A stretch of 63,829 nt of DNA, filler included, from Octopus bimaculoides (Eukaryota): assembly GCF_001194135.2 (NCBI RefSeq). It is 5 parts of 4 records of this genome, joined end to end, with 100 filler letters (N's around TTAATTAATTAA, not from the genome) between each part and the next. Parts side by side here need not be neighbours in the genome. Positions count along the whole stretch, not along the records: positions 44,466 to 54,414 come from NC_068993.1; 4 more parts are not named here. One strand, given 5' to 3'. Under the pieces are notes generated by a model that was not told the origin of the DNA, did not search any database, and was given only the letters and a program-made list of their open reading frames with translations. The stretch's first letter is position 1, and each line of letters starts with the position of its first letter. The position numbers and the translations under genes were made by a program. Shown piece after piece: positions 1 to 63,829 of this stretch.

Positions 1-1195
1 TACACGTGTTTCAAGTTTTATACACAAACTGTCGTTGTACCCACTGACTGGCTCTTGTGCCGGTGGCATGTAAAAAACACCAACCGAACATGGCCAATGC
101 CAGTACCCCCTGACAGGCTCCATGCTGGTGGCATGTAAAAAGCTCTATCTGAACGTGATCGATGCCACGCCCTGCTGACTGGCTCCTGTGCCGGTGGCAC
201 GTAAAAAGCACCCACTACACTCTTGGAGTAATTGGCATTAGGAAGGGCATCCAGCTGTAGAAACATTGCCAGATCAGATTGGAGCCTGGTGTAGCTACTG
301 ACTCTCCAGACCTCAGTCAAACCATCCAACCCATGCCAGTATGCAAAACAGACGTTAAATGATGACGTTGATATATATATCATCATATATATAAATTAAA
401 TAGAGATTCAATTGGCAATCAATAATTTATTTATATTATAATATAACGTAATATACTTTTTGAAATATATAGAAATATATTTCGATTGTTGTAGATTCTA
501 TTTACTTAATTATTTTGTCCGTTATAATTTTGTTGTTTTTTAATTTTAATTGTTATGTAGTTGAAAGGTTAACACTCACGCTCATAATACATAGGCATTT
601 GCATTAATTTTTTTATAGTCCAGCTGTCCTTTCACACATAATTTAGTCTGTCTATAAACCAAAGCTCTGAAGAGATTTATAAGTGGATATGTATTGTTTA
701 TAAATCAAATACTGTATATAAGTCGAAACAAATTTTTGGCTATTTTGATTTTTTAATGTTATCTTATATTCTATCATATTCGTAGTATATTATGTTATAA
801 TATAAATAAATTATTGGATTGTCAATTGAATCTCTCTATTTAATTTGTTTGTAATTTGCATTATACTCATTTTTATGTGGTATTCAACTGATGTACCAGT
901 GAATTGGTGAATTGGATGTTTTACACACACCTTTGAAGGAATTATTTTCCTTAGTTTGTTACTATGTGTGTGTGTGTGTCTGTGTTTGTCCTCCACCACA
1001 CCTTGATAACAAGTGTTGGTGTATTTACATCCTTGTAACTTAGTAGGTTCAACGAAAGAGATCAGTAGAATAAGTTCTAGGTTTTAACAAAAAAACAACA
1101 TGTCCTGGGGTCAATTTGTTTGACTAAAACCCTTCAAGGAAGTGCCCCAGCATGGCCACAGTCAAATGACTGAAACAAGTAAAAGGTAAAAGATA

Positions 1196-1354
1196 TTTCA
1201 TAACTTCAAGTTTTCAATGATGTAATTGTTAATTTTCGAATGACATTGTTGGGTAGGTTTGAGAGGTAATATCTGGTAATATCTGGCCAGTTTGAACATA
1301 AAACAGGTAGAAAATTTGGGCCAAAGAGAGCCAGATTAAATGCTGAAGTGTTAA
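1196..1354 (-). mobile_element. Partial copy of the same TTAA MITE family as 14576-14795
   Basis: Reverse complement ttaacacttcagcatttaatctggctctctttggcccaaattttctacctgttttatg aligns to the 5' part of the 14576 element. Confidence 0.65.
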
Positions 1355-3105
1355 GTAGATGGAACATTGATTAAAAAGTTATTGATGGCAGGTATAATTT
1401 CAGTGTTGTTAATGATAGGTGTGATAACGACACAGGGTAATACAGATTTTGGTAAAACAGTGCCAAAATACAAGCTTTGGTTGAAGACTTGTTCAGGATT
1501 TTATTCACAGGTTTAATCTTACTATGTGATACCGTGGGCTAACCAAAGCCTTGTGAGTGAGTTAGATAAGCAGAAAGTGAACAAATCATCTGTGTGTGTA
1601 TGTGTGTCCTTGTCTTGACAGTTGTAAATGAGTGTCACTGTCATACAAGCAGTGTCATTCATTTCCAATATTCTGAAAAAACATGTCTGGTCAAGGTGAA
1701 ATACTATCTTGCTTCGAAACAGATGAGGGTTGGTGACAGGAAGAGCATCTTAGTCATAGATGACCAACTTCAAACTGCGCTCAACCCACACAAACATTGA
1801 ATGTTGATTCTGATGACTCATAAAATGGCAATGCTAGAAAAACTCCAGGCAACAGGAATTTAGGATTGTTAAAACATCAAAACTAAGTTCTTGAAGAAAT
1901 ATAGTTATTGGGTAATATAACTTCAACAGAATTTGTACATATATGTATATGTATGTGTATATATATATATANNNNNNNNNNNNNNNNNNNNNNNNNNNNN
2001 NNNNNNNNNNNNNNNNNNNNNNNNNNNNNNNNNNNNNNNNNNNNNNNNNNNNNNNNNNNNNNNNNNNNNNNNNNNNNNNNNNNNNNNNNNNNNNNNNNNN
2101 NNNNNNNNNNNNNNNNNNNNNNNNNNNNNNNNNNNNNNNNNNNNNNNNNNNNNNNNNNNNNNNNNNNNNNNNNNNNNNNNNNNNNNNNNNNNNNNNNNNN
2201 NNNNNNNNNNNNNNNNNNNNNNNNNNNNNNNNNNNNNNNNNNNNNNNNNNNNNNNNNNNNNNNNNNNNNNNNNNNNNNNNNNNNNNNNNNNNNNNNNNNN
2301 NNNNNNNNNNNNNNNNNNNNNNNNNNNNNNNNNNNNNNNNNNNNNNNNNNNNNNNNNNNNNNNNNNNNNNNNNNNNNNNNNNNNNNNNNNNNNNNNNNNN
2401 NNNNNNNNNNNNNNNNNNNNNNNNNNNNNNNNNNNNNNNNNNNNNNNNNNNNNNNNNNNNNNNNNNNNNNNNNNNNNNNNNNNNNNNNNNNNNNNNNNNN
2501 NNNNNNNNNNNNNNNNNNNNNNNNNNNNNNNNNNNNNNNNNNNNNNNNNNNNNNNNNNNNNNNNNNNNNNNNNNNNNNNNNNNNNNNNNNNNNNNNNNNN
2601 NNNNNNNNNNNNNNNNNNNNNNNNNNNNNNNNNNNNNNNNNNNNNNNNNNNNNNNNNNNNNNNNNNNNNNNNNNNNNNNNNNNNNNNNNNNNNNNNNNNN
2701 NNNNNNNNNNNNNNNNNNNNNNNNNNNNNNNNNNNNNNNNNNNNNNNNNNNNNNNNNNNNNNNNNNNNNNNNNNNNNNNNNNNNNNNNNNNNNNNNNNNN
2801 NNNNNNNNNNNNNNNNNNNNNNNNNNNNNNNNNNNNNNNNNNNNNNNNNNNNNNNNNNNNNNNNNNNNNNNNNNNNNNNNNNNNNNNNNNNNNNNNNNNN
2901 NNNNNNNNNNNNNNNNNNNNNNNNNNNNNNNNNNNATATATATATATATATATATACACATATATATCTATGTATATATAGATATATATATATATATATG
3001 TATATATATGTGTGTGTGTGTGTACATACATATCTATACATACATAAATATGCGTATATATTCACGTATATACATATATACATGTGTGTGTGTATATATA
3101 TATGC

Positions 3106-3176
<71 letters not shown>

Positions 3177-4921
3177 ATCCAACTATATAATCCAACCTAT
3201 ATAATCCAACCAAAATATCTGTTACACAAACGTAAATGGAATTACTATTTAACATTAGAATACATCGTACATATTCAAAGAACCTTCTTGGTTTAGTGGT
3301 ACGGAACGTTTTTCTGGTGTTCTTTTATTCTTTTACTTGTTTCAGTCATGTGAAGGTGGCCATACTAGAGCACCACCCTTTAGTCGAAGAAATTGACTTA
3401 TTCCCCGTAAGCCTGCTGCTTATTCTATCAGTCTTTTCTGCTGAACTGCTAAATTACAGGGATGCAAACACACCAACATCAGTTGTCAAGCAATGGTGGT
3501 GGTGGTGGGACAAACGCAAACAGAAACACACACACACATACATACATATATATATATGACGGGCTTGGAGGTAGTGGTGATGCTGGCTGGTGCGACTTTG
3601 TAGTGTGCTGGTATTCCGAGAGAGATCCAGCGGGCCCCTAACTGGTTCCCCGATCTTAAAGGTGTAATGTGGATGTGTAATGATGGAGCAGCTGGTGTGG
3701 TGGTGATGCTAGCTGGTGCAGTGGTCTTCTTCACAGTACTTCATAGTAGACAATATTTCGTGTGTATGTCACACCACATTTTTTGGCCTTGTCTATTATA
3801 TTAAAGGGCCTGTCTCAACAAATCTCTCTGACCAATGAAGGCATGAAAAAAGGTGACATTAAAATGATGATGATGTAAAAGGCATGGTGATACTATATTT
3901 TTTATGCGAATATTTGTGGCTTCTTTGAAGAGGTAGAAATCCTTTGAGGACCGCTCAGTCAAATCTAGCATTTCTTTCAGTGACAGCTCAGTTTATCTTT
4001 TGGGAGATATTCAAGATAGAAAAATTAGGTGTGTGGTAACATACTGAAATAATTATCCATTGACTGATATAATTATCCGGAATTGGAGATGAGGAATTTG
4101 GGAGGGGCATTGTGTGTGCAATGTAGAATTGGAAATAAAATGGGATGCAAACTCTTTTTTTTTTTTTTATCTGTTTGGGTGTTATTTACATAGTTATTTT
4201 GGTTGAGGATTGGTAAGTATGAATATTTTACCAAGTAAGAAGAGATATTTTGGCAAGGGCTCAGAAGGGCTGGTTGCAATTTGAAAGGTGAGACAGCTTG
4301 CAGGCCATGTGATTCACAAAGGTAGAGAAGTTTCCTTTCCTCTAAGACAGTATACGTGGGTGCAGTGTTCCTCCCTTGTACAGCTGCAGTGCAACTGTGA
4401 GTAAACTACTGAGGGTTTAGGGGTTGTGAGTCTGGCCAATGCAGAAAGGTATCAGTTACTCATCTAGCAATGTTGTGAGATAATTTTCTACCAACAGTAA
4501 TTAGTATAAAACAGATTAATTATAATGATGTTGATATTATTTTTCTGTTTTATTTCATTTGTTTTTTGTTTTTTTTCTTTATCTTTAAAAATCTAAAAAT
4601 TCTTTCATGGGAATATTTCATGAAAATTGTTTCCTCTAGATTCCTTATTTGTAAAAGTGGTGTTATCTAAATTATTTAACTCTAGTAATTTACGAACCTT
4701 ACTATCTTGTTAGCTTATTTCCTAATTGTTAGCTTCTTGAAATTCTTTTCTGTTGCCTCCATTTTATATGACCTTATTCTCACTCCTGTTTTGTCATGTA
4801 CTTTTTTTTTTTACTGATTTACTTCTAAAATTGTTTGTATTTTACAAATCAATGTAGATTGGTTCATTTTAATGCACACATCAGCATAGTTTAGCTTTAT
4901 TTTAACATTGCTGTGTTGCAG

Positions 4922-5045
4922 ATTTGCCTAATTTACCTCAAGCTTCACTATTTTCCAGAATAATCTCATTTGAAAAATATATAATGGATATTGTACTGAA
5001 GAAGCACAAAACACATGAGGAAATCGATAGACTACTTTCAGGAAA
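4922..5045 (+). CDS. Candidate orphan internal coding exon, product unknown
   Basis: gtgttgcag|AT...GGAAA|gttagt. Open frame (D)LPNLPQASLFSRIISFEKYIMDIVLKKHKTHEEIDRLLSG(K) in non-repetitive AT-rich DNA. An alternative acceptor ttttccag| at 4959 is in the same frame. No homology recognised. Confidence 0.35.
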
Positions 5046-5404
5046 GTTAGTCCAAGTTATCTCATAAATTAAGACTAGTTTTCCTTGTACCTTCTTCGAA
5101 TTATTATTCTATATTGAGAAAGTGCGGCACTAAAGTAGAAAATACAGTTTTAATATTTCAGTTTTGTATTTTGTTTACAAGATTCTTGATGTGAACACAT
5201 GTTGAAATAGATTTTGTTGTATCTCAGACGGGTCATTTTGCTAATAAACACACACACACACTGGATCTATTTCACGTCAGCATGGAAAGCAGATGCTAAA
5301 TGATGATGATGTATAAGTATGTGCATAAAAATGGTCATAAATATATATATATATATAAACAAAATTAAGGGATCAGCAACAGGTTGCTTCACCACATATA
5401 TATT

Positions 5405-6288
5405 TAGTGTGTGGTGAACAAACTGTCGTCTAAATTACGCAAAAATGAAAATAACACTGACATCTCATTTAACATATATTTACCGAAATTACGTAATAAT
5501 ATCTTGAAATACTAAAGAGCAAATATATTCAATAGAATCGCCACTGGCTTCAACCATGGCCTCTGGATGACTTCAGAATCTCCTGCAACTCTTCTGGACA
5601 GTCTCCTTGTTTAAGTTGGTGAATGCTGCCATAATCTTTGTTTTCAGTTCACCTTTGATGTTAGAAGGAGCTTTGTTGGTCCCTTGCTCAACTGCGCCCA
5701 ACACATTATAATCAAGGGGGTTGCAATCTGAGGAGTTATGTGGCCAGATATTAGGGGTGGTAGGGTCACGGAAATTGTCTGACAGCTATGACTGGGTTCT
5801 CCTGCTTGTGTGGAATGGTGCAGAGTCCTGTTGCCAGACATAGGGTCTTCCAGCAACCACTCTCTTGACCCAGGGCAGCACTACCTCCTCCAGGCACTTG
5901 ATGTAGGCCTCCGTGTTGAGTCTGAGGCTGTGTGGGAAGATGAATGGAGGCATAACGTTGCCATCACTAGTGATCACTCCAAACGCCATGATGTGATGTT
6001 GACTGAATGTTTGATTTGTATCGCTCTTAGTACATGTCATCAGATTGCACTGTCCTCAGATTGACACCCAGACACTGAAATGTTCATATTAGAGTTTCCG
6101 GTGCAAATGCCAAGCAGTACAGCATTTCTTTTCCAAATTTCTGGCAAAATGAACTGCATCATGGTGCTGTTTTTTTCTCACAGACAGTGCCCCACTGACC
6201 CTACTATACTGTATAGTCAACAAAATCAAAAACAAATGTGCAAAATTAAAAATATAAAATGGCAACAATTTACCCATTACACCCTGTG
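5405..6288 (-). mobile_element. Internally deleted, inactive Tc1/mariner transposon of the maT (DD37D) type
   Basis: Minus translation IMAFGVITSDGNVMPPFIFPHSLRLNTEAYIKCLEEVVLPWVKRVVAGRPYVWQQDSAPFHTSRRTQS*LSDNFRDPTTPNIWPHNSSDCNPLDYNVW has 37 residues between QQD and the final D of DCNPLD. The C-terminus ...AFTNLNKETVQKSCRRF* follows. Imperfect TIRs lie at about 5405-5432 and 6260-6288. Stops are present. Confidence 0.9.
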
Positions 6289-6290
6289 TG

Positions 6291-6323
<33 letters not shown>

Positions 6324-6397
6324 ATCTATATATGTGTGTGTGTATCTATCTATCTATATTTATATATCTATCTATCTGTCTATACATACATATATAG

Positions 6398-6439
<42 letters not shown>

Positions 6440-6534
6440 ACACNNNNNNNNNNNNNNNNNNNNNNNNNNNNNNNNNNNNNNNNNNNNNNNNNNNNNNNNN
6501 NNNNNNNNNNNNNNNNNNNNNNNNNNNNNNNNNN

Positions 6535-6575
<41 letters not shown>

Positions 6576-7978
6576 TGGGCTTCTTTTAGTTTCCATCTAC
6601 CAATATCCACTTACAAGATTTTAGTCAGCCCAGGACTACAGAAGAAGACACAACATGGTTATTGAGGGACTTTCTTAACAGACTGAAATGAAGCATTTCC
6701 AACTGAGAATTGGAGCCTAATTGCAAACCTCATAGTGAAAATAAACCAGTAAAATGCCACAATAACTTATTACAAAATTTGCCTGAAGAATAAATTCCAT
6801 GAATACTGATTTGAAAGTGATGCAGCATGTGAGATGATATAGAATTTATTGATTTAGTGTATTGGATTTTGGTACTAGATCTCCTGTCCTTAATTTCAGT
6901 TATTGTTGCTGTTTGTTTTTAGAATATTAATTTATAAATGGCCTAATGTAGAGTTTAATAATTAAGTAGATTGTTAGTTTTTAATAAGTGGAAGAACAAA
7001 AAATGTATGTCTGGCATTCTTGATAGGTTGTTAACATTTTACTACAGTAGCCAGCAGATGATTTGTGTGTGTGTGTGTGTGTGCGCGTGTGCGTGCATGT
7101 CTGCTGTAGCAAATATAATGCCAAGAATTTTGGTAAATGAAGGCTGATAATAAAGCAAATTTTCATTAGTGAAACGTAGGCAAGCTGTATCTTCAATCTG
7201 AGGAGTGGCACCATCTAGCAGGAGTACTTAGAAACCCTATCTCTATGAACAATGATCTCACTAACTGCTATAATATATGTTCAGTGACCTGTTGTTGGAG
7301 TACTTGGTAGCTTGTTATGCTTTATACTTGCAAGTTGATTGGGTTGGATAGTGAAATAGATGCAGATGATAGCAAAACAATGTTGATGTTTACTAGTTTT
7401 GCTTGTGACCCTGAGATATCTACCGACAGTACAGAAGGGATTCCAACATTGAGATGGAATTAGAAGAGCTTGAAAAACTTCTGAGTAGCCCCTGCCCTGC
7501 AGTTGCTGCATTGGGCAAAGCATCTACAATGTTTACTTCACCTATTTGTGAGAGGTGTGTGGGTTAGTGAAATACATACAAATGATAGCAAAACTGACGC
7601 AGTTGTTTACTAGTCTCTGGTTTGATGTCTAATGTTTTGATTTCATCTGTACCAAGATCAAATCCATCATTGTAAAACTAACAAAATAAGTAACATAAAC
7701 TTGGATTATTTCAAGCAGTAATTAACTGATCTCCAGTACAGTTGGCATTGTGGTCTAGCTGTGAGAAATATACATACATACATGACACTAGTTTTAGATT
7801 GTTTTCATCGATTGATAAACACGTCCATATATATTGGGTTTATATCTTTTTTTACAGGTAGATGCATAAACACGTGTGCATATGCACACATGCATGTACA
7901 CACGTGGGTTTTCATCATATATACTCTTGCTCAGATATATATGCCACCCATATACATATATTCAATATATGTGCACTC

Positions 7979-8019
<41 letters not shown>

Positions 8020-8445
8020 NNNNNNNNNNNNNNNNNNNNNNNNNNNNNNNNNNNNNNNNNNNNNNNNNNNNNNNNNNNNNNNNNNNNNNNNNNNNNNNNN
8101 NNNNNNNNNNNNNNNNNNNNNNNNNNNNNNNNNNNNNNNNNNNNNNNNNNNNNNNNNNNNNNNNNNNNNNNNNNNNNNNNNNNNNNNNNNNNNNNNNNNN
8201 NNNNNNNNNNNNNNNNNNNNNNNNNNNNNNNNNNNNNNNNNNNNNNNNNNNNNNNNNNNNNNNNNNNNNNNNNNNNNNNNNNNNNNNNNNNNNNNNNNNN
8301 NNNNNNNNNNNNNNNNNNNNNNNNNNNNNNNNNNNNNNNNNNNNNNNNNNNNNNNNNNNNNNNNNNNNNNNNNNNNNNNNNNNNNNNNNNNNNNNNNNNN
8401 NNNNNNNNNNNNNNNNNNNNNNNNNNNNNNNNNNNNNNNNNNNNN

Positions 8446-8505
<60 letters not shown>

Positions 8506-9507
8506 GCACACTCAAAGATACACGTGCACACATACTCAGATACACATACACACACATGCTCATACTCACATATACACACACACACACATTAATTATCTAA
8601 GTATATTTAATGTTATTCTACATGTAGCCCTATTCATAGACATAGAACTTAAATAACTGGTTTTAGAATAGCAACTCAGAGACCTAGAGTTCAGACCTGG
8701 CTAATGTCTATTCAGTATGGATTTGAACAGTAATTGAAGTCAATTTAACCATTGTCAACCTGTAACATTTCTCTAACAAGGTCCAGATGCTCTTTTAAAT
8801 TACATTTTGATATTCTTGCTAAATAAATTTTATTTTCAAACATGTGAAATGTAGCTTTTTCTCAAATTACTGTAGTAATGGTATAGTGAAATGTTTTACT
8901 TTATTTGTTTCAATCAATGGACCGTGACTCTGCTGAAGAACTATCAAACAAATTGACTCAGGACTTACTTTGTTTAACATCTGGTACTTATTTTGTTGGT
9001 TCTCTTTCACCAAACTGCTAAGTTACAGGGATGTAAACAAACCAACACTATTTATAAGGTGGAAGGGAAAAGAGGATAAACAAAAAGACATGCACATACA
9101 CATATTTATATGATGGGCTTCTGCATAGTTTCTACCTTCCAAATTTACTCATAGGCCCAGAGTTTTAGCAGAAACACTTGCACATGGTGCTGTGCTATCA
9201 GACTGAACCAGAAACCACATGATTACAGTGCAAGCTTCTTAACCATTCAACTATACCTGCCATTCCCTCAATAAGATTTTATTCGTTTGACATTTTGCCT
9301 TAAGAAAACTTGTTTTGAGGCTAGCTAAGTCAGTTTCCTGCCAAAGTTAGTGTGCATTGTTTATTAGAGCAAGACTTCACATTCTGTTTTTATCCATATA
9401 ATACCCCTTTGTGCATTTTTAAACAAATTCCTCTTCATGTAACTATACACAGCTAAAGTTTATGGTCAGGAGAGCCAAGTAAATTTATAAGGTGAATTTA
9501 TACAATG

Positions 9508-9920
9508 TGGCTGTGTGTTTAAGTAGTTTTGCTTCCTAACAACATGTTTTCAGGTTCATTCCCACCTTGGGCAGATGTTTTCCATGGTAGCCCTGAGCTT
9601 CCCAGAGCTTTGTGAGGGGATTTGGTTGATGATGAGAAATGAAAAACCCTATCATCGTATGTGTGTGCGTATGTTTATATGTATATATGTATGTGTTTGT
9701 ATGTCTGTGTTCCCTTCTCTTGCCATTACGTGATAGTTGTAGACAAGTGTTTCTGTCATAAACAGTGTTATTCATTTCTAATACTCTGTGGAAACATGTC
9801 TGGCTATGGAGAAATATTGCCTTACTTAGAAACAGGTGAGGGTTGGGAACAAGGAATGTATCCAGCTGTAGAATTTTGTGTGACCTATGCAAGCACAGAA
9901 AAATGGATATTAAAATGATG
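9508..9920 (+). mobile_element. SINE with family-A head/core but an RTE-type 3' tail (family A')
   Basis: Head gtggctgtgtgtttaag...ccttgggcag; different body; ends ...ggatattaaaatgatga. A related partial copy lies at about 1490-1750. Confidence 0.6.
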
Positions 9921-12372
9921 AATTTTGTATTGGGAAAAAATGCTAAAAGCTTCTAAATGATATGTTTTCCAGCTACCCAAAATTGTTTTATGCCAGTATA
10001 AGCAGCAAATAAGATTTTCCAAATCTCACCAAATTCCATGTGTACTTACTCAGATTTTCTATCAAATCTTCTGGATATAAAGACCTCTGTACACTATAGA
10101 GACTTTTATAAAAGTATCTCACTTAATATTTGAATAAGCTCACAGGCATTTTGCCAAGACAGGAATCAGATTATCTATAATAACTGAAAATGTTTCAGTT
10201 ATGAATTATTGATAAGCCATTTTACACTTAATAAGATCACAAAATTACCAGAAACAGAAAAAATTATCATAGTTCCAGCTTTTATGTTGTCTTTGGGGGT
10301 TTTGCAGTTAATATTGATTTCAGATTTTGACACAAGGACAGCAAGTCTATTACATTCATCCCAATACTCAAATGGTGCTTATTTTATCGACCCCAAAAGG
10401 ATGAAAGGCAAAGTCAGGCTTGGCAGAATCTGAACTCAGAATGTACAGATTGAGAAAATGCTTCTAAGCATTTTGCGCAGCATGCTAACAACTCTGCCAG
10501 CTTTGCCACATTAGTTTTTGCTGTAAATATTTGTGAACAAAAAGCTGGCAGAATCATTAGCATGTCAAGCAGAATGCTTAGCAGCATTTCATCTGTCTTT
10601 TTGTTTTGAGTTCAAATTCTGTCAAGATTGGATTTGCCTTTTATCATTTCTGAGTCAATAAAATATGTCTAATTTTATCTATAACCATCTGTCACTCTCT
10701 TTTTGCACTCTTGCAAACCTACCCATCCACCATTCTTGATCTTTTGTCCCTATTCTCTATAATACCCACCTTCTTGACTTTGAAGCCATGTATATCCTGA
10801 CACTTTATCTCCACTATGTTTTTCCCTCCTTCTGGCTGGGGTAACCATGTATCACTTTTACAGCAAGACAATGATTCCTGTTCCTCTATCATATTTTAGT
10901 CTCTTGACACTTGGCCATAAATCCACCTTCAATACTAAATTCCCATTCAGGGGTCTTTTTTTTTTTGTGAGTTATTTAGTGACCTGACCTCACAAGTGTT
11001 GATGCCATAAAAAAAATTTTAAAAACACCCAGTACATTCTGTAAGGAATTGATGTTAGAAGGAGCTTTGAACTGTAGAAATCATGCCTAATAGACACCGG
11101 AGTTTGGCACAGTCATTGGACCACAGTCATACTGGGGCACCACATTGAAGGGTTTAAGGCAAATAAATTGACACCAGCAATAATATTTTACATCTGTTAC
11201 TTATTCTACCAGTTTCTTTTGCTAAACAGTTAAGTTTCTGTAACATTAACAGACCAATCCCAGTTGTCAACTGGTGGGAGTGAACAAATACATACATACA
11301 TACATACATACATACATACATACATACATACATACATAGGTGCAAGTGTGGGTGTGTGGTAAGAAGCTTGCTTCAAAAAAAAAACACTTCCAGGTTCAGT
11401 CTCACTGTATGACACTTTGGGCAAATGTCTTCTTCTATAGCCTAGGGTGGACCAAAGCCTTGTGAGTGGATTTGTTAGACAGAAAGTGAAAAAAGGCCAT
11501 TGTATATATGTGATGTGTGTGTTTATATATATGCTTGTATGTCTTTGTGTCTGTTTGTTCCCCACCACCACCTGACAACTGGTGTTGGTTTGTTTACATC
11601 CCCATAACTTAGCAGTTCAGCTAAGAAAGCTGATAGAACAAGTACTAGGCTTAAAAAAAATAAGTACTGAGGTGATTCATTCAGCTAAAAACTCTTTGAA
11701 GGCAGTGCCCCAGCATGGCTGCAGTCTAATGATTGAAAAAAGTAAAAGATATATTTTATATGCTAAATTCAGATGTATACTTGTTTATATTTAAGTATGT
11801 ATGTATGTACACACATTCATGTAAAGCAGACTTCCAAATAGTTTCTGTCTACCAAATTCACTCACAAATCATGAAGTTGACCCAGGGCAACAGTAGAAGA
11901 CAAGATGCTGCATAGTGGGACTGAACTCAAAACCACATACATGCTAAGCAAGCTTCTTAAACACAGCTATGCCTGTTTGATATTTCCTGTAAACATTTTC
12001 TCTTGTCCAAGGTAGTATTTTGTAAATGTTCCAAATTTTTGGGCTGTTGTTGTCTTCTAGTCTGTCTGTCATAGCTTCAACACTGAGAAAAGCTAATGAA
12101 TATGAAGAAAAGAACAACAAAAAAAAAAAAGAAAAAGAAAGCATAAATAAATGTTCTAAGTAGCAGCTGAAAACTGCAAATGTCTGTGTATGTTATGAAT
12201 GGTTGCTATGGCAATGCTTCCTGTGAGGCCAGTATAACGTGTAGCCTTGTTGCATATGTGTACGTTATTTGTATGCTATTTGTACAGTTTGTGTTCAGAA
12301 GTATTTATCAGATGAGAAACACTGTTACAAAATTAATGAGGAAGGCATCATTATGTCTAATTTCAAGAAGCT

Positions 12373-12410
<38 letters not shown>

Positions 12411-12920
12411 GTTTGGCTTTGCCTCCTCCTCCTCCTCCTCCCCTGTTGCTCCACCCCCTGCTGCTCCTCTCTCTGCTGCTCTTCCTTCCTCTGCAGCTCC
12501 TTCCCCTGCAGCTCCTCCCCTGCTGATCCTCCCCTTCTCTGCCTAAGGTTAATGTATTCATTAACTCCGGACGTTTGTACCTTTCATATGTACATGCGTG
12601 TTTGTGTGTGTATATGTATATATCTTATACATATGCATACACGTATATATTAGCATTCATATATGCATGTATATAACTTGTTTCAGTCTTTGGGGCTGTA
12701 GCCATGCTGAGGAGCAAATCCTTACCCCACTCCCACTACCATTTCTTTTAAGTTTGGTACTTAATCGATTGATCTCTTTCACTAACAGCTAAGTTATTGG
12801 GATGTAAACGAACCAACACCAGTTGTCAAGCTATGGTGTGGGGGGAACCACAAAGACACCCTTATTAGTATGGAAGGATGAGATTAAATGATTACACACA
12901 CACACACACACACGCACACA

Positions 12921-13225
12921 GCATGGTTTAGTGGTTAGGGCGTTGCACTCACAATTGTGAGATCATGGGTTCAATTCCCAGACCAGGCGTTATGTTGTGT
13001 TCTTGAGCAAAGCACTTCATTTCACGTTGCTCTGCGATCATTTTGTCATCTGACATGTGGCACATGGTGTACCTGTACAGGTAATGTCAATTTCATGGAG
13101 GGAGTGAGCTTATGTGAGCACAAACATTTGATGATTTGTTTATAACAAATCATCTGTATGGTTGTTTGACTAGAAATTGCCCAACACCCTCATACATCGT
13201 CTGATGATGGGAGACTCCATGATAT
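12921..13225 (+). mobile_element. tRNA-derived SINE, family C
   Basis: gcatggtttagtggttagg...ggttcaattccc...gtgttcttgagcaaagcactt. Related copies lie at about 27899-28130(+), 25690-25860(-), 34050-34270(-), 43230-43307(-), 52055-52150(+) and 54100-54350(-). Confidence 0.7.
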
Positions 13226-13605
13226 ACTTTTTTACTTGTATCAGTCATTTGACTGCAACCATGCTGGAGTACCACTTTTAGTCGAGCAAATCAACCCCAG
13301 GACTTATTCTTTGGAAGCCTAGTATTTATTCTATCGGTCTCTTTTGCCGAACTGCTAAGTTACAGGGACATGAACACACCAGCATCAGTTGTCAAGCGAT
13401 GTTGGGGGGACACACACAGACACACATACACTCATATATACATTTATATGACAGGCTTCTTTCAGTTTCCGTCTACCAAATCCACTCACAAGGCTTTGGT
13501 CGGCCCGAGGCTATAGTAGAAGACACTTGCCCAAGGTGCCACACAATGGGAATGAACCCGGAACCATGTGGTTGGTAAGCAAGCTACTTACCACACAGCT
13601 ACTCC
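13226..13605 (-). mobile_element. SINE family A, full-length copy
   Basis: Reverse complement of the 49574-49980 element. Further copies or fragments lie at about 955-1195(+), 3300-3570(-), 8930-9260(-), 11339-11750(+), 11790-11975(-), 12670-12860(-), 16290-16510(+), 23107-23560(+), 29720-30170(-) and 30200-30505(+). Confidence 0.85.
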
Positions 13606-13629
13606 ATAATATAAAATTTAGAATAGGCC

Positions 13630-15660
13630 GGAATATGACATTACTTTTAGTTTTGCCTCCATAAAGGACTTAGCTGTACAGCATATCATCAGATCCCAAA
13701 ACCTGTTGGCTTAAGGCCTCTCTAGTGAGTAGTCTCTCTAGAATATGGTGGAGGAAATGACCTTGCTACTCAATGTCAACAACAGAGGATCATCTCCCGT
13801 TGGCTATCAATCACCAGTGACCCTGTTATCCTGTGGGTTCCAATAGACCAGCAGGAATTTCCTGAAATGCAAGCATGATCCAAAGACCTCCGTTCTGGAG
13901 CTAAGGAGGTTCCCTGCGTTGAGAGAGTGCTTTAGAATCCCCACCCATTCTGTTATACATAGTTTACAACGCTTACACCTGTTTATGTAGGGGCCTGAAT
14001 TTTCTGGGATTCTTCATGATATTGTGTATGGAATCCCATTGTCTTTCAGCTGCCATACATGGCTGGCTAATGACGTAACATATCTCCTTTCCGGTATCCT
14101 GAAGGAGGATCTGTGGTTGGAGAGGTGTTGTTTGAATGTGTTCCCAGAGCAGCCAATGTATCTCCATGGCTGGGTGTTGGCATTGCTGCTACCACTGTTG
14201 TTGGTGCTGTTGGTGTTGGCATCATTGGAGGTGGCGATGGTGTTGGTGCCATTACCACTGGTTTTAGTAATGCTACTGTTGTTGTTATTGTCATTGCTGT
14301 TGATGGAGGCACTGTCACTGCTGTTATAGATATCATCGGAGCTGGCTCTGCTACTATTTCCATTAGTGGTACTGTCATTGTTGTTGTTGTTATCACTGTT
14401 GTTGGTGGTGCTGCTGCTAGTATTGGAACTCTTGACCTTGCTACTGTAGCAGCCATTGGGGAACCTGCTGATGTTGCTACTGACATTGGGATACTGCTGT
14501 TGCTGACTTTGATGTTGTTATTACTGGTGATATTGCTGCCACCAGCTCTGTTCATGTCTCTGCTGCTGCTATTAACCCTTTAGTATTTAAACCGGCCATA
14601 TCTGGCCCAAATGTTCTGTCTGTTTTATGCCAAAACTGACCAGATCAGGCCTCTCACACTTGCCCTGCAATGTCATTCTAAAAATAAACAATCATATCTT
14701 TGAAATATCAAAGCTACAAGATAATACAAAATTAATTTTATAAAATGTGAATAAATAAGTATTACATTTGACAGAGTAATCTGAATACCAAGGGGTTAAT
14801 GGTACTGCTATCCCTGCTATTGTTGTAGCCATTGGGGGAGCTGCTGATGGTGCTGCTACTATTAAGGTTGGCCAGCACCTCAGCTTCATAGATGACTCCC
14901 TTGGTTTTGCAGTGGCCTCTCACTGGGTACCTATTGTGGTCCCTGCATGAGCATCCTGTCTCTGCTCATGGTCTAGGGGTGCTAACTAGAATGCTCTTAA
15001 TTTTGAGGGCACAGCTAAAAGAGACCTTAAGGTTGTGCCTGTTGAAAATGCCCCCATACCCATGTGAACGTGTGAAATGTTTATCAATTAACTTAGGGAA
15101 TATCCTACATACAGACGTTTTTACATTAAGAGAGAAAGGGTGGGGGTTAAACCAAATGATATTTCTGTGGTGCTTCCTTCTATGGATGTTGGGCCCTGGC
15201 ATGTAGGAGATGCAGTCTCTAAATCCACTAGTATTTATAGCCTCACTATAGTAGGGAGCTGCTGCATCAAAAATCTCTTGGCTGAAGGAAAGGTTTGTGA
15301 TCCTCTCGCTAACACCTTTCACCATGTTTTTGAACACAACGGGTGGGTGACAGGAGGTTGTGTTGATGTATGTTAGCCTCTCATTTGGCTTGCAGTTGGG
15401 CCTGTATGTACAGGAACCCAAATCAAGTGTGACATCTAAGAAGTCCATGGTGGTGAGATTGGTCGTGATGGTGATTTTTCAATGCCATGAAGCCAAGTGT
15501 AATAATTAGATCTTTTCTAAGCCTCTCTAGAGTGTGCCCATTTGCCCCCTCTAGAGATGGCCAGGGCATCATCTCTGTAGAAACCAAAAAGGATGCCAGT
15601 TAGTCTTTTACACCTATCAGGCTTGTTCATATTAGCCTGAGTTGCTGGGTAATTTTTCGT
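13630..15660 (-). mobile_element. Degenerate Penelope-like retroelement (RT + low-complexity linker + GIY-YIG endonuclease), interrupted by a MITE
   Basis: GFYRDDALA near 15570. ORF 14966-15448 contains FLDVTLDL...HPP...RNIIWFNPHPFS...LIDKHF...IFNRHNLKVSFSC. A GIY-YIG remnant YIGCSGNTFKQHLSNHRSSF...LASHVWQLKD lies at about 14040-14165, with the end LLSSRTEVFGSCLHFRKF at about 13850-13915. Confidence 0.85.
14576..14795 (+). mobile_element. 220-bp TTAA-flanked MITE (piggyBac-like ends) inserted in the Penelope linker
   Basis: TTAA|CCCTTTAGTATTTA ... TGAATACCAAGGGG|TTAA, with TTAA at 14572-14575 and 14796-14799. Removing it restores the continuous (GCT/GTT)n linker. Confidence 0.8.
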
Positions 15661-16140
15661 TCTCTTAAGAATATTTTGGAATGGAAACTTTTTATAGATT
15701 GGAATTTAAATACTAATCTGTATAGAAATTTTTTATTTCAAGAAAACATTGAATTTGAATTACTTTTAATTTTTACGATCATAGATCACAACTCGGGCTG
15801 TAACTTCTGAGCCCAAGTCAGGCACATGTAAATGATGTCAAGAGAATGTCCGCTACGAATGATATGTTTTGATACAAGGTACCTCTCAGACGACTGCCAG
15901 ATGCCGAACTGCAACCAGCCTCAATGAAAGCAGCCAAAGTTATTGGCTGCAATTACATACTTGAAGTCAGTGTTGGTAGAAATTAAATCAGCTTGCAAAT
16001 ATATGCTCACTTTACTAAATTTATACTTGGGCTAACCCCAAACAACCTGAGTGTTGGAGTCGACACTGATATATGTATGTCTCGTGGATATCGTTGGTGA
16101 TTTTTTCTTCCTCTGTCTTTGCCTTCTTTGGACTTTCCTT

Positions 16141-16176
16141 TGTTTCCAACGAAGAGCTCTGCTCGAAACGTCAAAT
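16141..16176 (+). ncRNA. Minimal type I hammerhead-ribozyme-like motif with a non-canonical or decayed core
   Basis: GTTT-CCAACGA-A-GAGC TCT GCTC-GAAA-CGT-C-AAAT gives stem I 4 bp, stem II 4 bp, a palindromic ACGT stem III and a GUC triplet. The core has 2 mismatches to CUGANGA. Confidence 0.45.
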
Positions 16177-16808
16177 TCTCTTTCTTTCCTTTCCTGAGCT
16201 TCCAGTAACACACAATCTGTGTCACGTCCTCACGTTGTTGTTTTTTGTTCTTTTTTTGTCTTTTTCCTTTTTTGAACTTATATACATGTATGTATTTGTC
16301 CCTCCACCCCCATCCCCACCACTTGACAACTGGTGTTGATGTGTTTACATCCCTGTAACTTAGCAGTTCAGCAAAAGCGACTGATAGAATAACCGTGAGG
16401 CTTAGCAAAAATAAATAAATAAGTACTGGGATTAATTCATTCAACTAAAATTCTTCAAGGCTGAGTGCTCCAGCATGTCCATAGTCTAATGACTGAAATG
16501 TTAAAAAAAGATAAGAAATATGAGATTTAAGACAATCAATAAGTGAAATTCTCACGGTAACTATTTAGATAAATTTATATTTTCAAAGTTATCTTTGACT
16601 ACCATAACATCTCCCGATAATAGAATACCTTTAAAGTACATGAGTACATGCTCCCTCTGTCCATCCACATTTCTGGTTCCTTTGTTCCTATTCACTTCAT
16701 ACCATGCAGGTTCACATAGACACCTCATTCCCACTATTGTTCTTTGCTTCCCTACTACACTTCATTACCCTCTCTTCTAAACTTTGAGTAACCCCATGTA
16801 ACCTCTAC

Positions 16809-16880
16809 TGCAGTGGTTCTCAACCACGGTTCATTTGATCCATTGTGGGATGGGGGGGGGGGACAACATAAGATTTTGTT
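16809..16880 (+). mobile_element. hAT (Charlie-like) MITE terminus
   Basis: Begins CAGTGGTTCTCAACC. A similar end CAGTGGTTTTAAAC occurs at about 21604. The partner end was not identified. Confidence 0.4.
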
Positions 16881-17809
16881 AAAGTTTCATCATCATCATT
16901 TAGTGTCTGCTTTCCATGCTGGCCTGGGTTACACAGTTTGACTGGAACTGGTAAACCAGAGAGCTGCACCAAGTTCCAGTCTGATTTGGCATGGTTTCTA
17001 TGGCTGGATGCCCTTCCTGAGGCAAACCACTCCAAGAGTGTAGTAGTTGCTATTTACAAGTCAGCAGCACGAATGCTTTTATGTGCCACCAGTTACATGA
17101 CACCGGCATTGGCCGCGACTGTGATTTCACTTGGCTTGCCAAAGTCTTCTCAAGCATGGCATATCGCCAAAGGGCTTGGTCATTTGTCATCACCTCCATG
17201 AAGCCCAATGTTCAAAGATCATGCCTCACCACCTCATCCCATATCTTCCTGGGTCTAAGTTTATGTGCAATGAATTTAAAGTTTGTGTACAATAAATTGG
17301 TCATACTTCAACAATACACAAGATAGTTTAACATTTTTTTAATACAATTTTTAATAATATTTAATTATAAAAATATAATGAGCTTTCTTTTTAATCATGA
17401 AATGGCTATGAGGGAGCTACCTCTCTCAGAGTTTATAGTTTTGCAAAGCTACAGAGCAACATCACTACTATTAATGATACAAAAAAAAAAACAGGTACAC
17501 ACTGTAAAGTGATTGGCATTAGGAAGGCATCCAGCCATAGAGCATGAAGCAGTCCTTAGACCCATTGGATAGTCAAACTGTTCAGCCCATGCCAGCATTG
17601 GAACATGGACATTAAATGATGATGGTGTGTGTGTATGTGTCTAATATATAGACAGACAGACAGATAGATAGATAGATATAATGAATATAATTTAAACCTG
17701 AATAAATCATTAGCAACACCTTTCTCTTGGAAAATCAGGTATTCATTGTATTAGTATTGTTGTTGTTGTTGTTATTCTTCTTCTTCTTATTCTTCTTCTT
17801 ATTATTATT

Positions 17810-17906
17810 GAGTGAGAGAGCAGTGCATGCCATCAAAGTGACACTGGGGTAAAATATACGAAGCCCATTATACCCATTATGACTACCCGTCTGATAAGGG
17901 CACACG
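17810..17906 (-). repeat. Short interspersed repeat remnant (LINE/SINE 3' end with ATT/CTT tail), truncated by the L1/Tx1 fragment
   Basis: tgagtgagagagcagtgcatgccatcaaagtgacactgggg follows (ATT)n/(CTT)n runs and switches abruptly to L1-like sequence at about 17907. Confidence 0.45.
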
Positions 17907-18500
17907 AGGCACATGCTGAGGGCAAGGCAATTTTCCTATGCCTAGTGGCTGTAGCGAAAGAGGTGATATGGTGGACCCGTTTGAAAGGGCTAAAGACAGA
18001 CACTTTCCTCTTTGGCCAAGGCCTCATCAACTTTTTCAAGTTCCACTTGAAAAGGAAGATGAGAGTAGAGAGGAAAGTGCTATCTCATAGCAAATTCGTT
18101 GAAAGATGGGNNNNNNNNNNNNNNNNNNNNNNNNNNNNNNNNNNNNNNNNNNNNNNNNNNNNNNNNNNNNNNNNNNNNNNNNNNNNNNNNNNNNNNNNNN
18201 NNNNNNNNNNNNNNNNNNNNNNNNNNNNNNNNNNNNNNTATACCCCTTTCTTATTTTTTCTGACCAGGCTCTCATGGTTTTATGGGTTTTTCCAAGTGTA
18301 ACCTTTCCTTTTTCGAAGCGCCTCCCCCTTTGGGAGTTCTACTTATTTATTTATCTATTTATTTATTATATCTTTCTCCGTTTTCTTCCTCTGTTTAGAC
18401 GAACTTTCCTACCTTTTTGGACAAAACCTTTTGTAACCTTCGTCCTGTCTTTGTCCTTATATGTTTTTAATTGATATTAGCCCTTGTGGCCAATAAAACG
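17907..18500 (+). mobile_element. 3' fragment of an L1/Tx1-clade LINE
   Basis: KAIFLCLVAVAKEVIWWTRLKGL...FFKFHLKRKMRVERKVLSHSKFVERW, then a T-rich 3' UTR ending cccttgtggccaataaa. The same terminus recurs at about 19830 and 49170. Confidence 0.65.
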
Positions 18501-19435
18501 AATTAATTATTATTGTTGTTGTTGTTGTTGTTGTTGTTGTTATTATTTGACACTAATTTCCACTTCTTATCTGACCTAAATCCTGGTCACAAAAGGAAGT
18601 CATTTGTCATTTTGTATACAGGTTTATTACAAAGTTTCTTCAGTAAAATAACTGCATTCTCTGCCTTTAGAGATTTCATGCTAATTTATTCCACACACCC
18701 CACCCCCACCTTCATCTCCACCCTCTGAAGTTGTGAGACAGTAAACTTGGGTTATGGTTCTGGTACATCAGAGGTAGCAGTAGTAGTAATAATGGTTAAG
18801 GTGTCCTGATGCTGTGCTTGCTAAAATTGAACTACATCTTTCTTAGGCCAACATCTTGGTTGTAATTCAAGAAAGTAGAAGTCTAACCCTAACTCAATAA
18901 CTAGCCATGATTTCATTTAACTAGTCTTTCTCCCCCCCCCCCGCTCTCTCTCTTTGTCTTTCTTGTCTCACCTTATTTTCAAACTAATGTCTCTGTCTGT
19001 GCTCTTACTTCTCCCCCTCCCTCTCTCTCTCTCTCTCTCACACTTCTCTTTCTCTTCTCTCATCCTCTGTCTCTCTCCCTTCACCACCATTTTTAATTTC
19101 CAACTTGATAATTGTTGTTTGTTTCTATCTCAATCTTATATTTGGCACTGTTCCCTTCCCCTCCATCCCCCCTTCCTCCCATTCCTCTTCTTGTCCTCTT
19201 TCCTCACTTCTAAACTCTCTCTCTCTTTATATTCTTATATCTCTTCCTCCTCCTCCTGCTACATCTGCCTCTGCATTATATATACACAGGTGGAATAACA
19301 TACATACCTCTACCTTTAGTCATGTTTGTAGCAGGTAGTTGTAGTAGACCTCCCACCTGATGCTTTTCCTACTCTACCTGTCACTCCTTCCCCCTCTAAC
19401 TACAACTCTATACCCTGTAATTGATATACATACAT

Positions 19436-19474
<39 letters not shown>

Positions 19475-19881
19475 TGTATACACACTTGCCTGCTTGTACT
19501 TAGTTGTGAGGTAAGGTGAGGTGAGTGTGGACAGGTGAGGGGAAGGAAATGAAAGATGTGTCTACCTGCTTGCTTCATAAGCAAGTACTTTTTGTTTATT
19601 TGTGAGGCCACAAGTTGAAGGTTGTTGGTAGGAGAGACAGAGAGAGAGTCAAAGAGAGATAGGTGGAGGGAGAATCTTGAGTTGACTACTGTTGGAGAGA
19701 TAGTAACAGTGGTATTATCATTATTATTACTCTTGTTTGTCAAGATTTTTTTGCAAATTGTTATTGTTTTGTTGCTTAGATGTTTCTATGGGGATCCCCA
19801 GTCCTTTGTACTGCCCTAAATATATTTGCAGCCCTTGTGGCCAATAAAGAAAGAATTATTATTATTATTATTATTATTATT

Positions 19882-20124
19882 CAGTAGTTTTATTTTTATA
19901 ACGTGCTTTCACTTCACTACCGAGCGCAGCTCTGTGCGCCTTGGGTATGTGCTGTGGTTTGCTGTGGTGCTCTTATGGTTACTGTATTGAAAGTGTTTTG
20001 CGTAGAATGTGTGCAGTACCCAGTAGTGCAATTTTCTGTATGTTATATATATTTGTAAGTCCTGGTGTTTTTGTTATGTATTTGTCTGAATATTTTTTTA
20101 TTATACCTAACGCACCTACTATGA
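19882..20124 (-). mobile_element. 3' end of an R4/Dong-clade non-LTR retrotransposon
   Basis: Minus translation IVGALGIIKKYSDKYITKTPGLTNIYNIQKIALLGTAHILRKTLSIQ*, the REL-endonuclease C-terminus, followed by a UTR and (TAA)n tail. Confidence 0.8.
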
Positions 20125-20316
20125 NNNNNNNNNNNNNNNNNNNNNNNNNNNNNNNNNNNNNNNNNNNNNNNNNNNNNNNNNNNNNNNNNNNNNNNNNNNN
20201 NNNNNNNNNNNNNNNNNNNNNNNNNNNNNNNNNNNNNNNNNNNNNNNNNNNNNNNNNNNNNNNNNNNNNNNNNNNNNNNNNNNNNNNNNNNNNNNNNNNN
20301 NNNNNNNNNNNNNNNN

Positions 20317-20359
<43 letters not shown>

Positions 20360-21405
20360 GGTGGTGGCGAGCTGGCAGAATCAGTAGCATGCCAAGTAAA
20401 ATGCTCAGTGACATTTTGTTTATCTGTATGTACTGAGTTCAAATTCTGCCAAGGTTGACTTCACCTTTCATCCTTCCGGAGTTAATAAATAAAATAAATA
20501 CCCAGCACGGTGGGGCGGGGTTGATGTAATTGACACATCCCCTCCCCCAAAATGGCTGCCCTTGTGGCAAAATTTGAAACCATTATTATTATTATTATTA
20601 TTATTATTGTCCCCTTTATCCTTCCCCCTGGAATAATAACTATTAAGATTGCAGGCTAGCACACTGGACAAAAAATGTTTAGCAGCTTTTTGTCCATTTT
20701 TATATTCTGAGTTCAAATTCCACTGAAGTTGACTTTACCTTTCTTCCTTTCGGGCTCAATAAAATATATATCAGTTGATCACTAGGGTTGATGCAATCAG
20801 CTACACCCTTCCCTAAAATTCCAGGCTTTATGCCTATAGCAGAAAGGATTACTACGGTTGATGTAATTGACTTGCCCACTTCCCTGAAATTGCTGGCCTT
20901 GTGCCAAAATTTGAAACTGTTATTATTATTATTGTTATTTAGGCGGTGAGTTGGCAGAATCAAGTTAGCACACCCAGCAAAATGCTGTTTAGCTGCATTT
21001 CATCTGGCTCTCTTTAGGTTCACTGCCCTCTTGGCTGTTGAACAGACATGTTGTTGGTGGTGGTAGTGTTGTCAGTCATCACTCATTCTCATGAGTTTTC
21101 ATTGCCCTCTTTGGCTGTTGTACAGACGTTGGTGGTAGTGGTGGTGGTGGTGGTGGCGGCGGTGGCAGTGGTGGTGGTGTTACTGTTGTTGTTATTGTTG
21201 TTGTTCACTACCATCTCTGACATGTTGCAGACACCGAATATACATGCAAAATTCTTTCAAGGAAAGTCTTTGTTGGCTGCCTTTCCTAAAGGATGTATCT
21301 TAACATAGCTACTGTCTTGGATCAAACATCGGCTAGGAAGGACATCTATCATTTACCAAGTGCGTTGTCACAGCACTGCCTTCCCTCCACATTATGCTAC
21401 AGTCA

Positions 21406-21577
21406 ATGAAATAAATTAACCTTAGAAGTGAACATAAACTGAAAATTTGAGCAAGTTATGTATGACAGCATGAAATAAATTAACCTAAACAGTGAAAATT
21501 TGAGCAAGTTATGTATGACAGCATGAAATAAATTAACCTAAACAGTGAAAATTTGAGCAAGTTATGTATGACAGCAT
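21406..21577. repeat. 53-bp minisatellite, about 3.3 copies
   Basis: Unit tgaaaatttgagcaagttatgtatgacagcatgaaataaattaacctaaacag starts at 21440, 21493 and 21546. Confidence 0.9.
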
Positions 21578-21792
21578 AAACATTTGGGTAGTTTACTCTA
21601 GCACAGTGGTTTTAAACTATTTTTTTTACCTATAAGGCCCCTTGGATTTCTATTTTTCTCTGGTGAACCTCCATAAGTATTTGATGTTTAATTATTAGTT
21701 TTATTGATACTTCCTTCTAAATTCCAGAAGCTGTATTTAATTTAGGTCAAGTGGACATTGCTGTTCATTGAACCATAAAATTAATGACTTAA

Positions 21793-22012
21793 CCCTTTAA
21801 TTACTGTATTTATTTTGAGATGCTCTGTGTTTCTTTCAATTACTTTAAATATAACAAAGAATTTAGTAAAATATCTTGGTTATCATTCAGCTAGTGTTAG
21901 GAACATAAATTGTGACTTAGGTTTGGTGGAAGATTTTAATTGAAAACTTATGAAATCAAGACATTTGTATTCAGAACAAGAGCCGGTTTCAGCCGGGTTG
22001 GTAACGAAGGGG
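21793..22012. mobile_element. Second 220-bp TTAA-flanked MITE with a different internal sequence
   Basis: TTAA|CCCTTTAATTAC ... GTAACGAAGGGG|TTAA, with TTAA at 21789-21792 and 22013-22016. Confidence 0.8.
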
Positions 22013-22563
22013 TTAAACCCTGAACCTGGTATACAGGTTAAAGATAACCTATAGAATTTTGTCGTTTCAGATAAAATTTTGATTGTTGCAATTCTATTTA
22101 TGTTACTTCAATTTTATTAAAGACTAGCTTAAAAGTCTCACTCCATGCAGACTTTTAATCTAGCTCCTTGCAGAGGGCTAAATGGGCCTGTGGTCCGAAA
22201 CTAAAGAGAGCTAAATAGCTTGACCATAATATGTCTATAATGACAATATGCCCTGGTGGTGTTTGATCAGAGGGTAAGAAGAGATGAGAATTAATTTTGT
22301 AATGCAGTCATTCTATTGTTCCAGTCCAAAGTTGAATTCCAACTGTATTGGGCAGAGCAGGGCTATTCAGATTTAGCGGGGAGAAATGAATCTGTAGCAG
22401 CTGAAAAGAGAAAAATAGTGGTGATGAGGTATCCAGCTGGAACCTCAAGGTGCAAGATGAATAGAGATAGGTGTTACGCACATGTGTATGATGTACATGA
22501 ACACATACTGTGCATGCAAAATGCATATTTCATTTCTATATATGTGTGTGTGTGTCTGTGTGC

Positions 22564-22663
22564 NNNNNNNNNNNNNNNNNNNNNNNNNNNNNNNNNNNNN
22601 NNNNNNNTTAATTAATTAANNNNNNNNNNNNNNNNNNNNNNNNNNNNNNNNNNNNNNNNNNNN
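22564..22663. other. Artificial scaffold-joining spacer (44 N + TTAATTAATTAA + 44 N)
   Basis: Exactly 100 bp. The central 12-mer gives stop codons in all six frames. Four identical copies occur in the window. Confidence 0.95.
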
Positions 22664-23263
22664 ATATATATATATATATATATGTATCTTTACTAAGAAC
22701 ATATTCAGAAATGTACAAAATAAGGACATTTTTTTTCTCTCTAGAAATATACAAAACAGGATTTGAATATAGACTTAAAAGGCGTTCTTTCATTGGTACC
22801 AGCAGATGTAAGAATCGGAATCGTCAGTCACTAATAAATTATCATCAGCATTTCTTCCGGATTGTCATTGTCAACAGATCGTGTGGGTAAGGGCATACAT
22901 ACAAACAGATAGAAGACACACACATGAAGACACACACACACACACACATACATACACATACACACATATATGCATATACACATATATACACGAACATGTA
23001 TACGAATGCATAGTATTTATATAAAAAGTATGTATATGTATAAAAACAAATGCAAGCATTATATATGCACACACACACACGTACACGTGTATGTGTGTGT
23101 GTGTGTAGGAGTGGCTGTTTGGTAAGTAGTGTGCTTACCAACTACATGGTTCCAGGTTCAGTCTCACTGCGTGACACCTAGGGCAAGTATCTTCTACTAT
23201 ACCCTTGGGCCAACAAAAGCCTTGTGAGTGAATTTGGTAGACAGAAACTGAAAGAAACCCATC

Positions 23264-23352
<89 letters not shown>

Positions 23353-24789
23353 CTTGTGTGTCTGTTTGTCGACCCAACATCGCTTGACAACTGATGCTGG
23401 TGCATTTACATCCCCGTAACTTAGCAGTTTGGCCAATGAGACCGATACAATAAGTACTAGGCTTACAAAGAATAAGTCCTGGAGTTGATTTGCTTAACTA
23501 AAGGCGGTGCTCCAGCATGGCCACAGTCAAATAAATGAAATTAGTAAAAGAATAAAAGAATGCATACATACACACATATAATTATCTCTTAATGTCCAAA
23601 TTCCACACTGGTCAAGGTTGTATGGCTTGACAGGATCTGACAAGTCCAATGGCAACATTGAGCTCCAGTATCTGCTTTGGCATGCTTTCTATGGCTGGGT
23701 GCCCTTCCCAATGCCAACCACTTCATGGTGTGTGCTGGGTACTTTTTTCCATGGCCTCAGCACTAGTGAGGTTGCCATGCAGCTAACAAAACTTAAGATT
23801 CCTTCTACTGAGCGGAACTACAGAAGAGAGGGAAGCGGTTTTTATGCTAGGAGATGAGAGGTCAAAGTATGAGAGAAGGAGCTAGGACAGGATTGGTTCC
23901 TAGCAATAGTAAAGCAACCAGGTTCTATACTTTATAGAAAAGAGAGTGAGAGTAACCAGGTTGCAGCTAGAAAAAGATGAAATAGTGGTGAGTTGGCATG
24001 AGTGAGAATGAGAGATGGGGAGTGTGGTTGGGTATAAAAGTTGCAAAGTGTATAGGAGAGTGAGAGGGTTAGAGATGGCTTGAGAATGGGTGGGTGAATA
24101 TAATGATGAACAAGTGTTGAGGGATAAGTTAGAGGTAAGGCAGGAAAGAGTAAGTTATGACTGTAGGGTGTTGAGGGGTTGATGTAGGGAATAGTGGATG
24201 AGGGGTGGGGAAGGTAGGAAAGAGTAGGAGATGGCTAACAGTGTAGAAAGGAGGGAAGAACAGTGAAATAATAATAGTGATACAGTAGACAGAAAAAGGA
24301 TGAAAGAAAAAGAGAGGATAAAAAAGAAACAGAGGATGAAAGAAAGAGAGGGGAAGAGAGAGAAAGAGATGTGTGATTGGGTGCAAGAGTGTGGGGGAGA
24401 TAGGCAAGCATAGAGGTGAATGAGAGATGTATGGTGGTAGAGAAGGAGAGATAATTTGATGGTAGAGAAGGGTGATCAATGTAAAATGTGGGTGAGGAGT
24501 TGGTGGTATAGAAGGATGATCAATGTAAAATGTGGGTGAGGAAGATTGTCTTAAGAATGAAGGATGTATATTAAGAGAAACAGTGTGAAAGACAAGTGTT
24601 ATCAAGGCAAAACTATTGAAGTCTGCAGTTCTGCAAACATTTAAATGTACCAGAAGAATAGTGCAGTTAGTGAGATTTGGGGTGATGGGGAAAGCGTGAG
24701 GGGGTTATGGGGTGAGAAGGTCTAGTCGCACATCAAGATCTACTTGAAGAGCAGAAGATTAGCCAAAATTATTTGATGTTTATGGCACA

Positions 24790-25140
24790 CCATCTCTTTG
24801 TACATACAGCTCAGCATAGGAATTGGATTCATTGTAAACTCTTCTTTAAATTTTTATGTTACATTCACAATTAGGACTGCTATTAGCAAAAATTGGGAAC
24901 CCTCCCTCTATGAGTACCAACCTTTTAGCAATATTGTCTGCAGTCAAGAGTTGGTGGAATTGCCATATTCTCATCTGTATTTGCAGTTTGCTTCATTTCT
25001 AAGAGTTCTAGTCCCTTATGCAGTCTCATCAACATTGCATACTTGCAATCAATCTGTCCAACTGCTCAGGATAATTAGGAGTAGCTTCTGCATCAGCACT
25101 GGCAGCTTCACCAGGGAATTCTTATATTGTGCAAATTACA
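24790..25140 (-). mobile_element. pogo/Tigger-like transposase remnant, internally deleted
   Basis: Minus translation GEAASADAEATPNYPEQLDRLI resembles Tigger GEAASADxEAAxxYPExL. A later remnant (FANSSPNCE, then YAELYVQR) resembles the pogo C-terminus. Confidence 0.55.
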
Positions 25141-26019
25141 AACCATTCTCCATTAGCTAGAAAATGTTTCTCATAAGAAATTTCATTTACTATTTCATGC
25201 TGTAAGGGGGTTGGTGTTAGGAAGTGTGTCCAGCCATAAAACCTTGCCAAAACAGACAGTGAAGCCTGGTACCAACTTCAGCCTATTCAGCTTTTGTCAA
25301 ATCGTCCAACCCATGCCAACATGAAAATGGACATTAAATAATGATGACGACGACGACGATGATGATGATGATTTCCTGCAAATTGTAATGAAAACATTCA
25401 ACTTTATTTTATGTTTTTGAATTACCATCATGCTTGTCAACATCTGAGTCTGATCCCTAATCTGTACATTCATGAGTTATTCTAAGTATATTGGATCTAT
25501 GAAAAATAATTTCTTGTGCACTTGATTTTATTTTTCTCTCTATTGTCATCCTTCGATATAGTTGAACAACCAATCCTAACCAGTTGGGATTCACAGTAGG
25601 GGCTGTACTATTCATCCTTTTAATCCCTGGATATAAACACTGGCTCATGAGATTTCCATTCAGGTGATTTTCCTGAGTTGCCATGTCTCCCTTGTACATC
25701 AAACCACCACATGGTTATCTCTTTACAGCTGAGTGGACTGGGGCAACATAATATGAAGTGTTTTGCTCAAGAACTCAATGCATAACCAGTCTGGGAACAG
25801 AAACCACAATCTTTATAATCATGAGTGCAACACCCTAACCACAAGGCCATGCACCTTTGGTTTGTGGGTGATGGTGGTGAACCATGGCCATTCTTAGTTG
25901 GTGGAGTGATCTGTCTGTTTGATTCCAATAACTCTATTATCACATATTGTTGTCAATGTTGACATTTCAAACTTTAATGTTTTAGCAATGTGGCTGATAT
26001 TTTTTCTCTTTGATGATTA

Positions 26020-39478: not shown

Positions 39479-39954
39479 NNNNNNNNNNNNNNNNNNNNNN
39501 NNNNNNNNNNNNNNNNNNNNNNNNNNNNNNNNNNNNNNNNNNNNNNNNNNNNNNNNNNNNNNNNNNNNNNNNNNNNNNNNNNNNNNNNNNNNNNNNNNNN
39601 NGCTTCTTTTGAAAATTTTTATCTTCTGTTTTTATCGTTTTCTTTTTCAAATATGAAATAAATTTTTAACTGTAGGATTTTAGTTTTTTGTATATGTTGG
39701 TTTGGCTGTAGGTTTTTGAGTGAAGTAAAAAATAAATAATATCCTGGGTGAGCATTGTTTTATTCTTCTGGAACTATGTATCTAATTGTATTGTTGGAGT
39801 TTGTAGTTTTATCATGCAAGTTGAATATTCAGAGGAAATAAAAATATGGACAAATTCTATAATAAATAGTGCCCCAGCATGACCACTGCTTTGAAGCTGA
39901 AACAATTTAAAGATTTATGGCTGAATATCTGGGAGCTCTTTAAATTTTATTTCG

Positions 39955-41830
39955 GAAAAGAGATGAGTAATTAGAGGGATATCAAATTGCTGGACTAGGT
40001 CATCAAAGTCAGAAAAAGAGTTATGGCTCAATTGGTAATTGATAGTTAAACTAGATGAGATGCAGTTCAGTTTTGTTCTAGAAAAAAGAACTACTGATAT
40101 TATATTCCTAGTGAGTCAACTACAAGTGAAGAACCTGTTGACCTAGAGAAAGCCTTTAACAGAGGTTACTCATTTAGGGATCTAGTAATTATTGATGAAG
40201 CTAGGAGTATAAGAATGGCTTATGTGAGCCATACAAGCTATATACTGGGGTGCTGTCAGTAATATGAGAAATAGCAATGAGTACAGTGATGACTTTAGCA
40301 TGTAGGTAGGACACCATCAATTCTTAGTCTCTTTCTATTTATCAAAGACCTCCAGGGTGTTTAAGATTAGGTGTCTATGGGAATTCTTATTTGCTCATGT
40401 TCTCATTGTTATGGCTGAAGCTGGAGTAAAACTGGGAAAACGTTACAGGTGTGAAAACAAAGCATGGAATCAAAGGGCCTCAACATTACCTTGGCAAACA
40501 TTTAAGTCCTAGTANNNNNNNNNNGGAATCAAAGGGCCTCAACATTACCTTGGCAAACATTTAAGTCCTAGTAAATCAGAAAATATACAAGACCCTTTAT
40601 CCATCTGGAAACTTACCTTGTTTGATATGTAAAAAAGGAATGGGTGGAAAGTTGCTATAGTGTACCCAATGCAAACTGTGTATGTGCAAGAGATGCAATG
40701 GAATTATGGGTAGGTTGACAGACAAAGTGGACATTGTATGTGACAGGTGTGCTGGAGCAATAAACTCTAAGTGAGCATGAGAAATGATGCCTTCAAAAGC
40801 CCNNNNNNNNNNAAGATTCCTAGATGTAATAGAGAATTTTTGTTATCTAGGTGATCAAAACAGTATTGGTGGAAGTTGTTCTCAAAGTGTAGTAGCTAAT
40901 GTAAAATCTGAGTAGAGGAAGTTCATGGATTTATTACTTCTGTCATAAACATAAAGTTTTTCTCTCAGCGTGAAAAGCTGACTTTATGATGCTTTTTTCA
41001 ACCTGAAATGCTTCATGATAGTGAGACATGTGCCTTGAATGTGGAGGACGTGAAAAGACTAGAAAGAAATTAAGCAAGCATGCTCCACTGGATATGCAAA
41101 GTTAGTGTGCAAGATTGATGGAATACAAATGTGTTGACAGAAAAACTGGCCAAGAATTAAATGTAGTGTACATTAGTTTAGGCATGTGATATGTATGGAT
41201 GAAGATGGTTGTATATAAAAGTGATGATCACTCACAGTAGATGAAACCTATGTGAGAGAAAGACATGGATGAGGTAGTGAAGGCTGACCTCAGGATGCTG
41301 GGACTCAATTTGATTAGTGATATGCAGTACTCAACATGATTCACCATCCTATGCATGCACATCATCCTATGCATGCACATCATGGCTAAGGCTCTCAAAG
41401 CATAATATATATGTTCACTATGCACCTGAGTCTCCCCCATCTATCCAGACAACTAGGTTTCCCCTCCAAGCCACTTCTATTCTCTTCATTCTAACAATTT
41501 GACAATCCCTCCTTCACCTTTGTTAATATCCATCTTAAACTCTCANNNNNNNNNNTCATTTGTAACTTCTGATCCCTGCCACTTCCTGTTGATACTCATT
41601 CCTCATTTTTGTCATCCATAACTACATTCCTTTCCTTGTTGGTTTCCAATTTTCACATTCACCTCATTCACAACCTCAACTCCACTTCTATCATCCTGTC
41701 CTCACATCTCTAATTCTATATCCAGCATCCTATCTCCTCAGTCTCCTCCACTTGCAGCCTGAGTTCTATCCCTCATCACTCTATCATTTCCCAATATACT
41801 ACATTTTTCTGCTCTTGTAAGAAACTGATA
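39955..41830 (+). mobile_element. Degenerate RTE LINE (abundant host family): RT remnant, ORF end and pyrimidine-rich 3' UTR
   Basis: RDIKLLD...LDEMQFSFV...VDLEKAFNR and FCYLGDQ..IGGSCS remnants, then a TWDEVVKxDL-like ORF end at about 41270 followed by a C/T-rich tract. Confidence 0.7.
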
Positions 41831-43899
41831 TAGAACCTGCTACTATATACCATACCANNNNNNNNNNNNNNNNNNNNNNNNNNNNNNNNNNNNNNNNNNN
41901 NNNNNNNNNNNNNNNNNNNNNNNNNNNNNNNNNNNNNNNNNNNNNNNNNNNNNNNNNNNNNNNNNNNNNNNNNNNNNNNNNNNNNNNNNNNNNNNNNNNN
42001 NNNNNNNNNNNNNNNNNNNNNNNNNNNNNNNNNNNNNNNNNNNNNNNNNNNNNNNNNNNNNNNNNNNNNNNNNNNNNNNNNNNNNNNNNNNNNNNNNNNN
42101 NNNNNNNNNNNNNNNNNNNNNNNNNNNNNNNNNNNNNNNNNNNNNNNNNNNNNNNNNNNNNNNNNNNNNNNNNNNNNNNNNNNNNNNNNNNNNNNNNNNN
42201 NNNNNNNNNNNNNNNNNNNNNNNNNNTGGACATGTTACCATGCATGTATGTTCTGGTACCTTGTCATCACCATATTTACCTCTTGAGTTCCATTCCAGTC
42301 CTTCCCATCCATTGATGCAAAATAAATAGTTACTATAAATCTTTCTGCCACCCTCCACAGTGATACTTTCACATCTCAACTCCTTGCTTAAAGCATCCAC
42401 CCCATCTCTTATCTTCCCCATTAGTTAAATAGCTCTTCAGTCTTGCAAGTTACAAAGGAACTTTATTAGAGTTGATGCTATGAAAATAGCACCCAGTAAA
42501 CTCTGTAAAGTGGTTGGCATNNNNNNNNNNNNNNNNNNNNNNNNNNNNNNNNNNNNNNNNNNNNNNNNNNNNNNNNNNNNNNNNNNNNNNNNNNNNNNNN
42601 NNNNNNNNNNNNNNNNNNNNNNNNNNNNNNNNNNNNNNNNNNNNNNNNNNNNNNNNNNNNNNNNNNNNNNNNNNNNNNNNNNNNNNNNNNNNNNNNNNNN
42701 NNNNNNNTGTTTTGAGGAAGATATATACATATCAAGAATCAATATGTCATAAAAAAATAGCTCACTTATATTTGTTAATAGAGCAGGTATAATAGTCAAA
42801 ATGTACAGTATTATAGATCCATTACAGCTAATATTACCACTTGGTTTTATGCAGGGAATTAAACTGGGTATTAGATAACAGCACAGTCAAAAAATATTCT
42901 GTACTCTTTGGATCAGGTAGGTATGGAAAAATATCTATTTTGAGGAAGGTAAAAAAAGAAATTAATAATGTAATGCAATTTATGAAGTTTTGCAAAATGT
43001 AGGTANNNNNNNNNNAGAAATTAATAATGTAATGCAATTTATGAAGTTTTGCAAAATGTAGGTAAAACATCACAAAAAGTCTGCACCAACAAATTTTCAT
43101 AAATTCTCTTTTTTAAAACACCTATCTTGTGGTGTTTTAGTTTGACATTAAACTTCCCTTATTTCATTACAATTCTATCATTATCAACAGTCCAAATTTA
43201 CAAATATAAAAAAATAAAATAAATGCGCCCCTTTTAAAGCCTAGCCAGGCTCATGGGCCCAGTTTCAATGGCATATGTGTTCCCCAGCTGGATGGGATGC
43301 CAGTCCANNNNNNNNNNNNNNNNNNNNNNNNNNNNNNNNNNNNNNNNNNNNNNNNNNNNNNNNNNNNNNNNNNNNNNNNNNNNNNNNNNNNNNNNNNNNN
43401 NNNNNNNNNNNNNNNNNNNNNNNNNNNNNNNNNNNNNNNNNNNNNNNNNNNNNNNNNNNNNTTCCACTCCCAATTTACAAAAATCTAATATTTCATCATA
43501 CGCATTTTTATTTAATTTTATCTAATGATAGTAGTTGTGGAACTTATGTAAACTTATATTCAATGTTGCCTTTTATTCTGCATCCTTTTCCTGAAACTTT
43601 GTGTCTTGCTAATTAAATTTTGCCAACATCTTCAAAACTTAAATGGTAGTCTGATGAAATTCTTGGATACAAGTANNNNNNNNNNNNNNNNNNNNNNNNN
43701 NNNNNNNNNNNNNNNNNNNNNNNNNNNNNNNNNNNNNNNNNNNNNNNNNNNNNNNNNNNNNNNNNNNNNNNNNNNNNNNNNNNNNNNNNNNNNNNNNNNN
43801 NNNNNNNNNNNNNNNNNNNNNNNNNNNNNNNNNNNNNNNNNNNNNNNNNNNNNNNNNNNNNNNNNNNNNNNNNNNNNNNNNNNNNNNNNNNNNNNNNNN

Positions 43900-44132
43900 T
43901 ATCGAGGCTGATGAACCCTTTCTTGAAGGTACCAAAGGCATTTTGCATTGTAAAGCAGAAAATGGATATCCAAAAAAGTACAACTACAGGTGGCATCCAA
44001 ATAACAACACCTCACAAGATTTAACATTTCCTAATATCAGTCGAATACAAAATAATAAGGTTTTCACTTGTTATGCTTCTAACATGTGCAATAAAAATGA
44101 ATTACATAAAACACACTGGATCAATGTAGAAT
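43900..44132 (+). CDS. Ig-like domain exon (5' end lost in N gap; phase-1 end) of the same IgSF gene
   Basis: Translation IEADEPFLEGTKGILHCKAENGYPKKYNYRWHPNNNTSQDLTFPNISRIQNNKVFTCYASNMCNKNELHKTHWINVE(Y) has the Ig hallmarks LxC, GxP, YxW and FTCxASN. Donor is GAAT|gtaagt. Confidence 0.85.
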
Positions 44133-44365
44133 GTAAGTTGAAATCTTAAAATTTTATTACAAACCTGTGAAATAATTTATTTACATTCATGACAGAAAAG
44201 TACTATGATCTTTTCATCTTTCTTAATTTTGTTTTTTACCCCAAAATTTTTACATAGTTGATTTTCTTTGTTTTTCTAAAATAACTTGTTTAATAAAAAT
44301 ATAAATTGTAGGCTGTAAAATTAATTTCAACCTATTAAGTTTTAAATAGTACTAGCAGAAATACC

Positions 44366-44465
44366 NNNNNNNNNNNNNNNNNNNNNNNNNNNNNNNNNNN
44401 NNNNNNNNNTTAATTAATTAANNNNNNNNNNNNNNNNNNNNNNNNNNNNNNNNNNNNNNNNNNNN
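44366..44465. other. Artificial scaffold-joining spacer separating the Ig gene scaffold from the C2-DSL gene scaffold
   Basis: 44 N, TTAATTAATTAA at 44410-44421, 44 N. Confidence 0.95.
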
Positions 44466-45595
44466 GGAAAATAACCATAGCGAGGGACGTTCCACAGTTG
44501 AATTAGAACAGTCACAAACAGTGAAAGAAGACATGCACCCAACACCAGAGCTGAAGACACCTCTGAAAGGGGGTGGCCCCGCCACGTCAAAACGGTAGAG
44601 GAGTAGGGGCCGAAACCGGACGTGGTTCCTCCTGATGATGTCTTGAGCTAACTGGATCCTATAAAGGAGCTGTTGTGGTAGCAGACCACGAAGCATGGTT
44701 GAAATTCCTCAGGTATATTTTTATATATAGAAAGATGACCAGTAGGGTGGACATTTAATATGCTAGAAATAGCTCACATGTTGTGTCTACTAAGACCTAG
44801 TAGTTCTCAAAAAAATTTAGCGAAATACCAAATATATATATACATACATACAACAATTGTTTCGCTAAAGCATCTTTATCTTGATGCAAGCATAATGCAG
44901 TTCTTGGGATTACGCAATGCATTATGCAATTGTCTCACTCATCAGGCAATATTTAAAACAAAGTGATATCATGGCTTGTTTAGGAATCTATTGATTCTCA
45001 TAACATTTAAAATCCATCCGTTTCTTTGTTTATTGGTATTTTATACCGCATTCAGTGTTTTAGTATTTGTTTAATAACTTGTAAACTATTTGAATTACGG
45101 ATTACCCAACAACGACTTGACTTCATCGATGCTTTCTGTGCTAGTATTGAATTATTTCACTGTCGGTTCTGCGTCCGTCTGTCTAGTCAACATGTGGCAT
45201 GCTACACGTTGATGTGCCATTATTCTTTATGAATCCTATTTAACCGACATATATATATGTGTAGTGTGAGTGTGTATGTGTGTGTATGTGTGTGTTTGTG
45301 TGTGTGTGTGTGTTTCTGTGCGTGCCCGTGCATTTGAGCGTATGTCTTCATGTATGTGTGTGTGACAATGTCCTTGTCTGCATTTACATTTACACCACTT
45401 AAAGACCGTTGTCTTTGTTTATGTTCCGTAATCTCGAGGTACGACAAACAGGCATCAGTGAAATAGTTGCTGGGATCATCGATGCAATGAAGTAAATCAC
45501 TGATGACAGTATCCCAGCATGGTCGCAGTTCAGCGAATGAAGCCAGTAAATGAATAAGAGAATGTAGGAGACAAAATTTGTTTTTATATACATTA

Positions 45596-45618
45596 CTAAC
45601 CATTATAAGCACTAACAT
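45596..45618 (-). CDS. Candidate next exon of the C2-DSL gene: either an 18-nt phase 1->1 microexon (45601-45618, DVSAYN) or a terminal exon ending DVSAYNG-stop
   Basis: Acceptor gcattctctttcag|ATGTTAGTGCTTATAATG is immediately followed by GTTAGT. That hexamer is both a good donor and, if read through, gives GGT TAG. AATAAA lies downstream on the minus strand at 45029-45034. Confidence 0.4.
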
Positions 45619-46017
45619 CTGAAAGAGAATGCATTGTTATGCAGCTTTGTGTGGAGATGGATTTTCGTGGCTTTCAGTTTTTCGTTCGACTGCTTATGAG
45701 TTATCGTATTATCTATATATTTATATATATTACTGTAGAGTATACAGAATACACAAAAACTTTCGCTTTTAGTAAATTCGGTAGCTCCTTGAAAGTATAA
45801 AATAACTTGCTAAAGACAGAACCTTTCTTTCTATTTTGGTTATCAATCATGTGCAAAAAATTTCGGACTTCGTAACTTATGATTTACAAGAGAGGAATGC
45901 ATTCAACCAAGCAATCAAACGGTATAAAAATAGGGAATGTTTTTTTGATAGATGTATATTTTAGACGGGTGGGGATGATGATGGTAGTTGTGCACAGAAA
46001 CTATGTATAATATTTAC

Positions 46018-46154
46018 CAGTATAGCATTTTTTGCGGCCGGTATTTTTGTCACATTTATAATGGCCCTTCTCAGAATTTGTTGGAATACAATATGTTTTA
46101 CAAGTGCTTCCATAATAGTTCTGATTGCAATACATTTTTAGCTGAAGAAACATA
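46018..46154 (-). CDS. Internal exon (137 nt, phase 2->1) encoding the last C2 strand plus a DSL (Delta/Serrate/LAG-2) domain
   Basis: Acceptor ttttttttttcag|T and donor ACTG|gtaaat. Translation MFLQLKMYCNQNYYGSTCKTYCIPTNSEKGHYKCDKNTGRKKCYT(G) has the DSL pattern C-x8-C-x3-C-x11-C-x8-C with YYG and GHY. Confidence 0.9.
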
Positions 46155-46899
46155 CTGAAAAAAAAAAAGAACATATATATATATGTGCACAGAATCAGGA
46201 GGTAAAAAAACAAGTATTAACTGCAATTTGATCACGCATATTTTTTTTACTCCATTCTACATCCATACAAAAATTTCTTAATTATCCTACATTTTTTTCA
46301 CTCGTCAAAAGCTAAATCAATAACGAACATCTAACACACAAGCATAAAGAATAAAAGTATAACAATATAAAAATAAATTCCTTTTATTTTCTCTTCTTTT
46401 CTTTAAACACTTAAGAAAGTGTCACTGCAATGTTTCGAACTCACCCACAATTCCCCTTGAATCAGATTTTTGTCACTTAAGTAGAATCATAGAAAACAAA
46501 AAAAACATAGTAAGTTGGCTCCATAATTTCAAGTGCTGCTTAGCTCCTTAATACCATTTTGACTCGCAAAGTGTTAAAGCTAAATTGTGTGTCAACATTC
46601 ACAGGTTGCCCAATTAACAATAAGCTCCAATAATGGTTAGAGAAAACCGGTGATATCTGAATCGCGTTCTATATCTTCACACACTTCCATTTTCGTTTTC
46701 TTTTTCAACATCACACTCTTTCACTCCTTGTATTCCTCAACCTCTTTCCCACTCGCACATGCTTTTATTTCTTCATTCCCTGCCAATCCTTTACAATTCA
46801 AACAACAAAAATCATCAATCGAAGTACACCGTAGTAACAAAATGTTTCTAAGTCAGCCTATCAAAATTACAAAATCTTTAAAATCTATTTTCTGTTATG

Positions 46900-48010
46900 T
46901 CACACAAATGATGGGTTGCCCTATTTGATCATGCATCATGCTTTGCGCACTGAGTCTACTCCCCAGTTAAGGTCAAGTTTTTCAATGTTTGCTCTCAAAC
47001 TTTTTATCCCTATTTCCAAGACTCCAATAATAATCGGATGTATCATGACCTTTATAACTTCTTCATTACCAGCACTTGAGAATTTCATACGTCTTGTCAG
47101 TATAACGCTCAACTTTCTCCTTTCTGTTACCTCTGGTCGCAAATGAGTATGCCATGTCGTTTACAATGCATAGTTTCTTCTTATCGACGACTACAATATC
47201 CGGTTTGTTGTGTCCTATTTTTCTTTCGGTTTGTATTGTAAAATCCCATAACAACTTCACTTCACTGTTTTCAAGAGACTGTCTGTCTATTTTCCACAAA
47301 GTGGTTATAGCTTCTTTTTTTGTGTATGCAAAAATTCCAGTATACTGTTGCAACAAACTCATCATGTTTATACTTTATATGTTTATTATGAGTTAACTGT
47401 AGACATTTCGATACAATGTGTATTATGATCTTATTGTGGTCATCACACACACCTCATTTAACTGTGCAATCTTGTTGCTCTATCATGCTCTTGGTCTAAT
47501 CTACCCTTAGATTCCTGTGCTGCAATGATCATTCCCTCAGTTTTCCTCTTCAGTTCCTTTTCTTTAGCTGTTCTTCTTATCCTATATCTCTTTTGCATTC
47601 TTGAGAGACGCTAAGGAAATATTTTTAGTTCAAAGTTTGATTTCCGCATTTCCACGTTTCCCATTTTCTCTTTATGTGTCCTACACATTCAGTAAACAGT
47701 TAATGCATTGTTAAGAAGAGTTTCTTCTCTTCTATGTAAATACGAACCTAGACTTGCTTGACACATTAGCACTCTTCTTTCTGTTTTACTCCAGTATAAA
47801 CGGTTTACATCTGACTAGGGACACATGCTTCTGTGCGATGTGAGCTGTTTTTTTCGTTTTTCTGTCGACCTCCTTTGGCTTATCCTTTCTCCAATTAATG
47901 ATTCCTACTTCATTGCTTATTAAGGATATTATCTTCACGTTTGATGTTTGGAGGGTTTTACCAGCATTCCAACTGAATTTTAGAATCTTCTTCACTTTGT
48001 AAATATTCTT
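46900..48010 (-). mobile_element. Degenerate R4/Dong-clade LINE (RT C-terminus plus REL endonuclease) inside the C2-DSL intron
   Basis: VKKILKFSWNAG...VGIINW...EVDRKTKK, then KLLWDFTIQTERKIGHNKPDIVVVDKKK (PD..D motif), then IHPIIIGVL. Confidence 0.8.
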
Positions 48011-48184
48011 TACTGAGAGTTTTCTTCATTTTTATGTTTTTGATCTTGCTACTTTCCGGTATTTTTTAATGTTATACATCAAAAGAAAGCAGCGAGCTGG
48101 CAGAATCGTTAGCACGCCGGGCAAAATGCTTAGCGGCATTTCGCCTGACTTTACGTTTTCAGTTCAAATTTCACCGAGGTGGAC

Positions 48185-49190
48185 AATTCGGACCACCTTC
48201 TTGGATCCAGAAGGCAATTTTGTGGTGCTAGATGTGAAGGATAGCTAATGAGGTACCTTCAAACTAGTAGCTGTTTGTACTCCGACAGGGCTGGGACAAC
48301 CCAATTTCTTCAGGTCTGAAGGATTTTTCCTATGAACGTCTCACACTTTAGTGCTTCGCTGTCTTGAAGCTGCATTGGGACATCCAAATTCTATTCAGAT
48401 AGAGCAATCTGTAGGCACGTTGAAAGGAATAGCACAGGTAGTCCACATGCTAAAATCGTCGATTACACAGAACGCAATTATGTGATCTGTACGGTTGGCC
48501 TAGATTCGAAATCAGAGATCCGGTTACGTGAAGCTGAATACATCGCTCCTGGCGCCCCAAGCTTACAGAAACTCGGTTAGTCATGTGGGCGTTTCCGGGT
48601 GCAATCGCAAACAACGTATAGCAGTTCACTTTGTAATAGGCAATTAGAGTAGAATCGATAAGGTTCGAACAGATCTATCCACGACAACCTCCAACTCGTG
48701 CGATACAGCATTGAGAAAGTGGGTAAGTAGGATGGTATGGGTGAGACTAATCAATTTAGATCATTCAAAAGCTTTCGATAAGGTCGATCACCAACACGTA
48801 GCTGTTCTCATGGCGGCTGGTTTTGGTTCCGTCCTCCACGGTCAGATTGCCGCAGTGTACATTGGAATCTGTCCTATTGTAAGAGTGAACGGCAACCCAT
48901 CCAGTAGGTTCTCACCCGTGTATGGGAATGCTAAAAGTTTTCAATCTTTTATTTCTCATGCAATTTTTGTTTTAGCTATTGCATTTTTAAGTATATATTT
49001 TTACTTATTCTATGTAATTATGTTAATTTTGTTTATTGTCTCTATATATAATTGCATAACATCTTTTACACTTTCCGTCCTTTGGTACCTAACTTCTATT
49101 GGTCTCATCTTACATGTTTGTTAGCCTTTCGTTCGTTTAATGTTCATTGTATTTTATTGCACGTTCCATGCCCTTGTGGCTAATCAAGAA
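48185..49190 (+). mobile_element. Degenerate, internally deleted L1/Tx1-clade LINE inside the C2-DSL intron
   Basis: FLDPEGNFVVLDV...FKLVAVCTP (APE remnant) and INLDHSKAFDKVDH...AGFG...VRVNG (RT), with the family 3' terminus cccttgtggctaat. Confidence 0.75.
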
Positions 49191-49573
49191 ACATACTTTT
49201 GTTATATTTTCCTTTTTGAATCTTTACATAATTTGCAGAGTCTCAGTGTGTGAAGTATTTGTTATATTCTTATTGATACACTCATGGCCAGTGTTATGTT
49301 ATATTAATAGACTCTTCATTAGCAGCATCAGCTTAGTTTACCTTGAAATGTTTCTTCACACGGAAAACTGAACCCACTTCTTACGTAAAACAACAAACCA
49401 GAGAGTTGAAAAATTAATTTTAAACTATGAACCATCTTCTTTTACATTTTCTTTGCTTTAGCTTGCAAACGTATAATGAGAGGATAGTTGCTTGAGCGCA
49501 AATGATGCTTTGGCTCAATTTTCAGTAAAAACCAATAGAAATCTTCATTTTGCGGTAATTGAGAGCATACGTA

Positions 49574-49980
49574 GGCGCAGAAGTGGCTGTGTGGTAAGTA
49601 GCTTGCTTACTAACCATATGATACTGGGTTCAGTCCTACTGCGTGGCACATTGGGCAAGTGTCTTCTACTATAGCCTCGGGCCGACCAAAGCTTTGTGAG
49701 TGGATTTGGTAGACGGAAACTGAAAGAAGCCCGTCGTATATATATATATGTATGTATATGTTTGTATGTCTGTGTTTGTCCCCCCAACATCGCTTGACAG
49801 CCGATGCTGGTGTGTTTACGTCCCCGTCACTTAGCGGTTCGGCAAGAGAGACCGATAGAATAAATACTAGGCTTCCAAAGAATAAGTCATGGCGTCGATT
49901 TGCTCGACTAAAAGTGGTGCTCCAGCAAGGCCGCAGTCAAATGACTGAAACACATAAAATAATAAAAGAATAAAAGAATA
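49574..49980 (+). mobile_element. tRNA-derived SINE, family A (best-preserved copy; antisense in the C2-DSL intron)
   Basis: A/B-box-like head (gtggctgtgtggtaag...gggttcagtcc), core TTGGGCAAGTGTCTTCT, internal (TA)/(TG) microsatellite and (TAAAAGAA)n tail. Confidence 0.85.
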
Positions 49981-50178
49981 CACACCAGATTTTGGAAACA
50001 AGATTGCCTCACAAAAGAAGCGTAATTTTAGATGAGGAATTTGGATGATTTTCAAACTCGGTTTCAGATTTTCAAGAATTAATATCAACTGGAAAATTAG
50101 GTTCCATTTTACGCATTTATAAGCAAAAACATAGCTCATTATAAAATCTTCTTGAAACATTATAAAAAAAGGACTCAC

Positions 50179-50333
50179 CTGCTTACTCTTCCTTTGAGGT
50201 TTATGGTTTTCCATGCCTGTTTCTCTCTTCCAAATAGTCTCTCTAATTGAATATAGGACGCCATATAATCTACTCTTTGGAAGACATCCACGTCATCATA
50301 ATCCCAAACCGCTATCTTCAAATTCAATCTTGA
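50179..50333 (-). CDS. Internal exon (155 nt, phase 0->2) encoding the C-terminal half of a Notch-ligand-type C2 (MNNL) domain
   Basis: Minus strand reads atttttcatttacag|TCAAGA...AGCAG|gtgagt. Translation SRLNLKIAVWDYDDVDVFQRVDYMASYIQLERLFGREKQAWKTINLKGRVS aligns by eye to Jagged RSYTLLVEAWD...WQTL. Its terminal AG joins the first T of exon 46018-46154 to give an in-frame AGT (Ser). Confidence 0.85.
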
Positions 50334-51828
50334 CTGTAAATGAAAAATATATAAATAAAAAGGTTACATATGCTATTCAGATGCAAACTTATTCAACGAT
50401 AAGCGTTTCTTAGTCTAGAAAATCTGAAAGTGATTTTCAACACCAAGGATAGCTAGAATTACGCATAGTTAGAAACAGCAAGAGTCCTAGATTATTTGAA
50501 AATATGATTCAAAGACATTGAATAATTTATCCACACAGTCATTGCATCATCTCCTTATTTCTCTGTATCTTAATGTCATACGCAACTATTTCCACATAAA
50601 TATTTGAAAATCTGCCTGCAAATCAACAAATCATTGGTCAGAATATAGAGTATTGCCATCATTTGCTGTTGGCATTAAAGATTAAAACAATTCTACTGCA
50701 GTAATTATTTGCAACTAAGTTGAATGGAGCTTTGATAACTCGAGACGTCTTGGCAAAATATACATCAAAGCATCGGTGATTACTGAACGAGAATCACTGC
50801 AGACTAACCTTACTTTTGAACTAGATTGGGATTATAACCTCTTGCCAGAATATAAGTGCCTTATAACCTAAGAAATGCGATTCCGACAATGCCCAGAACA
50901 CATTAATTTTGGTGTCTTTAGAACTATAATTGCTCTCTTAGTTATATTTATATATTTCATGCCAATGAAAATATTCTGCCTTTCAAAATATACAATATTT
51001 GCACACTCACGTACACGCACACAAATACACACAAGCAGATATACATGGGCATAATTTGGCACTCTGCGTTCTGAGACCTCTGTCAAGGTCTACTTTACAA
51101 CTTTACTTTTCATTATTCCGGGACCGATAAATAAAATAACAATCAAATTGGAGGTTGATTCTTATCTCTCTCTTACTCTCAGAATTAACTATGTTGGGCC
51201 GTGTAGTACACTCTCAACACCCTTCCTCTAGAAAGCTGAAACATATATTAGAAACTTCATAGATAAACTGAAACTGATATGCTAACAAAACAGTCCAATG
51301 ACGTCGGACCTTTTTGTTGTTCATCGCATTTAATGGGGACCAACGTTTCCATTTTGAGATATTTCGAATACTGTACATTCGAAATTCTTTTACAGATTTA
51401 AAGAGTAAACAAAGATTAAGTTGAAGTTTCCAAGTGTAACCCAACGGCTATGTCTCTTTTTCTCGCTTCTAGCTTGGCTGACTGTTGCTTTCTCACTTCA
51501 CAAATTACCTTTCAGCAGAAATAATGATGTTTTTTGATGCTGCTTGATCGGGCTACATTTATTGAGGATGACTTTGGCTACGACCTTTCCGGCATCAGGA
51601 ATGTTTTTATTGCAGCAAACAAATTTTTCTGCGTTATTTTAATACTTTATATGGAGACCATGTTAAAGTAAATAGTCTTAGTTCCACGCCTCCATTGTGT
51701 AGCAACGGTTTGCTCTTGTACAGAAGTACATACTCTTGGTTCCACATTTCGCAGACGTGACGTGGAAGAGTACTCGCGCTGAGGTTGCCAACGTCCATTA
51801 AAATATTTACTGGAATATTTTCTGGTCT

Positions 51829-51912
<84 letters not shown>

Positions 51913-52429
51913 TCATATAAATATATATACGTAAGTGTATTTGTATATGTTTGCATAAGTATACATATGTATGTATATGTATGTACATATATAGATAAAT
52001 ATAGATATAAATATATATTTACACATACAGATGCACACACACACATGATTGAAGGCACAAGGCCTAGTGGTCTACGGGTTTGAGTGTTGGACGCAAGGTC
52101 GAAGTTTAGATTTGCAAATCGGTTGGCACAAAGTGCTTCAAGTGTTTGGATTTGTGTGTCCCTGTGTTTAATTTAATTCTCTGACAGAAGATCGTGTTTT
52201 AATGACTGAAAAAAAGTGATAAAGAAAAAACAAAATCAAAACGTATAGTATCGTTGCTGTTAATTTTCCCAAAATCACGGTCTCCCCTCTCTCCTTCTTA
52301 GTAAATTATATTCCTTCCTAGCCTTGCATTAAAACCACTCATTGTTCAGTTGTATCACTGCTTTCAGTACCTTGCCTAATGTTTGTCAGAAGAGGCCTTT
52401 GTTCTTGTCATTAGATGGCTTCGTTAGTG

Positions 52430-52765
52430 CATATGCACTCAGCTGGTGCAGAGGCACTCAGTAATGGGAAACACCAGCTCTCAGCATGGCATTTGTCAAT
52501 CACTGATGTCAACGGTTGTGTCAGTTATTTTAGGCAGTAGATTGCACCTCGCAGAAAACCGATGCTGTGTTACTGATGTTACCCAAGTTATTGGCACTCC
52601 AGAAGTAATTATGGTCCTCACCAAGCTTGTTAACATCCTGGTATCATAGTTTCAGTTTACTGCCAATGTGTAATGTTCAACATCGGGGTCGATTTATCGA
52701 ATTGCTGGTATCAAGAAGAAATAGTATGTTGCAAGTGATAAAGGTTGTCTGGGCATTGTTTCATT
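52430..52765 (-). mobile_element. Possible Tc1-like transposase N-terminal remnant
   Basis: MPRQP... and TSGVP...VTSVTQHRF weakly resemble Tc1 RSGRPRVT..QDR; several stops. Confidence 0.3.
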
Positions 52766-53381
52766 CTTATATATATATATATATATATATNNNNNNNNNN
52801 NNNNNNNNNNNNNNNNNNNNNNNNNNNNNNNNNNNNNNNNNNNNNNNNNNNNNNNNNNNNNNNNNNNNNNNNNNNNNNNNNNNNNNNNNNNNNNNNNNNN
52901 NNNNNNNNNNNNNNNNNNNNNNNNNNNNNNNNNNNNNNNNNNNNNNNNNNNNNNNNNNNNNNNNNNNNNNNNNNNNNNNNNNNNNNNNNNNNNNNNNNNN
53001 NNNNNNNNNNNNNNNNNNNNNNNNNNNNNNNNNNNNNNNNNNNNNNNNNNNNNNNNNNNNNNNNNNNNNNNNNNNNNNNNNNNNNNNNNNNNNNNNNNNN
53101 NNNNNNNNNNNNNNNNNNNNNNNNNNNNNNNNNNNNNNNNNNNNNNNNNNNNNNNNNNNNNNNNNNNNNNNNNNNNNNNNNNNNNNNNNNNNNNNNNNNN
53201 NNNNNNNNNNNNNNNNNNNNNNNNNNNNNNNNNNNNNNNNNNNNNNNNNNNNNNNNNNNNNNNNNNNNNNNNNNNNNNNNNNNNNNNNNNNNNNNNNNNN
53301 NNNNNNNNNNNNNNNNNNNNNNNNNNNNNNNNNNNNNNNNNNNNNNNNNNNNNNNNTATACATACACACATATATATATAT

Positions 53382-53429
<48 letters not shown>

Positions 53430-54414
53430 ATACTCACATACAAACCCTGATTTCAATTGAGCCCATATGGTATAATAAATATAGTGAATGAAGGAGGATA
53501 GGTGCCAACATTTTGACGTGCCGTAGGTTTGCCATTTGGTTGGAATTTCTTTGTGTGTATGTATGTGGTACACCCCCCCCCCACATATATATATACACAC
53601 GCATACACATGAATATATATATATATCTGTGTGCGTGCTTAGAGTGCATTCATATAGTTGTTATGAATTAGTTAATAAATTACGGGCAATATTCCAAGGC
53701 GTGTGTGTGTGTATGTTTGTGTATGAGTGAGTGTGTGGAGTGTGGAGTGTGGAAGTAAGTTATTTGCTGGCGTCCTCATTCTTTTCCTTAATATTCAAAG
53801 TTCATAATGTCACAAATGGCATAAGATCTTAGTAAATTTACATTTATATAGATGGAACTGTCAGAAATGTGTAATGTATTATTTATCTTAGTCAGTCTTT
53901 TTGCAGAAACGTTAGAGCGTCGGGTAAATTCCCTGAGGTAACTGTTGAGATACATTACGTTCTGCGTTCAAATCACACCAACGTTTAAATTGCTTCATGC
54001 CTTAAAAGAATATAAAGGATTGGGGAAAAACGAGACGGTGGTAGTAATATCTCGTCTGCCATGCTACAAGTACTATCTGAACAAATCGAAGAACTAAAAC
54101 TACTAAAATGGAACAGCCTGCTCATGAAATTAACTTGCAAGTGGCTCAGCACTCCACAGACTTGTGTATCCTTAATGAGGTTCCCACGGACATTCAGCGT
54201 GACACAGAATGTGATAAGGCCGGTCCTTTGAATTACAAGTACTACTCATTTTGGCCAGTTGAGCGGACTGGAACAACGTGAAATAAAGTGTCTTGCTCAA
54301 GGGCACAACGCTCGTGAGCCGAATACCTCTAACCACTAAGTCACTCGCCTTCACAAGCGAAGAACATAGTAGGCGTAATCAATGAGACATACTGCAAGGC
54401 TCTTTTGTGCTTAA

Positions 54415-54514
54415 NNNNNNNNNNNNNNNNNNNNNNNNNNNNNNNNNNNNNNNNNNNNTTAATTAATTAANNNNNNNNNNNNNNNNNNNNNNNNNNNNNN
54501 NNNNNNNNNNNNNN
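54415..54514. other. Artificial scaffold-joining spacer
   Basis: 44 N, TTAATTAATTAA at 54459-54470, 44 N. Confidence 0.95.
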
Positions 54515-54939
54515 ATATATATATATATATATATATGAATGTGTTTTTTTTGCAAATGGACTCTTCCTGATTGAACTATCTTTGAAAAACTATTTCTCCA
54601 AAAAGGGAATATTTATTAAGATTTAACTCTACAACAAATCTTTAAAATTGTGATCTTTGCTTTATATTATGAAGATAATATTTATATTCATTCTTTGCTC
54701 CTTCTGTCAGTGGTTGCAGTTCCACCAGGCTTAGAAGCTAAGCTGCCATACAATATATATATATACAATTTAAGAACACAATATACAATATGTACACTCA
54801 CATGCTGAAATACAATATATACAATACGCACACACACAGAGTTTAAAATGCAATATATTCAATAAACACACACACACACACACAAACACTCCACAAACAC
54901 GCATAGTTGAATGGCTGTTGAATGGTAGTTCCTCTGCCC

Positions 54940-57900
54940 TTTGATGGGTCTTAATTTTTGTCCCGCAGGGTATTCAACAAGTTCCCGCCTCATCAAGCAG
55001 GCCTGGTGGCGTTGCCAGTTTAGTCACCGACAACCCGACAACGGAATAGGTTGTCCTGGACTACATGGTACCAGTAGCACTCAAGAGCGACCTGACAATG
55101 ATTTCAAACTTCTGCCGTCTTGCAGGATACCTGATCATAGGGAAGGCTTCAGGAGTAAACCTCGAGGAAAAATCAGGAGTCGGAGCCCCTAAGGCAGCTC
55201 GATGTTGACTTCAACTTCATCCTGACAGCTCCTGCGACTGCGTTGGCACCAAATTGTAGCAGCCTGCTGTTCCTTTGGATTTATCAGTGAGGTGGAGAGG
55301 GGGAACAAGTTGCATGGACAACAACCTGTTCTCCATACTACGAGTACATGCCCGGGCTCACATCCGTCCACACCATCATTAAACATGCACACCTGCACCT
55401 GGAGAAAACACTCCAGCTTCGCCATTTATTTGGTGTCGACACAACACAGGAAGCAGCAGATACCGGTTATAAGCCTATACTCAACTGGCGTAGAGTGCGG
55501 CGCCAGGGTTGCTTCCAACAGTGGGAGAGATCTTCAAGTCTCATTGGACAGCTACCGCCCGCCTTAAGTTAGGCAAACCCCAGCTAATAAGGTGTTGTCC
55601 CGCCATGATTTGCTTTCCTTATTGGGTGCATGAGGATTAGGAGATCATCTGACAAGCTTATCGTCAACTACCACACCAGGCAAAAACAGAAAAGCTATCA
55701 AAAAGAGACCAGCTCTAAAACTAGGATGTTGGAATGTTCGGACAATGATGGCCTCTCCCAGGACCTTCAGGACATCAGTGACACCAGGAAAACTGCAGTC
55801 ATCAAAGAGGAGCTCAAGAGACTGAACGTCGATATTGCTGCTCTGCAAGAAACGTTAGCTGATGCAGGCACACTGAGGGAGAGGAACTACACATTCTTCT
55901 GATGAGCCCAGAGAACATGGAGTAGGCTTTGCAATAAAGAACAGCTTGCTGAGGATGGTAGAACCAAGCATTGGCGGCTCCTAACTCTCCGCCTCAACAC
56001 TACCAAAGGCCCTGTCATCCTCGTCAGTGTGTATGCCCCGACTATGTCCGCCACCCTGGATGCCAAGGATGAATTCTACGAGAACATTGCATCCACTATC
56101 AAGGGCATCCCCATTAGCGAACAACTTGTTCTCCTGGGCGACCTCAATGCTAGAGTGGGTGATGACAACGACTCATGGCCCTCTTGCTTCGGTCCATTCG
56201 GGGTAGGGAAAATGAATGAGAACGGACAGGGACTGCTCGAGCTCTGGACCTTTCACGGCCTGTGCATCACCAATTCTTTCTTCAAGACCAAGCCTCAAAA
56301 CAAAGTGTCTTGGAGACATCCACACTCAAAGCATTGGCACCAACTGGACCTGATCCTGGTCAGGCATGCTGCCATCAAGTGTGTTCTTCACATGCGGTCT
56401 TACCACAGCGCAGACTGTGACACAGACCACTCCTTGGTGTGCTGCAAGATCAGGCTTCAACTCAAAAAGTTCCACTGCACAAAGAAACCAGGGACCCCAC
56501 ACATCAATGTCAACAAGATGTCTCAGCCCGACCTTGTAGAACAGTTTGCAGAGGCTTTTGAGGAGAAGTATGATGCAACACAGTCCAGAGATACTGCCAC
56601 AGAGAGATGAGAAACTCTGCAAAACACAATCCATCGCACAGCCTTGTCTATCTTCCGAAAGAAGACCTCAAAGTTACATAACTGGTTCGAGGCCAAGTCG
56701 CTTGAGATGACCCCTGTAATTGAGGCCAAACAAGGCACACTGGTGGAATATAAGCAGTCACCCACTGAGAGGAACCTGCAGACACTAAGGGCTGCCAGGA
56801 GCAAGGTCCAGCACACTGCCAGGCGCTGTGCCATTGAGTACTGGTCAGAGCTTAGCGAGTCAATCCATATACTGCCGCAACTGGCAACATCAGAGGGATG
56901 TACAAGAACATCAAGAGGGTACTGAGACCAACACAGAGCAAGACAGCCACACTCATATCCCTCACTGGGGAAGTCATCACTTACCAAGGCCGACAAATGG
57001 ACAGATGGGTGGAGCACTATTCTGAGTTCTATTCCAGAGAGAACACAGTGACCTCTTCAGCTCTTGACACCATCGAGTGCATGCTTGTCATGGAAGAGCT
57101 CGATGCAGAATCAACCATGTATGAGCTCAGCAAAGCCATCGAAAGCCTAGCAGTGACAGCGTCCCACGAAATCTCATCAAGAGCTGCAAGATTACCTTAC
57201 TGCACCCTTTGCACGAAGTCCTCTGCCGATGCTGGAGAGAGGGAGCTGTACTGCAAGACACGAGAGATGCAAAGATTGTTACAAGGGCAAAAGAAGCAAC
57301 TGTAACAACTATAGAGGCATCTCCCTCCTCAACATCGTTGGTAAAGTCTACGCCCAGGTCCTTCTGACCCGTCTGCAAAAGTTAGCTGAGTATGTCTACC
57401 CAGAATCACAGTGTGGCTTCTGAGCTGAAAGGTCCATTGTGGACATGATCTTCTCCCTTCGTCAACTCCAGGAGAAGTGCAGAGAGCAGCAGATGCCCCT
57501 ATATATTGCATTCATCAACCTCACCAAGACCTCTGACCTCGTCAGCAGAGACGGCCTTTTCAAGGCTCTCTATAAGACTGGCTGCCCTCCAAAACTGCAC
57601 AGCTTAATTGAGTACTTCCACTCAAACATGAAGGGGACTGTGCAGTTCAACAGCAACCTCTCTGAGCCCTTCGATATATGCAGCTGAGCCAAGCAAGGTT
57701 GTGTGCTCGCTCCAACGCTCTTTGGGATCTTCTCTCTCCTTCTGAGACATGCTTTCGGCACATCACAAGAAGGAATCTATATGCAGACCAGATCAGATGG
57801 CAGGCTCTTCACTCTTGCCTGCCTAAAAGCAAGGACAAAGGTCTGTGAAGTTGTCATCAGAGACATTCTATTTTCTGATGATGCTGCAGTTATGACCCAC

Positions 57901-58483
57901 TCCCAACAAGAGCTGCAGCTGCTCATGGACTGCTTCTCTCAGGCCTGCAAGGACTTTGGGTTGACCATCAGCCTGAAGAAGACAAACGTCCTGATGCAAG
58001 GCACACCAGCAAAACCAGCTGTCACCATTGATGACTACGAACTTGAAGTTGTTCATCAATTCACCTAACTTATTTCCACCATCACTGACAACCTCTCTCT
58101 CTCGATGCCAAGATTGACAAAAGAATTGGGAAGGCAGCTACTACGCTCGCACACCTCACATCAAGAGTGTGGACAAACCCAAAGTTGACAGTGAAAACAA
58201 AGATGGCTGTGTACAATGCCTGTGTCCTCAGCACCCTGTTGTATGACAGCGAGACACGGACCACATATGCCCATCAGAAAAAAAAAGCTGAATAGCTTCC
58301 ATCTTAGAAGCCTACGTCACATACTTGGATCTCCTGGCACAACAAGGTGACCAACACCGATGTCCTGACTCATGCTGGCCTCCCTTCCATGTACACCTTG
58401 CTGAGACAACGTTGACTACGCTGGCTAGGCCACGTACACCGTATGGAGGACGGCTGAATCCCAAACGACATTCTCTGTAGAGA
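54940..58483 (+). mobile_element. Near-full-length but inactivated RTE (BovB-like) LINE: 5' leader, APE endonuclease and RT; 3' end lost in N gap
   Basis: LKLGCWNVRTM...DIAALQET...HGVGFAI...VYAPT...LGDLNARVG...ITNSFF...HQLDLIL (APE). NYRGISLLNIVGK...ESQCGF...DMIFSLRQLQEKCREQ...KQGCVLAPTLF...LFSDD...FGLTISLKKT (RT). Stops and frameshifts are scattered throughout; it is visibly more GC-rich than its flanks. Confidence 0.95.
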
Positions 58484-59457
58484 NNNNNNNNNNNNNNNNN
58501 NNNNNNNNNNNNNNNNNNNNNNNNNNNNNNNNNNNNNNNNNNNNNNNNNNNNNNNNNNNNNNNNNNNNNNNNNNNNNNNNNNNNNNNNNNNNNNNNNNNN
58601 NNNNNNNNNNNNNNNNNNNNNNNNNNNNNNNNNNNNNNNNNNNNNNNNNNNNNNNNNNNNNNNNNNNNNNNNNNNNNNNNNNNNNNNNNNNNNNNNNNNN
58701 NNNNNNNNNNNNNNNNNNNNNNNNNNNNNNNNNNNNNNNNNNNNNNNNNNNNNNNNNNNNNNNNNNNNNNNNNNNNNNNNNNNNNNNNNNNNNNNNNNNN
58801 NNNNNNNNNNNNNNNNNNNNNNNNNNNNNNNNNNNNNNNNNNNNNNNNNNNNNNNNNNNNNNNNNNNNNNNNNNNNNNNNNNNNNNNNNNNNNNNNNNNN
58901 NNNNNNNNNNNNNNNNNNNNNNNNNNNNNNNNNNNNNNNNNNNNNNNNNNNNNNNNNNNNNNNNNNNNNNNNNNNNNNNNNNNNNNNNNNNNNNNNNNNN
59001 NNNNNNNNNNNNNNNNNNNNNNNNNNNNNNNNNNNNNNNNNNNNNNNNNNNNNNNNNNNNNNNNNNNNNNNNNNNNNNNNNNNNNNNNNNNNNNNNNNNN
59101 NNNNNNNNNNNNNNNNNNNNNNNNNNNNNNNNNNNNNNNNNNNNNNNNNNNNNNNNNNNNNNNNNNNNNNNNNNNNNNNNNNNNNNNNNNNNNNNNNNNN
59201 NNNNNNNNNNNNNNNNNNNNNNNNNNNNNNNNNNNNNNNNNNNNNNNNNNNNNNNNNNNNNNNNNNNNNNNNNNNNNNNNNNNNNNNNNNNNNNNNNNNN
59301 NNNNNNNNNNNNNNNNNNNNNNNNNNNNNNNNNNNNNNNNNNNNNNNNNNNNNNNNNNNNNNNNNNNNNNNNNNNNNNNNNNNNNNNNNNNNNNNNNNNN
59401 NNNNNNNNNNNNNNNNNNNNNNNNNNNNNNNNNNNNNNNNNNNNNNNNNNNNNNNNN

Positions 59458-59828
59458 ATGTTCAGCTTTTCTCTTAAGACACATACACTCTGACGGGTAT
59501 TCACATTGACATTACACATCCAACGGAGCATACTGGCTTCATTCCTTGTGAGCTTACGCATGTCCTCAGCAGTTACAGCCCATGTTTCACTGCCATGTAG
59601 CATGGCTGTTCGTACGCATGCATCATACAGTCTGCCTTTTACTCTGAGTGAGAGTCCCTTTGTCGCCAGCAGGGGTAAGAGCTCTCTAAACTTTGCCCAG
59701 GCTATTCTTATTCTAGCAACTACACTTTCAGCGCACCCACCCCCACTACTAACTTGGTCGCCCAGATAGCGGAAGCTATCGACTACCTCTAGTTTTTCAC
59801 CCTGGAATGAGATAGAAGTTACAATTCT
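59458..59828 (-). mobile_element. Well-preserved RTE LINE fragment (RT C-terminal region), abundant host family
   Basis: LEVVDSFRYLGDQVSSGGGCAESVVARIRIAWAKFRELLPLL...LYDACVRTAMLHGSETWAVT...LRWMC, uninterrupted. Confidence 0.9.
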
Positions 59829-60379
59829 CATTCAAATTATTGGTAAGTTGATCTTTAATTTTTAGCAAATGGATGTATATATCAAACAAACAAAATTCAA
59901 TACCAATTGAAAACTTAGGGTCTATATATATTCATATAAATATATGCACATAAATAAACATGTAAAAATATATATTGTACATATGTATGAAATATTAGTG
60001 GGATTTTCTTTGTTTTTTAATTGGGAAAAAGTAGGAGGGACAAAAGATGGTTTGTCCCCCATTCCTGGAAAAGTGGTGGGAGACTTTTCCCCTTGTACCC
60101 CCCTGAAAGAAGGCCCTTGCATGTGCTCCATTATGTTAATTCTGTTCTGGTGAATAATGGTTGGAAAATAATGACACGTTTTCATGAAAATTGCTCACCC
60201 CTCTGCTCATAGATGATTTGTTAGACTTATATATAGACAAAAAGTAGGCTCCAGTGTACATTCAGATTAGTTGTTTACTCTTTTACTTGTTTCAGTCATT
60301 TGACTGCAGCCATGTTGGAGCACTGTCTTAATACTGAGTATGCAATGTGATTGGATCTTTGATTCATATCCCACACAGT

Positions 60380-60990
60380 ACTTGACCAAACTCACATGGT
60401 AGGTAAGACAACCAATCATTACAGATTAATGTGCTGAGCCTATAAGAGGTTAATCGACTTTGATATGTTGTAATAGAAATTGGTCTTGCTACACTTCCAT
60501 CTTTAGTGATCATACTGCCCAGGTATTTGAACAAATTAATGATCTTCAGAGTTTGGCCCTCCAGCCAGACATTGATGCTGTACCTCACCAATGATCATTA
60601 TTTTCATATTTTGATCTGCTAGTCATGTCTTGCATTCCTAAAGATATAGCGCTGAAGTGACCCAGATCATCCATGAAGTCAAGGTCTATGAATCTTCCTA
60701 GTCCTCTTTTGATGTTATATACTGGATCCCTTAAGGAGTTCCTTGCAATGAAATCCACTACCAGCAGCAACAAAATAAGGAACAGTATATATTCTGGTGA
60801 TGACATTGAACTTTTCCGTGTTCCTATTTTTGGTTCTCTGAACACAGCAGCACATCCTCTTGTAAAGTGATTGCATGATGTTTATAGATGTAACACTCTT
60901 TACAAAGCCAAACTGCTTGATTCCAATCTCAGGTGCTATTCTGCTTCTTGCCTGACAAAGTAAAATTCTCAAGATGATCTGTATACAGAA
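60380..60990 (-). mobile_element. Degenerate RTE-type LINE RT fragments
   Basis: IDLDFMDDL and FKYLGSMITKDG. Segment 60899-60981 is a near-identical copy of 62601-62683. Confidence 0.65.
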
Positions 60991-61009
60991 GTGCCTGTCA
61001 CTGAAAGGA

Positions 61010-62200
61010 GATAGTACCTGTTGAAGAGGGAGACCCAGGAAGACATGGGATGAAGTGGTGAGGACTGACCTCAGGATGTTAGGGCTCATGGAGGAAATAA
61101 CAATGGACTGAGATGTCTGGTGATATGAGGTGCTAGAGAAGACCTGCCTGCATCCTGTGTCCTACCCACATGTAACAATAAAGTTTTCACACACCATACT
61201 CTAACAAACCAAACTACATCTCTTCTTCCACACTATAATTATCGTCCACTCCCCATCCCTGCCATCAATGCCCTGTTCACTGTATCGCTGCTTTCCCCCA
61301 CACCTTTATACCCAGGTTCTCACCAGTCTTTGCAATTCCTATTCCCTATTGGTGCCTTCTTAACAGTATGTGACCATGTATATTATGACCTCTGAACTTT
61401 GAAGGCATGCCTTGGCAATTGCCACCATTTACCTCTCTCTTCCTTACACTATCATTTCATCTATGCTCTGATTCTTGTTACTTATGAGTATACCCTGGCA
61501 CTTCACCACCATCTCTCTCCTGCTCTCTTTTGCACTTTTGTTGTTTCTCCCTCTCTCTTACTTCCCCTTGCTCTTCCCACTGGCTGAATAGCCATATATC
61601 CCCTCTACAACAGTACACCTGTTTCTGCCCTTATTCTTGATCACTCTCTCTCTCTCCTTCTCTGGCTAGGTAACCAAGTATCTCCTTTACATCAGCACAC
61701 CTGTTTGTCCTCTTTCTTGTACCTCCCTCTCTCTCTTTCACTGGATAACCATGTACCTCTTCTATAGCAAGACACCTGTTTCTGCTTCTGTGTCACACTC
61801 TAACCTTTCATCATTTGACACAAGATCCCCTCCTCCAATTATCCCACCCCTCTCAAAATTCCTTGTCTTGCAAATTACTTGGCGACCTTGCCGGTGTTGG
61901 TGCCGTATAAAAAGCATCCAGTCCACACTGTAAAGTGAGTGGCATTTGAAAAGCATCCAGCTGTAAAGTTCATACCAAAACTGACCTCGCCTGTGCTAGT
62001 GTCATGTAAAAAGTACTAAGTCCATTCTGGGAGTGGTTGGTGTTAGGAAGGGCATCCAGCCATATAAGCCTTGCCAAAACAAACACAGAAGCCTGGAGTA
62101 GTCTTCTACCTGGCCGGCTCCTGTCGACCATCCTATACATGCATGCATGGAAGACAGACATTAAACGATGACGAAGACAATGACGGTGATGATGACATAT
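61010..62200 (+). mobile_element. RTE LINE 3' end: ORF end, long pyrimidine-rich UTR, conserved terminal module and (GAT)n tail
   Basis: RGRPRKTWDEVVRTDL at about 61025-61075, a C/T-rich tract at 61150-61870, then gttaggaagggcatccagc...gacattaaacgatgacga. Confidence 0.75.
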
Positions 62201-62309
62201 ATGTTTACAACTGATCTTCATATACCTAGTTTATCTTTCAACTTACTTGTACCACTTTATTCATGCATACTAAGATTACACATCCAGAAGATGTTCTCTT
62301 TTGATCAAT

Positions 62310-63170
62310 TCACTATAGTAATTGAAGAGATCTGGTGACATAACACATCCTTGTCTGACCCTTTTCCTGATGCTAGTGTATTCTCCATCCACTTTTATGC
62401 AGACTGATTGGTTTCAATACAGATTCTGCAAGATTCAGAGGTCTTTCCCATGCGGATCAAAGTTAGTGAGTTCTTCAAATAAAATGTCATGTCTTGCTCT
62501 GTCAAAGGCCTATGAAACACATGAAGATGCCTTTTGCATCTCCATCACCTGCTCCATTATCATTCTTAATACAAAAATAGTATTCCTAGTACTTGGCAGC
62601 TTTTACAAAGTCAAACTGTTTGATTCCAATCTCAGGTGTTATTCTGCTTCTTGCCTGACAAAGTAAAATTCTCAAGATGATCTTTGTAACGTGGCTCATG
62701 AGACTAATCGTGTGATGTTGTTCACAGTCCACTGCTCCTGATTTCTTCGGGAGTGTAATAAAGATGGATTTACTCTGATCTTCTGGAAATTTCCATCATC
62801 ATATATCCCATTTATTAAATCTATCAGTTTTCTAATTCCATATTCCTCTAATGCGTTTGCCATTTCAATGATAATTCCATCTGGCCCAGCAGCTTTGTTT
62901 TCCCTCATCATTTTAATGGCTGCCTGTACTTCAGATGGCAGGATCTTTGGATCCTCATTAAAGTCAAGAAAATTAGGCAAGGTTGCTCCCTCAACCAGTA
63001 CGGTACCATCCTTTGCTTTGATACACCTGGAGTTTGAGCATCCTGAATTTCTGCTAGAAATCTCATTTATATTCTGTTGTACTTTGTATCCTACTGGAAA
63101 TTGCCTTTCAATTTCTTTACAATGTCCATTCAGCCAGGTCTCTTTAGCCTCCTTACACTTCTGCTTAACG
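62310..63170 (-). mobile_element. Degenerate RTE LINE fragment of a second family (N-terminal RT region)
   Basis: KCKEAKETWL...ILPSEVQAAIKMMRENKAAGPDGIIIEM..., with ISLMSH and GVRQGCV-like remnants. Confidence 0.8.
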
Positions 63171-63377
63171 AGTCTATCCAGTTCCCTATTGTTATATGGA
63201 CTGTTGGATTTGTTTGTAGTTCGTCTGAGGTCCCTGTTCTCGTTGTTGTTTCGAATGACTGTGGAAGTCGAATGTTATTGATATATATGGCGAGGACATG
63301 ATTCTTGTTTATTAATAACGAACATTCGGTGAGTGCGTTCTTTGTTTGTAATTAAATAATAAATGTAATAACTAAAT

Positions 63378-63829
63378 TGTTGGGAACTTTCATGGGCCAA
63401 ACCAAGGATCCAATAACCGGTAAGCAGAATCTAATACCATATACATTATCACCAAGATCTCTGATATTAATTTGCTGGGACGAAATGCTATCCAGACTCT
63501 GGGAATTTCCGTGGACACTGCTCTAAGGTTTGAAAAGCATAGACAGCCAAGCCAAGAGGGAAGGTGCTGAAGTGATATATCCAAAGACCTCAAGTGAGCC
63601 CTATGTTTCCCTGCAACAAGATTGTCACAATATGTGTGATGAATTCCCAGATCTTTTCAAGCAAGAATTGGGATGTCTCAAGAACTTTGAACTGGAAGTG
63701 AAGTTCAAATCGGACGCAACACCAGTCTTTCACAAGGCACGTCCGGTCCCGTTTGCTCTTCGTGATGACCTGGCCAAAGGTTATGAAGAAGGCATCGCCA
63801 AGGGAATCTGGAAGCCAGTCCAGTTCAAC
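63378..63829 (+). mobile_element. Ty3/Gypsy pol fragment (protease end to RT start), frameshifted, running off the window
   Basis: INLLGRNAIQTLGISVD, then in another frame EFPDLFKQELGCLKNFELEVKFKSDATPVFHKARPVPFALRDDL...GIWKPVQFN. Confidence 0.85.

What the first reader, a model, noticed from the sequence alone, without database searches (positions are those of the whole stretch)
45596..50333. Atypical Notch-ligand-like gene: C2-DSL module with an altered receptor-binding face and no EGF exon on this scaffold
Seen: two exons splice in frame to give ...LKIAVWDYDD...WKTINLKGRVSSMFLQLKMYCNQNYYGSTCKTYCIPTNSEKGHYKCDKNTGRKKCYT. Known: canonical Delta/Jagged DSL domains read CNKFCRPRDDFFGH (human JAG1), and F199, R203 and F207 there are implicated in Notch binding. 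Here that stretch is CKTYCIPTNSEKGH (R201->I, R203->T, F207->K), with one extra residue before the fifth Cys. The C2 exon starts at the same phase-0 intron as the WP| junction of JAG1/DLL1 and carries VWDYDD, closer to the Ca2+-binding loop of classical C2 domains than Jagged AWDSS. I found no exon encoding GWxGxxC or EGF repeats between 46018 and the scaffold end at 44466. Inference: a divergent C2-DSL protein that may be a decoy, a non-Notch ligand or a lipid-binding protein rather than a Delta/Serrate orthologue.
Basis: partly seen in the sequence, partly recalled or inferred. Interest (0 to 1): 0.72.

Follow-up and report, generated by a model that had tools for sequence, protein, structure and literature searches.

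The report
Octopus mucin-like protein with Notch-ligand head
The two exons are real and belong to an already annotated Octopus bimaculoides gene ("mucin-5AC-like") that joins a Delta/Jagged-type C2-DSL head and one EGF domain to a very long mucin-like stalk; the "missing" EGF exon simply lies about 1.6 kb beyond the end of the sequence piece.

Summary
Minus-strand exons 50333-50179 and 46154-46018 have canonical AG/GT sites and splice in frame to the quoted peptide. The peptide matches Pfam DSL (E 4e-9) and the human Jagged-2 C2-DSL structure (E 8.5e-14).

They are internal exons of O. bimaculoides XP_014785705.1, "mucin-5AC-like". After ...KKCYT that model reads GWTGENC, then one calcium-binding-type EGF, about 1,100-1,700 Ser/Thr-rich residues and a conserved basic C-terminal region of about 350 aa. 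It has no transmembrane segment. Orthologues exist in O. vulgaris, O. sinensis and Argonauta hians.

In O. vulgaris the GWTGENC exon lies 3.2 kb downstream of the DSL exon, and the piece holds only 1.55 kb there. "No EGF exon" is therefore an edge artefact.

The altered DSL face (Y/I/T/S/K at JAG1 199/201/203/205/207) and the extra residue between Cys4 and Cys5 are real. They are class features: 43 of 92 lophotrochozoan DSL domains in a published data set that already lists this gene also have 8 residues there.

So this is not a Delta/Serrate orthologue. It is a catalogued but unstudied, non-canonical DSL-family gene, probably secreted. Its function is inferred only. Interest is modest.

The parts
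50179..50333 (-). Exon A: C-terminal part of the C2 (MNNL) domain, SRLNLKIAVWDYDD...NLKGRVS. It starts in phase 0 and ends with 2 bases of a Ser codon.
   Evidence: The C2 profile hits it at E 3.7e-7, HMM positions 120-173. It aligns to JAG2 residues 118-171. Orthologous exons are kept in L001, O. vulgaris L002 73479-73618 and Argonauta L003 7171-7325.
46018..46154 (-). Exon B: last C2 strand plus the DSL domain up to Cys5 (SMFLQLKMYCNQNYYGSTCKTYCIPTNSEKGHYKCDKNTGRKKCYT + G). Its last base starts the Gly codon of GWTGENC.
   Evidence: Pfam DSL E 4.3e-9. It is identical to residues 100-146 of XP_014785705.1. Against O. vulgaris there are 3 differences in 137 nt, all synonymous.
46155..50178 (-). 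Intron of 4,024 bp between exons A and B, filled with interspersed repeats.
   Evidence: It aligns at 86-94% to the O. vulgaris intron. Several segments recur many times in L002. It has no C2, DSL or EGF coding potential.
47070..47365 (-). Repeat-derived ORF inside the intron. The RefSeq model XP_014785705.1 uses it as its first coding exon (MMSLLQQYTG...EILKC) in place of exon A. This is probably an annotation artefact.
   Evidence: The first 98 aa of P0016 equal this ORF, with donor TG|GT at 47070/47069. The O. vulgaris and O. sinensis models use exon A instead. Pfam finds nothing in it.
44466..46017 (-). First 1,552 bp of the intron that precedes the GWTGENC/EGF exon. That exon lies beyond the edge of the piece.
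   Evidence: No W.G..C motif occurs in any frame. The piece aligns to O. vulgaris L002 only up to 80305, whereas the EGF exon starts at L002 82879.
50334..54414 (-). Distal part of the very long intron upstream of exon A. It contains an assembly gap at 52798-53355.
   Evidence: No C2 or MNNL exon was found. In O. vulgaris the preceding exon (MKSCGIGKY...KQRH) is about 63 kb upstream of exon A.

Best explanation
SHOWN
- The finding is two internal coding exons of the O. bimaculoides gene annotated as XP_014785705.1, "mucin-5AC-like".
- The gene is conserved in octopods: O. vulgaris, O. sinensis, Argonauta hians and one more octopus genome contig.
- The gene models, supplemented by exon A, give this order: the second half of a Notch-ligand C2 domain; one DSL domain; GWTGENC and a single calcium-binding-type EGF; about 1,100-1,700 residues of Ser/Thr-rich tandem repeats with many N-glycosylation sequons, encoded with the tail in one exon of about 6 kb; and a conserved basic, Tyr/Asn-rich C-terminal region of about 350 aa with four Cys.
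- There is no transmembrane segment.
- No signal peptide or first half of the C2 domain is present in any model. The 5' end is therefore probably unannotated.
- The DSL belongs to a widespread non-canonical class, with 8 residues between Cys4 and Cys5 and a variable Cys3-Cys4 loop. It does not belong to the Delta or Jagged orthologue groups.
- The DSL-EGF head and the C-terminal region are conserved, and the mucin stalk is not.

INFERRED
- The product is a secreted, heavily glycosylated extracellular protein that presents a C2-DSL-EGF head on a mucin stalk.
- It lacks the conserved Notch-binding face, the DOS-type EGF1-2 and a membrane anchor with an endocytic tail. It therefore cannot act as a canonical pulling ligand for Notch.
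- The head most likely serves as a binding module for a protein with EGF repeats, or for a membrane or matrix surface, within mucus or extracellular matrix.
For: Identity:
- HMMER over 1.84 billion representatives finds P0016 at 98% identity over exon B. P0016 is XP_014785705.1 of O. bimaculoides and continues GWTGENC + EGF + Ser/Thr-rich region.
- Orthologues P0171, P0172 and P0173 were found and read.

Gene structure in O. vulgaris L002:
- Exon 1 is 10001-10117, exon A 73479-73618, exon B 79568-79704, the EGF exon starts at 82879, and the last exon is 91500-97610.

Domains and composition:
- Pfam finds only DSL and EGF-type hits.
- No hydrophobic 19-mer exceeds a Kyte-Doolittle mean of 1.46. 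By contrast, clear transmembrane segments appear in the relatives P0023, P0003 and P0002.
- The central region is 36% Ser+Thr with 63 NxS/T sequons.

Constraint:
- Exon B against O. vulgaris has pN 0 and pS 0.127.
- Identity between O. bimaculoides and Argonauta is 81% for the DSL-EGF head, 63.5% for the tail and 38% for the stalk.
- The exon A/B phases and splice sites are kept in Argonauta.

Class membership:
- Canonical Delta/Jagged DSLs have 7 residues between Cys4 and Cys5 and an RPRDDxFGHY-type loop.
- 43 of 92 DSLs have 8 residues there, including this one.
- In a neighbour-joining tree it groups with the Argonauta orthologue, then with the octopus paralogue XP_014785782.
- It is listed in Supplementary Data 2 of PMC8166818.

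Face residues: the importance of F207 and D140 in JAG1 comes from PMC3888931.
Against: - All full-length sequences are computational gene models. No transcript was seen here.
- The N-terminus is unresolved. The models start at MKSCGIGKY with no signal peptide. No exon for the first half of the C2 domain was found within 10 kb upstream in O. vulgaris. Secretion is therefore assumed from the disulfide-rich DSL/EGF domains and the retained C2 Cys, not shown.
- Exon A evolves almost neutrally between O. bimaculoides and O. vulgaris (pN 0.073, pS 0.072, plus a 15-nt in-frame indel). The C2 part may therefore be degenerating.
- The structure prediction of the head failed (pLDDT 42.6).
- Nothing here measures binding or expression.
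Confidence: 0.78

Rival explanations
1. It is a working Notch ligand or modulator: a secreted or matrix-bound DSL protein that binds Notch despite the altered face. It would act as a soluble agonist, as reported for the secreted DSL-1 of C. elegans, or as a competitive or cis-type inhibitor (decoy).
For: The DSL exon is under strong purifying selection (pN 0). The six-Cys DSL scaffold, the YYG motif, GHY and GWTGENC are intact. The best structural relatives by sequence are Jagged-2, Serrate and Jagged-1. The EGF carries a C2-x4-T-C3 O-fucose-type motif (CHSSATC, read). Secreted DSL ligands exist in nematodes (own knowledge).
Against: Y/I/T/S/K replace F199/R201/R203/D205/F207, and JAG1 F207A reduces Notch-1 binding to background. 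There are no DOS-type EGF1-2 and only one EGF. Argonauta has deleted four codons (EKGH) from the very loop that carries the face. This argues that the loop is not a conserved receptor contact.
Confidence: 0.13
2. It is a decaying duplicate: a pseudogene or non-functional remnant of a Delta/Jagged-like gene, fused by gene prediction to a neighbouring mucin-like ORF.
For: Exon A shows pN about equal to pS and an indel. The first half of the C2 domain and the signal peptide are missing from all models. The O. bimaculoides model starts in a repeat-derived ORF. No transcript evidence was obtained.
Against: Open frames, phases and AG/GT sites of exons A, B and the EGF exon are kept from Octopus to Argonauta. 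All indels are in frame. Exon B has only synonymous changes. The same head-stalk-tail arrangement and the same stop (..NYWNRYVT/N) were predicted independently in four species.
Confidence: 0.06
3. One reading: a short C2-DSL protein with no EGF repeats at all.
For: No EGF exon occurs in the 1,552 bp that remain downstream in the piece.
Against: Exon B ends in a GT donor with one base of an open codon. The RefSeq model of the same locus and three orthologues continue GWTGENC + EGF. The orthologous exon lies 3.2 kb (O. vulgaris) or 13.4 kb (Argonauta) downstream, beyond the piece.
Confidence: 0.02

Closest known systems
Jagged/Serrate and Delta (canonical DSL Notch ligands; e.g. human JAG2 5mw5, JAG1 4cbz, Drosophila Serrate 7alt)
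   Same: It has the C2(MNNL)-DSL-EGF order and the six-Cys DSL with YYG, GHY and GWxGxxC. It keeps the Asp that corresponds to the Ca2+ ligand D140 of JAG1. It has a phase-0 intron at the position aligned to the JAG1 WP|RS junction; the JAG1 exon boundary is from my own knowledge and was not checked here. The best PDB hit is JAG2 at E 8.5e-14.
   Different: The face residues are Y/I/T/S/K instead of F/R/R/D/F. There are 8 rather than 7 residues between Cys4 and Cys5. It has a single cbEGF-like domain in place of DOS EGF1-2 and 6-16 EGF repeats. It has no VWC domain, transmembrane segment or cytoplasmic tail, and it carries a mucin-like stalk of over 1,000 aa. Canonical Delta, Delta2 and Jagged are separate genes in the same genome.
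Non-canonical DSL-family genes of lophotrochozoans and cnidarians (PMC8166818 Fig. S1 and Suppl. Data 2; PMC2770060): e.g. O. bimaculoides XP_014785782, scallop XP_021376117, Biomphalaria LOC106065087, Nematostella "delta-like protein D"
   Same: It shares the 8-residue Cys4-Cys5 loop of the D..TG.K.C type, the variable Cys3-Cys4 loop without RPRDD.F, and the C2 domain in front of the DSL. Biomphalaria LOC106065087 also combines DSL and EGF modules with long Ser/Thr-rich regions. This very DSL is in the published data set.
   Different: It has one DSL instead of 3-17 tandem DSLs. It has no transmembrane segment, whereas P0023, P0003 and P0002 have one. Its C-terminal domain of about 350 aa was found only in octopods.
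Gel-forming mucins (MUC5AC), the name given by the annotation pipeline
   Same: It has a very long Ser/Thr-rich tandem-repeat region encoded in one large exon, with cysteine-containing ends.
   Different: Pfam finds no VWD, C8, TIL or cystine-knot domains. The name reflects composition only.
Secreted DSL proteins of C. elegans (DSL-1 and relatives)
   Same: They are DSL-containing proteins without a membrane anchor (own knowledge, not tested here).
   Different: The nematode proteins are small, lack a recognisable C2 domain and have no mucin stalk. No homology beyond the DSL fold was examined.

Membership tests
Canonical DSL Notch ligands (Delta/Serrate/Jagged) | DSL domain: six Cys, YYG motif, GWxGxxC end | tested here: met
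   Pfam DSL scores 36.9 bits on the two exons and 47.9 bits, E 1.6e-12, on the full model including GWTGENC.
Canonical DSL Notch ligands (Delta/Serrate/Jagged) | Complete N-terminal C2/MNNL domain behind a signal peptide | tested here: inconclusive
   C2 profile positions 78-173 are covered by O. vulgaris exon 1 and by exon A. Positions 1-77 and a signal peptide are absent from all models and from the 10 kb upstream.
Canonical DSL Notch ligands (Delta/Serrate/Jagged) | Conserved receptor-binding face (JAG1 F199, R201, R203, D205, F207; RPRDDxFGHY loop) | tested here: not met
   The loop reads YCIPTNSEKGHY, giving Y, I, T, S and K at those positions. Every canonical Delta/Jagged in the 92-domain set keeps the [RK]x[RH][DN][DN]..GH pattern.
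Canonical DSL Notch ligands (Delta/Serrate/Jagged) | Tandem EGF repeats after the DSL, starting with the atypical EGF1-2 (DOS) | tested here: not met
   Only one EGF follows (NQDDC...C-x-D-x4-Y-x-C, cbEGF-like), and then the Ser/Thr-rich region begins.
Canonical DSL Notch ligands (Delta/Serrate/Jagged) | Single-pass transmembrane segment and cytoplasmic tail | tested here: not met
   The best 19-residue hydropathy window is 0.93-1.46 in the four octopod proteins, against 2.7-3.6 in relatives that have a transmembrane segment. This holds for gene models only.
Non-canonical DSL-family proteins (lophotrochozoan/cnidarian group) | DSL with 8 residues between Cys4 and Cys5 and a non-RPRDD loop, outside the Delta and Jagged orthologue groups | tested here: met
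   Cys spacing is 8-3-11-8-8. 43 of 92 domains share the 8-residue loop. In the neighbour-joining tree it sits in the clade of non-canonical DSLs. The sequence is in Suppl. Data 2 of PMC8166818. The domain is short, so the tree is weakly resolved.
Gel-forming mucins (MUC5AC-like) | VWD-C8-TIL assemblies and a C-terminal cystine knot flanking the Ser/Thr-rich repeats | tested here: not met
   Pfam finds none of these domains on P0016, nor on its C-terminal 349 aa. Only the Ser/Thr-rich repeat region is mucin-like.
Ca2+-dependent lipid-binding C2 domains of Notch ligands | Acidic Ca2+ ligands in the beta1-2 and beta5-6 loops (JAG1 D72, D140) | tested here: inconclusive
   The D140 equivalent is present (WDYDD; VLDVDN in Argonauta). 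The beta1-2 loop lies in the unannotated N-terminal half. Lipid binding cannot be tested with these tools.

The most novel reading that the evidence does not exclude
Octopods have turned a Notch-ligand head (C2-DSL-EGF) into the tip of a secreted mucin. This would create an extracellular, matrix- or mucus-borne protein that either tunes Notch signalling at a distance or binds a different partner, whether lipid or EGF-repeat protein. It would be a functionally new use of the DSL module that is conserved across Octopoda.
Probability: 0.2. Interest if true: 0.55.

Novelty: new member of a known kind. Interest (0 to 1): 0.3.

Why it matters
Non-canonical DSL proteins are numerous in molluscs, annelids and cnidarians.

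This octopod gene is a clean example. One DSL domain is under strong purifying selection, yet it lacks the residues that canonical ligands use to bind Notch. It sits on a mucin stalk and has no membrane anchor. If expressed, it could show what a DSL module does outside classical Notch activation.

In practical terms, the work corrects an annotation. The O. bimaculoides RefSeq model starts in an intronic repeat and omits the C2 exon. The name "mucin-5AC-like" hides the DSL-family nature of the gene. All current models lack the 5' end.

Tried and rejected
1. The first word-index search with the 98-aa peptide found only one genomic exon ORF. It missed the RefSeq protein, which the exhaustive HMMER search then found.
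2. A third word-index search with an alignment of the heads returned only generic EGF hits. It gave no transcripts that extend the 5' end.
3. An exact look-up of P0016 in the contig index found nothing on record. The O. vulgaris and Argonauta loci were used instead.
4. I searched for the missing signal-peptide and first-half-of-C2 exon. I used a regex for CC..C..C, tblastn with four ligand N-termini, and a 59-sequence C2 HMM. The targets were the piece, the 10 kb upstream of O. vulgaris exon 1, and its 63-kb intron. Nothing was found.
5. AlphaFold2 on the head with a 13-row alignment gave pLDDT 42.6, so no fold search was run.
6. Pfam on the conserved C-terminal region and on the two intronic repeat ORFs gave no significant family.
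7. tRNA and Rfam scans of the piece gave nothing.
8. A literature search for the accession numbers found no hit in any main text. The gene appears only in a supplementary FASTA file.
9. The pseudogene reading was rejected as the main explanation because frames and splice sites are conserved as far as Argonauta.
10. The Delta2 identity was rejected because Delta2 (XP_014771450) is a different protein with a canonical loop.

Full report
1. OBSERVATION

On the minus strand of the piece there are two short exons.
- Exon A is 50333..50179 (155 nt). It is preceded by tttcatttacAG and followed by GTGAGT.
- Exon B is 46154..46018 (137 nt). It is preceded by a T-rich tract ending in cAG and followed by GTAAAT.

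Joined, they read SRLNLKIAVWDYDDVDVFQRVDYMASYIQLERLFGREKQAWKTINLKGRVS-S-MFLQLKMYCNQNYYGSTCKTYCIPTNSEKGHYKCDKNTGRKKCYT. The junction Ser codon is split AG|T. One further base (G) opens the next codon.

The similarity is well beyond chance.
- The peptide passes the Pfam DSL threshold (36.9 bits against 24.2; E 4.3e-9).
- Over residues 5-98 it aligns to the crystallised C2-DSL of human Jagged-2 (E 8.5e-14). Drosophila Serrate, Jagged-1, Delta and DLL1/4 follow.
- A profile built from the N-terminal regions of 59 ligand-like proteins hits exon A at E 3.7e-7. It hits nothing else in the piece except exon B.

Against JAG1/JAG2 CNKFCRPR(D/N)DFFGHY, the octopus loop is CKTYCIPTNSEKGHY. There is one extra residue between Cys4 and Cys5.

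2. WHAT THE LOCUS IS

An exhaustive HMMER search of 1.84 billion representative proteins returned one protein that is 98% identical over exon B (P0016, 1,611 aa). This is XP_014785705.1, "PREDICTED: mucin-5AC-like [Octopus bimaculoides]". The window piece is therefore O. bimaculoides genome.

After ...GRKKCYT the model reads GWTGENCHVNQDDCMNNRCHSSATCIDGVAYYTCLCPPERTGTTCD. That is the end of the DSL plus one EGF domain with the C-x-D-x4-Y-x-C signature of calcium-binding EGFs. It then runs through more than 1,000 Ser/Thr-rich residues and a Cys-containing, basic, Tyr/Asn-rich C-terminal region that ends ...NYWNRYVT.

The first 98 residues of that model are not exon A. They are an ORF inside the A-B intron (window 47365..47070, minus strand), spliced from a TG|GT donor. 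That ORF lies in sequence that is ordinary intron in O. vulgaris. I read it as a prediction artefact.

3. ORTHOLOGUES AND GENE STRUCTURE

A search with the full protein found three orthologues: O. vulgaris (2,208 aa), O. sinensis (2,120 aa) and Argonauta hians (partial, 1,423 aa). All are named mucin-5AC(-like) by NCBI and "Delta-like protein" by UniRef.

The two Octopus models use exon A. They add one upstream exon, MKSCGIGKYVTNTIKSNNIDFQNIKDLQNPMKFRIKQRH. This exon aligns to the middle of the C2 domain of octopus Delta and to positions 78-120 of the C2 profile (E 1.6e-6).

In the O. vulgaris chromosome locus (L002, 107.6 kb) the exons are as follows:

| Exon | L002 coordinates |
|---|---|
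| Exon 1 | 10001-10117 |
| Exon A | 73479-73618 |
| Exon B | 79568-79704 |
| GWTGENC/EGF exon | starts at 82879 |
| Last exon (whole stalk and tail, 6.1 kb) | 91500-97610 |

The window piece aligns to L002 from about 65,577 to 80,305.
- It stops roughly 1.6 kb before the EGF exon would be reached.
- It starts about 55 kb downstream of exon 1.

This is the whole explanation for "no EGF exon on this scaffold". In Argonauta the same intron is 13.4 kb.

4. CONSERVATION

- Exon B differs from O. vulgaris at 3 of 137 bases, all synonymous (pN 0, pS 0.127).
- The surrounding introns are 86-94% identical.
- Exon A is much less constrained. It has 8 non-synonymous and 2 synonymous differences (pN 0.073, pS 0.072) plus a 15-nt in-frame indel.
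- Against a third octopus genome contig (L001), exon A gives dN/dS of about 0.55.
- Exon A nevertheless survives in Argonauta at the same length (155 nt), with the same phases and AG/GT sites, at 47% amino-acid identity. The counts are small, so these ratios are only indicative.
- Between O. bimaculoides and Argonauta the DSL-EGF head is 81% identical, the C-terminal region 63.5% and the stalk 38%. This is the usual pattern for a functional protein with a mucin-type spacer.
- Argonauta has a genomic four-codon deletion (EKGH) inside the Cys3-Cys4 loop of the DSL.

5. ARCHITECTURE AND WHAT IT IMPLIES

Pfam sees only DSL and EGF-type matches. It finds no VWD, C8, TIL or cystine knot, so the mucin-5AC name is compositional.

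The central region is 36% Ser+Thr with 63 N-x-S/T sequons.

None of the four octopod proteins has a hydrophobic stretch compatible with a transmembrane helix. The same test finds helices in the Biomphalaria, Nematostella and other relatives.

None of the models has a signal peptide or the first half of the C2 domain. The retained C2 cysteine (MKSC...) corresponds to the last of six C2 cysteines in Jagged and would lack a partner. I therefore infer that one or more 5' exons are unannotated. I could not find them within the 10 kb of upstream sequence that was available.

Canonical activation of Notch requires a membrane-anchored ligand whose endocytosis pulls on the receptor (established knowledge). 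It also requires the DSL face that includes F207, and JAG1 F207A reduces Notch-1 binding to background (PMC3888931).

This protein has Y/I/T/S/K at JAG1 positions 199/201/203/205/207. It has no DOS-type EGF1-2 and no anchor. It is therefore very unlikely to be a canonical ligand. My best reading is a secreted, heavily glycosylated extracellular protein whose conserved DSL-EGF head is a binding module. The nature of the partner is unknown.

6. COMPARISON WITH WHAT IS KNOWN

O. bimaculoides has separate canonical genes: Delta XP_014769856, Delta2 XP_014771450 and Jagged XP_014779348. All have RPRDD/RVRDD/RPRND...GH loops and 7 residues between Cys4 and Cys5.

[quoted passage not shown] Their Supplementary Data 2 contains this very domain twice, as Obi_XP_014785705.1 (with the artefactual upstream residues) and as Ovu_XP_029644311.1. 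The gene is not discussed in their text or anywhere else I could search.

I took 89 non-tandem DSL domains from that file, with the window's own peptide used for this gene's entry, and added three canonical references.
- 49 have the 7-residue Cys4-Cys5 spacing. These include every canonical Delta/Jagged domain, plus some non-canonical ones.
- 43 have 8 residues, typically D..TG.K.C, with a variable Cys3-Cys4 loop. The window's domain is one of these.

Its nearest neighbours are the Argonauta orthologue (78%), the octopus paralogue XP_014785782 and scallop XP_021376117 (55% each). Canonical octopus Delta and Jagged are only slightly further away (51%), so a 45-residue tree cannot be pressed hard.

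Gazave et al. (PMC2770060) had already noted 7 "Delta" copies in Lottia and odd multi-DSL genes in cnidarians. The top HMMER hits here are exactly such Nematostella and coral proteins, which score highly because they carry many DSL repeats.

Jagged-2 has AWDWDND. The first Asp is the conserved Ca2+ ligand D140.

7. VERDICT

The gene is not a Delta/Serrate orthologue, its face is altered, and it probably does not act as a classical ligand. However, the absence of EGF is an edge artefact, and the "atypical" features are class features of a known, catalogued group.

The gene is already annotated, under a misleading name, and already listed in a DSL data set. Two things are new here:
- recognition of the full C2-DSL-EGF-mucin-tail architecture without an anchor, and its conservation across Octopoda;
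- the correction of the O. bimaculoides model.

I rate it a new (uncharacterised) member of a known kind, with modest interest. All functional statements are inference. The failed structure prediction (pLDDT 42.6) and the unresolved 5' end are the main gaps.

Noticed in passing
window 47070-47365 (minus strand): The RefSeq model XP_014785705.1 begins in a repeat-derived ORF inside the A-B intron (MMSLLQQYTG...EILKC) and skips the genuine C2 exon A. The O. vulgaris and O. sinensis models use exon A. This is a likely mis-annotation of the O. bimaculoides gene.
   Followed up: yes
window 48648-49121 (plus strand): A 158-aa ORF in the intron carries a motif that looks reverse-transcriptase-like by eye (LINLDHSKAFDKVDH). 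It is probably a LINE fragment antisense to the gene. Pfam gave no hit at E<=1.
   Followed up: partly
window 49572-49969 and 54107-54309; L002 many sites: Short interspersed repeat copies of about 200 bp match 5 or more other places in the O. vulgaris locus at 70-93% identity. No tRNA or Rfam match was found.
   Followed up: partly
L002 73581 (O. vulgaris exon A) vs window 50217-50231: O. vulgaris and O. sinensis lack 15 nt (GREKQ) that O. bimaculoides has (the third octopus contig, L001, has the same exon length and reads DREKA there). It is an in-frame indel in a C2 loop, in an exon with pN about equal to pS.
   Followed up: yes
L003 10050-10062 (Argonauta hians DSL exon): A genomic four-codon deletion removes EKGH, including the Gly-His of the otherwise nearly invariant GHY motif, from the Cys3-Cys4 loop of the DSL domain.
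   Followed up: partly
L001 2177-2443 vs window 48873-49137: A 265-bp segment lies in the intron downstream of exon A in O. bimaculoides. In the third octopus contig it lies just upstream of exon A. This indicates a mobile element or a local rearrangement.
   Followed up: no
P0016 residues 1263-1611 (not in window); P0171, P0173 C-termini: The C-terminal region of about 350 aa is conserved and basic. It has four Cys and a Tyr/Asn-rich end (YYNSYRNYYNNY...NYWNRYVT). It has no Pfam family, and no homologue outside octopods was found in the searches run.
   Followed up: partly
window 52798-53355; 51832-51911; 45258-45324: There is an assembly gap of 558 N flanked by AT/GT microsatellites. There are also a perfect (CA)40 array and an imperfect (TG)33 array.
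   Followed up: no
PMC8166818 Suppl. Data 2 (O. bimaculoides / O. vulgaris entries): Octopus has further non-canonical DSL genes (XP_014781344, XP_014785782, XP_014787229). O. vulgaris has a cluster of about 8 near-identical copies of the XP_014781344 type (YCSQGYYGPNC...RFQCD), which suggests a recent tandem expansion.
   Followed up: no
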